Below, piece by piece: positions 1 to 64,000 of a DNA stretch of 64,000 nucleotides (its first letter is position 1; each line of letters begins with the position of its first letter). The notes beneath the pieces are model-generated. The model worked only from the letters and a program-made list of their open reading frames with translations. It was not told the DNA's origin and made no database searches. Location: NCBI GenBank assembly GCA_965240325.2, contig OZ251244.1:496001-560000 (forward strand). Direction: 5' to 3'. Both the position numbers and the translations under genes were made by a program. This DNA comes from Rebecca billardiae RCC1528. Its lineage: Eukaryota > Protista > Haptophyta.

Positions 1-643
1 CTGCTTCACCACCGGGTCCAGGTAGCCCTGCCGCAGGCGGAAGCCACGCTGTGTGTCCGCGGGTGCACCAGGTGCGGCCGCGGGCGCGGCAGCAGTCGGC
101 ACCGCGGGCGCGGCGGGCGAGAGGAACGGCCACGAGGCGGGCTCGCGCACGCGCTCTCGCCTCGCGACCTCGAGCAGCTCGTCGAGCACCTCGCGCACCT
201 CTGCGCCCATCGCCTCGAGCGCCGCGTCCGGCGCTAGACGCCCGTCGTCAGCCGCGAGCGCGCGCGCGAGGGCGGCGAGGACTCGCACTGACTCCTCCTC
301 GTCCGCGGCCGCGGCCTCGGCGAGCGCGCTCAAGGCGGCGGTGCTCGCGGCGCAGACGCGCTTAGGCGCGTGCAGCGCCATCAGCAGCACCGCCTGCGCA
401 CCGCGCGGGTCACGAGGCCCGAGGCTCAGCGCGCGCGCGCGCGTGCGCGCGCGATCGCGCGCACGCGAATGCATGCCCCCCGCGCGCGCACACCTGGCGC
501 ACGTTCGGTGCGAGGTCCGGGAAGACGGTCGGGAGCTGCTCGAGCATCTCGGGCGTGAGCTGGTTCGCCGCCGCCGAAGACGACCATGGCTGCTGCAGGT
601 GCGCCTCGAGCCACGCCTGCAGCGAGATATCCCCCGCCAGCAT
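1..643 (-). CDS. NELFA: NELF-A-like negative elongation factor subunit, 5' part (exon 643-494, intron 493-394, exon 393-<1)
   Basis: Spliced translation MLAGDISLQAWLEAHLQQPWSSSAAANQLTPEMLEQLPTVFPDLAPNVRQ|AVLLMALHAPKRVCAASTAALSALAEAAAADEEESVRVLAALA follows the spacing of the NELF-A N-terminal region as I recall it (WL..L....W....A..LT...L..I...F..L...VK..LL...LH.P). Canonical CAG|GT and CAG| phase-0 sites. Confidence 0.65.
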
Positions 644-965
644 GGCGCCGACTGCCGGCCGCGCGGGTGGGGTGGATCGCTCACGTCAGCTCGGCGGGTG
701 GCGTCACGGTTGGAAGAGAACAATAGATCTACAATCCGTACTTACAGTACTATGACAGTACTGTAGTACTCGCAAGCTGAGCAAACCCATTGTCATTGGA
801 TGCACTGTTGACCCGCCACGCGCCTCGCTACACGGCCCAGTGTGCTTCGGGTGGCCCGCATCGGGCGCATCGGGCGGCCGATGCAGGCACTGTCTGAGTG
901 CGTGTGCATTACGGTCACAAGTTGGCCGTCCGCGCGGAGCGAGACGAGGTGTCGAGACTCGAGTG

Positions 966-1120
966 CAGCAACATGCGGATGGCGGGGATGCGATGTCTTT
1001 GTTGGTGGAGCGCCAAACTACGGCTCCAAAACCACTAGTGTCAGCAACATGCGGATGCCGGGATGCGATGCCCTTGTTGGTGCACGGAGCGCCAAACTAC
1101 GGCTCCAAAACCACTAGTGT
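966..1120. repeat. Imperfect tandem duplication, 2 copies of ~76-79 bp
   Basis: CAGCAACATGCGGATG...GGAGCGCCAAACTACGGCTCCAAAACCACTAGTGT occurs at 966-1041 and 1042-1120. Confidence 0.9.
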
Positions 1121-1772
1121 CTACTGACAAGCCGCTCGCGCGCCCGACAGAGCCAGAGGGCGCTCTGGCCCGCGACACCGGCGGTTGCCACTGTGGTTTG
1201 TGTCGGAGCTCGAGCCGCGACGACGACGACAGAAGGGACAGATAGCGGTATTAGCGTACGTACAGCAAGGGAGATCGCCTTGCTGTACGTCTACTGTAGC
1301 TACTGGCTCCACGCGGACGATTCGCACACGGATGACGGAGCCAGAGATGACGAGCGGGAGGCTCGAGAGGGCGTGTTCCGGATCCGGAAGCCGCCAACTT
1401 CTGGCGCTCCCCTCGCCCGGACTTTCGCTCAATAATTAATGACTTCGCTGCGCCAACGGTCTTCGCCTCGCTGCATTTCAAGCGGGCGCCGCGGCTGCAG
1501 CGGCGCACGCGAGCGCAGCGCCTCAGCGCACGGCTGCGCCTTGCCGCCTTCCGCCGCCAAGCCGCTCAACCCGCACGCAGCCTTCCCGCGCCCTTCGTAA
1601 GTCAGACACGGCGTCCGCGCGCGGCGCGCGAGCGCTGCGCTGCGCGCGCCCTGGGCGCAGCCTCGTGTGCGCACAATCGCGCCCGACGCTCGCGCCCGCT
1701 GACTCGCGCCCTCGCCTCGCGCGACCATCTCCGCGCTTCGTGCCGCTCGCGCAGGCCCCGCCGCCGATCGCA

Positions 1773-4282
1773 ATGCCCAAGGGTTCTGACATGCCGATCG
1801 ACCTCGACGCAGACCCGACCTGCCCGCCCAACTGGATCGGCGAGCTGCAGCAAGTCCTCTGGTGCCTCAAGTTCGCGCCGCGCAAAGCGCCCGGCGTCCA
1901 AGACACGATCTCGCAGCTCATCCGCGACCGCAAGCTCACGTGGAACGACGTGCTCGAGGACGGCAACGTGCTCTTCGAGATCGGCTGCAAGTACTGGTGC
2001 GCGCACGCGCAATCGCGTCGCACGCATGCGCGGATCCGCGTGCGCGCCAACTCGGTCGACGCGACGCGCGAACCGAGCGCAAATCGATGAGACGCGCGCG
2101 CTCGCGCGCGCTCGACCGCGCGCTCGCGCGTGCGCACAGGGAGCCGGATCCGCCGCTCTACTGGGATCGCGTGTGCGCCGAGTTCCACGCCATGGCGCGC
2201 GACAAGGAGAAGGGCATCTTTCCGCTCATGTGCGCCATCGCGCGCGCACGTCGCACGCGGCGCGTGCGAGCGCCGCGCGTCTCCAACGGCCTCGCTCGCG
2301 CGCGCATGCGCGCGCGCGCTCACGCTCGGCCGCGCGCGCGCTGTGGCACGCGCTCCCGCAGGCCGACGGTGCGCATGGCCAACCTGAAGAAGCTGCACAT
2401 CCTCGAGTGGCAGCAGAGCCTCGAGGATGCGCTGCCCGAGCTCGAGCGCTTCTTTCGCGAGCGCACCGCGGCCGAGAAGGCGCGGCTCGAGGCGCGCGCG
2501 CTCGCCGCGGCCGAGGCGGAGGGCGACACGAGCGCCGAGGCGCTCGCGCGCCACCTCGAGGCGGAGACGGCGGCGGACGAGGCGAGGGCGACGGAGCGCA
2601 AGCGCGTGGCGAAGGAGCACTGGCTCAAGACCAAGCAGCTGCCGCCGCGCGCGCCGCCCGCGAAGCCCGCGCTCACCGAGTACGAGGCGCGCCGGATCGC
2701 GCAGATCGACGAGAACCGCGCGATGCTCGAGCAGCTCGGGCTGCTCGGCGGCGCGGCCGCGGCGCTGGGCGACGCGGGCGAGCAGGGCGGCGCGGCGGCG
2801 GCGGGCGGGCGCAAGCGCAAGAACACGCCGCCCGCGCCGGCCGAGGCGACGCGGCGCAGCGCGCGCGCGCGCGCCAACGTCTCGTACTGCGAGGTGGAGC
2901 GCGCGCACCAGCCTGGGCACGCGGGCCGCGCGCGCGGCGGCGCGGACGCGGCGTCGGAGGGCGGCTCGTCCGACAGCGAGTCGCGCGGCAGCGGCGGCAG
3001 CAGCAGCGGCAGCGAGGGCTCGCGGTCGTCGGCAGACAGCACGAGCAGCGACTCGGACGGCTCGACGAGCTCGAGCAGCGACGACGACGACAGCGACGAC
3101 GAGGGCGGCCGCGCGCGCGTCGCGCGGCGCCGCGGTGCCGCGGTGCTGCGCGCGCGCGCGGCGGCCGCGCCGCGCGCGCGCCTGCCCGCGCACGGCGCGG
3201 CGGCGCGCGGCGCGGCGCCGCCGGCGGCGCTCGGCGGCACGCGGCAGCTGGTCACCGGGCCGCTGCCGCCGCCGATCATGCGGCCCACGCCGGAGACGGA
3301 CGCGCACATGCGCTCCGTGCGCCGCGTGGACGACGGCAGCGGGAAGCCCTTCTGCTGCCCGTGGAAGGGCTGCAGCCACCGCGACGTCCGTCCTGCGGAT
3401 TTGCGGGTGCGTGCCGTGCGCGGCGACGGGCGCGCGCGCGCGCGGCGATGTGCAGCTTCTGACACCTGCGCCCCATGCCGCGTGGCGCGCCGATGCGCGC
3501 GCGCGTCCATCGTGGCGGCGGCTGGTCCGCTGCGCGCAGAGGCACGTGTGCACGCACACGGGCGAGAAGCCGCACGGGTGCGGCTGGCCCCAGTGCAGCG
3601 AGGCCTTCACTCAGCCTGGCCATTTGAAGGTGCGCGCACGAGCATGCGCACATCCATGCCGCCGTGCGCTCCGCCGCGCCGCTGCTCGCGATGCCGGCGC
3701 TGCGCGTGCGCTCACTGACAATGCTGCGTGGCCGCGCGGCCCGCGGGCGCCGCTCCCGCCCGCGGCGCGGCGTGCAGAGGCACATGCTCACGCACACGGG
3801 CGAGAGGCCGTACGTGTGCGAGAAGTGCGGCAAGGACTTCAATGATTCTGGCCATTTGACGGTGCGCGCACGACCATGCGCACATCCATGCCGCCGCGCG
3901 CTCCGCCGCGCCGCTGCTCGCGGTGCTGGAGCGGCGCGCGCGCTCACTGACAATGCTGCGTGGCCGCGCGGCCCGCGCGCGCCGCTCCCGCCCGCGGCGT
4001 GGCGTGCAGAGGCACGTGCTCACGCACACGGGCGAGAGGCCGTACGTGTGCGAGAAGTGCGGCGAGGCCTTCACTAGGGCTGACACTTTGATGGTGCGCG
4101 CACGAGCATGCGCACATCCATGCCACCGTGTCCATCGTGCCGCTGCTCCCTGCTCCCTGCTATGCTGCGGCGCTGCGCGCCTGCGCTCACTGACGCGCTG
4201 CGCGGCCGCGCGCCCCGCGCGCGCCACTTCCGCCCGCGGCGGCGTGCAGAGGCACATGCAGACGAATCACGCGGACACATAG
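1773..4282 (+). CDS. C2H2 zinc-finger protein (4 fingers) with a CDCA7/WDR76-like helix. Exons 1773-1996, 2140-2229, 2362-3406, 3540-3629, 3778-3861, 4010-4093, 4250-4282
   Basis: GT-AG introns restore the frame. Fingers CPWKGC..LR|[22 protein letters not shown]|[20 protein letters not shown]|[19 protein letters not shown]|RHMQTNH, joined by TGE(K/R)P linkers. Confidence 0.8.
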
Positions 4283-4589
4283 CCGTAGACATCTCGTCGA
4301 ACGTGTGCGAGGTGTCGGCGGCAAGGAAGCCGCTGCCCCAGCAAGCCACTTGATGCTGCTGATGATGATTGATGACAAGCGCAGGCTGCATCGCGCTCAT
4401 GATATGCAATACGCAAATATCCGCCTGACGATGATGCGCATCACAGCAAAGTGACAGCATATCGATCCTTCATTCGGCTTCATCCGCTTTGAAGCCGGCC
4501 TACAGTACTGGCTACTGCTCCGCGCCGGCAGGCTGCTTGCATGATGCGTGATGCGCTGCGCGATGATGTTATTATATTTTATATGTATA

Positions 4590-4593
<4 letters not shown>

Positions 4594-4627
<34 letters not shown>
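4594..4627. repeat. (TA)n microsatellite
   Basis: Direct TA run. Confidence 0.95.
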
Positions 4628-4630
<3 letters not shown>

Positions 4631-5505
4631 CTTTGCTGCGCGCACAGCGCAGCAGGCATGCACAGAGTAGGGGGTCCAGGTGAAGTTTCCCACTTTTGAA
4701 GGGAAGCCATGGCGGGCGTGAATGCCCGTCCCAACGCGATCCAAGGCGCGTGTGGCACGTCCGGGACCGGGGGGCATGCCACACGCCGGTCGGCGTCGCC
4801 GTACGAGCGCGTGTGCGTGAGTGACAGCTTCCCTTCAGACTTTTCGACCACTCTCACGTCCACGTCCACGCCCCCGTACGACCGGCGCGCGAGTGAGGTT
4901 GCGCATGGGAAGGATGGGCAGGTAGCGGCCAGGATCACCGTTCTGACGGTCATACCGCCATCTGGGGCATGCATTGCGAGGGTGCATGCCTGGCGAAGGT
5001 CCATCTGACCCTACAAGCCGTGGATCTGACGAGCAAGGTTGGCTGCGCGGTAGTCGTGCGACCCCCGTCCGACACGGCTGCCGTGCGAATACGTTTGGCG
5101 TGTGCGCGCCTGTCAACGGCAGGGTGATCAACGACCGGCATGGCTAGCAAGCTGATCAGGACTAGTAAGAACCTTGTCTGGGACCACGCCACGCCATTTG
5201 GCGACCTCACCACCGCTCAATGCCCGTCCAGAGGCACGGCCGTGCCGCACTACCTGGCCAGCCACCGCCAAAGTGGGGCCCACCATCTGGACCCCCCTGT
5301 ACACTGCTATTCACTAACACAGACGGCGCTCGTCGTCGAGTCATGTGCACGTCGTCATTCGCATGCATATCATCGCGTGCGGCGGCGCGCGTGTGCGCGC
5401 TCACTGAGACTACGACTGCTGATCTGCTGTGCAGTATAATAGTCGTAGTGCTGCACGGCCGCCGCGCCGCCCAAATAATATAGCAAGGCGGCATTATTGT
5501 CGTCG

Positions 5506-6691
5506 TCAGACAGACTCGCTGCTACTGCCGCTGCCTGGGCTGGCCGGCACGGTGGTCGGCGCGGCGGCTGCGCTGCTGCCTTCGAGCTTGGGCGAGTCGC
5601 GGCTGCCCCGGGAGGCCGCGCCGCCGCCGAGCACGAGCCCGGCCGGCGGCGCCGGCAGCCGGCGAAGGCCCGTCGCGCCCATCGTCAGAGCGCTCCACCT
5701 CACGCCGAGCGGTGTGATTGGCCGACTGCCCGCGGCGCCGCGCGCACCCTGCGACGGCGGCAGCGCGCCGCCCGCCGCCGCGCCCGGCCGCGTCGTGAGC
5801 ACGCCTCCGAAGAGCTCGTCGTGCGAGTCGTCGTCGGAGTCGCCGCCCAGGGCAGGTCGCCTGGCCGCGGCGTGCGCCGACGGGGGCTCGGCAGCGGCCG
5901 CGGGCCCCTTGGGCCCTTTCCGCCCGCCGCGTGCCGCCGGCGACTTGCGCTGCGCCGCGGCCGCGCTTGCGCCGCTCACGCCCCTCGCCAGCTGCGGCGT
6001 GGCGGCGTGCGCGCTGGCTGCGGGCGCCATGGGGGACGCCGTGACGAGTTGCCCCATCTGGTCCGGGATGGGCGTCGCCACGACGATCGGCGTGGCCACC
6101 ACCGGCGTGCCGTGCGCCGCAGCGCCCGCTCGCGCGGGCGCGGCGCGCGGCGGGCGCGCGCTGGCCTGCTGCGCGCGCGACGCGTCAGGCGCGCCGGTCA
6201 CGGCCAGGTTCTTCACGTGCAGCCCGAGCCGTTCGATCCTGAACGTGGCGCCGTCGAAGAGCAGCACGTACTCGTCCTCCGTGTGCTCCTCGTAGTTGCC
6301 GCGGAAGCGCGCCGCGCAGTCCGACGCGCCGCGCGCCGCGTCGGGAGGCGCATCGTGAGTGGCGCTCACAGCGTACTCGGCGCTGTGGTCGTCGTGCAGC
6401 TCGAGCCGCGCGGCGTTGCGCATGGGCACGGACGCCGGCGTGAAGTTGACTGCGCCGGCAGGGCGTGGGCGCGCGCGAGGGGGTCGGGTTGGCTCAGGCA
6501 TGCGCGGCGCACGCCGCGTGTGCGCTGCAGGCGGCGGCGCGCCCCGAGCGCGCGCGCGCGCACGCGATGCGCGCACAGCGGACGGTGTGGTAGACCGACG
6601 GCTGCGACCCCTCGTCCATGGCGTCGCGCCGCCGCTTGAGCGTCGCGCCCACGGCGAGCGGGAAGCGCCCGCGAGGCCTGCCCTGCGCCAT
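5506..6691 (-). CDS. EAF: ELL-associated factor (EAF) domain protein. Exons 6691-6577 and 6449-5506
   Basis: Spliced ...VYHTVRFNFTPAS...FRGNYEEHTEDEYVLLFDGATFRIERLGLHVKNL matches the EAF signature (HTIRYDFKPAS ... VLFFDGETFRLERL). Low-complexity and acidic C-terminus. Confidence 0.85.
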
Positions 6692-6853
6692 ATGCGCAAG
6701 CTCCTACGTGGAGGCGTCCGCCATCGTGCGCGGAAGTTGCTCGCTGAGTGCGCTTGCCGTGACAGCCGCGTGGCCAAACGCCGCGCTTCGTCAGCGCGAC
6801 TGGCCGGGCGTGAGCACAAGCTCGGCTTGTGTCGATCGTACATCAGCGCAGCC
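6692..6853. promoter_or_regulatory. Putative bidirectional promoter between EAF and ProRS
   Basis: Two divergent ATGs separated by only 162 bp. Confidence 0.45.
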
Positions 6854-9800
6854 ATGGATCGCGTGCTCGCGGACCTCAAGGCGCTCGGCGTGCAGTACAA
6901 GTCGCTGGAGCACCCGGCGGTGCTCACGGCGGAGGAGCAGGAAAAGCACATCGGCTCGCTCTCCGGCGCGCACACCAAGAATCTCTTCGTCTCGGACAAG
7001 AAGCACGGTGCGCGCGCGCGCGCACGCGCGGGCGGCATGCGCGAGCGACCATGCGCGGCGCGGCGCGCGCGCTCATGGGCGTGCCGAGCGGCGCGCGCGC
7101 GCGGCGCGCAGGGTACTTCCTGATCACCATCCTCACCGAGCGCAAGGTCGACGTCAAGGCCGTCGCCAAGGCGCTCGACCTCAAGGGAGCCAACCTGCGC
7201 TTCTGCGACAAGGATGCGCTTGGCTCTTTGCTCGGCGTCGCGCAGGGCGCGGTCTCGCCGCTCGCCGTGTCGAACGACAAGGAGGGCAAGGTGCGCGTGG
7301 TGCTCGACGCGTCGATCCTCACGCACGACAAGGTGCTCGTCCACCCGCAGGCCAACACCGCCACCCTCGAGATGCCGACCGCCGGTCTGAGCGCTTTCCT
7401 GGAGAAGCATGGACACGCGCCGACGGTGCTCGACTTTGACAAGCTCGGCGGCGGCGGCGGCGGCGGCGGCGCGGAGGGCGGCGCGAAGCCGCCCAAGGGC
7501 GAGCCCAAGCCCAAGCCCGCCGCGCAGCCCAAGCCCGCCGCCGCCGCCGCGGCCGGCGGCTCCAAGGGCGAGACGTCACAGCTGGGCCTCACAGTGAAGA
7601 AGGACGATGACTTCGCCGCGTGGTGCGCGCAGCGGCGCGGCGGGCCGTGTGCCGCGCGTACTCCCGAGGGGGCCGTGCGCGCGCGTGCGCGCGGCGGCGG
7701 TGGCGGCGGGGATGGGTGGCCCCATCGGAGGAGGGCCGCGGCGCGGGCGGGCTCGGGCGGAGGCGTGGGCTGCAGCCGTGTGGCGGCAGCAGCATGGCCC
7801 GGCCCGGACTGGGGGTCGGCCCGGACGGGGGGTCGGCCTGGCTCGTCGTTCCCCCGACGCCCAGCTGACGGCCCGACGCCCCGCCCGCGTGCACGCCCCC
7901 GGCTCCGCGCTTGCTCCCGCCGCGGCGCGCCCGCGCGCCCGCGGCTGTCGGCTGCAACGCCGCTCGCTCGCTCGCTCTGTCGCGCGCGCGCAGGTACACG
8001 GAGGTGATCGTCAAGGCGGAGATGATCGAGTACTACGACATCTCGGGCTGCTACATCCTCCGCCCGTGGTCCTTCGAGATCTGGGACTACATCCGCGACT
8101 TCCTCGACGGGCTGATTAAAAGCCTCGGCGTGAAGAATTGCTATTTTCCGATGTTTATTTCGAAGGGGGCGCTCGAGGCGGAGAAGGACCACGTGGAGGG
8201 GTTCGCGCCCGAGGTGGCGTGGGTGACCAAGTCGGGCGACGGCGAGCTCGCCGAGCCCATCGCCGTGCGCCCCACGTCGGAAACCATCATGTACCCGGCG
8301 TACGCCAAGGCATGCGCGCATGCGATTTCGCGCCGTGCCGGCCGGGGCCGGAGCCGCGCACCGCGCGCACCGCGGCGCAGCGCGCGCGGGGGGGGCTGGA
8401 GTCGGGCCTGCTTGCGGCCCGGCCCGGCCGGTGGCTGCCCTCACGCGCGCGCACGCGCGCCCACGCCGCCACGCCAGCCATCGCTCACGCCCACCTGCGC
8501 CGCCCGCCCACTGCGCCGCACCGCCCTCCTGTGCTTTGGCCACCGCGCGCCCGATCACCGTCTACTCGTCAACTGGATTTTTATTTTATTTTCCCCTTCC
8601 TTTCTTTCTTTGCCTGCTCTTCTTTCCCTGATGGTCCGCAGTGGATCCGCTCGCACCGCGACCTGCCGCTAAAGCTGAACCAGTGGAACAACGTCGTGCG
8701 CTGGTGCGCGGCGCGGCGCCCGCGCGGCGCGCGTCCGAGCACCGACGCCGCGCCGCGCGGCCGGCACGCACGCCGGCGCGCCCTGTCTCGCACGCCGTGC
8801 CCACGGCTGGCACGCGCCCCACCCTAAACCTGCCCCTACCCCTACCCCTAAACCGCAGGGAGTTCAAGTACCCGACGCCGTTCCTCCGCTCGAGAGAGTT
8901 CCTCTGGCAGGAGGGGCACACGGCGCACGCGCACAAGGCAGACGCTGACACGGAGGTGCTGCAGGTGCGTGCGCGCGGGCTGCGAGGGCGCGCGCGCGGC
9001 GCGGGCTAGGGAGGTTCGGTGGGTCTGTCGGGCCGATGCGTCGCGCCGCGGAGAGGGCGTAGGGGCAGCAGGCGCGCTCGCCCGGGCTGCTTGCTGGTCG
9101 GAGGTCGTGCGCTGCGCGCCCCGCGCCCCGCTCCGCCGCGCGCACCTGGGCCCACGCGCGCGCACGCGCACACTCGACGCGCGCGCGCCCGGCGCAGGTG
9201 CTCGACTTCTATCGGCGCGTGTACGAGGAGCTGCTCGCGGTGCCCGTCGTCAAGGGCACCAAGACGGAGAAGGAGAAGTTCGCCGGCGGTGCGCGCGCGC
9301 GCGTGCGCACCTCCGAGCGCGCGCGTGGGGCGGCGTGCGCGCGCGCGCGCGCGGGGCGGCGCCACGGCCGTGCTGCGCGCGCCGACGCCCATCAGCCGCC
9401 TCACGCGCGCATGCGGCGCGCGCCGCCCGGCGGCGTGCGCACGCACAGGCGACTACACGACGACGGTCGAGGGCTTCATCCCGCACACCGGCCGCGGCAT
9501 CCAGGGCGCGACGAGCCACTGCCTCGGGCAGAACTTCGGCAAGATGTTCAAGATCGAGTATGAGGACGAAAAAGGCGAAAAGGCGATTCCGTGGCAAAAC
9601 TCGTGGGGTCTGACAACTCGGACGATCGGTGTGATGGTCATGCTGCACTCGGACGACAAGGGGCTCGTGCTGCCGCCGCGCGTGGCGCCGACGCAGGTGA
9701 TCGTCGTGACGATCCCGAAGAAGGGGCACACCGAGCAGATCGACGCGCAGGCGCACAAGGTCGTCGAGCAGCTCAAGGCCGCGGGCGTGCGCGCGGACGT

Positions 9801-10542
9801 GGACGCGCGTCAGAACCACACGCCCGGTCGCAAGTATGCACACTGGGAGCTCAAGGGCGTGCCTCTGCGCGCGGAGCTGGGCGCGAACGACCTGGCGAAG
9901 GAGCAGGTGACGCTCGTGCGCCGCGACACGGCCGAGCGCATGGAGGTGCCGCTGAGCACGCTGCTGCAGCGCGTCTCCCTCTCTCTCGTCGAGATGCAGC
10001 ACGACCTGCTGGCGCGCGCAAAGGCGGAGCGCGACAAGCGCATCGTGCGCGTCACGCAGTGGGACGAGTACGAAGCTCGCGCGGCGGCGCGAGCCCGCGT
10101 GGCGCGGCGCCGCCGGCGCGTGGCGCGCCGCGCGCGCCATCGCCCCCGGCGCGCCCCTCTCACGGCGCACGTGCGGTCGGCCTCTCTCCGCCTCCTCCTC
10201 CCTCCCTCGCGCGCGCTCGCCCCCTGTGCGCGCACCGCCGTCCATGCACCGCCATCCATGCACCGCCGTGCATGCAGGTTCGTGCCGGCGCTCGATGGGC
10301 TGAACATGGCGCTGACGCCCTTCTGCGACGAGGAGGAGTGGGAAGACAAGGTGAAGGAGCTCTCGAAGGAGGAGTCGCTCAAGCGCGCGGGCGAGGCGGG
10401 CGAGGACGCCCGGACCTCGACCAGCGTCGCTGCCAAGACGCTGTGCATTCCGCACGAGCAGCCGGAGCTGCCCGCGGGCATGAAGTGCTTCGTGAGCGGC
10501 AAGCCCGCCAAGTGCTGGGTGCTGTGGGGGCGCTCGTACTAG
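6854..10542 (+). CDS. PARS1: Cytosolic (archaeal/eukaryote-type) prolyl-tRNA synthetase with N-terminal YbaK/ProXp-ala editing domain. Exons 6854-7007, 7112-7622, 7994-8309, 8642-8703, 8859-8964, 9198-9288, 9449-10067, 10278-10542
   Basis: HTKNLF, GAVSPLA and VHP (ProXp-ala); [70 protein letters not shown]; C-terminal AKTLCIP...[14 protein letters not shown]. Confidence 0.95.
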
Positions 10543-10602
10543 AAGTGCTTCGTGAGCGGCAAGCCCGCCAAGTGCTGGGTGCTGTGGGGCCGTCCGTACT
10601 GA
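10483..10602 (+). repeat. 60-bp in-frame tandem duplication of the last 20 codons of ProRS
   Basis: 10483-10542 encodes [22 protein letters not shown]; 10543-10602 encodes [22 protein letters not shown]. Confidence 0.95.
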
Positions 10603-10896
10603 TGACCGCGGTGCAGGCCACGGCGCGGGCGCGAGCGCGGGACGACGACGCGACGACAGTGCGGTGGGCGCAACAGGGCCTCGCAGCTGGCCCCCGGGGT
10701 GAGCGCAGAGCAGGCAAGGCTCGGTGCACTGTGTGCGCAGCGATGGCGACCGGTCGACTCCGGGCCGGGCGTCGGGCGTGCCAGACGCCCGGGCGGCGCC
10801 GGACGAGCGCCGAGCCTTCCGCCGGTGCCCGAGGTCGATCGACTGACGACCGACGGCGCCGTCGTCGCGCTCGTATAGTCCGAAGGGCCTACGACG

Positions 10897-10906
10897 AATA
10901 AATAAA
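10897..10906 (+). terminator. Possible polyadenylation signal (AATAAATAAA) for ProRS
   Basis: Overlapping AATAAA hexamers ~350 bp after the stop in otherwise GC-rich DNA. Confidence 0.3.
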
Positions 10907-11405
10907 CGCGCTGCTGCGCGCTTCTCGTCGTCATCATCGTCACCTGCTGGTGCGCCACACCCGCGTACTGTCGGGCCGCTCAGCTGATGATGCCCCAGTA
11001 GCCCACTCCGGCCGGCGGCACAGTCTGCGCACCGCCGGTGCCGCCTGAATGAATATAAGGCGCGGCGGACATCATCATCAATCACGCGGTAGGATATATA
11101 CTGCTCCCGCGCGGCCAGAAGCGCTGCGGCAACCCGCGACTACCGGTTGGCGCGCCATTTTACAGGCGGCAAGTCGTGGCGGCCCGGGCAAGGGACCCAC
11201 CGGGCGGGCGTCGCGACGCGTGGCGCCGAGCCGGGCAGTCGGTACTCGGTGGCTCACGTCGCTCACGACACAGGGGCTGCGCTGTCCTCAGACGACCGCT
11301 CTCTTAGCTCTTATGAGCTCAGATTATCCCATCAGGAAGTCAGTCGTAGACGCGGTTCGGCGGTACGCCTTCGGCAGACCCCTCTGCTCGGTGAGGTTGC
11401 CTTCT

Positions 11406-12986
11406 TCAGATGATGTTGCCTTCGGCAGCCAGTGCGCTGACGTTGATGAGCACGACTTGCCCGCCCGCCTCTTCCGCCGATGATGGCGGCTGCTGCATCC
11501 AGGCCCAGCGACCGAGGCCGCCGCCCTGCCGTGCGGTGGCAGGCGCCGCATCGTCAGCTGCTGCGGCAGCAGCATGTAGTAACGATGCAGCCGACGAGGC
11601 AGCAGACGAAGTGCGCCGCGACGATTGCACGCGCGCTGATGATGATGATGCGAACGCCGCATGCACCGCGAGCATCGCGTCGCCCTTCAGCCCGTGCACA
11701 GTCACGGCCCATGGCTCAAACCGAAGCGACGGCTCGCCCAATGCCAGCCCCCCGCCATCAGCGCCACCACCAGCGCCACTGTGCCGCGCGCCGCCCGCGG
11801 AGTCCCCCTGCCGATGCCGCAGCGGCTTGGCCCCGCCCTGCAGGAGCACGTTCTGGAGCCGCCTGTCGCCGCGGCGCATCCAGCCGACGTGCTGCACGTG
11901 CATGCCGTGCAGCTGCTGCACACAGTACCCAAACGCCACGTCTGTGAACCGGCCGTCCAGGAGCCACACACGTCCAGTCCGGAGCGCCTGGCCATAATCG
12001 CTGGCGTCAGCCGCAGTTTGCACGCTCGGGATCTGAGCCCGGCCCGCCTCGCCGGCCGCGCCCATGCGCGCGGCTGGGGGCCCGGCGGCGTCTGTCCCGA
12101 CAGGGAGCAGCCCGCGCCCGGAACGCCCCGTCGTGCCCGTGCGGTGGCGCCGCGACTTGCGCATCGCCACGTTGATGTGGTGCCGGCAGAGCACCCGGTG
12201 CAGCAGGGACCCCTCCCCTCCGCTCCCAAGCGGCCCGGCGCCCTTCCACCCCGCCGCCACGCTGTCGCGCGCCCACCCGGCCACCGCGGCGGGCGGGCAG
12301 CCCGTACTCTCGAGCCGCGCGAGCGCTGCCAAGCATCTCGGCTCGAAGCCGCGCGCGCGCTCGAGCGCGGCGCTCGAGACGATCGTGCCCGGCCCACCCG
12401 CCGCATAGAAGAGGACCTCGCCGCGCGCGCGCGCAGCGCTGAAGTTGCGGCCGCGGAAAGGGCGGGCGCCGTCGCGGAAGAACTTGATCATGCTCCCTTG
12501 CGCGCCCGCGCTCCAGAAGATGGTGCCGGCGACCACGCTCCGGACGCGCCCGTCGCCCAGGGCGCCGAACAGCGCCTCGAGCCGCGGCAGGACGATGTAG
12601 CAGTCGTCATCCACACGCACAAACCACGACGGGCGGTCGCGAGTACTCGTGGCGTTGTGGTGGTGCGCAAACGCGTGGGCCCAGATGGCGAGGTCCTTTC
12701 GGTTGGGCTCGCTGTCGCTCACATCTAGAAACACCAGCTGCGACGCGCTCACCGCGAGCGCGCCCTCGACCTGCGCACGCACGTCGCGACCGAACACGTA
12801 GAAGACGCGCGCGCTCGGGGGCCGATTCCACGTGTCGAGAGTCGCGCGCGCGGTGCGGAGCGTGCGCTGGCTCGTCGTCACGTACACCCGGTAGTCCGGC
12901 GCCGACAGGCCCGCAACGGATGAAAGCAGTGTCGTTGCGAGCACGACCACAGCCGCGGCAGAGGCGCCGCCGCTCTCATCGTGCAT
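11406..12986 (-). CDS. GT31 (Fringe/beta-1,3-galactosyltransferase-like) glycosyltransferase, intronless
   Basis: N-terminal hydrophobic segment; WFVRVDDDCYIVLPRL (DxD motif); YAAGGPGTIVSSAAL; FTDVAFGYC; AVTVHGLK. Start chosen at MHDESGG. Confidence 0.8.
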   Translation of the reverse strand: MHDESGGASAAAVVVLATTLLSSVAGLSAPDYRVYVTTSQRTLRTARATLDTWNRPPSARVFYVFGRDVRAQVEGALAVSASQLVFLDVSDSEPNRKDLAIWAHAFAHHHNATSTRDRPSWFVRVDDDCYIVLPRLEALFGALGDGRVRSVVAGTIFWSAGAQGSMIKFFRDGARPFRGRNFSAARARGEVLFYAAGGPGTIVSSAALERARGFEPRCLAALARLESTGCPPAAVAGWARDSVAAGWKGAGPLGSGGEGSLLHRVLCRHHINVAMRKSRRHRTGTTGRSGRGLLPVGTDAAGPPAARMGAAGEAGRAQIPSVQTAADASDYGQALRTGRVWLLDGRFTDVAFGYCVQQLHGMHVQHVGWMRRGDRRLQNVLLQGGAKPLRHRQGDSAGGARHSGAGGGADGGGLALGEPSLRFEPWAVTVHGLKGDAMLAVHAAFASSSSARVQSSRRTSSAASSAASLLHAAAAAADDAAPATARQGGGLGRWAWMQQPPSSAEEAGGQVVLINVSALAAEGNII

Positions 12987-13063
12987 GGGCGCGGGCCGGG
13001 GCCACCACATCGTGCATGGGCGCGGGCCGGTCCCACCCTGTCCGGCCCATGTCCGGCTGTTCC

Positions 13064-13516
13064 ATGGCTGCCGCGCCAAACTCTCGTCGACAGGTACTGC
13101 TCCTCGTCGCCATGGCCGTCGGAGGGCACGCGTCGAAGGCGGATGCGTCCCTCGTGGCGGTCGGTGCCGCGGTTGGAGGCGCAGCACGTCACTGGTGCGC
13201 GCGCACGCACCCCGGCCCATGGACAGTCGCCGCGATCAATGTCGCCGGCTCGGCCGTGCTCGGGGCTCTCGCCGGCTGCTCGCCGCTGCCGCCGGCTGCG
13301 CGCCTGCTACTGGGGACCGGGCTGTGCGGCGGATTCACGACGTTCTCAACGTACAGCGTCGACGTCGTGCGCATGCTCGAGGCGGGCCGCCTAGGCCACG
13401 CGGTGCTCTATGTGTGCGCGAACAACGCGGGCGGCGTGCTCGCCGCCGCAGGCGGCCTGTACGCTGGCAAAGCGGCGGCGAAGACGCAGCTCGTCTCAAG
13501 ACTCTGCGGCAAGTGA
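13064..13516 (+). CDS. crcB: Fluc/CrcB fluoride channel, single domain, intronless (start uncertain: 13049, 13064 or 13112)
   Basis: VAVGAAVGGAARH (GxxxR), PWTVAAINVAGS, LLGTGLCGGFTTFSTYS, four hydrophobic helices. Confidence 0.9.
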   Translation: MAAAPNSRRQVLLLVAMAVGGHASKADASLVAVGAAVGGAARHWCARTHPGPWTVAAINVAGSAVLGALAGCSPLPPAARLLLGTGLCGGFTTFSTYSVDVVRMLEAGRLGHAVLYVCANNAGGVLAAAGGLYAGKAAAKTQLVSRLCGK

Positions 13517-13870
13517 TCGGCCTTCGGCCGAATCTACGCCGGCGTGGGCCTCGCCCACGCACGTTCTCAAGGCTCAAGCTGATGTTCACAAGGCAGGCCC
13601 GCCTCGCGGCTCGGCCGCCATCATTCTGTGCTCGATTTTGGCTCCGCCATTCCGGCACCGGCGAACCGCCCTCGTCCGGGGCGCGCGACCGTGACGGTTG
13701 GCCGTTGGTCATGGTCACGCTCCTGACGAAGTACAATCGGCAGTGACGGTACTGTATGATGAACAGTACACCGCCCTTGACAGTACGCACTCTGAACTCT
13801 TAACTCCGCTGCAGCGAGCAGTGCCCTGCCCAGGCCGGTGGCGGAGACGCGACGCATCGGAGGCGGAGCG

Positions 13871-16800
13871 ATGCGACGATGCGCGGCCGTCCTCCTCGCG
13901 CTCACCGCCGCGTCGGGCGCTCGCTCGTCGCGCTGCCCCGCGCGCTGCCACGAGCGCGGCACCTGCGACGAGCACCGTGGCGTGTGCCACTGCCCGCTCT
14001 CGCACACGGGGCCGGACTGCTCGCAGCTCGCCATGCCGGCGTGCGCCTTCCACAATTACACGCTCGTGGGTAAGACGTACTTCATGTTCGAGCTGAACCG
14101 CACGCGGCCGAACTGGCTCGGCGCGGTGCCGTGCGCGTGCCTCGAGCAGGCCGCCGCGCACCACCTGCTCTGCCCGCTGCAGGCCAACCAGGGAGGGCTC
14201 GTGCGCGGCCAGTGCGCTGTGGCCGTGGTGTGCGCGCGGGCGCCACCCAGCTTGGCGCAGCTCGCCGAGAGCCCGGCGGACGCCACGTGGGTGGAGGCGC
14301 ACATGGCGTTCGATCCCTCGCGGATCCGCAACGGCGGCACGCCCTTCCACCTCGTCGTCGATCGCGAGCTCGACGGCGGCGTCGCCGCGGTCAGCGCAGC
14401 GCACGGAGTGCGTCCGCTGCCGCTGCGCGCGTGCGGCGGCGCGCGCTGCGGCCTGCGTGGCACTTGTGAGGAGCGTGAGGGCGTGCCGCGCTGCCGCTGC
14501 CTGCCGGGCTTCGCGCCCGCACCCGCGCGCGCAGGCGGCGGCGACGCGCGCGGCGAGGCGTGCGCCCTCGAGCGCCCGCGCAAGCCGCCCCCGCCCTGGT
14601 CGATCGCGCAGCGGCACGCGCCGGTGTCAGCCAGCCCGGCAGTCCGGTGGAACTCGGAGTACCCTCAGCCGTGCCCGAACGCGTGCCGCGGCCGCGGCGC
14701 GTGCGACGGGCTCGGCTTCTGCAAGTGCCCGCCGGGCTGGTGGGGCCTCGACTGCGCCATCCGCCTCGACCCCGCCACCGGCAGGCCGGCGCACGAGGGG
14801 GCGCTCCCGATCGACCGCGACCGCCCGGTCTATGCCAGCATGGCCGCCTCGCTGCGCGCCAGGCGCGCAGAAGGGGCCGCGCGCGGTGGGCGGCGGCAGC
14901 CCGTGCTGCCGGAGAGCTCGAACGACGCGCTGCTGCAGCGCGTGCTGCCGGCGCGCGGGGCCGCTGCCGCCCCACGCCGCGCCGCCGCGCCGCCCGCCTC
15001 GTCGCGCGTGCGTATCTACGTGTATCCACTGAGGCCGCACCTGCGATGGGTGAACGTGCGCGTGTATAATCAACTGCCGTGGGCGCTGCTCGAGCTGCTG
15101 CTCGCCTCGGCGCACGTGGCGCCGAGCGCGGAGGACGCGACGCACTTCTTCGTGCCGGGCGCGACGCTGCCGCACTGGGGCGGCATGGCCGCGCGCTTCC
15201 GCGCCGTGCTTGACGGCTGGGGCTGGGCGATCGATGCGGCCGTGCGCGCGCGCTCGCCCAATCAGCTCGTGCCGGTGTCGGGCGATCGCGCGTGGGCGGA
15301 GCACTGGGGGCGGGGGGTCCGGCCGAGCCTGGCCGGAGTGCCGGGCGCCTTCAACCCGTCGAACCGCTCGGCGGTGCTCGTCGCGCTGCAGTACAACGGG
15401 CGCGAGGACCTGCTGCCCGACGACCGGTGTGACGTGTGCTTTGTCCGCGGCCGCGACGTGATGCTGCCGCCGCTCCCGTCGGCTGCAGACGCGTATCTCG
15501 GCTGCGCGCCGCTGCGCGAGCGCAGCCCGTGGGCGTGCGCGCGCGCGGCCGGGCCGCCGCTCGCCGAGAGCGCGGGCGGCGCGGACGAGCGCGCGGCGAG
15601 GGCGGCGCGTGCATGCCGCCGCGCACGGCTGGTCGCTGATCGCCAGTGGGCAACGCAGCCCAAGCCGAAGGGCCCCAGGGAGAAGCAGACAGGAGGCGCG
15701 GCGGCGCGCGCGGCGGCGCGCAACGGCCGCGGCGGCGGCGGCGGCGGTGCGATGGCGGCGGCAGTGGCAGCCGGGCCTGAGCGCCACGCGCGCCGGCGCA
15801 GGCGGCTGCTCCCCCGCCCGCGGCCAAAGTCGCCGACGAGCGCGCACGCGCCTGGCGCGCCGCGCCGCGCCGCGCCGCTGCTGTCGTCGGAGTCAGAGCC
15901 CTCCTCGCTCAAGGGAGCCAAGGGGGCTACCCGCGTCCCAGCGGCAAGGGAGCCACCCACTGCCCGCGTCCCAGGAGCGGCAAGGGAGCCCTCCTCGCTC
16001 GTTTTCTTTGCCGGCGCGATCCAGGGGAGGACGGAGCTGCCGCCAGCGCCGGCGGCGGGCGGGGCCTCCGCAGGCGCGCATGGGCCGGCGCGGCCGCAGC
16101 GGCAGCCGGCAGACGCGGTGGGCGCTCAGCTCTCCCTCGCCGAGGCGTCCGAGCTGGCGAGCGAGCAGTGGACGGCCGCGGGCCGCTCGCGCGCGTACAA
16201 GCTGCGCTACCGCCTGCCGCCCTCCTTCCGGCGGAACGACCGCGCGTACGCACTCGACTGGCGGAGGCTGCTGTCCGACTTGCACGCGCGCAGGGCCGGG
16301 TGGCGCGTCGTGAACTCGGCCGAGCCCGCTGCCCCGGGCGGCGGCACGCGCGGGCGCCCCGTGGCCAAGATTGACGCGATGGCGCGCGCGGTCTTCTGCG
16401 CCGTCCCTCCGGGGAGCTCTGGCGGCTGGGGCGCGCGCTACCTCCCCGCTGCGCTGCTCGGGTGCGTCCCTGTCTTTGTCAAGCCCGCGCCGCACGCCGA
16501 CCCGTTTGACGAAATCCTCGACTGGCGCGGCGCGGCCGTGCACGCGGGCACCCTCGCTGAGCTCGCCTCGCTGCACAGAAACCTCTCAGCCCTCGCGGCG
16601 GATGCGCGGGCGCTCGCGGCGAAGCACGCCGCGCTCGAGCGCGTCTGGCCCGCCCTGATCTGGTCCACGCTGTACGAGGGCTGCCTCGCCCCAGCGCCAT
16701 CGCCGCAAGTGGCGGGGGCCGTGGCGCGGGCCTCGGCTCGCGGCCGCGCGCGTCGTCGGCTCCTCCCACGGTCTCAGGGGCGGCGGCCTGCCAGCGGCGG

Positions 16801-16957
16801 CCATCCGAAAGGCGTCGCCATCGCCCGTTCCGCCTCAGTCACGGCCACCGCTGCGGCCCACCGACCGGCCCCCGCGTTGCAGCCTGTCACCGACGCATGG
16901 GACGCGCTCATCCGCACCCTGGAGCGTCGGCTCGGGTCAGATGGCAGCCCGCGATGA
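13871..16957 (+). CDS. Exostosin-family (GT47) glycosyltransferase with EGF-like repeats, intronless
   Basis: Signal peptide MRRCAAVLLALTAA; EGF motifs (CHERGTCDEHRGVCHCPLSHTGPDC, CPNACRGRGACDGLGFCKCPPGWWGLDC); RIYVYPL, AEDATHFFVP, GRDVMLP, VFFAG, MARAVFCAVPPG..GWG.R...A.LLGCVPVF, PFDEILDW. Confidence 0.88.
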   Translation: MRRCAAVLLALTAASGARSSRCPARCHERGTCDEHRGVCHCPLSHTGPDCSQLAMPACAFHNYTLVGKTYFMFELNRTRPNWLGAVPCACLEQAAAHHLLCPLQANQGGLVRGQCAVAVVCARAPPSLAQLAESPADATWVEAHMAFDPSRIRNGGTPFHLVVDRELDGGVAAVSAAHGVRPLPLRACGGARCGLRGTCEEREGVPRCRCLPGFAPAPARAGGGDARGEACALERPRKPPPPWSIAQRHAPVSASPAVRWNSEYPQPCPNACRGRGACDGLGFCKCPPGWWGLDCAIRLDPATGRPAHEGALPIDRDRPVYASMAASLRARRAEGAARGGRRQPVLPESSNDALLQRVLPARGAAAAPRRAAAPPASSRVRIYVYPLRPHLRWVNVRVYNQLPWALLELLLASAHVAPSAEDATHFFVPGATLPHWGGMAARFRAVLDGWGWAIDAAVRARSPNQLVPVSGDRAWAEHWGRGVRPSLAGVPGAFNPSNRSAVLVALQYNGREDLLPDDRCDVCFVRGRDVMLPPLPSAADAYLGCAPLRERSPWACARAAGPPLAESAGGADERAARAARACRRARLVADRQWATQPKPKGPREKQTGGAAARAAARNGRGGGGGGAMAAAVAAGPERHARRRRRLLPRPRPKSPTSAHAPGAPRRAAPLLSSESEPSSLKGAKGATRVPAAREPPTARVPGAAREPSSLVFFAGAIQGRTELPPAPAAGGASAGAHGPARPQRQPADAVGAQLSLAEASELASEQWTAAGRSRAYKLRYRLPPSFRRNDRAYALDWRRLLSDLHARRAGWRVVNSAEPAAPGGGTRGRPVAKIDAMARAVFCAVPPGSSGGWGARYLPAALLGCVPVFVKPAPHADPFDEILDWRGAAVHAGTLAELASLHRNLSALAADARALAAKHAALERVWPALIWSTLYEGCLAPAPSPQVAGAVARASARGRARRRLLPRSQGRRPASGGHPKGVAIARSASVTATAAAHRPAPALQPVTDAWDALIRTLERRLGSDGSPR

Positions 16958-17581
16958 AGGCATTTCGCGACCGCGCCGCGCGTGCACGAATGAGGAGCTC
17001 GCTATATTGACCACAATAATGATCGACCGCGGCGGCACGCACGGACCGACCCGCGACCGGGTGACGGTCCGGGTCCGAGCCGGGGCGCGAATTCGGATCG
17101 TCGGCGCCCCGGCCTGTTGATGCGTCAGTGCTGCCGAGTTGAAGCGGGCCGCGGGGCCGCCTACCTAGTACCTACCACCGTCACCGTGTCGGGACGACGA
17201 CGACGACGAGCACTGTACAGCTCGGCGTGTGCCATTCCTCGACCCACATCCTCACTGTGCGCACGCTGTGACGCTGACGCCAACCATCCGCGCTGCCTTG
17301 CACAAGCTTCTTCTGTTCGTCATCCTGTGGTCAGACCGAGTTTCAGGCACATCACGCACGCGCCGATTGCATCGTGAAACTTGATGGTCTGCGCGGGCAG
17401 CTCGTTCTTGTTGTAGTTCACTGCAATCTACGCCTTCGACGCCCGTCTGTTCGGCGCGTAGCCGACGGGGCAGGCGTGTTCGATCGAGCCAGGCAGACGT
17501 TTGGGTGCGACAGTGCGAGCGAGCGCGGGCGGCAACGTGGTGCTCTCTGCTGCAAGCCTGAGTATTAGATACGACGTACAG

Positions 17582-18355
17582 CAGGGCTGGGAGTTCGTGA
17601 TCACGTGAGCGTGATATCACGGCGTGATCACGTGACACGTGATCACGTGACGCGTCACGTCGGCAATGGGTCCGTCACGTGACAGCAGTCCGGTAGCCAT
17701 GGTGTGCACCCGGACAGCCCCCGGGCCCGAGGCCGGGGCAGTGCGCGCCTGCGCGGGGGCGCGCCGACTCCGCCGAGACAGTACTCGACGAGCCGCAAGG
17801 CGAGTTCGCGGCCGCAGTCGGATGAGCCGCCGTGGCGGACGCGCCGAGCGCGGAGGCGGGCGCGCCGAGCGCGGAGTCGGCGCGTGAGAAGAAGCGCCTC
17901 AAGCCGGGGAGCGCCAGCTGGGCAAGGCGCGCCCGATCCCATCCTCGAGCGCACCAATGAATGGCCACGCGCGGCCCGGGCCGCGGAAGGGCTCCGGCGC
18001 GGTGAGTGCGCGCGAGCTGGCCAAGTTTAAGATGGCTCGGCAGGCGAGCCTCATGCAGGTATTCAAAGACGGGGCTGCTGACCACGACTAGTCGGAGTGC
18101 AGCTGTCTAATCGCGCTCTTCATGAGTACTCGTCCGCGAGTACAAGTTTGTCTGTCGGTAGACGATTGAGATTTCGTCATTATTCACTCCCAAATAGGCC
18201 CAAAACATTTCGTCGCCTCGCGCCGGCGGGGCCCCGGGGGGACACCCCCCGGACCCCCCCGTGGGCCGGACTCGTCACGTGATGTCACGATCACGCGCCT
18301 GTTGGGCAGCCGTGACGACACGTGATGGTCACTGTACGACGAATTCCCAGCCCTG
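17582..18355. mobile_element. Non-autonomous hAT-type DNA transposon (MITE), 774 bp
   Basis: TIR CAGGGCTGGGA(G/A)TTCGT matches 16/17. Perfect 8-bp TSD ACGTACAG at 17574-17581 and 18356-18363. Subterminal CACGTG repeats. No transposase ORF. Confidence 0.92.
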
Positions 18356-18423
18356 ACGTACAGTAGTGTAACGACATGGTACAGCACGCACTGTAACGGT
18401 TTGCAAACCAACCGGTGTGCCTC

Positions 18424-19464
18424 ATGGCGCTCGGCGCGGCCGCGCTCGTGGCGGCGGCCGCCGGGGCCGCGCCCCCGCCCCTCATCCCCCCGTTCGTGCT
18501 CGCCTCTGCATCTTGCTCGGGCTCCACGTGGATTGTGGCGACGCTGCGCGTGCTGCTCGAGCAGGCCGCCGGCGTGACGATGTGCGAAACGACAAGGGAG
18601 GCGGGCGCGGAGATGCTCCACCCGCACCCAGACCGAGAGTGGCGCGGCGTGCGGCTGGACAAGGCCGGCACGCTCAGGCGGATGCTCACGCTGCACCGCG
18701 AGTGCTCTGCGGCCAACGCGACCATGCTCCTGAAGGTGTCGACGAGCGTGAGCTCGCAGAGAGGCATTCCGTACATGGATGTCGCGCACGTGCTGCAGAA
18801 GATGCGCGCCCGCACAGCGCTGACGTACCGGATGAACGTGATCGACCGTTTCGTCTGCGCGGCGAGGGACTGCATGGCTACGAATGGGATCGAGCGCGTG
18901 TGGTCGAACAACGGCAGCGTGATCCCGATGCCGAGCAACGCGCACGAGTGCTTCGAGCGGCGCAAAAACGTGGCGGCACCCCACGACGGACCACACCAAC
19001 ATCAACACAGCCTCAGAGGCGCGGCCAAGGATCCGTCGCCCACGGAGAAGATCAACGTCATCCGTGCGCAGGGCTTCTTCCATAGGATCTCCCTTTGGCG
19101 CGACAGCGAGGGGCCCGAGGTCGCCCTGAAGATGGACGCTCTGGGCTACGGCCCGCGCCCCATCATGCCGGTGCCGTACGAGCAGCTCGCGCTCTCCGGG
19201 CACACGCCCGAGCTCATCGGCTGGAGCGTGGCCGCCTTCCAACATCTGCTGCGAGTGTTCCTCGGGCGCGAGGTGGATGCGGGTGCGATTGAGCGGGTGC
19301 TCGCGAAGGGCGCGGGTAAGCGGCCGAAGCCGGCGTCGCACCGCGCCGCGTTCTACAACTTCGAGTTCGTCCAGAGTGCGATGCGCGAATCGACAGAGCT
19401 GGCCCCGACCCTCAAGGCGATGCTGCGCGACGACCTACATCCTACCGGGCCGCTGGACGACTGA
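18424..19464 (+). CDS. Sulfotransferase-like P-loop protein, copy A, intronless
   Basis: Signal/anchor; FVLASASCSGSTW (5'-PSB-like), YRMNVIDRFVC (3'-PB-like), VPYEQL. Near-identical to 27333-28514. Confidence 0.6.
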   Translation: MALGAAALVAAAAGAAPPPLIPPFVLASASCSGSTWIVATLRVLLEQAAGVTMCETTREAGAEMLHPHPDREWRGVRLDKAGTLRRMLTLHRECSAANATMLLKVSTSVSSQRGIPYMDVAHVLQKMRARTALTYRMNVIDRFVCAARDCMATNGIERVWSNNGSVIPMPSNAHECFERRKNVAAPHDGPHQHQHSLRGAAKDPSPTEKINVIRAQGFFHRISLWRDSEGPEVALKMDALGYGPRPIMPVPYEQLALSGHTPELIGWSVAAFQHLLRVFLGREVDAGAIERVLAKGAGKRPKPASHRAAFYNFEFVQSAMRESTELAPTLKAMLRDDLHPTGPLDD

Positions 19465-19553
19465 CGGGGCGTGACGATGACGACAATGCGGCGGACACTA
19501 CGCGCGTGTGCCACCCGCATTACTATCGCCCTGGCCAGTCTGCAGTCGGCTAC

Positions 19554-22038
19554 CGGCAGCGCTAAATCAGCCCGGGCCGATTTAAGCTTATCTCAGCCCG
19601 GGCCGATTTAAGCGCTTAAATCGGCCCGGGCTGAGATAAGCTCCGCGCGAGCTTATCTCAGCCCGGGCTGAGATAAGCGCTTATCTCAGCCCAGCGGCTC
19701 GCGACTCGGCCGCCGTGGACTCGGAGCGCACGTCGCGCGGTGCGGCCCGCCCGCTCCATGGCTGCACGCGCTGCTGTGTCTTCGGTGGCCACACCGACAG
19801 GGTGAAGTGTGCTGAGTCTAGTGGCGGGCGCCCAGCTCCACCCACCCCCTTCTCCCTGGCCCGCCCCGCCTGCCCTCGCCCGCATCGGATGCCTTCCTCG
19901 CGCATGCAACTCCACGGCGGCAACTCGGCTTGTGGACTTGCTGCCCGCATGAGAAGCATGCAGCCAACACCATGGACGCACCATCGACGTTCGCCAGTTG
20001 ACCATGTCCGCGCGTAGTCGCACGCGGGTGAACACGGCCCGTGCGCTACAGTCGGTTGTGTGCTGTTGCCATTGCACGTTGTTCAAAATGTGCTGAACGT
20101 TGCCACCGCGGCCGCCGCGCGCGGGCGTACCGGTGCCAGCGGCACAGGCATGGGCACCGGCGCAGCTCCATGGACGATCATGGCGCTGCGGCTAGTGGGC
20201 GCGCCGACGCCGGCACGCCCGCAGCTGTCGGCGCGCACGGCGAGCACGCCAAGCTCGCAGCGCGTGCCGCGGCTCAGGGGCTGGTGCGCACGGACAGCAA
20301 GCTAAGGTTGCGGTGTGCGCCGCAGTCCGCACGCACGCAGCGGCCGCCGCATGCGCCACGCGCGCGGTGGCCGCCGCGCGCGCCGCGGTTGCCGCGCGCG
20401 CCGTGGCTGCCGCGCGCGCCGCGGCGGACCAGCGCGCCGCGGCCGTGCGCGACGACCGAAGGCTAGTCTGTGGCGGATAGCGAGCGAGCGCGCCGCCGCG
20501 GCCAGTGAGCGCGCAGCGGCCGGCGAGCACGCTCAGCCTCATCGCGCAACTGTCACGTGTTGGCGCCAGGCTTGATGGGCACCTGCGGCGTTGGGCCAAT
20601 GGGCATCTGTGGCCCGTGCGGTGCGCGCTCGCCGGTTGCGGTGGCGCGCTCGCCAATACCTACGCATGCTGGCGCGGCCTGCTCACCGGTCGCGGTGGCG
20701 CAAGCCCCGGCTGCACCATCCATCCGCGCCGGTTGCGGCGCGCTCACTAGCCGCAGCGGCAAGCTCGCTATCCGCCACAGACTCGCCTTCGGTCGCCGTG
20801 CGCGGGGCGGTCGCGGCGCGTTGGTCGGCCTCGGCGCGCTCGCCGGCCGCGGCGCGCGCGGCAGCCGCGGCGCGCGCAGCAGCCACGGCGCGCTCGCCGG
20901 CCGGGCGCGACGGCCGAGTTACGCTGTCTGCCGCCGTGGCGCGCTTACCGGCCGCAGCGCGCGTGGCAGCCGCGGCGCAATTGCCAGCCGCGCGGCGCGC
21001 GGCAGCCGCGGCGCGCTCACCGGCCGGGCGCGCGCAGCAGCCGCGGCGCACTCGCCGGCCGCGGCGCGCTCGCCGGCCGGGCGCGCTCAGCAGCCGCGGC
21101 GCGCTCGCCGGCCGCGGCGCGCTCGCCGGCTGCGGCGCGCAAGACGGCTGCGGCGCGCGCGGCGGCCGTTGTGTGCACGCGGACCACGGTGCGCGCGGCG
21201 ACCTTGGCGTGCTCGCCAAGCGCGCCGAAAGCTGCGAGCGCGACGGCGCCGGTGAGCCCACCAGCTGCGGCGCCACGACCGTCGACAGTGTATTACTCTG
21301 CCGAAGCGCCTGCCACACTTGAGACGCAGCGAGCCGCACACCACAGCTGTCAGCCGATGGTCCAAGCTCGGTCGTGAACCGGCAGCCGCCGCGCAGAGTA
21401 GTGCGCCGCGCGAAGGGACCGTTTCGATCTGACGGGATCGCGATGATTGGCTGATCCAGCGTCGAGCGTGACCGGCAAGTATGCCAAGCTGGGCAAGCAC
21501 ATGCCGCAACGCGCGAACGGTACAAGGGCAACGTGGTACAAGGGCAACGGCACACGGCAGACAGGTGCACGTGGGCCGTGGCCACATGCGTGCGATTACA
21601 CATGACACACATGTACAGCACACGACGTACAAGTACACGCGACCGTCGATGGTGGAATCGATGGTGGAACAATGGCGTTGGCTGAGGCCGTTGCATGCGC
21701 GAGGAAGGCATCCGATGCAGGCGAGGGCAGGCGGGGCGGGCCAGGGAGAAGGGGGTGGGTGGAGCTGGGCCCGCCACTAGACTCAGCACACTTCACCCTG
21801 TGGCCACCGAAGACACAGCAGCGCGTGCAGCCATGGAGCGGGCGGGCCGCACCGCGCGACGTGCGCTCCGAGTCCACGGCGGCCGAGTCGCGAGCCGCTG
21901 GGCTGAGATAAGCGCTTATCTCAGCCCGGGCTGAGATAAGCTCGCGCGGAGCTTATCTCAGCCCGGGCCGATTTAAGCGCTTAAATCGGCCCGGGCTGAG
22001 ATAAGCTTAAATCGGCCCGGGCTGATTTAGCGCTGCCG
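19554..22038. mobile_element. Non-autonomous foldback/Mutator-like element, 2,485 bp, with long TIRs (19554-19910 and 21690-22038)
   Basis: ~350-bp arms are reverse complements apart from a 6-bp and a 2-bp indel and few substitutions. 9-bp direct repeat GTCGGCTAC at 19545-19553 and 22039-22047. No transposase motif seen inside. Confidence 0.9.
20810..21165. repeat. Degenerate ~18-bp GC-rich minisatellite inside the foldback element
   Basis: Recurrent (G)GCCGCGGCGCGCTCGCC units. A related array lies at ~20360-20445. Confidence 0.7.
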
Positions 22039-22125
22039 GTCGGCTACACCGTAGTCACTAGCAGTAGCAGTCTAGTCCGACAGCAGACATCAGTCAACAC
22101 CGCGAGTAGTTATACGTCGCGAGCT

Positions 22126-22128
<3 letters not shown>

Positions 22129-22212
<84 letters not shown>
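22129..22212. repeat. (TA)n microsatellite
   Basis: Direct TA run of ~84 bp. Confidence 0.97.
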
Positions 22213-22218
<6 letters not shown>

Positions 22219-22336
22219 TTATATATAATAATAATAACGACGCGCGACGACTTCGTCTCACGTGCGTATAATTCGGACGGATCGATGACGACGATATATT
22301 CTAGTCTGATCAGACTAGTTCTCTCTCTCTCTCAAT

Positions 22337-24054
22337 TAGGGGGGCCAAACCGCCCATTTAAAAATGAAAAGCAAAGTCGCGTCGCATTTTCGCTCCGCCC
22401 TCGGCCTTTTAGGGTGGCGCGGAGCCTTTTTCTCGGACCCCGCTCGAAAATCGAGCTCCGACGCCTTCGGACGCTCAGAGCTCGGTTCCGCTCCAGCGCG
22501 AGCGGCCGGAGGCAGTGGACCGCCGCGCGCTCGCGACCTTTGAGACGCCGAGATGGTCTCGGGTGCGCGCGCGCGTGACGCTGGTTGGCGCTACTGACCC
22601 GTGCCTTTGCGCCACCAGCGGCTCACCACCCGCTTCTTGGCCACCTCGCGCCGCGCGCGGCGCGCGTCGGCCGGCTTGAATTGGCGCGCTGCGTGCGCCC
22701 GTCACGCTACCGCTCGGTGTGGGTCATGATCAACTCGGAGTGGTGAGATCGGTGCTCGGAGCAGGTGTCTAGGTATGTATGTGCATGGTCAACTCGCCTA
22801 ACCTGCCCTACTGCGCCGGAATCGCCGTCAGCAGACCGGCGCGAGCTCGCGCGCAACACCTCCGCGGAGCTCGCAACTGTCATGTTCCGCTTGTAGGGCC
22901 CGTGTTTGCACCTGCCGTGGCACTTGCGATGGTCAGTACGTTGGGTATGGGTCACGTGTGCCCTCTGATGGCGTCTGGGCGCCTCCCATTCGCCTCTCAG
23001 GACGTCGCGGACGTGCTCGCAGGCAGCGGTTGGCTCATTCGACAGGCCTCCGACGTGCACTCGACCGTGCCTGCAAGCGCGCCCCTGTGACGCTCATGCC
23101 TGCAGAAGCAGATGCAGATGGGCCCTCATGCACCCTGGTGCGCCCAAGACCGGCGGGAGCGTCAGAGACCGTCTCAATCTTGACACCTTGCACACGCCGG
23201 CGCGTGCCGTTGGGCTCCGCGAAGCCAGCCAGGAGCGCCGAACAGCGCCGGATCAGCCTCTGTAGGCCGAATATCCGCCCCTAAGCCCAGAAATAGCGCG
23301 GAACAGGGTAGTGCGTACCTATATGGACCGATCCCATCCAGCCTGGTTTGGTGCAGACACGCCAGCCACCGCCTGGAGCAGACGTTTGCTGCCGAATCGC
23401 ATGCTCGGCACTGTGCCGCACTGCGACGACGACAGATTTGACCTGCCTCGTAGGTCTCGGCCAGGGAGCGGTGACGGTTGGCTCGAGTGACTTTAAACCT
23501 TGACTATGACCGAGAGCACTCCCGGGCTGAGGACGTGGGGCCGGTGCTTTGGGTCTACTATGTCTGCAATACGCCGTACGCGTGGCCGTATACACAGTCT
23601 GAAAACGTATCTCGCAGCTCGAGATCAGACGAGACTGTATTCATCAGCATGGCGCCTATATACACGGTGGGTATGTAACGACCGGTGGCTTCTAGGAAAC
23701 TACATATTTGACAGCCTGCCAGTACACAACCTATATCGCATGTTGGGACCTGCTGCTGCTGGGGACTCAGAACGATCTCGCTGAGATGCTCTATCAAAGT
23801 GAGGTCGACATGGTCTATATGTCACATATAGGACGACCGTTACATGCCGTTTCCAATAAGTTCAGGCTCATTCTAATAAGTAAATATGCTAGCCGTTACG
23901 CCCTATATTCAGGGTATGTGCACCTGATCTTTTTACATGGCCGGCCCAGACCCCTCCAGAGGCAAATGATCCAGCCCGAAATCAGCTCTAAACACTCGCT
24001 AGGACCCGCGCTCGTGGCCGTCAGTAACGCTACAGTGCCACTTTGGCCCCCCTA
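22337..24054. mobile_element. Putative older non-autonomous hAT-like element, ~1.7 kb, inserted in a (CT)n tract
   Basis: 13-bp TIR TAGGGGGGCCAAA / TTTGGCCCCCCTA. Flanks CTCTCAAT and CTCTCATA match 6/8. Lower-GC interior with no convincing ORF. Confidence 0.55.
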
Positions 24055-24062
24055 CTCTCATA

Positions 24063-24073
24063 CTCTCTCTCTC

Positions 24074-24117
<44 letters not shown>

Positions 24118-24123
24118 TCTCTC
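24063..24123. repeat. (CT)n microsatellite
   Basis: Interrupted CT run. A shorter CT run lies at 22321-22333 on the other side of the element. Confidence 0.9.
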
Positions 24124-24958
24124 TAGCGGACCCAATAAGCTGAAGAGCCATATCATCGTCTGCTGAATTGGCAATTGCATATATGGATCGTCATCCTTCG
24201 CGGGACCTGTGGTGGGCATTATTTATAATAATAATAAATAACATACAGAAAACTGCGTAGTCATAAGGCGGTAAAGATGAATAAGACGGAATAATAACCG
24301 CGTAGTATAGTTTGTCAAGCTGGCGCAACGCCCCTGCGGTACTCGACAGGCTCGGCGGACAGGCACGACCGGGCACAGCTCAATTGAGCTGGCTCCTGAT
24401 CTGCCTCGGATGACCTGATGATTTAATCATCACTAATTTCTGAGACTTTCGTCTGCTGTCGTCGTTATGATGGTTATATATGGTACTGGTCGAAGCTTGA
24501 GGCAGTGTTATGATGCGCATATCCCGATCCAGGGGGGGAGGGGTCCGGCCCGTCCGGGGCGTAGGTCCGGGTCTGCAGACTGCACTGCGGGTCTGCGGCC
24601 ACACGGGGTGCGGCCCGTGCGGGCGTGCGGGCGGACTGGGCAGCACACCCTCCTACCGATAGCTGCCAGCTGTGACTCCGGCGACTTCCCCAAGGGCGGT
24701 ACAGTTCACTGCACAAAGACACCGCCACTAAACACAGTAACGTAACTACGGCTTCATGGGCGGTGACAGACTGACAGTTGGCGGGCTGTACAGTTTATTT
24801 GTTTTAACGTGCGTAAGGCTCACGGTGGCAGGTTGCCGCGCCATCCTTCATCGCACGCTCTCCGAAGAGAGACCTGGAAACCGGGGGTTTGCACCCATGA
24901 CCAAGGCCCTTGCCATGACCTCAGACGCAAGAGCACGCATGCACAGTACCGCCAGCCG

Positions 24959-26942
24959 ATGCCGCCCCCAATTGACACTGCGCCATAAGGGGGGGGTCCA
25001 AAATTGTCCCCGCCGACGGCTCGATGGCTGCCGCACGTGCGTGCCCCGCGTGCCTTGGGCGTGTACGTGCACGGTAGGGCGTCCCGACAGCGAGGGCGGG
25101 GTGGCGTAGATGGTCTCGTGGGAGGTGTGCCCGTGTGCCGGAGACGCTTCGACACCTCGGTGGCATGCCCACACCTCTCCTTGTCGCCGCTTGCCTGCTG
25201 CGTGCTCGGCCAGCCGTGTTGAGAGCACGCCTGCGCGTGCATGGCCAATGTCGGGCGGATCGAGCCGTGGTGAGTGCGCGTGCGGGTACTCCTACCCGAT
25301 GCGTCTCTCTACCACTGTCGCAAGCCCTCGTGCGCGTCGTGAAGCCTGTCGAATCCAGCCGGGCACATGCCCAACATGCTCGCGAACAATTGCCGAGGAA
25401 TATGGCGTCAAATGCGCTATTTGAAAATAAAACTGGCCAGCATGTCGCATACCACCATGATAACGTTGACACGTCGTGAGTTCGAGTGCACGGCTTAGGG
25501 TTGACGTACAAGAGCTACTGCGACTGTGTCAGAGATGCGCATTGGGTGGGAGTACCCGCACGCGCACTCACCACGGCTCGATCCGCCCGACATTGGCCAT
25601 GCACGCGCAGGCGTGCTCTCAACACGGCTGGTCGAGCACGCAGCAGGCAAGCGGCGACAAGGAGAGGTGTGGGCATGCCACCGAGGTGTCAAAGCGTCTC
25701 CGGCACACGGGCACACCTCCCACGAGACCATCTACGCCACCCCGCCCTCGCTGTCGGGACGCCCTACCGTGCACGTACACGCCCAAGGCACGCGGGGCAC
25801 GCACGTGCGGCAGCCATCGAGCCGTCGGCGGGGACAATTTTGGACCCCCCCCTTATGGCGCAGTGTCAATATGCGAGCACGACGGCTGCGGGCTGGTCGC
25901 GTCATTCGGCATGCCGGGCGGCCCGCGGCGCAGCCGATGCTCCCGGCACAAGCTGGCAGGTATGATCTCGCCTAAGCCCTCGTGCGAAGAGGCCGGCTGC
26001 GGCACGCAGCCGCTCTATGCGCTGCCGGGCGAGCGGCCTGTGCGCTGCTCCACGCACAAGCTGGGCGGCATGGTGATCGTCACGCACGCGCTGTGCGAGG
26101 AGGCGAGCTGCACGACGTCGGCCTCGTACGGCATGGCCGGTGGCCCGGTCCGCCGCTGCGCGAAGCACCTGCTGGAGGGCATGGTCAACGTCAAGAACCG
26201 CCTGTGCGAGGAGGCTGGCTGCTTCACCCAGGCAATTTATGGCCTGCCAGGCGATGCGCACGCCAGCCGGTGTGGCAAGCACAGGCTGGCGGGCATGGAG
26301 AACGTCAAGAGCCCCATGTGCGAGGCTGCTGGCTGCCGGGCGCGGCCGAGCTACGGCATGCCGGGCGAGAAGCGGTGCAGCCGATGCAGCGCGCACAAGC
26401 TCGCAGGCATGGTGAGCCGTAGCAGCCGACGCTGCGCAGCGCCAGGGTGCAAAGAGCCGCCGTGTGCGGACCTGGCGGCCTCAGAGAGCCGTCGGTGCGC
26501 CGCGCACAGGCATCTGGCGGTCCCCACCACCAGACGGCCCTGCGTGGAGGACGGCTGCACGCGGGTGCCCACATTCGGCCTGCCGGCAGAGCGGCCGAGC
26601 CGGTGCAGCAAGCACAAGCTGGCGGGCATGGTCAACGTGAAGCAGCGCATGTGTGCCGAGCCCGGCTGCGGCAAGCACCGGACGTTCGGGCTGCCAGGCG
26701 AATCACCCAGCATGTGCGGCACGCATATGCTGCCGGGCATGGTCAGCACCTACGCCAAGCGGGCGCCCAAGCGCAAGCTGGGCGCGGACGACGCCTCGAC
26801 TGCCTCGCCGAGCGGGCCAGCTCGGTCGCGGCCGCGGCCACGCGCCGATGCCGCCGAGACCGCGGCGTGCACAGCGGCGCTCCCCGCGCTCTTGCCCACC
26901 ATCGAGGACTGCGAGGTGGACGACAGCAGCAGCCAGGGGTGA
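24959..26942 (+). CDS. EsV-1-7 cysteine-rich repeat protein (8 repeats), interrupted in codon 5 by a TIR element; possibly pseudogenised
   Basis: Repeats of C(E)xxGCxxxAxYGxPGxxxxRCxxHKLAGMVNVK across 25872-26750. Joining 24959-24972 to 25871 gives ATG CCG CCC CCA ATA TGC GAG CAC = MPPPICEHDGC. Confidence 0.82.
24973..25868. mobile_element. Non-autonomous long-TIR element (~896 bp; arms ~24973-25303 and 25538-25868) inserted in the EsV-1-7 gene
   Basis: ~330-bp near-perfect inverted arms, termini TGACACTG...CAGTGTCA, flanked by AT (or AAT/CAAT). Removing it restores an ORF start. Confidence 0.85.
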
Positions 26943-27332
26943 TGCAGACAGCGAGGACTGCCGCCCGTTGGTGGACGCGGCTCAGCATTCGCCATCGTGG
27001 TCTAACGATGTGAGTCGCCAATCCTGCCCCAATCCAAGCCCGCGTCGCGGCATCGCCTGACCACTCGGACCGTTGACGACGGTAAGCCATCGCTGATATC
27101 GCCGCGCGACAACCTGGCTCATCCTCGCCCATCTGCCATCGCCTCTGTGATGCTGATCGGCCCGCCCCATGCCTCAAAACCAGCGGCGAGCCGCTGGGCA
27201 GCGGTCGGTCAAGGACCACAGCCACTGGGGCGCACAGCCGTCCGTCATCCGGTCATCGCGCCGCGGGTTTCGTCGTCGGTCTGGAATTCTTTCGATTACT
27301 GAGCCGTCTGACGGTCATATAAAAAACAGCCC

Positions 27333-28514
27333 ATGGCGCTCGGCGCGGCCGCGCTCGTGGCGGCGGCCGCCGGGGCCGCGCCCCCGCCCCTCATCCCCCC
27401 GTTCGTGCTCGCCTCTGCAACCTGTTCGGGCTCCACGTGGATTGTGAAGACGCTGCGCGTGCTGCTCGAGCAGGCCGCCGGCGTGACGATGTGCGAAACG
27501 ACAAGGGAGGCGGGCGCGGAGATGCTCCACCCGCACCCAGACCGAGAGTGGCGCGGCGTGCGGCTGGACAAGGCCGGCACGCTCAGGCGGATGCTCACGC
27601 TGCACCGCGAGTGCTCTGCGGCCAACGCGACCATGCTCTTGAAGGTGTCGACGAGCGTGAGCTCGCAGACAGGCATTCCGTACACGGAAGTCGCGCACGT
27701 GCTGCAGAAGATGCGCGCCCGCACAGCGCTGACGTACCGGATGAACGTGATCGACCGTTTCGTCTGCGCGGCGAGGGACTGCATGGCTACGAATGGGATC
27801 GAGCGCGTGTGGTCGAACAACGGCAGCGTGATCCCGATGCCGAGCAACGCGCACGAGTGCTTCGAACGGCGCAAAAACGTGGCGGCACCCCACGACGCGA
27901 CTAAGGATCCGCCGCCTACGGAGAAGATCGACGTCACCCGTGCGCAGAGCTTCTTCCGTACGCTCTCCCGTTGGCGCGACAGCGTTGGGCCCGAGATCGC
28001 CCTGAAGATGGACGCTCTGGGCTACGGCCCGCGCCCCATCCTGCCGGTGCCGTACGAGCAGCTCGCGCTCTCAGGGCACACGCCCGAGCGCATCAGCTGG
28101 AGCGTGGCCGCCTTCCAACATCTGCTGCGAGTGTTCCTCGGGCGCGAGGTGGATGCGGGTGCGATTGAGCGGGTGCTCGCGAAGGGCGCGGGCAAGCGGC
28201 CGATGCCGGCGTCACACCGCGCCGCGTTCTACAACTTCGAGTTCGTCCAGAGTGCGATGCGCGAATCGACAGAGCTGGCCCCGGCCCTCAAGGCGATGCT
28301 GCGCGACGACCTCCCGGTACAGGTGGGCACGGGCCAACTGGACACAATGTCGGACGTGTCACGCGGAGGCCTCCCTGGGACCATCGAGTTCGAAGCGGCG
28401 CCAGGGTCGGATGTCAGGGGGTCCCTGCTGAAGTTCAGCCGCAGCGCGTTTCAGTCCGGGCTGCGGGCCGCTCTCCGTGCCGTGGCGCGGGCCGCAAATG
28501 CCCTGAATCAGTGA
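27333..28514 (+). CDS. Sulfotransferase-like P-loop protein, copy B, intronless
   Basis: Same motifs as copy A (FVLASATCSGSTW, YRMNVIDRFVC, VPYEQL). Different and longer C-terminus. TATAAAAAA lies just upstream of the ATG. Confidence 0.6.
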   Translation: MALGAAALVAAAAGAAPPPLIPPFVLASATCSGSTWIVKTLRVLLEQAAGVTMCETTREAGAEMLHPHPDREWRGVRLDKAGTLRRMLTLHRECSAANATMLLKVSTSVSSQTGIPYTEVAHVLQKMRARTALTYRMNVIDRFVCAARDCMATNGIERVWSNNGSVIPMPSNAHECFERRKNVAAPHDATKDPPPTEKIDVTRAQSFFRTLSRWRDSVGPEIALKMDALGYGPRPILPVPYEQLALSGHTPERISWSVAAFQHLLRVFLGREVDAGAIERVLAKGAGKRPMPASHRAAFYNFEFVQSAMRESTELAPALKAMLRDDLPVQVGTGQLDTMSDVSRGGLPGTIEFEAAPGSDVRGSLLKFSRSAFQSGLRAALRAVARAANALNQ

Positions 28515-28665
28515 ATGGCGGCGGCCGCACTGGCATCCCGAATCGACCCTGGCACTGATGGCTGAGCAGGGCTCAGACCCCTGATGCACGCGACTGATGA
28601 TGACGACGATATATGCGATGCGTTGCGCCGTCGTGATGATGGCGACTACTATGACGACTAGCTTA

Positions 28666-28667
<2 letters not shown>

Positions 28668-28739
<72 letters not shown>

Positions 28740-28885
28740 ATATATATGTATATATATAGACGAATAATAATAGCAGTAACATATATATACATAGTATAGT
28801 AGTATATATAGTATATAATTAATGTCAATATATATATTACTTACTATATATTAATTAATTAATATATATATTAATATATATATCA
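28668..28885. repeat. (TA)n microsatellite and AT-rich tract
   Basis: Long TA run decaying into AT-rich sequence between convergent genes. Confidence 0.92.
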
Positions 28886-29021
28886 TACATCGTAGTTGGC
28901 GATCTTTTTCACCCGCCGCGACGTAATTCGTGCCCGCGCGCGGCGCGGGCTCCACGCTTTCGCGCTCCGCGCCGGCACTCACCGCGCGGCGGGCCATATT
29001 AAAATGGCTCCGGCCGGTGGC

Positions 29022-32000
29022 TCAGTCGCCGAGCGCGCCCGCGGCAACCCTCGCGGCGGCGGCGGCGGCGGCCTCCGCGGCGCGCTTGCCGGTCGTGCCG
29101 CCGTACACGACGAGCGCCTCGGGCAGGTCCTGCACGGCGCCGCCGCCGTTCCGGCCGCGCAGCTGCGCCTCGGCCGTCGGCGTGCCGCTGCCGATCGCGA
29201 GCGCGATCGTGCCGCCGAGGAAGTCCCTGTAGACCTTCTGCTTGAACTTGCCCTCGGCGGAGGAGCGTAGCACGGACTCTGTCTCGTCGAGCAGCCCGGG
29301 CGTCACGCCGGGCAGCCCGAGCAGCGTCGACGTCGGGCACTCGAGCGTGTCGAGCAGCGCGCGGTGCACGTCGCGGAGGCAAGCCACCACCTCGCCGTGC
29401 GGCGCGTCGACCCACGCGGCGCAGCGCAGCGCCTGCGGCAGCAGCTCTGCGCCGAGCGCCGCGCGCAGCGTGGGCTCGGTCGCGAGGACGGGCAGTGCGA
29501 TGGCCACCGCCGCGGCCGCGTGGCGCACGGCGCTCGCGTCGCGCCAGCCGAACGCCGAGGCGAGCAGCGAGAGCACAGGCCGCGCCGTGCGCTCGCTCGA
29601 CAGCAGCCGCTGCCCGACCGGTCCCAGCGTCTGCGTCACCGGCACGCCGGCCGGGTGCGCGGCGGGCGCGCGCGGCGGGCCGGCGCCCAGCTCGGCAGGT
29701 GTGGCGACGAGCGCGGCGTGTACGCACTCGAGCGCGTCGAGCGAGAGCTGCCGGATCAGCCGCGCGTGCAGCACCTCGGCTTGCGCGTCGTTCGGCACGC
29801 CGCCGCCGCCGCCGCCGCCTCCGGAGCCGTTGGGCGAACGGAGGGGCGTGGCGGAGGCGGCCACAACGCCGACGCCCAGCGCCGCCCACTCGTGCGCCAG
29901 CCTGTCGGTGAGCGCGGTGACGAAGGGCGGGAGCAGCGCGCTCACCACGCTGCCGTCCACCTCCGCCGGCCACGCGCACACCACCGCGCGCACCACGCCG
30001 ATCAGCTGGCTCAGCTGCATCGGCGCGAGGCAGCGCACGCGCTCGGGCCTCGCCGCGCGCGCGAGCGCCTCGCATGCCGCACCGTGGACAAACAGGACGG
30101 CACCGTTGGCCGCGCCGGTGGAGACGAGGTTGCACGCCTCGCGCCGCGCGCTGATGAGCCAGCCGCTCACCGCCTCGGCCGCGCCGACGCTCGCGTCCGC
30201 GTCGCCGCCGCTCGACGCCGCCGGCAGGGGCGCACCCAAGTGCATCGCGTGCGCGCGCGCGCTAGGCTTGAGCGCGCCCGCTGCCAGCAGAGACGGCTCG
30301 ACGCGCGCGCCGCCGCCCGCGCCGCCGTCGATGGTGAGCTCGTCGATCGCGCTGATCAGCGCGCACGCGGACTCGAGCACCGTGGCCGCGTGCGGCGCGA
30401 ACGGGTGCGCCTGCACCGCCTCGTACCGCGTGGCGGCGGGCGGCGCGCGCGACGGCGGCCCCGCTCGGCGCAGCACCACATGGCACGTGCCGAGGGCACG
30501 GAGTAGCTGCGTGCGCGCGCCCTCGCGCGCGCGCACGCCCGCCGCGCCGTCGGCAAGGCCGAGAAGCGCCGCGAGCCCGGCGCCGCCTCGCGCGCTGAGC
30601 TCGGCGCCCGCGGCGCCCAGCGTCGCGAGCGGCGCGCTCAGGATGCTCTCGAGCAGCCGGCGCTGCGCGTCGATGGTGGGCGCACCGTTGGCCAGCAGTG
30701 CCAATGCCTCCAGCAGATGCCGGCAGTAGGCGTGTGTCGCGGCGGCCAGTGCGCCCTCGCCGCTTCCGCCGCCGCCCTCGGCCGCGTGCAGCGAGGCCAG
30801 CGTGTGGCTGAGCAGCAGCTCGTCGATGCACCCGCCCGCCGCCGCCGCGCCGCCGCCCTCGCCCCCTGCCGACGACGCGGGCGTCGACTGCAGCACCGGC
30901 AGCGCCTCCCGCGCCAGAGCGGACATAGCCATGGCCGCGCGGCCGCGTGCCTCAAGTGGCGCGGGCGGCGCGCTCAGCGCCGCGAGCCGCGGCACAATCT
31001 CGGGCAGCCGGCGCGCGGCGGCGCCGCCGCACGCGCACGCGGGGACGAGGGCGGCGAGCGCGCGCGCGAGCAGGGACTGGTGCGCGCGCGCCGGCGCCGA
31101 CCAGCCCACCAGCACGCCGATAGCAATATCAAGCGCCGCCGCCGCCTCCGCGCCATCCTCAAGCGCCCCCACGCCGCCGCACGCGCCGCCGTCCTCGTCG
31201 CACGCGACCGCGCCGCCGGCGGCGCACGCGCCGCCGGCGCTCCCGCCAACGACCTGCGCCAGGCTGCCCAGCCGCCGGGCGTCGCGCAGGATCGCCTCGA
31301 GCAGCGCGCACGCGCCCTCGAGCACAGCGGCAGCCTCGGCACTGGGCGCTGAGCCGTGCTCGGCGCTCGCTGCGCGCCGCGCCGCGTCCGCGGTCCACGC
31401 GGCCGCGCAGCCGATGCACGCGCCCGGGTGCGTGCCGACCGCCATCCCGAGCCACGCGACCACCACGGCGCGCTGCTTCCCGAGCGCGTCCGCGAGCTCG
31501 TCCTCGTCCAGGCAGTCCAACTCCCCGTAGACCTCTGCGGGCGATGGCAGCCCGCCCGCGTCGTCGGCGCAGCCACCGCCCGCGCCGGCGGCGCCGCCGC
31601 CGTTGGCGAAGCCGGCCGCGAGCTGCGGGTCCTCGTCCGCGTCCACGCCGCACCCGCCGAGCTCCTCCTCGTCCGCGCCGCCGACGCCGCGCGCCTGCGG
31701 CTGCAGCTTGAGCAGCGCCAGCTGCAGCAGCCGGCAGCAGCGCGCGCGCATGCCAAACCGCGGCTCATCTGCGGCCAGCTGTTCAGACCGCAGCAGCGCG
31801 TGCCAAAACGGGTGCGCGGGCGCGCAGAGCAGCGCGGACGGGTGGCGCGAGAACTCGAGGAGCGCGTCGGAGACGGCGCACAGCCGCGCGCTCAGCGCAT
31901 CGAGCGCCTGCACGACCGCACCGCCGCCGCCGCCCTCGGCGCCCGCCACGGCGCCGGCTGCACTCGTGCCCGCGGCGATTGGCACATGCACGTGCACGCG

Positions 32001-33035
32001 CGCGAGCAGCGCGGCGCCGAGCGACGCGAGCATGGCGGCGAGCTGCTTGTGCAGCGCGTACTCGGCCTCCTCCGCGGGGCGCGCGAGCGACTCGCCGAGC
32101 TCGGCCGAGCGCAGCGCGGAGAGCACCGCGTCCGCCGTCGCCACGAGCAGCAGGTCGCGCTGGTCGGCGGGCGACTTTTCCGGAAACTTCCGAACGGCGA
32201 GCGCGTGCAGCAGCTCGCAGCCGCTCGCGCGCACGTCCTCGCCCGTCGCGCCGCGCGGCGTGAGCCGCGCGTGCTCCGAGCGCACGCGCAGCAGCGCCGC
32301 GCCCGCCTGCTCCACGCCCAGCCGCACGAGCGGCGCGCACGGAAGCCATTCGACAAGGCAGCGAAGGCACCGCGCCGCCGCGCGCGCGAGCTCGACCGCC
32401 GCGCACGTGCCGCCGTCCGCCGGCGCGCCCGGCTCGAGGCGCTGCACGTGCGCGAGCGCGTGGCCGGCCGCCTGCTCCGCGAACGCGGACAGCTCCTCCG
32501 CCGCCGCCTCGAGCGCCTTGCTCAGCTCAGAGCGCCGCTGGTCCGGCAGCTCGGCGCCCGCGGCCGTGTGCACAGCCTCGGCGAACGAGCCGATGCACTC
32601 GAGCGCGAGCGCGGCGTGGCGGGGCGAGCTGCCACCGATCGCGAGCAGCCGCGGCGTCAGCTCGGTCCAGCGCTGCGGCCACTCGCGCAGCGCCAGCTCG
32701 AGCACGAGCCGCGCGAGCGACGAGGAGACAAACGGCGGCTCGGCGCGCTGGCCGGCGTCGTGGATGAGCTCGAGCGCGAGGCCCTTGAGCTGCGAGCGCG
32801 TCGCGTCGTCCACGCTGGGCCAACGCCGCTGCACCAGCTCGAGCAGCGCGTGCAGCGCGAAGTGACGCTCCGCGTCCGGCCGCTCGGGCGACGCGAGCTC
32901 GAGCAGCGCGGGCAGCTGACCCTCCGCGCGCGCCTTGAACGCCTCGAGGAGCTCGGTCGCGGCGGCGCGCTCGGCGTGCGGCGTCGCCGCGCCATACACC
33001 GCGGAGAGCGCCCACGACACGTCGGAGATCGGCAT
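29022..33035 (-). CDS. XPO5: Exportin-5-like karyopherin (importin-beta N/Xpo1 domain), intronless, 1337 aa
   Basis: ERAAATELLEAFK, RHFALHALLELVQRRW, EPPFVSSSLARLVLELALREWPQRW, helical HEAT-like body, FSRHPSA..C..AHPFWHALLR. Confidence 0.8.
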   Translation of the reverse strand: MPISDVSWALSAVYGAATPHAERAAATELLEAFKARAEGQLPALLELASPERPDAERHFALHALLELVQRRWPSVDDATRSQLKGLALELIHDAGQRAEPPFVSSSLARLVLELALREWPQRWTELTPRLLAIGGSSPRHAALALECIGSFAEAVHTAAGAELPDQRRSELSKALEAAAEELSAFAEQAAGHALAHVQRLEPGAPADGGTCAAVELARAAARCLRCLVEWLPCAPLVRLGVEQAGAALLRVRSEHARLTPRGATGEDVRASGCELLHALAVRKFPEKSPADQRDLLLVATADAVLSALRSAELGESLARPAEEAEYALHKQLAAMLASLGAALLARVHVHVPIAAGTSAAGAVAGAEGGGGGAVVQALDALSARLCAVSDALLEFSRHPSALLCAPAHPFWHALLRSEQLAADEPRFGMRARCCRLLQLALLKLQPQARGVGGADEEELGGCGVDADEDPQLAAGFANGGGAAGAGGGCADDAGGLPSPAEVYGELDCLDEDELADALGKQRAVVVAWLGMAVGTHPGACIGCAAAWTADAARRAASAEHGSAPSAEAAAVLEGACALLEAILRDARRLGSLAQVVGGSAGGACAAGGAVACDEDGGACGGVGALEDGAEAAAALDIAIGVLVGWSAPARAHQSLLARALAALVPACACGGAAARRLPEIVPRLAALSAPPAPLEARGRAAMAMSALAREALPVLQSTPASSAGGEGGGAAAAGGCIDELLLSHTLASLHAAEGGGGSGEGALAAATHAYCRHLLEALALLANGAPTIDAQRRLLESILSAPLATLGAAGAELSARGGAGLAALLGLADGAAGVRAREGARTQLLRALGTCHVVLRRAGPPSRAPPAATRYEAVQAHPFAPHAATVLESACALISAIDELTIDGGAGGGARVEPSLLAAGALKPSARAHAMHLGAPLPAASSGGDADASVGAAEAVSGWLISARREACNLVSTGAANGAVLFVHGAACEALARAARPERVRCLAPMQLSQLIGVVRAVVCAWPAEVDGSVVSALLPPFVTALTDRLAHEWAALGVGVVAASATPLRSPNGSGGGGGGGGVPNDAQAEVLHARLIRQLSLDALECVHAALVATPAELGAGPPRAPAAHPAGVPVTQTLGPVGQRLLSSERTARPVLSLLASAFGWRDASAVRHAAAAVAIALPVLATEPTLRAALGAELLPQALRCAAWVDAPHGEVVACLRDVHRALLDTLECPTSTLLGLPGVTPGLLDETESVLRSSAEGKFKQKVYRDFLGGTIALAIGSGTPTAEAQLRGRNGGGAVQDLPEALVVYGGTTGKRAAEAAAAAAARVAAGALGD

Positions 33036-33618
33036 GCTGCCGCGTCGGGCGGCGGCGGCGGCGGCGGAGGGGTGGCGCTGCCGCGCGGTCGCTCGAGACG
33101 GCCTCGCTCGGACAGAGAAATGCGGGAGTGGCTGGACAGCTTGCCGCGCGAGCGCTGCTTCCTGTTCTTTCCAGTTCGGGAGGATTCGCGGAAATCACCC
33201 GTCTTCTTCTTGACGAGTTGGGCGGCCGGCGGCGTCGTAATCTCACTCTCATCACGCGGCTCCGCCACCGCGCCGAATCCTCCTCGCCGAGCAGTCGGCT
33301 GCGCGCCGACCGCGTGTGGCTCAGCGCCCCGGAGCGTCGGTGCACCGGGCACTCCCAGTAGACTCCCTGCTGCGCTGGCTGGCACCGACTGCTGCCTCTC
33401 CGAACGGTTGCCACACGCATGAGGGCCGTTGACTCAGTGACGGCGGCGGTTGACTGAACTGAGCGGCTGAGCGCAGGCGACGACGCGACGAGGCAGAGAT
33501 CAATCACAGGCGCTGGTGCCGCGTGCAGGGCACCCGCCGCAGAAGGAACGAAACACCGCGCGTGCGCACGCGGCACGGGACCGCACACGGGCCTCGGTCG
33601 GCCGGGGCGCTCGGCGGC

Positions 33619-36423
33619 TCAGCGGCGTGCAGCCTTGGCTTTGGAACCGCCGGCGCCAGCCTTGCCCTTCCGCGCCGGGGCGGCGCGCTTGCCGCCTTTC
33701 GGCTGCTGGGCGTCCTCGTCCTCGTCCGCCGCGGTGGCCTCCTCGTCGCCCCCGCTGCCCTCGCCGCCCTCGCCCCCGCCTCCGCCGCCGCCGTCAGCCG
33801 CCACCTCCGCCACCACCAACTCCGCCAGCGCCTTCACCTTGGCGGCCGACTTTTCGTCAGCCATGTCGGCGATGAGCACGGTGCACGCGTAGCCTGCCGC
33901 GACGGCATGGACGAGCGCGCCCTCGAGGTCGTCGACCAGCTTGGGCTGGGTGGAGGACTTGGGCCCGGCGTCGCCGTACCCGAGCTCGCCGTACGCGGGC
34001 GACGGGCCCCACGTGATCACCGAGCGGTCGGCCGCGACGGCCGTCGACGTGTGCCCGCACGCGAGCGCGCGCACACTCCAGCCGTGCAGGTCGGTGACTG
34101 GCTTGGGGTACATCGTCGCCTCGCCCGTCGTCTTGGTGCGGCCCCAGAAGAAGGTGGCGCCCGCTTTGGTGCGCGCGTACGAGCACGTGCCGCCCGCAGC
34201 CACGTCGCATGCCTTCGCCTGGCGCCGCGTGGCCGCGCGCCGCGTGCGCGGCACGGTGTCAGTAAGCAGCGCGCGTGCGCGCCAGGCGCGCGCGCAGGCA
34301 GGGCAGACGGGGTCGCAAGCGGGCGCTCGCGCCGCCGCCCGCCGCCTGCCTAGCGCGCTCGCGTGTACCCGCATCTGCACGTGGGTCGGGCGCATCCGGT
34401 CGTTCGCGTCCGAGTGGCCCAGCCGGCCGTACCCGCCGAAGCCGAACGTGTACACCGCGCCCGTCGTCGCGCAGAGCACGGTGTGGTGGTCGCCGCACGC
34501 AATGGGCCCGATCGCGCCGACGGCCGACGCCGCGGCCGCGGCCGCGCTCGCCGACGGCCGCGGGATGTCCACTAGCACAGGCTCGGTCCTGTGGTGGGGT
34601 GGGGCAGCGGGCACGCGGGGGCGAGGGCGGTCGGAAGGCAGCGTGTGCGCGGGGCGCCCGCGGGCGAGGCTCGGCGCAGCGCCAGCGCTCGCCCCTCCGC
34701 CCGGCGCCACCGCCCGGCCCCAGGCGCGGCCCGCCCTGGCGGCGCTGTTGACAGCTGTCGCCCGCACTCGCCGTGCGTGCACCGCGCGCGGCGTGCGGGG
34801 ATGCACACGCGTGCGCGCACCACCCGCTCTCCGCGCGCGCGCACGCACGGCGCGTGCCGCCGCGCGGGACCCCTCGCGTGCACTCCCCGTGCGTTACCCG
34901 CATAGTAAGTCATGACCCGCGCACATACGCGGGGAGTGCACCCGCATAGTAAGTAACGACCCGCGCGCATACACGCACCTGAAAGCGTAGTCGAGCTTCC
35001 CCGCGCGCTCCAGCGACTCGCCTGCCGAGCCGTTCCCGAGCTGGCCGTACTGCGGGTGGCCCCACGAGTAGACGCGGCCGGCGGTGTCGGTGGCGATGCT
35101 GAAGTCCGCGCCGCACGCCACGCGGCACGGCCGCGCGCCCGCGCCGCGCGGCCAGTGCACCGCCTTGGGCGTGTGCACGAACGACCCCTGCCGCCCGGCG
35201 CTGCCGCCGTGGCCGAGCTGGCCGGCGGCATTGGCGCCGCAGGACAGAAGCTCACCAGAATCGAGCACGAAGAGTGTGTGCGCCTGCGCCGCGCGGCGCG
35301 CATCGCGGCAGGGAGGCGCGCGTCAGGCGCGCGCAGGGCACGCACGGACGCACTCGCGCCACGCGCTTCGCCCTCACCCGCCCTCGGCGCCGCAGCGCGG
35401 GCGTCCGCGCGCTCAGCTGAAGCAGGGGCGGCCGTGTCGCGCGCGCGGGCGCGGTCGCGCGCGCGGGCGCGCGCCGCTGGCGCCGCGCTCACCTTGCCGC
35501 ACGCGGCGGCGAGCACCTTGCCGGAGCTCTCGAGCGCGCTGACGAGCGTCGGCGCGTGCACCACCTTCGTGTGCCCCAGCCCCAGCTGGCCCATCGCGTT
35601 GCGGCCCCACGCGTACGCCTGCCCCGTCGGCGTGAGCGCCAACACGTGAACTGCCGACGGCCCAGAGACGACCGCTGCGACCGGCGTGGTGCACAGCAGC
35701 CGCTGGAACGACGACGGGCCCGTCGCCTCGGCGAGGCTGAGCGCGCGCTTGCCCACGTCGTCCCACGCGGTCGAGCCCGCGAAGAGCAGCTGGCCCGAGC
35801 GACGCTCGCCCAGCGCCGTCGGCTCGATCGGCGCCACCGCCTCCTCGGCCGCAGCCGGATGATTGGCCGATCCGCTGCCGGCCGCGGCCGCGGCCGCGCC
35901 CGCCGCCGCGCCGCGCGAGCTCGGCGAGCCGGCGCTCTGCTTGCGCGTGGAGCTGGCGGCAGCGGCGGCGGGCGCGGCCGCACTCGGCGCGCCGCCCGCG
36001 CCGCCCGCACTGCCGCCAGCCGCGCCCTCGCCGCCGCCGCCGACCGCGGCAGCTTGCTCTGCAAAGTGACGGCGCATCACGGCCGTCGCGCGCCCCTCGC
36101 CGCCCAGCTCGTACGCCGACTTGTACATGGCCTTCTCGGCCTTGGACCATTGCGCCTTCTCCTCCTTGGTGAACTTCTTCCGCGACGGGTCCTGCGCGCA
36201 CCACTTGGCGGCCTGCCGCGGGAGCCGAGCGCCACACGCGCGAGCGTGGGGGCCGCACGGCCGAGCGCGCGCCGCGTCGGCGCGCGCGCGCGGGATCGCG
36301 CGGCGTCGCGGCGCGAGGGTGCGGCGCGGGCCGAGGAGCGCGGATGGCGGCGGCACGACGCGCCGGCGCCTGCTGAGCGCGCCGGCCCCGCGGCACACCG
36401 GCGCGCACCTGAGCGGCCAACAT
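33619..36423 (-). CDS. RCC2: RCC2/TD-60-like RCC1-repeat protein. Exons 36423-36409, 36212-35493, 35283-34979, 34588-34369, 34218-33619
   Basis: GQLLFAGSTAWDDVGKR, WGRNAMGQLGLG, VACGADFS..YSWGHPQYGQLGNG, FGFGGYGRLGH, GEATMYPKPVTDLHGW.VRALACG, WGPSPAYGELGYGD..PKSST. Confidence 0.9.
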
Positions 36424-36990
36424 CGTGAGCGCGCGACACGCGAGAGCGCGCGGGCGGCGAGGGCGGAGCGCGGAGACCAGAGGACCCGGACGGATCCGGG
36501 CGGGAGGGCGCGGCCGGACCGCTCACCGTTTGCCTTATTACATTCCGCACCGTCACAGCAGTCCTCGTCCTTGGACTCGCGCGCGGACCCGTGGTCTGAG
36601 CCGTCAGCCGTAGTACCACGACGTCTCAGTGTCACCAGTCAGTGTTAATATACCCGTGATTGATGACGAACGTGCATACGCTCCAGCTGACCAGCAGCGC
36701 TCCAGGCACGCAGCACGCTCGCGTCGCCGTCGCGTCGCGCGCCGGCGGCGTTGCCCCGCGGTGGCCCTCGCCCGCCTGCCGCCGTACCCGCACCGGACGG
36801 CCCCGGAGCAGCACTCCTTGAGAGCGGCGCGGCCGGCACCCTCGCCCGGCCAGATCCATGACCGTTCTGACCGTTGGCTGTCTGTCTGTCCCTCTGCGCA
36901 TCGCTCGAGCTGCCGCTCCCACCGAGGACACCGGCGCTCGGGCGCGCGTCGAGCCGGCGGCGGCGCTTCGCCTGGCGGGCGCGTCGGAAC

Positions 36991-38812
36991 TCAGAACGCG
37001 TGCTGGGCCAGCGCCTGCAGAAAGAACAGGACCTGCCGCGTGTCCTCGACGTACAGCGTGGCGCGGCTCGGCTTGTGCCCCACCGTGATGTTGAACGTGC
37101 GCCGCGCCGGCGCGCCCGCGGTTGCGTTCGCCGTGAGCGGCGCGCGCGCGCGCGCGAGCGCGGCCGCGAACATGAATTCGTCGGAGTGGTCGTCGCCGCA
37201 GCAGAGAACAAAGTCAGCGTTGCGGTTGTGCGCCTGGCACAGGAGCAGGTCGGTGGTGACGCCCTTGTTCACCGCGCGGATCCGCACCTCCACCTGGCAC
37301 TTGGACGGCGAGTGCGCCACCGTCACGGGATACTGCGACAGTTGCTGCGGGCGCCGCCGAGCGAAAAAGGCGGCAACGCGGTGCGGACGGCCGCGGAGGC
37401 GCGGGGCGAGGCGCGGCGCGTGGGTGCGGGGAGGTGCGTGAGAGTGAGAGGGTGTGGCGCAGCGCGCGCGCACGCCACGCGCGCGCGCAAGGCACACCGC
37501 GCACGCCGTGTGCCCTGCGTTGCTCCCTGCGCGCGCCCGGCCCTTGCGTGCCTGCGCACCGCCCGCTTGCCCCCGCGCCGCTTGCCCGCGCCGCGCTGCC
37601 CGCGCCGCGCTGCCCGCGCCGCGCTGCCCGCGCCGCGCTGCCCGCGCCGCGCTGCCCGCGCCGCGCTCGCACCTGCGAAAGCTGCTGGTGCAGCTGCTTC
37701 CCCTGGAAGCGGCCGAAGTCCGGGTCTGCGTCGTGGTAGCACCACACGGCCGCGCTCTCCTGCCAGCGCGAGTAGGAGCCGTTCGTGCGCGTCGTGTACC
37801 AGTGCATCACCGCCTGCGCGCGCGCGCGCAAAATAATCATCATGATGAAATCAAACATTCACGGGGCGCGCACACGCGAGCGCGCGCGCGGCACGTGCAG
37901 CGTGCAGCAGGCGCGCGGCGCGCGAGCGCAGAGGGGGCGGAGCGGCGGTCAGCGAGCGCCAGCGCGGCGGGGCGCCGTGCGCCGGCGGCACAGAGCCGCT
38001 CGCTCGGCCGAGCCGACCGCGCCGCGGCGCACGCGCACGCGGGCGACCCCCTCGCGCGCGGTCCGGGAGGCGGACACACACACGCGCTCCGGCGCGCAAG
38101 CACGTCTGGCGCGCGCGCGCCGATCGCGCGAACGCGCCTTTGCCTCCTGCCGCCACGCGTCGTTCTCCAGCGACGAGGTGTGCCGCTCCCACTGGCGCGA
38201 GCCGAGCGAGGCGGCGGTGGCCGAGCGGCGGAGGAAGCCGAGCTCGGCGGCGAGCCCGAGCCGGTGCACGCCGCCGAGGATGCCGTGCATGTCCGTGGCG
38301 CCGCGGCCTGAGAGAATCGTCACGTCGTTGGCCGGGTCGGCTGCGAGCGTGCGCAGGCAGTGAAGCATGGCTGGCGAGGGCGCCTGCCCGCGGCCGGTGA
38401 AGTCGTGGTTCTCCTTCAGGTGGGTGATCACGGTGTCTTGCGGGATGAGCGTGCCATCGAGGCCGAAGCAGAGCACGCGGCGCGTGGCGGTGCGGTACGC
38501 GCGAACCAGCATCTCGACGTCCAGCTTGCGCGGCATGAGCAGCGCAAGGCTCGGCGCGCGCGAGAGCACGCGCGGCAGGCCGTCCACGGATTCGGCCGCG
38601 CCAATGCCCGTCTCCGCGCGCTCCGTCTCCGCGAGCTGCACCCGCTTGAGGTCCTTCACGAAGAGCTGCACCCACGAGGTCGTGGTGTTCTGGCACACGA
38701 ACTGCGTGTCCTTGTGCATCGCCAGCACCGAGTCGCCGCGCGACTGAGAGAGCGCCCGGTCGATGCCTGCGCCGAGCGAGCGAGCGGCGGCGCGCGCGCG
38801 TGAGCCGCGCAG

Positions 38813-38846
<34 letters not shown>

Positions 38847-41800
38847 CGCGCGCGCAGCGCGCGGCGCCGCGCGCGCAGCGCCGCGCGCGCGCACCCTCGA
38901 CGATCGAGGTGAGGGAGAACGGGTTGACCCGGATCGCGCCGTTGAGCACGCGGGAGCAGCCGGCGAACTCGGAGAGCACGCACACGCCACACTTGTTCAG
39001 CTTGTCGCGCGCGGACACAAACTCAAAGGGCAGCAGGTTGAGCCCGTCGCGCGTCGCGCTGACGACGAGGATGTCGAGGAGCGACCACACGGCCACGCGC
39101 ATGTTCACGTCCCACTCCGCGTCGCCCACCTGCACGGCGGAGACGCGCGAAGCGTCGGCGCCCGACGCGCCCACCTCGATGTAATGCAACGACTCGTCTC
39201 CGAACCGGCGTCGCACGCGCTCCGCGATCGCGCGGCACTCGGCCGCGACTTCCTTCGAGTGGTCCATGAGGTAGGGCACGATCTTGCACACCTGCACGGG
39301 TTTAGGGTGGGAGCGAGGCAGGGGAATGGCTCGGGTGAGCACCTCCTTCGAGTGGTCCACCAGGCAGGGCACGCCCTTGCACACACACCTGCACCAGTGT
39401 GACGCGGCCGCGCCATTTCTCATACCTGGAGGGGGAGGCGTGCGCGGAGGGGGGCGCGGCCGCGGCCGCGGCCGCGGGGAGCACGGGGCACACACAGCGC
39501 GCGCGGGGGGAGCAAGGCACGCGAGTGAGCGGGCCAGCGAGGGCGCGCGCCCGCGCCCGCGCGTCCGCCCAGGCGCACAAGAGCGCATGCGCGCGCGCGC
39601 GCAGCTTCGAAGGCGCGCGCGGCGCGCGCTCTGACAACACAGGTGCGGCGCGCGCGTCATTGGGGGCCTCGCGCGCACGCTTCGAGAAGGTTCTCGTACG
39701 CCGTGAGCTTGAGCGCGGTGCCCTGCATCGACGAGAGCCACTCGACGCCGCCGAGCACGATCCGCCCGTCCAGCTTCAGCGCCGACTGCAGCGCGCGCGA
39801 GTGCGCCGCCACCGCGTCGCTCGTGACCCGCTGCTCGACGATCGAGGGCTCGATCCCGACGTGGCTCACCGTGATCACGATCTGGCGGGACTGCCACGCG
39901 AGCCCAAGCATCCCGCTCGACATGTTCTGCGTCGGGCGCGTCGGCTCGACCAGCCCGAGCAGGCGGCGGCAGGAGATCATGAAGTTGCGCGCATACCTGG
40001 GTGAGGGTTCGAATGTATTGGTTGGGGTTGGGAGATGCGCGGGTGTGTTAGGGTTAGGGTTAGGGTGTCGCGCCACGCAGGCACGGCGGTGGACGCAGGG
40101 CGAGGGGCGCGCGGCGCGGCGCGCGGCGCGCGCGCGCCAGCAGGGCGCGTGCACCGCGCGCGCGGGGGGCGGGCGGCAGCGCGTGAGCGAGCGGCGTTGG
40201 CGTTGTGCTGTGTGAGCGCGCGCGTGCGGCGTGCACGGCCTGTGTCGCGGGCGCCGCGTGCGTGCGCACGGCCGCGCCGCGAAGGAGGTGGCGGCACGGC
40301 GCAGCGCAATGCGCCCGGCTGTCGCGCCGTTGCCGCGCCGCCCCATACAACGCGCAGCGCGCGCTCGCGTCCACAGCGGCCGCGCGGCCGCGCTCCCGCG
40401 CACTCGCGCGCACTCGCGCGCGCGCCGCGCCGCGGGTCAGAAGCAGGGCCAGGATGAGTGCCGCGGCGCGGCGCGCACTCGTATAGGTGGAAGCCGATGA
40501 TGGAGGCGTGGAGCATCGCCCCGAGCACGACCTTCCGCTGCGGCAGTGCGGAGAAGATGGACACGCTCGGGAAGGGCGTGTGCACGAACAGCCCGATCGG
40601 CGCGTTGTTCTGCCGGCACTCCCGAGAGAGCCTCTCCGGCACCAGCAGCAGGTGGTGGCCGTGTACCCAGACAAGGTCGCGCGCGGTGAGCCGAGATTTG
40701 ATCTCGTTGGCAAAGAGCGTGTTCACGATCTGTGCGCGCGCGGGGGCGGCGCGCGGGGGCGGCGAGGCGCAGGGCGGGGCGGGCCGAGGGCGGCAGCGCG
40801 GGGGCCGCGGGCACGACGCGCGCGCGGGGGGCATCGGATGAGCGTGCGCCCGCCGCCGCCGCGCCCGCGGTTGGGAGGCTCGGGGCCGCGGGCAGCCGCC
40901 GCGCCTGGCACAACCGCCTCGCATGGCGCCGCGCCGTGCCGACCTTCCTCCCCACGCCGCCGCGCCGCGTGCGCCCCGGCCGCGCGGCCGCGCGGTGTGC
41001 GGCCGCGTGCTCGCTCGGCGGCGCGCTCGCTCCCACCGCGCGGCCGCGCGGTGCGTGGCAGCGCGCTCGCTCGGCAGCGCGCTCGCTCCCACCGCGCGGC
41101 CGCGCGCGGCGCGTGGCAGCGCGCTCGCCTCGCACCTGGTAGGCAGACCACGCCTCCTTGGCACGGCGGTAGTGGCCGCCCCGGCCCGCGTTCTGCGTGG
41201 GCAGCTCGTTGTGCAGGAGCGGCCAGAGCGTCGTCTTGCTGTACTCCATGTACGCGTCGTGCAGGTCCCACGGGTCGATGAACACCGGGTAGCACCCGTA
41301 CTTCTCCAGCAGCGCCGCCACGGCCGGTTGGTCCTCGCGTCCAATGTAGCGGCCGGGACTGCCGATGTAGGCGATCTGCACGCCGGCGCTGGAGCCGAGG
41401 ACGGAGCGGCCGCCGTCGACGGAGGTGGCCCACATCGACGACTCCTCCCACTCCGCGCGCCACTCGCCACTCGCCGCGTCCTTCGACAGCGCGATCGGCA
41501 GCCGCGAGAGCACGTTGAGAACTCTCTCGGAACCGTCGAGCGGCTCGGCGAGCACCGGCGCGCGCGCGGTGCGGGCCACCTCGCTCAGCGAGGGCGGCAG
41601 GTCGAGCGAGTGCGTGCCCTCGAGGCCCGCCGGCCCACGCATCGGCGTGTCCAGCGAGGAGACCTCTGGCGTGCCGTGCACGCTCCCCGGGCAGGCCGAG
41701 ACGCGGCCCCATTCCTCGACCAATGAGAGCTCTTCGCCGACCGGCGCAAACTGGCGGTTGGACGGGGTCTCCTCCCAGCGGACGGAGGCGCCGTCGGCGC

Positions 41801-42056
41801 TGATCAGGACGAACTTGTACTGCACCGACGCGACGTACGTGCCGATCAGCACCGTGTCCGAGTGCCACGTCGGGAACGTCTCGGCCGACGTCTGCAGCCG
41901 CAGCGCCTGCGTCGGGTCCCACCCGCCGAATTCGGGCAGCTCGCCGCACACGGCGAGGGTCTCGCCGAAGCGCGTGTCGGGCGCGTGCACGCGGAACGAG
42001 ACGCGCGTGAACAGAGGGCCCAGCAGGTAGTCCGTCTCCTCCTTTGGCTCCGCCAT
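36991..42056 (-). CDS. TPS: CBM20 - trehalose-6-phosphate synthase (GT20) - trehalose phosphatase (HAD) fusion with degenerate catalytic motifs. Exons 42056-41136, 40729-40479, 39996-39679, 39425-39389, 39291-38895, 38766-38138, 37813-37673, 37344-36991
   Basis: CBM20 (FRVHAPDTRFGETLAVCGELPEFGGWDP..QYKFV..RWEETPSNR). GT20 (YSKTTLWPLLH, LVWVHGHHLLLVP, GLFVHTPFPS, IGFHLYEYARNF, RDGLNLLPFEF, LSEFAGC, VNPF). TPP (LDGTL, ILSGR, LAAELG, DADPDFG, VNKG, GDDHSDEFMF, VGHKPSRA). Confidence 0.9.
37585..37667. repeat. 14-bp minisatellite (TGCCCGCGCCGCGC)n in a TPS intron
   Basis: About 6 direct copies. Confidence 0.85.
40048..40065. repeat. Intronic telomere-like repeat (TTAGGG)3
   Basis: Reads (CCCTAA)3 in TPS transcript sense, ~50 nt before the 3' splice site at 39997. 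Confidence 0.85.
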
Positions 42057-42311
42057 CCTCGCTCCCTCCCTCGCGGCCGAGTGTGGAAGGCGGTGGCCTC
42101 TGATGGCCTGGTTTCGTCCCCGCACGGGCCGCACGGTCCGGCCGGAGCCGGTTCATTCTAGACCTGCCACCTGTAATCCTCTATGATGCGGGTAATCGAT
42201 ACCCTCCGGACTTATTAGATACGGTACCGTATTTTTAGCGCGCTGCGCGGGTGGAATCAGTTGACCCGGCTCATAGGAGACCGAGCGAACCGCTGAGGAG
42301 AGCGGCAAAGC

Positions 42312-43299
42312 ATGCTGGACCGGCGCGCAGCCGTGCTCGCCATCGCGTTCGCCGCGCTCTCGGGCGGCGTACCGGTGCCATACCCGCCCGCGCAGGGCTG
42401 TGATGACACGCTCAACGCGTGGTGCGAAGCCGACGGCTGCCCCGCCGTCGGGCAGACCCTGTACGCTCGGCGCGACACCACGGCAGAAGGGGACCCGCCC
42501 GCATGGCGCTGCTACGCGAACGGCACGCTCTCGAACGACACGCTGACGTACGTGAATGGGACGGATTACTGCACGCGAGATGCGGAACTGCAGGCCGAGC
42601 TGGCGACATGCCTCGCTGCGCCAGAGACCCCGCCGTCGCCGCCGCCCGCACCTCCGCCCAGTCCGCCACCATCGCCGCCGCCCTCACCGCGCTCGCCGCC
42701 CCCGACCCCACCGCCGACCCCGCCGCCGTCACCGCCGCCGACTCCTCCGCCGTCACTGCCGCCGAGCCAGCCACCAAGCCCGCCACCGAGCCCGCCGCCG
42801 AGCCGGCCGCCGAGCCCACCGCCGAGCCCGCCGCCGCTGCCGCCGCCGAGCCCGCCGCCGTCACCACCGCCGAGCCAGCCACCGAGCCCGCCGCCGAGCC
42901 CGCCGCCGAGCCCGCCGCCGAGCCCACCGCCGAGCCCACCGCCGAGCCCACCGCCGCTGCCGCCGCCACCGAGCCCGCCGCCGTCACCGCCGCCGAGCCA
43001 GCCCCCGAGCCCGCCGCCGAGCCCGCCGCCGAGCCCGCCGCCGAGCCCACCGCCGAGCCCGCCGCCGCTGCCGCCGCCGCCGAGCCCTCCGCCGTCACCG
43101 CCGCCGAGCCAGCCACCAAGCCCGCCGCCGAGCCCGCCGCCGAGCCCACCGCCGGACCCACCGCCGAGCCCGCCGCCGCTGCCGCCGCCGCCGAGCCCGC
43201 CGCCGTCACCACCGCCGAGCCAGCCACCGAGCCCACCACCGAGCCCGCCGCCGAGCCGGCCGCCGAGCCCACCGCCCAGCCCGCCGCCACCACCGCCGC

Positions 43300-43334
<35 letters not shown>

Positions 43335-46300
43335 CCGCCGCCGCCGACCCCTCCGCCGTCCCCGCCGCCGAGCCAGCCACCAAGCCCGCCGCCCAGCCCG
43401 CCGCCAGCACCGCCACCGAGCCCGCCGCCAAGCCCACCACCGCCCAGCCCGCCGCCGCCAAGTCCGCCGCCTCCGGTGCCACCCCCACCGAGCCCGCCTC
43501 CGCCCAGCCCCCCGCCGCCCAGCCCCCCGCCGCCAAGCCCGCCGCCTCCGGTGCCGCCGCCGCCCAGCCCGCCTCCGCCCAGCCCACCGCCGCCCAGCCC
43601 GCCGCCTCCGGTGCCGCCGCCGCCCAGCCCGCCTCCGCCCAGCCCACCGCCACCGAGTCCGCCGCCTCCGGTGCCACCGCCACCGAGCCCGCCTCCGCCC
43701 AGCCCGCCGCCGCCCAGCCCGCCGCCTCCGGTGCCACCGCCGCCGAGCCCGCCTCCGCCCAGCCCGCCGCCGCCCAGCCCGCCGCCTCCGGTGCCGCCGC
43801 CGCCCAGCCCGCCTCCGCCCAGCCCGCCGCCGCCCAGCCCGCCGCCTCCGGTGCCGCCGCCGCCCAGCCCGCCTCCGCCCAGCCCACCGCCGCCGAGTCC
43901 GCCGCCTCCGGTGCCACCGCCACCGAGCCCGCCTCCGCCCAGCCCGCCGCCGCCCAGCCCGCCGCCTCCGGTGCCACCGCCACCGAGCCCGCCTCCGCCC
44001 AGCCCGCCGCCGCCCAGCCCGCCGCCTCCGGTGCCGCCGCCGCCCAGCCCGCCGCCGCCCAGCCCGCCGCCTCCGGTGCCGCCGCCGCCCAGCCCGCCTC
44101 CGCCCAGCCCACCGCCGCCGAGTCCGCCGCCTCCGGTGCCACCGCCACCGAGCCCGCCTCCGCCCAGCCCGCCGCCGCCCAGCCCGCCGCCTCCGGTGCC
44201 GCCGCCACCAAGCCCGCCTCCGCCCAGCCCACCGCCGCCGAGTCCGCCGCCTCCGGTGCCACCCCCACCGAGCCCGCCTCCGCCCAGCCCCCCGCCGCCA
44301 AGCCCGCCGCCTCCGGTGCCGCCGCCGCCCAGCCCGCCTCCGCCCAGCCCACCGCCGCCGAGTCCGCCGCCTCCGGTGCCACCGCCTCCGGTGCCGCCTC
44401 CGCCCAGCCCGCCTCCGCCCAGCCCACCGCCGCCGAGCCCGCCGCCGCCGAGCCCACCGCCGCCGAGCCCGCCGCCGCCGAGCCCACCTCCGCCCAGCCC
44501 TCCGCCGCCGTCAACGCCACCGCTGCCTCCCCCGCCCAGCCCGCCTCCGCCCAGCCCTCCGCCACCGAGCCCGCCGCCGCCCAGCCCACCGCCGCCCAGC
44601 CCACCGCCGCCGTCGAAGCCACCGCTGCCTCCGCCGCCCAGCCCGCCGCCGCCGAGCCCTCCGCCGCCGAGCCCTCCGCCCCCGAGCCCGCCGCCACCCA
44701 GCCCGCCGCCACCCAGCCCGCCGCCGCCGTCGAAGCCACCGCTGCCTCCGCCGCCCAGCCCGCCGCCGCCCAGCCCGCCGCCGCCGAGCCCGCCACCGCC
44801 CAGCCCACCGCCGCCCAGCCCGCCACCGCCGCCACCGCCTATGCCGCCGCCGAGCCCGCCGCCCAGCCCTCCACCGCCCAGCCCGCCGCCGCCGAGCCCT
44901 CCACCACCCAGCCCGCCTCCGCCCAGCCCACCGCCGCCCAGCCCACCGCCGCCGTCGAAGCCACCGCTGCCTCCGCCGCCCAGCCCGCCGCCGCCCAGCC
45001 CTCCGCCGCCGAGCCCTCCGCCCCCGAGCCCGCCGCCACCCAGCCCGCCGCCACCCAGCCCGCCGCCGCCGTCGAAGCCACCGCTGCCTCCGCCGCCCAG
45101 CCCGCCGCCGCCCAGCCCGCCGCCGCCGAGCCCGCCACCGCCCAGCCCACCGCCGCCCAGCCCGCCACCGCCGCCACCGCCTATGCCGCCGCCGAGCCCG
45201 CCGCCCAGCCCTCCACCGCCCAGCCCGCCGCCGCCGAGCCCGCCGCCGCCGAGCCCGCCGCCGCCAAGCCCACCGCCGCCCACCACACCGCCGCCGCCCA
45301 GCCCGCCGCCGCCGAGCCCGCCGCCGCCCAGTCCACCTCCGCCCAGCCCGCCGCCGCCCAGTTCGCCGCCGCCAAGTCCGCCGCCGCCGCCACCGCCTAT
45401 GCCGCCGCCGAGCCCGCCGCCCAGCCCTCCACCGCCCAGCCCGCCGCCGCCGAGCCCGCCGCCGCCAAGCCCACCGCCGCCCAGCACACCGCCGCCGCCC
45501 AGCCCTCCACCGCCCAGCCCGCCGCCGCCCAGTCCACCGCCGCCCAGCCCGCCGCCGCCGAGCCCGCCGCCGCCAAGCCCACCGCCGCCCAGCACACCGC
45601 CGCCGCCACCGCCTATGCCGCCGCCGAGCCCGCCGCCCAGCCCTCCACCGCCCAGCCCGCCGCCGCCCAGCCCGCCGCCGCCGAGCCCGCCGCCGCCCAG
45701 CACGCCGCCGCCGCCGAGCCCTCCGCCGCCGAGCCCTCCGCCCCCGAGCCCGCCGCCACCCAGCCTGCCGCCACCCAGCCCGCCGCCGCCGTCGAAGCCA
45801 CCGCTGCCTCCACCGCCCAGCCCGCCGCCGCCCAGCCCGCCGCCGCCGAGCCCGCCACCGCCCAGCCCACCGCCGCCCAGCCCGCCACCGCCGCCACCGC
45901 CTATGCCGCCGCCGAGCCCGCCGCCCAGCCCTCCACCGCCCAGCCCGCCGCCGCCCAGTCCACCTCCGCCCAGCCCGCCGCCGCCAAGTTCGCCGCCGCC
46001 AAGTTCGCCGCCGCCGCCACCGCCTATGCCGCCGCCCAGCCCGCCGCCCAGCCCTCCACCGCCCAGCCCGCCGCCGCCGAGCCCTCCGCCGCCGAGCCCG
46101 CCGCCGCCCAATCCACCTCCGCCCAGCCCGCCGCCTCCCAGTTCGCCGCCACCGAGGCCACCGCCGCCGCCACCGCCAACGCCACCGCCGAGCCCGCCGC
46201 CCGGCCCTCCGCCGCCAAGCCCGCCGCCGCCGAGCCCGCCGCCCCCAAGCCCGCCGCCGCCAAGCTCGCCTCCGCCGCCACCGCTGTCGCCGCCACCCAG

Positions 46301-47620
46301 CCCGCCTCCGAGCCCACCGCCGCCAAGCCCTCCGCCACCTAGCCCGCCACCCCCGAGCCCGCCTCCGCCCAGCCCACCGCCGCCGACTCCGCCGCCTCCA
46401 CCGCCGCCGTCACCGCCGCCAAGCCCGCCGCCACCGAGTGCGCCGCCGCCACCACCGCCGAGCCCGCCGCCGAGCCCACCGCCGAGCTCACCGCCGCCAA
46501 GCCCGCCACCACCAAGCCCGCCGCCGCCGAGCCCGCCACCGCCGACTCCGCCACCACCACCGCCACCGTCACCACCGCCCAGCCCGCCGCCGAGCCCGCC
46601 GCCACCAAGCCCGCCCCCGCCTCCGCCGCCCACGCCGCCGCCGAGCCCACCGCCGAGCCCGCCGCCACCAAGCCCTCCGCCGCCGAGCCCTCCGCCGCCG
46701 AGCCCGCCGCCGCCGAGCTCACCGCCGTCACCGCCGCCGCCACCGCCGCCGAGCCCGCCGCCGAGTCCGCCGCCGCCAAGTCCGCCGCCGCCGCCACCGC
46801 CGAGCCCGCCGCCGAGCCCGCCGCCGCCGAGCCCGCCGCCCCCGCCTCCGCCGAGCCCGCCGCCAAGCCCGCCGCCGCCGAGCCCGCCGCCACCGCCTCC
46901 GCCGAGCCCGCCGCCGAGCCCGCCACCGAGTCCGCCGCCACCGCCGCCGCCGGTGCCGCCGCCCAGCCCGCCGCCGCCGAGCCCTCCGCCGCCGCCGCCG
47001 CCCAGCCCGCCGCCCAGCCCGCCGCCGCCGAGCCCACCGCCCCCGCCACCGCCGTTCCCGCCGCCGAGCCCGCCGCCGCCGAGCCCTCCGCCACCGCCGC
47101 CGCCGAGCCCGCCGCCGAGCCCGCCACCGCCAAGCCCGCCGCCCCCGCCGCCGCCGTTGCCGCCGCCCAGCCCGCCGCCGCCGAGCCCTCCGCCGCCGCC
47201 GCCGCCGAGCCCGCCGCCCAGCCCGCCGCCGCCGAGCCCGCCGCCCCCGCCGCCGCCGTTCCCGCCGCCGAGCCCGCCGCCGAGCCCGCCGCCGCCGCCG
47301 CCGCCGTTGCCGCCGCCATCCCCACCGCCGCCGAGCCCGCCGCCGCCGCCACCGCCAAGCCCGCCACCGAGCCCGCCACCGAGCTCGCCGCCGCCCCCGC
47401 CGCCGTCGCCACCGCCATCCCCGCCACCGCCGAGCCCGCCACCGCCGCCGCCGCCGAGCCCGCCGCCGAGCCCGCCGCCACCGAGCTCGCCGCCGCCGCC
47501 GCCGCCGTTGCCGCCGCCATCCCCACCGCCGCCGAGCCCGCCGCCGCCGCCGCCGCCCAGCCCGCCGCCCAACCCACCACCGAGCCCGCCACCGCCGCCG
47601 CCGCCGTTGCCGCCGCCATC

Positions 47621-47651
<31 letters not shown>

Positions 47652-49562
47652 CCGCCAAGCCCGCCGCCGAGCCCGCCGCCGCCGAGCTCGCCGCCGCCGC
47701 CACCACCGAGCCCGCCGCCGAGCCCGCCACCGCCACCGCCGCCGAGCCCGCCACCCATCCCGCCGCCGAGCCCGCCGCCGCGACCACCGCCCCCGTCGTC
47801 GCCGCCACCGCCACCACCAAGCCCGCCGCCATCACCACCGCCGCTGCCGCCCCCGAGCCCGCCCCCGAGCCCGCCGCCGCCGCCGCCCTCGCCGCCGCCC
47901 TCGCCGCCGCCGCCTGCGCCGCCACCCGCCCCGCCGCCGAGCCCACCGCCGAGCCCGCCGGTGCGCTACTGGTACTCGGACTGCCTCGACGACACGACGG
48001 TGTGCACCGAGCTCGTGGCTTCGGCAAGCGGGCTCACTGGCCCGATCCCCACGGAGGTGGGGCTGATGACGCGGCTGACCCGATTCGAGCTGCACGACAA
48101 CTCGCTGAGCGGCACGATGCCCACCGAGTTTGGCAGGCTGACCAGCCTCGAGCGCAGCACGCTCTACCGAAACTCGCTCGACGGCCAGATCCCGACCGAG
48201 CTGGGCGAGCAGGCAAGTCTCGTCGAGTTGCAGCTGTTTGGCAACTCGCTGAGCGGCGCGCTGCCCACGGAGATGGGCATGCTGGCGGTGTTCACCAAGC
48301 TCGTGCTCGAGGACAACTCGATCTCTGGCAGCTTGCCCACCGAGATGGGCCAGATGGGTCGGTTTGAGCAAATGTGCGTGCAGCGCGCGAGGGCGCACGC
48401 TCCCGACGGCACCCCACGCGCGCCGCGTGCTGCCGCTCACGCGCGCGCGGCGGTACGCGCGCGCGCACGCCTGGCCCGCAGGCTGCTGCGCGCGAACTCG
48501 CTCGTCGGCAGTATCCCGACGGAGGTGGGCGGCCTGAGCAGCCTGGCGCTGATGCAGCTGAACGACAACTCGCTCGACGGGAGCATCCCCACGCAGGTGG
48601 GCGGCATGACGAGCCTCACGGTGATGGCGCTGTACCGCAACTCGCTCGTCGGCGCGCTCCCGACGGAGGTGGGCGAGATGACGAGCCTGATCGAGCTGGA
48701 GGGCTTCCGGAACTCGCTGAGCGGCCCCGTGCCCACGGAGGTCGGCGCTCTGACAAGCCTCACCGACCTGCTCTTTGACCGCAACTCGTTTGACAGCCTG
48801 CCGACTGAGCTCGGCTTGCTCTCGAGCCTGTGGCTGATGGGCTTGGACCTGAACTCGCTGGCGAGCAGCATCCCGACCGAGCTTGGCGGCATGAGCACGC
48901 TCGCGCTCATGTACCTGTACGACAACTCGCTCGTCGGCACGATCCCGACCGAGGTTGGCGAGCTGACGAGCCTCTCGTGGCTGCGGCTGTACCGCAACTC
49001 TCTGTCGGGCACGATTCCGACGGAGGTGGGCGCGCTCACGATCGGCACTGCGCTGAGTCTGTTCGGCAACTCGCTCGACGGCCGTGTGCCCACGGAGCTC
49101 GGCGCGATGGCGAGCCTCGCCTCCATCTCGCTGGACGACAACCCGCTCGTGGACGTCATCCCGACCGAGATTGGCGCGATGACGAGTCTCTCGGCGATGA
49201 GCGTCGCCGGCACGTCAATGTGTGGCGGCGAGCACGGCTACTCGGTGGTGACGCCCGCGGTGCTGCCGGCGTGCCCGCCGGCGCCTCCGCCGCCGCCGCT
49301 GCCCTCGCCACCGCCGAGCCCGCCGCCGCCCAACGACTTGCCGCCGAGCCCGCCGAGCTCGCCGCCGCCGCCGCCGCCGAGCCCGCCGCCCTCGCCGCCG
49401 CCAAGCCCGCCGCCGCCGAGTGCGCCGCCGCCGCCGCCGCCGAGCCCGCCGCCGAGCCCGCCGCCCTCGCCGCCGCCGAGCCCGCCGCCCTCGCCGCCGC
49501 CGGCGCCGCCGCCGGCGCCACCGCCCTCGCCGCCGCCCTCGCCGCCGCCGAGCCCGCCGCCG

Positions 49563-49595
<33 letters not shown>

Positions 49596-49649
49596 CCGCC
49601 GAGCCCACCGCCGCCGCCGAGCCCGCCGCCGCCGAGCCCGCCGCCGCCG

Positions 49650-49692
<43 letters not shown>

Positions 49693-52600
49693 CGCCCTCG
49701 CTCCCGCCGCCCACGCCGCCGCCGCCCTCGCCGCCGCCGCCGAGCCCGCCGCCGCCGAGCCGCGTGAACACGACCAACTACCGCGCGGTCGTCGACGTGC
49801 CGCGCACGCTGCACCTGGGCGCGTGGTGGCTGCCCGCCGGCTCCGCGGCCAAGTGGGCGGCCGCGCCGGACGGCGGCGGCGGGCTCGAGGGCATCAACTG
49901 CTCGCTGCCCGCGGACGCGGCGCTCGGCGGCGAGCAGCTCGTCGACGCCGAGGGCAACGTCACCTTCACGCTGGGCGTGGCCGCGTGGCGCCTCGGCTTC
50001 TGCTACTTTGCGCCGCCCGGCTCGGCCTCGCCCGGCGCGGGCGCGTGGACGCTCGAGAGCACGCTGCTGCTCGACGCGCTGGCCGTGCTCACGCAGTCGA
50101 GGGCCGTCGCGGTCGCGGGCGTGCCCGCGCGCGTCGCGCTCGGCGGCGTGGGCGTGGGCACGGGCGACGCGGTCAAGTGGGTCGCCGCGGCCGAGCTCGC
50201 CGCCGCCGGCGGCTCGTGCGACGGCGCGCTGTCCGCGCACGACGGCGGAGGCGCGCTGCAGCTCGTGGGCGCGCGCGTCGAGCCGACCTTCCCCGCGACC
50301 GCATCGGGGCTGGCGCTGTGCCACCGCTTCGCCGGCTTCGAGGCGTTCAAGCTGTACGCGCAGCTCACGCTCGACGTGTACGGGCTGGACGCCGGCCCGC
50401 TCGCCTTCTCCGTCGTCGCGGGCGCGTCCACGTCCGTGGCGCTCTCCGGCGCCGGGCTGGGCGCGGCCGACTCGCTCAAGTGGGTGCGGCCGGGCGCGAC
50501 GAGCTGCGCGGACGCGCCGCGCGCCGCGTACGGCGGCGCGGTCGCCATGGGCGCGGGCGGCGCGAGCGCCGCGTTCAGGCCGACGCTCGGCGCGCTCGGC
50601 CTGCAGCTGTGCTACAAGTTCGGCTCGCAGCCGCACGCGCTCTACCCCAACCACACGCTGGACGTGCTGCAGGCGCAGACGCCCGCAGCCACGGTCGCGG
50701 TCGCGGGCGTAGCCGAGCGCGTGGAGTTTGGAGGGACCGGGCTGGCGCCGGGCGACCTCGCGTTCTGGCTGCCGCCCGGCGCCGCGTCGTGCGACCCGAC
50801 GCTGGGCGCGAGCGCGGTGCAGCCGCTTGACGCCGCGCTCGGCGCCTCGTTCACCGTCGCCGCGCCCGCGCGCGCGCACGCCCTCTGCTTCTCGCACGGC
50901 GGCGGTGGCGGCTCGTACACGCGGTACGGCTCAATCGCGCTGCACGTGCACGCGGTGCTCTCGCCGAGCGGCACGCGCGCGGTGGCGGGCGTGGCCGAGG
51001 CGGTCGAGTTTGACGGCGTCGGTCTCGCGCCGGGTGACCGCTTCTTCTGGGCCGAGGCCGAGGCGGACTGCCTCGCGGGCGCCGCGCGCGGTGTCTACGG
51101 CGGCGCGCTCAACGTGAGTGTGCCGCGCACCTCGGCCGAGTTCACGCTGCTCGCGCCCGCGCCGGCCGGCGGCGTGCTCGGCCTATGCTACGAGTTCGCG
51201 GGCGAGCCGTGGGCGTGGTACCCGGGCCTGGCGCTGCAGACGCTGCACGTGAGCGGTCCCGCGGCGAGCGCCGTGGTGGTCGACGTGGCCGAGACGATCG
51301 CCTTTGCCGGCACCGGCGTGGGCGCGGGCGACGCGGCCAAGTGGGTGGGCGCGGACGCGACGGACTGCGCCGAGACGCCCGCGGGCTACGGCGGCGAGCA
51401 GGCCGTCTCGGCGTCGGGCGAGGCGAGCTTCACGCTGAGCGCCGCCGGGCTGGGCCTGCAGCTGTGCTACGCGTTCGCGGGCGAGCCGTTCCGGCTGTAC
51501 GGCCCGGCGGAGGGCGTGGCGCGGCTGCTCGACGCGCACGAGGTGCAGGGCCCCGCGGCCACGGTCGCGGTCGTCGGCGTCGCCGAGAGCGTCGGCTTCA
51601 GCGGCGTGGGGATCGGCGAGGGCGACACGGCGTACTGGGTCTCGTCGTCCGCGAGCTCGTGCGGCTCCGAGGCGCCGCTCGCCGCGTACGGCGGCGAGCA
51701 GGCCGTCTCGGCCGCGGGCGTGGCGAGCTTTGCGCTCGCGCAGACGAGCGTCGCCGACCCGAGCGGCCTGCGGCTGTGCTTTGCGTTTGCGGGCGAGCCG
51801 TACAAGCTGTACGCGGGCGTGGTGCTGCACGCGTACGACGTGGACGGCCCGGCGTTCACGCGCGTCGTCGCGGGCGTGGCCGAGGCCGTCGCCTTCTCCG
51901 GGTACGGCGTGGGCGCGGGCGACACGGCCAAGTGGGTGGGCGCCGACGCGGCCGACTGCGGCAGCACGGTGAGCGGGTACGGCGGCGCGCAGAACGTGTC
52001 GAGCGGCGGCGCGGCCACATTCGACGTGCAGACCCCCGACCTCGGGCTGCGGCTGTGCTACGCGTTCGGTGGCGAGCCGTTCAAGCTGTATGCCGGCCTC
52101 ACGCTCGACGCGCCCTCGGTGCTCGCGCCCAACCGCACCGTGTTTGTCGTGGGCGTGGCCGAGTCGGTCACGTTTGGCGGCGTCGGGCTGAGCGATGCCG
52201 ACGAGGCGTTCTGGCGGCCGAGCCCGGCGGCGTGCGCGGCCGGGCCGGTCGCCTCGCTCGGCGGCGCGGTCGCCGTCTCCGCCGCGGGGCTCGCCACCTT
52301 TGCGTTCAGCGCGCCCGAGCTCGAGCTCGAGCTTTGCTACAGGCACGGCACCGAGCCGGCCGCGCGGTACGCCCGCCTCCGCGCGCGCGCGGCGCAGGTG
52401 CAGGGCCCGAGCGGCACGCGCGCGGTGGTGGGCGTGAACGAGACGATCCAGCTCGAGGGCGTCGGCCTCGCGCCGGGCGACGCCCTCTTCTGGGCCGAGG
52501 CCGAGGCGGACTGCCTCGCGGGCGCCGCGCGCGCGGTCTACGGCGGCGTGTCGGTGCTGGACGCGCAGCTGCGCGCCAACGTGAGTCTGCTCGCGCCCGC

Positions 52601-55600
52601 GCCGGCCGGCGGCGTGCTCGGCCTGTGCTACGAGTTCGCGGGCGAGCCGTGGGCGTGGTACCCGGGCCTGGCGCTGCAGACGCTGCACGTGAGCGGCCCC
52701 GCGGCGAGCGCCGTGGTGGTCGACGTGGCCGAGACGATCGCCTTTGCCGGCACCGGCGTGGGCGCGGGCGACGCGGCCAAGTGGGTGGGCGCGGACGCGA
52801 CGGACTGCGCCGAGACGCCCGCGGGCTACGGCGGCGAGCAGGCCGTCTCGGCGTCGGGCGAGGCGAGCTTCACGCTGAGCGCCGCCGGGCTGGGCCTGCA
52901 GCTGTGCTACGCGTTCGCGGGCGAGCCGTTCCGGCTGTACGGCCCGGCGGAGGGCGTTGCGCGGCTGCTCGACGCGCGCGAGGTGCAGGGCCCCGCGGCC
53001 ACGGTCGCGGTCGTCGGCGTCGCCGAGAGCGTCGGCTTCAGCGGCGTGGGGATCGGCGAGGGCGACACGGCGTACTGGGTCTCGTCGTCCGCGAGCTCGT
53101 GCGGCTCCGAGGCGCCGCTCGCCGCGTACGGCGGCGAGCAGGCCGTCTCGGCCGCGGGCGTGGCGAGCTTTGCGCTCGCGCAGACGAGCGTCGCCGACCC
53201 GAGCGGCCTGCGATTGTGCTTTGCGTTTGCGGGCGAGCCGTACAAGCTGTACGCGGGCGTGGTGCTGCACGCGTACGACGTGGACGGCCCGGCGTTCACG
53301 CGCGTCGTCGCGGGCGTGGCCGAGGCCGTCACCTTCTCCGGCTACGGCGTGGGCGCGGGCGACACGGCCAAGTGGGTGGGCGCGGACGCGGCCGACTGCG
53401 GCAGCACGGTGAGCGGGTACGGCGGCATGCGCACCGTCGGCGCGGGCGGCGGCGCGACCGCCGCCTTCTCCACGCCGGGCGTGGGGCTGCGGCTGTGCTA
53501 CCGCTTCGCGGGCGAGCCGTTCAAGCTGTACGCCGGCCTCACGCTCGACGCGCTGCGCGTCGCCACGCCGGCCTCGACGCTCGCCGTCGTGGGCGTGGCC
53601 GAGCCGGTCACGTTTGGCGGCGTCGGGCTGAGCGCGGGTGATGAGGCGTTCTGGGCGCCGTACAACGGCACGGCGATCGACTGCGCGGAGGGGCCGGCGG
53701 CGGGCGACCCGTACGGCGGGCTGCAGACGCTCGACGCAGCGCTCACGGCGAGCTTCACCTTCAGCGCGGCGCACGCCGACCTGCGCCTGTGCTTCCGCCA
53801 CCACGACGAGCCGCGTGTGTACCGCGCGGCCGTGCGGCTGCTCGCGGCCGAGGTGCAGGGCCCCGCCTTCACCGTCGCGGTCGCGGGCGTGGCGGAGGCG
53901 GTGCCGCTGGCGGGCGTGGGGCTCGGCGCGAACGACGCGGCGTACTGGGTCGCCGACGCGTCGGCGTGCGACGCCGCGGGCGCGGGCGCCGACGCGTCGC
54001 TCGGCGGCGCGTTCGCCGTCTCGGCGTCGGCCGTGGGGCGCTTCACGCCGAGCGCCACCGGCGCCGGCCTCTCGCTTTGCTACCGCTTCGCGGCCGAGGC
54101 GTGGCGGCACTACCCCGGCGTGACGCTCGACGTCTACGCGCTGAGCGCCTTCAGCGGCGGGCGGCGCGCCGTCGTGGGCGAGCGCAAGGCCCTCACCTTC
54201 TCCGGCTTTGGCGTCGCGCCGGGCGACGCCGCGTACTGGGTGCCCGCGGGCACGGGCGCGTGCGCGGCCGAGCCGCCGCTCGTGCAGTGGGGCGGGCACA
54301 AGGCGCTGGGCGCGGGCCTCGGCGCGTCGTTCACCTTCCTGCCCGGCACGGGCGGCCTCGGGTACGCGCTGTGCTACCGCTTCCGCGCCGAGCCCTTCGC
54401 GCTGTACGCCAACCTGACGGTGGACGCGCTCGAGATCAGCGGCCCGTTTGTGGTGATCGCGGTCGTCACGTTCGAGGAGACGATCCCCTTCGAGGGCGTC
54501 GGGATGGGCGAGGGCGACGAGGCGTTCTTCCTCACGGCGGGGAGCACGGCGAGCTGCGCGCAGTCGACCGCGGCGAGCGGGCGCGCGAGCGGCGCGGCCA
54601 ACGCGCTGGTGAGCGCTGCGGGCGAGGCCTCATTCACCTTTGGCGCGGTCGCGACCGGCCACCGTGTCTGCTACAGGTTTGGCAGCGCATCCGAGGGGTT
54701 GCCCTGGCGCCAGTTCTCCGCGCTCACGCTCTCGGTGACGGTGCCGGACGACCCGTTCGCGCTCGCCGACTTCAGCGGGCTCGCGCCCGTCGCCGCGCCC
54801 ATCGGCACCGCCTTCGGGTCCACCAGCGTCACCGTGTTTGGCTCGGGCTTTGAGCTGGGCGCGCAGAGCAAGGCGGGCATCATCCACTGCGTGTTTGGCG
54901 AGGGCGCCGAGCAGCGGCTCGTGCTCGTCGACTCGATCTCGCCGACGGAGATCGTGTGCACCGCGCCCACGCTCGACGCGCCGGCGGTGACCTCGCTCGC
55001 GCTCGTCGCGGACGAGAACGACGCGGACGGCGAGCCGCGCGAGCCCATCGCCATCACCAACGTGTTCGCCTTCTTCGACATGGACGCCGTCTCCGTGCGC
55101 GCGCTCGCGCCGCCGGGCGCGCCCAAGGGCACAAGCGCCGTGCAGCTCGCGGTGGTCGGCACGAACTTCTCGGACTTTGGCGGGCTGGCGTGCGCGTTCA
55201 TCGGCGACAACTTCGCCGGCGGGCGCGCCGAGGTCGGCGCCACGCTGCCCGACTCGGGCACGTCCGAGCTGCTCTGCGCCGCGCCGTACATCTCGCCGAC
55301 CGCGTCCGCGCAGCCGATCGCGGTCGAGGTGTCGCTCAACGGCCAGGCCTTCACCGACGACGGCGTGCCGTTCACGCTGTACACGGCGCTGCTCGAGGCG
55401 GGCGCGCCGAACGGCGCGGCGCTCGGCGGCAGCGGCGCCGCGCTCACGCTGCGCGGCTCGGGCTTCGTCGACCTCGGCGGCGCCGCGCGCTGCTACTTCA
55501 CCGCCGCAACGGGCGGCGGCGCCGTGCACGAGGCGGCCGCGACGATTGTCGACGGCTCGGTCGCTCGGTGCGCGCGCCCGAGCGGCGCGGGCGCGGGCGC

Positions 55601-58600
55601 GTACACCGTGGCGCTCTCGCTGAACGGCGGCGTGCACCTCGTGCCGTACCTCTTCGACGCCGTCTCCTTCGAGCTGTACGACATCGCCGACGTGTCGGTC
55701 GCCAAGCTCGTGCCGCCCGGCGGCCCGGTGGCGGGCGGCACGCGCGTCACCGTGTTCGGCACGGGGTTCAAGGAGTACGGCGACGACGCGAGCGAGGCGA
55801 CCAAGCTGCTGTGCTGCGTGCTCGACCGCTCGGGCGCGTGCTTCGCCAAGGCGACGCTCCTCGCCGACGAGGCCGGGCTCAACCGCGCGCTGTGCACCGT
55901 GCCCGCGCTGGGCGTGGCGGGCAACCACACGCTCGACATCTCGCTCGCCGGCGGCAGCCTCGCATCCACCACCGATGCGGCCGTGCGCTTCGTCGTGTAC
56001 GACGAGCCGCGCGTGGACGAGATCGCGCCGGCGGAGGGCGACGCCGACGGCGGCACGCTCACGACGATCGTCGGGCAGGGCTTCGCCGCGCTCGCCGACG
56101 CGGACCTCGGGTACGGCGCGGACCCGGCGTCGTTCCTGCGCGTGCGGTACGGCCCGACGATCGCGGCCGCGCCGCTGTGGTTCAACGACACGCACGTCGT
56201 GCAGCGGTCGAGCTGGGGCGCGGAGGGGGCGGCGGCGGTGCGCGTGGCGCTGAACGGGCGGCAGTACGCGCCCGCCGCCGCGGCCGACGCCGCGACCTTC
56301 ACCTTCGTCGGCCTGCACCCGCCCGCGATCGTGGAGGCGCGCTTCAACGACGACGCGACCGCGCTGATCGTGCAGCTCGACGACCAGCCGACCGACCGCG
56401 GCGGCATGACGGGCTCGGGGCCGTGCTCGCAGGTGCTGGACAACGTGACGGTGGCGCGCATCCGCGGCGGCTTCGACGCCGAGCCCGCGTGCCACTGGTC
56501 CGACGACTCGACCATCGTCGCGCAGCTCAACTACCTGACCGAGCTCGCGCCGGGCGACAGCGTGGCTCTGCAGCGCGAGGCGATCAGGCCGCTGCTCTCG
56601 GCCGCGCCGTGCCCGACGCTCTGCGCGGACGACTCGGCGCTGATCGACGCGGACTTCCCGTGCGAGGCCTGCGTGCAGCCTACGGCGGCTTTCAACGGCC
56701 CCGCCTCCGTCTCCGACTGCCCGGGCGAGTCGATCACGCTCGACGCCTCCGGCTCGGACGGCGGCGGCATCAAGGCGCTCGCGTACCGCTGGGCGGTCGA
56801 CCCGAGCCGCTCAGACTTTGCCGACGAGCTCAACGCGATCCTCGCGTCCGAGGCGGGCGACTCGGTCACGCTGAGCGACCTGCCCGGCGCGGCGGGCTCG
56901 CAGTACGTCTTCCTGCTGCGCGTCGCCTCCTTCCTCGGCCTGCAGTCCGCGCTCGCCGAGTGGACCGTCACCAAGGTCTCGGGCGCCGCGCCCGCGCTCT
57001 CGATCGACGGGCCGTTCACGCAGCTCGTGCAGCCGGCCAACGAGCTGCTGCTGCAGGGGCGCGCGACGATCGCGGGGTGCTGGCCCGACGACGTGGACCC
57101 GACGGTGGCGTTCGCGTGGACGCACCTCGGCACGACCGACACGGCGAGCGGCGAGGCGCTCGCCCACGACCTCGGCCTGAGCGGGCTGGACAAGGTCGGG
57201 CTGATCGTGCCAGCGTTCAGCCTTACGCCCGGCCGCACGTACGCGCTGCGCCTCGACGCGACGATGGCGTCCGACACGTCGGTGGCGTCGAGCGCGGAGG
57301 TGCGGCTGCGGGTGATCCAGATGCCGCTCGCGCCGGTCATCTCCGGCGCCGACCGGCGCGTCTCCTCGCTCGCCGAGCTCGTCGTCGACGGCTCGGCGAG
57401 CTACGACCCGAACGCGCGCGCGGGCGTGGACGCGCTGCTCGCGTACGCGTGGGGCGGCACCAACCGCACCGGCGCGCCCGTCGACTTTGGCGGGCTCGGC
57501 GTGGGCACGGACGGGGCGGTGCTGCGCGTGCCGCCCGAGGCGCTGGAGCCGGGCAACTACACGCTCACGCTCACCCTCTCCAAGCCCAACATGACCGCGC
57601 AGTCCGCGTCGATCGGCGTGGAGGTGGTGTTCGAGCGCGTGCCGATCATCTCGTTTGCGCCGCTGACCGCGACCAAGTACAACGTCGAGTGGGACCTGCC
57701 GTCCGAGCGGTTCGCGCTGCAGGCGACGCTGGACGAGGGCTCGCGCGCGGACGTGGCGGCGGGGCGGCTCCGCCTCGCCTACGCCTGGCGCGCCTTCGTC
57801 GACACGCCCGCCGGCTACGTCGACGCCGGGCTCGAGCTGTCGAACGCGGAGCGCGTGACGACGACCGGCGCGGCGACACTCTCGCTCGCCTTCCGCTCGG
57901 GCACGCTGCAGCCGGGCGCGCTGTACAGCTTCGAGCTCACGGTGAGCGGCGGGGCGCGCGACGCGTTCGCCTCCGTCACGATCCGCATGAACCGGCCGCC
58001 GTACGGCGGCGGCTTCTTCGTCACGCCCAAGTCGGGCGGGCGCGCGGTGAACGACGACTTCACGCTGCACGCGACCGGCTGGACGGACGACCGAGAGGAC
58101 CTGCCGCTCTCGTACGGCTTCGAGTACCAGGAGGCGGGCACCGACGTGGTGGAGGTGCTGGAGGAGCTGGTCAAGGCGAGCACCCTGCGCGCCAAGCTGC
58201 CCGAGGGCACCCTCGCCGTCTCCGTCCGCGTCTTCGACGTGCACGGCGCGTCGACGCGCGCGAGCAGCAGCGTGGTGGTCGAGGCCGCGCAGCTTGACTG
58301 CGCGGCCGTGCAGGCCGAGCTGGACGCGGCGTACCGGGACTCGGTGTCGGGCAACGGCGGGCGCGCGCTGCGCTCGCAGTCGGCGCTCGCCAAGACGGGC
58401 GCGGCGGGCGACTGCCAGGCCGCCTCGCCGCGCCGCCGCCTGCAGCAGCAGCAGCCGTGGCGGCGGCGGCTGCAGGGCGTGGAGGACGGCGGCGCGCCGA
58501 ACGGCACCGCGGCCAACGGCACCAACGGCACCGCGCCCTTCGACTGCGCGGACGCGGAGGACGCGACGGAGGAGATGCTCTCGATCGTCGGCATCGTGGC

Positions 58601-61600
58601 GAACGCGACGGTGACCACCTCCACGCTGCGCCGCCAGCTCGCCGGCGTGCTCGCCGCCGTGCTCGGCGCGAACGCGTCGGCGCTCTCGGCGTGCGCGCAG
58701 CTCGCGGGCGTGGAGCTCGCGCTCGACGTGATCATCGAGACGACCGCCACCGGCGTCGACGCGTCGGCGGCGTCGTCGCTGTTCACGTCGATCGTGTCGG
58801 TGCTGCAGGGGAACACGACGGCGTTCGACAACGCCACGCTCGCCTCGCTCAACGCCGCGGCGACGCAGGCCGTCGCGACGATGGGCTCGTCCTTCCTCGC
58901 GTTCTCGGTCGCGGACGAGGCGAGCTCGGAGCTGAGCGCAGACAACCTCAACATGAGCGCCGCGCGCAAGTCGGGCTCGTCGGTGGCGAACGCGTCGATC
59001 GAGGGGCCGGGCGGCGCGGGCGGCGTGCTCGTGCCCTCCACCGTCTTCGACGGCCAGCTCGCCAACGAGACCGCCGCCGTCGACGTCGTGCAGTACCTCT
59101 TCTCGCGGAACACGCAGGGCGACCCGGCCGAGCAGGCGGGGCTGGGCGCGCTCACGACCGGCGTCTACTCGATCACGCTCGCCTCGTCGAGCAGCGGCGC
59201 CGAGCTGGCGATCGGCGACCTCGCCGAGCCGATCGTCGTGGCGATCCCGCTCACCAGGGAGGACGACCGCGTGTACGGGCCGGCGGGCGACTGCTCCGAG
59301 TTCGCCGCGTGCAACGGCCGCGGCGCGTGCGTGCGCGCGGACGGCGCGCCCGCGCACGGCGCCATCGGCACCGCCGCCGCCGCCAACGGCACCGCCGCCG
59401 CCGCCAACGGCACGGCCGCCGCCAACGGCACGGCCGCGGGCGGCGGCGCGGCGGCGTGCTTCTGCGACGCGCCGTGGTACGGGCCGAGCTGCCTGCTGCA
59501 GGCGGTGTGCCACTACTGGGACGTTGCCGACGAGCGCTGGTCCACCGACGGCTGCGCGACCGTGCCCGCGCCACCGGGCGGCGAGAACGGCACGCTCTAC
59601 TGCGCGTGCACGCACCTGACCGACTTTGGCGGCGTCAGCGTGCCCACCAGCCCGGAGGAGCTGCGGGAGGACGCGTCGGGGGTGACGTTCAACACGTTCG
59701 GCGCGGACGACGCCGCCGCCGTCTTCACCACGCCGCCCGACCAGCTGCTCGCGCAGAACCCGTCGATCTTCATCCTGATCGGCACGCTCAGCGGCGCGTG
59801 CCTGGCGGCCATTGCGCTCGGCTGCTGGAAGGACGGCCGCGACGACAGGCGCGCCGCGGCGAAGAAGGCGGCGGCGGAGGCGGCGAAGGCGAAGGCGGCG
59901 GACGAGCAGGCGCGCGCCGAGGCGCTCGCGCTCGCGCAGCTCTCGCGCGCCGACGCCGCCGCCGACGCGGTCGACGCGCGGCTTGAGGCGATGGACGCGG
60001 CGATGGTCGAGGCGCGGCGCAAGGCGGCGGCCGTGATGACAAGGCACGCGCGCGGCCGCACGGTGCGCAAGAAGACGGCGGCGGCGGCGGCGGCGACGGA
60101 CCCGGCGGAGCGCGCGCGGCTGCTCGAGGAGGTGCGCCGGGCCACCGCCGCCGCCCCAGCCGCCGCGCCCGCCGCCGAGCCCGCGGCGAGGAAGCAGCGG
60201 CGGCTGACGCGCGCGGTGCGCGCGCTGGTGGAGGCACTCGAGTCCGACCACACCGTCCTCGGCCTCTACTTCGGGCACGACCCGGAGATCAGGCGGCCGC
60301 AGCTGGTGATGATCCTGTTCACGCTGCTGATGCTCGAGGTGCTCGTCGAGTGCATCCTCTTCGCGCCCTCCTCCTCCTCCGCCGGCCCCGTCAACCTGAC
60401 CGTGATCGTGATCAACGCGCTCATCTGCGCGGGCGTCGCCGCGCCCGCCATCGTCCTCATGAAGGCGCTGTGGCACTGGGGCTACGAGAAGCCCGCGCCG
60501 ATCGTCGCAAGGCTGGCGAAGCTCGCGAACGTCGCGGCGCAGCCGAGCGTGCGCCAGCGCCGCCGGATGATGGTCGCCACCGCGCACGACTTTGAGGCGG
60601 TGCGACCGAGCGCGGCGGCGGGCGGCGGCGGCGGCGGCAGCTGGGGCGGCGGCAGCAGCGGCCGCGGCAGCGGCCGGGAGCGGCGGCGCGTGGCCGACGA
60701 CGGCGGCGGCGGCAGCGAGCGCGGTGCCGACGCCGGCGGCGGTGGCGATGGTGGCGATGGCGGCGCGCCGGCCGCCGCGAAGCCAGCCGGCAGCAGCAGC
60801 AGCAGCTTTGCGGCCAAGTGCCGCGCGAGCGCGCCCGCGCCCGCCGGCTGCGCCGCCGGCTGTGCCGCCTGCCCCGCCTCGCCCACGGGCCGGGGCGCGC
60901 GGCCGCCCAAGGCGTTCAAGCAGCGCTCCGCCGCCGACGCCGAGCCGGGCGCCGCGAGCGCGGAGGGCTCTGAGCGCGGCTCGGCGCGCGGCGGCTCGCC
61001 GCGGCCGCGCGGCTCGCCGCGCCTCAGCGGCGGCAGCGGGGTGGGCGGCAGCGGGATGGGCGAGGGCTCGCCTGTGCCCCGCGGGGGCGTGCGATACGCG
61101 CCCGCGCCCGGCGCGACGGCGGGCGGCGGCGCTGCCGAGGGCCCGGCCTCGCCGCCGCCCTCGCCGCCGCGCCCCGGCCGCCCGCCGGGCCGCCCGCTGC
61201 TGCGCCGCTCGCGCGCCGAGCGCAGCGCGGTGCACGCCGAGACAGCGGGCGCGGCCGCCGTGCGCTCTCCGCGCCGTGCGCCGCAGCCCGTGGCCGTACA
61301 CCCCGAGGCTGAGGAGGCGGAGGAGGCGGAGGAGGTGCGTGGGCGCTCCCAGCCGGCCGAGGGGCAGCATGCGGGAGCCGAAGGCGCGCACGCGCGCACG
61401 CCGGCCGACGGCGGCACCGCCCTCTCCAGCGGCATGCGCCGCGCGCACGCGGCCGCGCGGCTGAGGTGTGCGTTCAAAGACTCCGCCTCTGGCGCGCACT
61501 CGAGCTCGCGCGCAGCCGAGGGCGCGGCCGAGGGCGCGGAGGGCGTGAAGCGCCCTCGGCTGCACCGCGCCGCCGCCGCGCAGTGCGCCGAGCAGTGCGC

Positions 61601-62233
61601 CGCCGAGTGCGCGGCCTCGCCGCGCTCGTGGCCCGCCTCGCCCGGGGGGCCGAGCGCGCCGCACGGCGCGCCGAGCGACGCGGTGCGTCCGCGTCCGCCG
61701 CCGCCGCCGCCCGAGCGCGCGTCGACCGGCGAGGGCGGTCTGCCGCGGCCGGCCGGCGGCGGCGCCCACGCCGACTCGGCCGCGGCCGGCCGAGCCGCGC
61801 CCGAGCCGCGCGCCGTGCTCGTGCGCACGCCGAGCCGCGACCGGCCGCGGCAGCCCGCCCACGCCGACTCGGCCGCAGCTCGCCCAGCCGCGCCCGAGCC
61901 GCGCGCTGCGCTTGTGCGCACGCCGAGTCGCGACGTCTCGCGCCCGCTCCCGCGCACGGCGAGCTACGAGATCATGACGCGCAACGCGGGCTGCGCGGCC
62001 GCGCTCGCGTACGCCAACCCGCCGCCGCGTACGCTCCCGCCGCCGCCGCCCAGGCCGCCGCGCGTCGACTCGTCCGGCGGCGGCGCCGGCGGCGGCGCCG
62101 CCGTCACGCCCGCGCCGTCGGGCGCGCCGGCGTCCGCGGCCGCGGCCGCGGGCGCTGGCGCGGGCAGCTGTGCGCGCGTGCAGCCCACGCCCACGGTGGG
62201 CGCGAGTGCGGCCGCGAGCGTGGTGGCCGCCGT

Positions 62234-62266
<33 letters not shown>

Positions 62267-63347
62267 GCCCGCGCCGGACGACGACGCGGGCAGCGGCGGC
62301 GCGCGCGCGCGCGTGTCGCCGCCGTCCTCCCCTGAGCCCTCGCCAAAGCCCCCGGCCGCGCGCGCGCCCGGCCGCGCCGCGCGCGCCTCCCGCCCCTCGC
62401 TCCCCGAGTCGATGCTCTCCTCTGCGCGCCTCTCCGCGCGCGCGTCGGTGCACTCGACGCCCGAGTCGGTGCTCGACGAGCTGCCCGACGCGCAGCGGCA
62501 GCGCATCGCCTCGCTCGCCGACGCGGCGCAGATGCGCGCGGTGGTCGCGCGCGTGCGCGGCACGGGCGCTTACACGCTCTCCGCGCGCGAGCTCGAGGAG
62601 ATGTGGCGCGCGTTCAAGCGGTTCGACAAGGACGGGTCGGGCGAGCTGCAGGCGGCCGAGCTGCGCGCGCTGATGCGGAACCTGGGCATGCGGCTGAGCG
62701 CGCAGGAGGCGGAGCTGCTCGTGCGCCGCCTCGACACCGACCACACGGGCGCCATCGAGTTTGCAGAGCTGCTCGCGTGGTATTCGGACAACATGCACGT
62801 GCGTGGACGCACGCGCGGCTCGCGTGCTCGCGCGCCGCGGTGCGCGTGGCGTGGCGGGCGCGCGAGATCGCGAGCGCGACCCGCGCTCACGCCGTGCGCC
62901 GCTGCCCCGCCCCCGCCGCTGCGCGCCCCCTTCCCGCGCGTGCAGACGTACGAGCAGGCGGAGGCGGAGCGGCGCAAGAAGCGCTCGAGGCTGCGCGTGC
63001 TCTGGGAGGACAAGATGAAGCTGCCGCGCACCGCCAAGATCGTCATCGCGTGGGCCACGTGCTGGTGCCTGTACATCGGCGCCGCGTACCTCTCGGTCGT
63101 GTTTGCCGTGATGTTTGGCGAGCACGTCTTCTCGGCGCTGCTGCAGGCGTGGGGCCTGGCGCTCACGCAGACGTTCGTGGTGGACGAGCCGTTCATCATC
63201 TGGCTCTACCTGCTCATCCCGACGATCCTCGACGCGCTCACGTCCAACGACCTCGCCGCCGAGCTGCTCGCCAACTTCATCGCCTCGGGGCTGGGGCAGG
63301 CGCTGGCCGGCTGCTTCAACGTCGTCAAGGCCATTGGCGGCGGCTGA
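42312..63347 (+). CDS. Giant polycystin-1-like (REJ/GPS) membrane protein, ~6,900 aa, with probable in-frame introns at 48374-48481 and 62799-62945
   Basis: Signal peptide; Cys domain; ~1,780-aa SPPPP tract; plant-type LRRs (NSLxGxIPTExG); second Pro tract; 17 ~97-aa repeats; IPT/TIG (VEVSLNGQ, GGTRVTVFGTGF); PKD/REJ (LDASGS, VDGSASYDP, NRPPYGG, GWTD..DLPLSY.F); EGF; GPS (CHYWD....WSTDGC...CACTHLTDF); 5 TM segments; two EF-hands (DKDGSGELQAAE, DTDHTGAIEFAE). Confidence 0.88.
42627..47960 (+). repeat. Coding extensin/pherophorin-like (SPPP/SPPPP)n array, ~5.3 kb
   Basis: CCG-rich 12-15-bp units in higher-order blocks (VPPPP, SKPPLP, PPMPP, FPPP variants). A second array lies at ~49273-49760. 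Confidence 0.95.
51147..53426 (+). repeat. Internal 1,440-bp-period duplication (51147-51986 vs 52587-53426, near-identical)
   Basis: Lines offset by 1,440 bp match over ~840 bp with only a few substitutions. Confidence 0.92.
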
Positions 63348-63524
63348 GCTGGCAGCTAGGTAGTCGTGCCGGGCCGTGCCGGCGCCGGCGCGCCCTCGAA
63401 CTAACGTCAAAATAACCCCATTACATAAATATATATATATATATATGACCGCGTTCCGCGGTCTTTTTCCGTAGAACGAACGTAGTTCGGGGCCCGCGGT
63501 GCACCCTCCGTCGGCTGCGCTGTC

Positions 63525-64000
63525 TCAGTCTGACATGTGCCTAACAGTTCGCCTGAGCTGCCACCGCCAACTCAGTCACTGCCGCCCACCGGGCCGGCGG
63601 GCCGAGGACTGTCGCCGCGGGCCGCCGCGGGGACTAGCGGCCGGCGCGCGCGCGCAGGCAGGGCGAGAGGCGCTGGCGCGGCGCGAGCCGGCGCGTGCGC
63701 GCGAGCGGGCGCACCTGCTTGAGGTACTCGCCCTGCGCCATGCGCTCGACGACGGGCCGCTGGTCGCTCGTGCCGGCAGAGCGAGAGCGCGCGCCACTGC
63801 TGGCCCCGGCCTGCCGGCTGCGCAGCCTCGCACCGAGACCGACCGAGCGGAGCTCGGGGCGGTGGAACGAGGCGAGCGGCGCGTCGCGCCTGCCGCCGCG
63901 CGTGCGCGCCTGCTCCACCACGCCGCCGTGCTCGCCCGCCGCCTCCTCCGCCGCGTCGGCCTCGAAGACGGCGGCTGCCAGCGGCAGGCTGAGCCGCGCG
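63525..64000 (-). CDS. 3' end of an unidentified gene entering from the right edge (exon >64000-63715; possible last exon 63557-63525)
   Basis: Open frame ...PVVERMAQGEYLKQ is followed by a typical CAG|GTGCGC donor; candidate acceptor gives LRRTVRHMSD*. Confidence 0.35.

Follow-up and report, generated by a model that had tools for sequence, protein, structure and literature searches.

A non-autonomous Mutator-type foldback element with palindromic module arrays at its ends, and its likely transposase gene, in the haptophyte Rebecca billardiae

The window analysed here is a 64,000-nucleotide stretch of the genome of Rebecca billardiae RCC1528. Within it, a 2,485-bp element spans positions 19554-22038. 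The element is closed by terminal inverted repeats (TIRs) of 357 bp (19554-19910) and 349 bp (21690-22038), which are 97.5% identical in inverted alignment over 357 columns, and is flanked by a 9-bp target-site duplication (TSD). Its parts are listed below.

19545..19553, no strand: left TSD copy, 9 bp, GTCGGCTAC; the same 9-mer stands at 22039-22047
19554..19910, forward strand: left TIR, 357 bp, in inverted alignment with 21690-22038; 94-100% identical in the other copies
19554..19692, forward strand: left module array, from the half-site parse, the hairpin potential and the near-identity with the C24 subfamily
19585..19642, no strand: perfect 58-bp palindrome made of modules 2 and 3 (100% self-inverted match over 58 bp)
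19642..19650, forward strand: 9-bp spacer TCCGCGCGA separating two inverted B half-sites; flipped in the C24 subfamily
19911..20172, forward strand: left unique segment, without an inverted partner in the element; outside the 23 family copies, matched only by a 73% relic at C24:731861
20173..20532, forward strand: left arm of the inner inverted repeat, pairing with 20727-21283 at 70-81%
20354-20445: five GC-rich 18-bp repeats in the left inner arm (tandem-repeat analysis)
20533..20726, forward strand: central loop of the foldback, without an inverted match; present in the 23 family copies
20727..21283, forward strand: right arm of the inner inverted repeat, an inverted match to 20173-20532 at 70-81%
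20808-21168: about 20 copies of the 18-bp repeat in the right inner arm (tandem-repeat analysis)
21284..21689, forward strand: right unique segment, of which the first 237 bp also occur at the right end of the C10 transposase element described below
21690..22038, reverse strand: right TIR, 349 bp, in inverted alignment with the left TIR
21900..22038, reverse strand: right module array, with the half-site order of the left array (half-site parse)
22039..22047, no strand: right TSD copy, 9 bp, identical to 19545-19553

The first-pass annotation had placed a foldback element with TIRs of about 350 bp at 19545-22047. The arm length agrees with our measurements, and the bounds hold as the outer edges of the TSD but not as the edges of the repeats. 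In a self-comparison, 37% of the element lies outside any inverted match. The last 54 bp of the central loop match C10:1921727-1921781 (87%) and C24:1322158 (89%). The element encodes no recognisable protein; the Pfam search found no family in any of the interior ORFs, and the Rfam search of the element found nothing.

Each TIR opens with a 139-bp array: a 6-nt tip, CGGCAG, and then nine 14-bp half-sites whose orientation alternates. Inward of this array, the TIR continues for about 210 bp of non-repetitive sequence. There are two types of half-site, A (GCTTAAATCGGCCC) and B (GCTTATCTCAGCCC); the one next to the tip is a degenerate version of A. The left array reads A' <A B> <A A> <B (9-bp spacer) B> <B B>. 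Each array is made up of four palindromes centred on CCCGGG and one unpaired half-site. The earlier count of about five modules per TIR was therefore a fair one, and the parse also bears out the description of two half-site types in mixed combinations. Neighbouring modules overlap by 2 bp, abut without a gap or are separated by the 9-bp spacer, which gives module spacings of 26, 28 and 37 bp. The folding energy of the array as single-stranded DNA is -57.5 kcal/mol, which in comparison with 200 shuffled sequences corresponds to z = -9.2. One half-site order is common to 12 intact copies of the element. Five copies (L040, L041, L048, L050 and L052) carry deletions or truncations at half-site boundaries, a pattern more suggestive of decay than of regular variation in length. 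A copy on C19 is chimeric and may be either a true recombinant or a mis-joined sequence.

The element belongs to a multi-copy family. Its interior occurs in 23 genomic copies, in each of which the 1.8-kb interior is 96-100% identical, and the 13 full copies are mutually 98.4-100% identical. An identical 23-nt terminus occurs 50 times in the genome (25 forward and 25 reverse, against 0 for a control pattern), and the terminus matches form long pairs at C11:2348636..2359755, C14:2084564..2090122, C24:1321190..1326909 and C13:890091..894176. Neither the 23-nt terminus nor the B-B palindrome had a match in a scan of the metagenome collection (0 for each). The family is apparently young and recently active. 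When the element was compared with the C24 subfamily, 145 of the 147 columns of the array were identical (98.6%) versus 179 of 214 in the inner TIR (83.6%), and the array differences are solely those of the reverse-complemented 9-bp spacer. The modules thus appear to be more constrained than the remaining TIR.

A perfect 9-bp TSD flanks 12 of the 13 full copies, including the window copy. These TSDs differ between copies and are spread over ten contigs. Because 11 of the 12 further full copies have a perfect 9-bp TSD of their own, 9 bp is chosen over the 7-bp reading (TCGGCTA) that had been offered as an alternative and that can be read in the window copy; the latter is ruled out by the 9-bp TSDs together with a terminus fixed at CGGCAG, in the same position across 50 ends. 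These copies with independent TSDs confirm the proposal of a foldback-type DNA transposon, which is real, multi-copy and associated with 9-bp duplications. The TSDs of Mutator elements (MULEs) are 8-11 bp long, typically 9 (PMC6446971). The insertion sites share a core: central CGSCG (S = G or C) is present in nine of the 12 TSDs versus 3.1% of the 9-mers in the window (P = 5e-12), and all 12 have a central G-S-C. Two copies are housed in (GGC)n tracts.

A profile search of the genome, in which the census of PF10551 transposases is a lower bound, revealed a MULE transposase gene at C10:1917071 to about 1920000. The gene is predicted to be multi-exon, with four exon pieces bridged by the proteins of relatives. 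The PF10551 match lies at C10:1918801-1919085 (exon E = 7.6e-10, above the cut-off), in an exon that is single-copy in the genome. The exon translations, aligned with relatives, contain the motifs YDDTFNTN, LITDGD, CxxLCVWH and STRGESINS, which we take to hold the catalytic D, D, E and C/H residues on the basis of established MULE motifs, not of a structure. In searches of the exons singly, not as a joined spliced model, Pfam found no DNA-binding domain in the N-terminal exon. FAR1 gave a sub-threshold match (E = 3.3e-4) in only one relative of the protein.

This gene is surrounded by sequences of the family. Upstream of the ATG, at a distance of 274 bp, stands an incomplete array whose B half-sites are identical and which has the inner boundary of the family. 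The intervening 274 bp are unique in the genome, and a long TIR spanning the stretch from array to ATG was ruled out, as it has no second copy at the right end. At its left end the C10 element has a shortened module array, which is joined head to head to a truncated non-autonomous copy. For the resulting 8.4-kb composite (C10:1914372-1922781) no matching 9-bp TSD was found; CCCGGCGCC was tested and had no match. The right end (C10:1920586-1922781), whose position and content come from search matches, comprises an 18-bp repeat block, the 237-bp segment, a TIR of about 345 bp and the identical terminus, of which the exact 23 nt stand in the right orientation at C10:1922759-1922781. Window positions 20826-21520 match C10:1921747-1922437 at 81%. 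C10:1922201-1922437 is 85% identical to window 21284-21520 and 86% identical to the C24 subfamily, and the inner end of the family TIR is matched at 81%. In addition, the 18-bp repeats of the element resemble, at about 70%, 18-bp repeats that lie in the 5' portion of the transposase coding sequence. The expected MULE-encoding relative was thus found in part: a MULE gene shares the terminus, the half-site array and the right subterminal region with the family, but the left tip of the C10 element is missing. The C10 gene is likely to be the mobiliser of the family.

We interpret the element as a non-autonomous member of the Mutator (MULE) superfamily that has foldback architecture and was active recently, and on which the C10 transposase acts in trans (probability about 0.8). 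Since the C10 MULE gene shares the family ends, this is probably a new family of a known kind, Mutator, and the suspected Mutator affiliation is upheld. In kind the element is an ordinary non-autonomous MULE. It has a 9-bp TSD, TIRs of hundreds of base pairs and a MULE-domain partner with the catalytic motifs. As in type 2 foldback elements, each TIR contains many copies of a short, structure-forming motif; their arrangement is inverted, not tandem.

The mechanism that we propose is modelled on experiments with the mosquito element Muta1, which showed that its subterminal repeats enhance cleavage, excision and binding by the transposase (PMC5499845). The C10 transposase would act in trans on the protein-less copies, and its putative N-terminal FAR1/WRKY-like zinc-finger region would bind the 14-bp half-sites. 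The half-sites stand in inverted pairs of fixed geometry about CCCGGG, an arrangement that would suit dimers. The four palindromes and the tip of each end might load several transposase molecules and aid the pairing of ends. The DDE domain would then cleave at the CGGCAG tips, and insertion would proceed through 9-bp staggered cuts. It had been suggested that the modules act as transposase-dimer sites or cruciforms. This is plausible, and the conservation of the modules, the flip of the spacer and the deletions at module boundaries lend it indirect support.

Could another transposase, from a different MULE lineage or a lost source, have moved this MULE-type family, the C10 gene being an immobilised relic? 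The C10 element is without its own left tip, the composite lacks a target duplication and a second MULE ORF exists at C23:328244. However, the C23 protein and the C10 exon share only about 30% identity, and no other MULE match is bracketed by any pair among the 50 termini. The C10 element shares five features with the family (tip, half-sites, 18-bp repeats, 237-bp segment and inner TIR) and its catalytic motifs are intact, and we regard a different source as unlikely. It is somewhat less improbable, although still a minority view, that the modules are mainly DNA structures, hairpins or cruciforms, that mark or destabilise the ends, and not sequence-specific protein sites. Their hairpin potential is strong (the z-score given above), and both the spacer flip between subfamilies and the five copies cut exactly at half-site boundaries are the expected product of hairpin-mediated or inverted-repeat recombination. 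A purely structural role would tolerate compensated changes, yet the half-site sequences are near-invariant between the subfamilies, and B half-sites are common to the array beside the transposase gene. Instability is also a cost of such arrays and no evidence of function. The structural and the protein-binding readings are not mutually exclusive.

The interior of the element had been suggested to be captured host DNA, which would make it a Pack-MULE, with Mutator ends enclosing a host-gene fragment. A long non-coding interior flanked by MULE ends fits this description, and similar GC-rich 18-bp repeat arrays exist at other loci (68-72%). On the other hand, the three unique interior segments match only the family copies and the one 73% relic (130 bp), and a search of these segments against the genome found no host parent locus. 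The interior ORFs are without a Pfam family. The near-identical interior is carried by every copy, and a portion of it resembles the right end of the C10 element at 81-85%. Since that transposase-bearing element also has the repeat block and the 237-bp segment, the interior is best read as rearranged element sequence, and capture is very improbable. Least probable of all, with a negligible chance, is a Galileo-like foldback of the P superfamily with a 7-bp TSD, or an assembly artefact. The readable 7-mer of the window copy is in its favour; the fixed terminus, the 9-bp TSDs and a partner gene of the MULE type speak against the former, and the 23 copies with independent flanks exclude the latter.

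Returning to the C10-mobilised MULE, we can go further, tentatively, and suppose that the 28-bp CCCGGG palindromes are both dimer units, about four dimers per end, and hairpins in vivo, while the 18-bp repeats double as N-terminal hexapeptide repeats. This extended reading is doubtful. Hairpin extrusion in vivo may have left the flipped 9-bp spacer and the half-site-boundary deletions as its traces. The subterminal 18-bp repeats of the element would also serve as coding sequence for the N-terminal hexapeptide repeats of the element's own transposase. If true, palindromic dimer-unit ends would be a Mutator end design not described for MuDR, Muta1 or Tm1, which have direct repeats, and end recognition would be coupled to a built-in instability of the ends.

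Through this analysis the family can be assigned to one defined superfamily and linked to a particular transposase gene that is present in single copy. It provides a concrete cis/trans pair for testing repeated end motifs in Mutator elements outside plants and insects. Because of its alternating half-sites, its CGSCG target core and its near-identical copies, the family is a promising candidate for an active transposon in a GC-rich alga, where it might serve as an insertional tool. Among the papers covered by our literature search, none described MULEs in haptophytes.

Several known systems resemble this family in part. Drosophila FB and other foldbacks likewise have long inverted arms with short internal repeats and a 9-bp TSD, and most of their copies are non-coding and prone to rearrange. 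The arms of FB are long tandem arrays of variable length, whereas only the outer 139 bp are repetitive here. Galileo, of the P superfamily, has the foldback shape and long TIRs with internal repeats, but it has a 7-bp TSD and a P-type transposase (as cited in PMC3169594) in place of the 9-bp TSD and MULE partner of the present family.

Muta1 of Aedes aegypti is a MULE described as a 'type 2 foldback', with non-autonomous derivatives (PMC5499845). It shares an 8-9-bp TSD and TIRs in which a short terminal motif is followed by about nine 12-14-bp subterminal repeats (PMC5499845). Its repeats are direct and in tandem, with 3-4-bp linkers in a 145-bp TIR (PMC5499845), unlike our alternating half-sites of two types, which form 28-bp palindromes centred on CCCGGG and give way to about 210 bp of TIR without repeats. 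Muta1 lives in an insect, the present family in a GC-rich protist. Tm1 of Meloidogyne (Mutator/Foldback) is also similar in its 9-bp TSD and in composite TIRs made mostly of a repeat of about 14 bp, and most of its members are non-coding, with a few having a MULE-type transposase (PMC3169594). The repetitive TIRs of Tm1, variable in repeat number, have been discussed as recombination hot spots (PMC3169594). Tm1 has tandem repeats and asymmetric 7-bp terminal motifs beyond the inverted repeat (PMC3169594), in contrast to the symmetric tips, palindromic modules and almost fixed module order found here.

As in MuDR/Mu, one transposase source appears to serve many non-autonomous elements that share only TIRs, and plant MULE composites with extra TIRs resemble the head-to-head fusion at C10 (PMC3310237). 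Plant Mu TIRs, however, are about 200 bp long and are not palindromic half-site arrays, and their target preference differs. MuTAnT of Medicago is a MULE with a similarly marked target-sequence preference and insertion into simple repeats; its targets are TA microsatellites (PMC4486113), whereas the present family targets the GC-rich palindromic core CGSCG.

The element in the window is 2,485 bp long (19554 to 22038) and is flanked directly on both sides by GTCGGCTAC, its target duplication. The terminal arms, 19554-19910 and 21690-22038, form an inverted match of 97.5% over 357 columns, in which about 210 bp without repeats lie inward of an array of palindromic modules. A weaker foldback is nested in the interior (20173-20532 against 20727-21283, 70-81%), and an 18-bp GC-rich repeat is present in both of these interior arms (5 copies in the left arm, about 20 in the right one). 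Inverted matches cover 63% of the element; the stretches that lack one are as follows.

19911-20172, no inverted match
20533-20726, no inverted match (the loop)
20894-20948, no inverted match (short)
21284-21689, no inverted match

Searches returned no Pfam match for the interior ORFs and no Rfam match for the element region.

Each arm begins with a CGGCAG tip followed by nine half-sites of 14 bp, every one in the opposite orientation to the one before. The half-sites are of two types, A (GCTTAAATCGGCCC) and B (GCTTATCTCAGCCC), the outermost being a degenerate A, and their order from the tip is A' <A B> <A A> <B (9-bp spacer) B> <B B>. Within a pair CCC meets GGG without exception, whereas between pairs there is a 2-bp overlap, no gap or the 9-bp spacer, so that the constant unit is a 28-bp palindrome. 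Two of these modules, 2 and 3, join into a perfect 58-bp palindrome, and the single-strand fold of the array was calculated at -57.5 kcal/mol (z = -9.2).

The window is C27:496001-560000 of a genome assembly whose 41 contigs total 72 Mb at about 72% G+C. An exact search of the genome for the 23-nt terminus gave 25 matches per strand, against 0 for a control pattern. When all candidates were scored, the left unique segment was found at 23 genomic loci at 95-100%, and the central loop at the same 23. Thirteen copies are full (2,426-2,498 bp); their identity is 98.4-100%, and they form three closely related subgroups. The first-pass annotation had read a 9-bp target duplication, with 7 bp as a possible reading, and had considered that the inverted arm might be an assembly artefact. 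Perfect 9-bp duplications, no two alike, flank 12 of the 13 full copies; this decides for 9 bp and rules out the artefact. The element is a real, young, multi-copy transposon. All 12 duplications have G-S-C at positions 4-6, and 9 of them have CGSCG at positions 3-7, against a background of 3.1% among the 9-mers of the window (P = 5e-12); the target duplications have a palindromic core in common. Two copies are inserted in (GGC)n tracts.

The copy at C19:1152058-1154536 (L031) is a chimera that lacks a target duplication. Over 1,500 bp, its left flank matches the right flank of the C7:780459 copy at 100% in reverse complement; over the same length, its right flank matches the right flank of the neighbouring C19:1140855 copy, 11.2 kb off, at 100%. 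Either an ectopic recombination or duplication event joined copies very recently, or the assembly was mis-joined at the repeat. At C24:731861-732554, about 700 bp resemble the left unique segment of the element (73%), followed in matching order by its adjacent repeat region (72%); this is probably a relative of the family, old and diverged. Arrays of 18-bp GC-rich repeats, 68-72% like the internal repeats of the element, were also seen in both orientations at five further loci. Satellite, coding repeats and relics of related elements are candidate readings for them.

C1:2612567-2616207, 18-bp repeat array
C34:438874-439661, 18-bp repeat array
C17:1193589-1195718, 18-bp repeat array
C35:432963-434375, 18-bp repeat array
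C26:258175-259251, 18-bp repeat array

Around the element, an open frame on the forward strand (18415-19464) ends in a TGA stop at 19462-19464, 90 bp ahead of it, so the insertion may lie shortly beyond a gene's 3' end. Further upstream, a long forward-strand ORF (13838-16957) contains EGF-like repeats and an exostosin GT47 domain (Pfam). Downstream, about 90 bp from the element, there is a (TA)50 microsatellite (22129-22227); the DNA here is AT-richer than its surroundings (56-60% G+C at 22-26 kb). The 6 kb at 42001-48000 have 80-86% G+C, and their two strands differ very strongly in composition (GC skew -0.30 to -0.44, AT skew +0.22 to +0.45).

Between the window family and its 90% relative, the C24 subfamily, the array is identical at 145 of 147 positions and the inner TIR at 179 of 214 (83.6%). 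A partial array beside a MULE transposase gene on contig C10 is also built of identical B half-sites, and the sequence after them is wholly different. The geometry inside each palindrome is fixed, but the modules are variably spaced. This conservation and geometry fit modules that are putative protein-binding sites, whose partners are probably dimers, in agreement with the role shown by experiment for the subterminal repeats of Muta1 (PMC5499845). The two differences between the arrays of the subfamilies are equivalent to inverting the 9-bp spacer (to its reverse complement), which separates two inverted B half-sites. Two copies (L050, L052) have clean deletions between half-sites, and four (L040, L041, L048, L050) are cut off or broken by other DNA at half-site boundaries (positions 33-35, 58-63 and 97). 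These traces mark the arrays as structurally unstable and indicate that inverted half-sites recombine or form hairpins in the cell; they are no proof that transposition needs structures of this kind. AT-richer foreign sequence abuts the cut-off arrays exactly at half-site boundaries in L050 (470-533) and L041 (2913-3000), and probably represents other transposons inserted into the arrays.

The Pfam MULE model PF10551 has two matches in the genome. One, C10:1918801-1919085, sits between a forward family terminus at C10:1914372 and a reverse one at C10:1922759-1922781. The exon that holds this match is single-copy, scores better than the curated cut-off (E = 7.6e-10), and its product has MULE and ZSWIM1-3 RNaseH-like clusters as ESM Atlas neighbours. 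The gene is split over three frames, as expected with introns (nt in L055 numbering).

Piece 1, ATG at C10:1917071, open through 5 unread bases into frame 2, to about nt 1276
Piece 2 (MULE domain), frame 1, nt 1390-1881
Piece 3, frame 2, about nt 2040-2290
Piece 4, frame 3, about nt 2403-2700

The order of the pieces is also the one found in environmental relatives that span them: P0009 and P0013 join 1 and 2, and P0006 joins 2, 3 and 4. The pieces contain the motifs expected of an active MULE (DDTFNTN, LITDGD, CxxLCVWH, GESINS). The first exon has a GC...F-x-HNH motif that is kept in relatives, and because one relative, and only one, gives a sub-threshold FAR1 DNA-binding match there (E = 3.3e-4), it is likely to encode a putative WRKY/FAR1-type finger. 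Searched exon by exon, the protein has 254 relatives at E <= 0.001 among 1.84 billion representative proteins, the closest non-self ones at 54-65% identity; the cluster members looked up were all 'hypothetical protein' or nameless, on short JGI/IMG, ENA or Logan contigs. The other PF10551 match is a 1,051-aa ORF on contig C23, about 30% identical to the C10 exon, with no family termini nearby; it may belong to another Mutator lineage or be a domesticated gene. At this locus (C23:326744-330034, L054, minus strand), ORF 262-3162 is one long frame of 966-1,051 aa (E = 1.2e-12).

The C10 gene is linked to the family on both sides. The 274 bp just upstream of its ATG are unique in the genome and are preceded by the short array of B half-sites, which closes with the family inner boundary (CCCAGCG...GCTCGCGAC) plus a 12-bp insertion. 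The 5' coding part contains 18-bp repeats, read as hexapeptide repeats, that are about 70% like those of the element. Downstream, four features follow in the order and orientation of the window copy; features within C10:1920586-1922781 were placed by search matches rather than by reading bases.

C10:1921727-1921781, last 54 bp of the central loop, 87%
C10:1921747-1922437, window 20826-21520, 81-85%
C10:1922437-1922536, inner end of the right TIR, 81%
345 bp beyond the C10:1922437 junction, exact terminus

The 172 bp at window 21521-21692 are missing from C10 and from the C24 subfamily alike. From these downstream matches and this common lack, the window and C24 families look like rearranged derivatives of the ends of the C10 element. 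The C10 locus, however, falls short of a neat autonomous element: a non-autonomous copy (C10:1914372-1916756, 98.5%) is joined head to head to its left array and lacks the outer 96 bp of the TIR facing that array, and no matching 9-bp duplication was found around the 8.4-kb composite. The C10 gene is the likely source of the transposase of the family; less probably, it comes from another source, and the PF10551 count of two MULE genes is a lower bound.

A literature search for MULEs in haptophytes found no description among the papers it covered. The window family has no feature beyond the Mutator/foldback kind known from Muta1, Tm1 and FB, with which it shares long TIRs, a 9-bp duplication, a repeated subterminal motif and many non-coding copies beside few coding ones. 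Particular to it are the half-sites of two types in alternating orientation, the CGSCG core of its targets, the repeats common to the subterminal DNA and the transposase N-terminus, and the host lineage.
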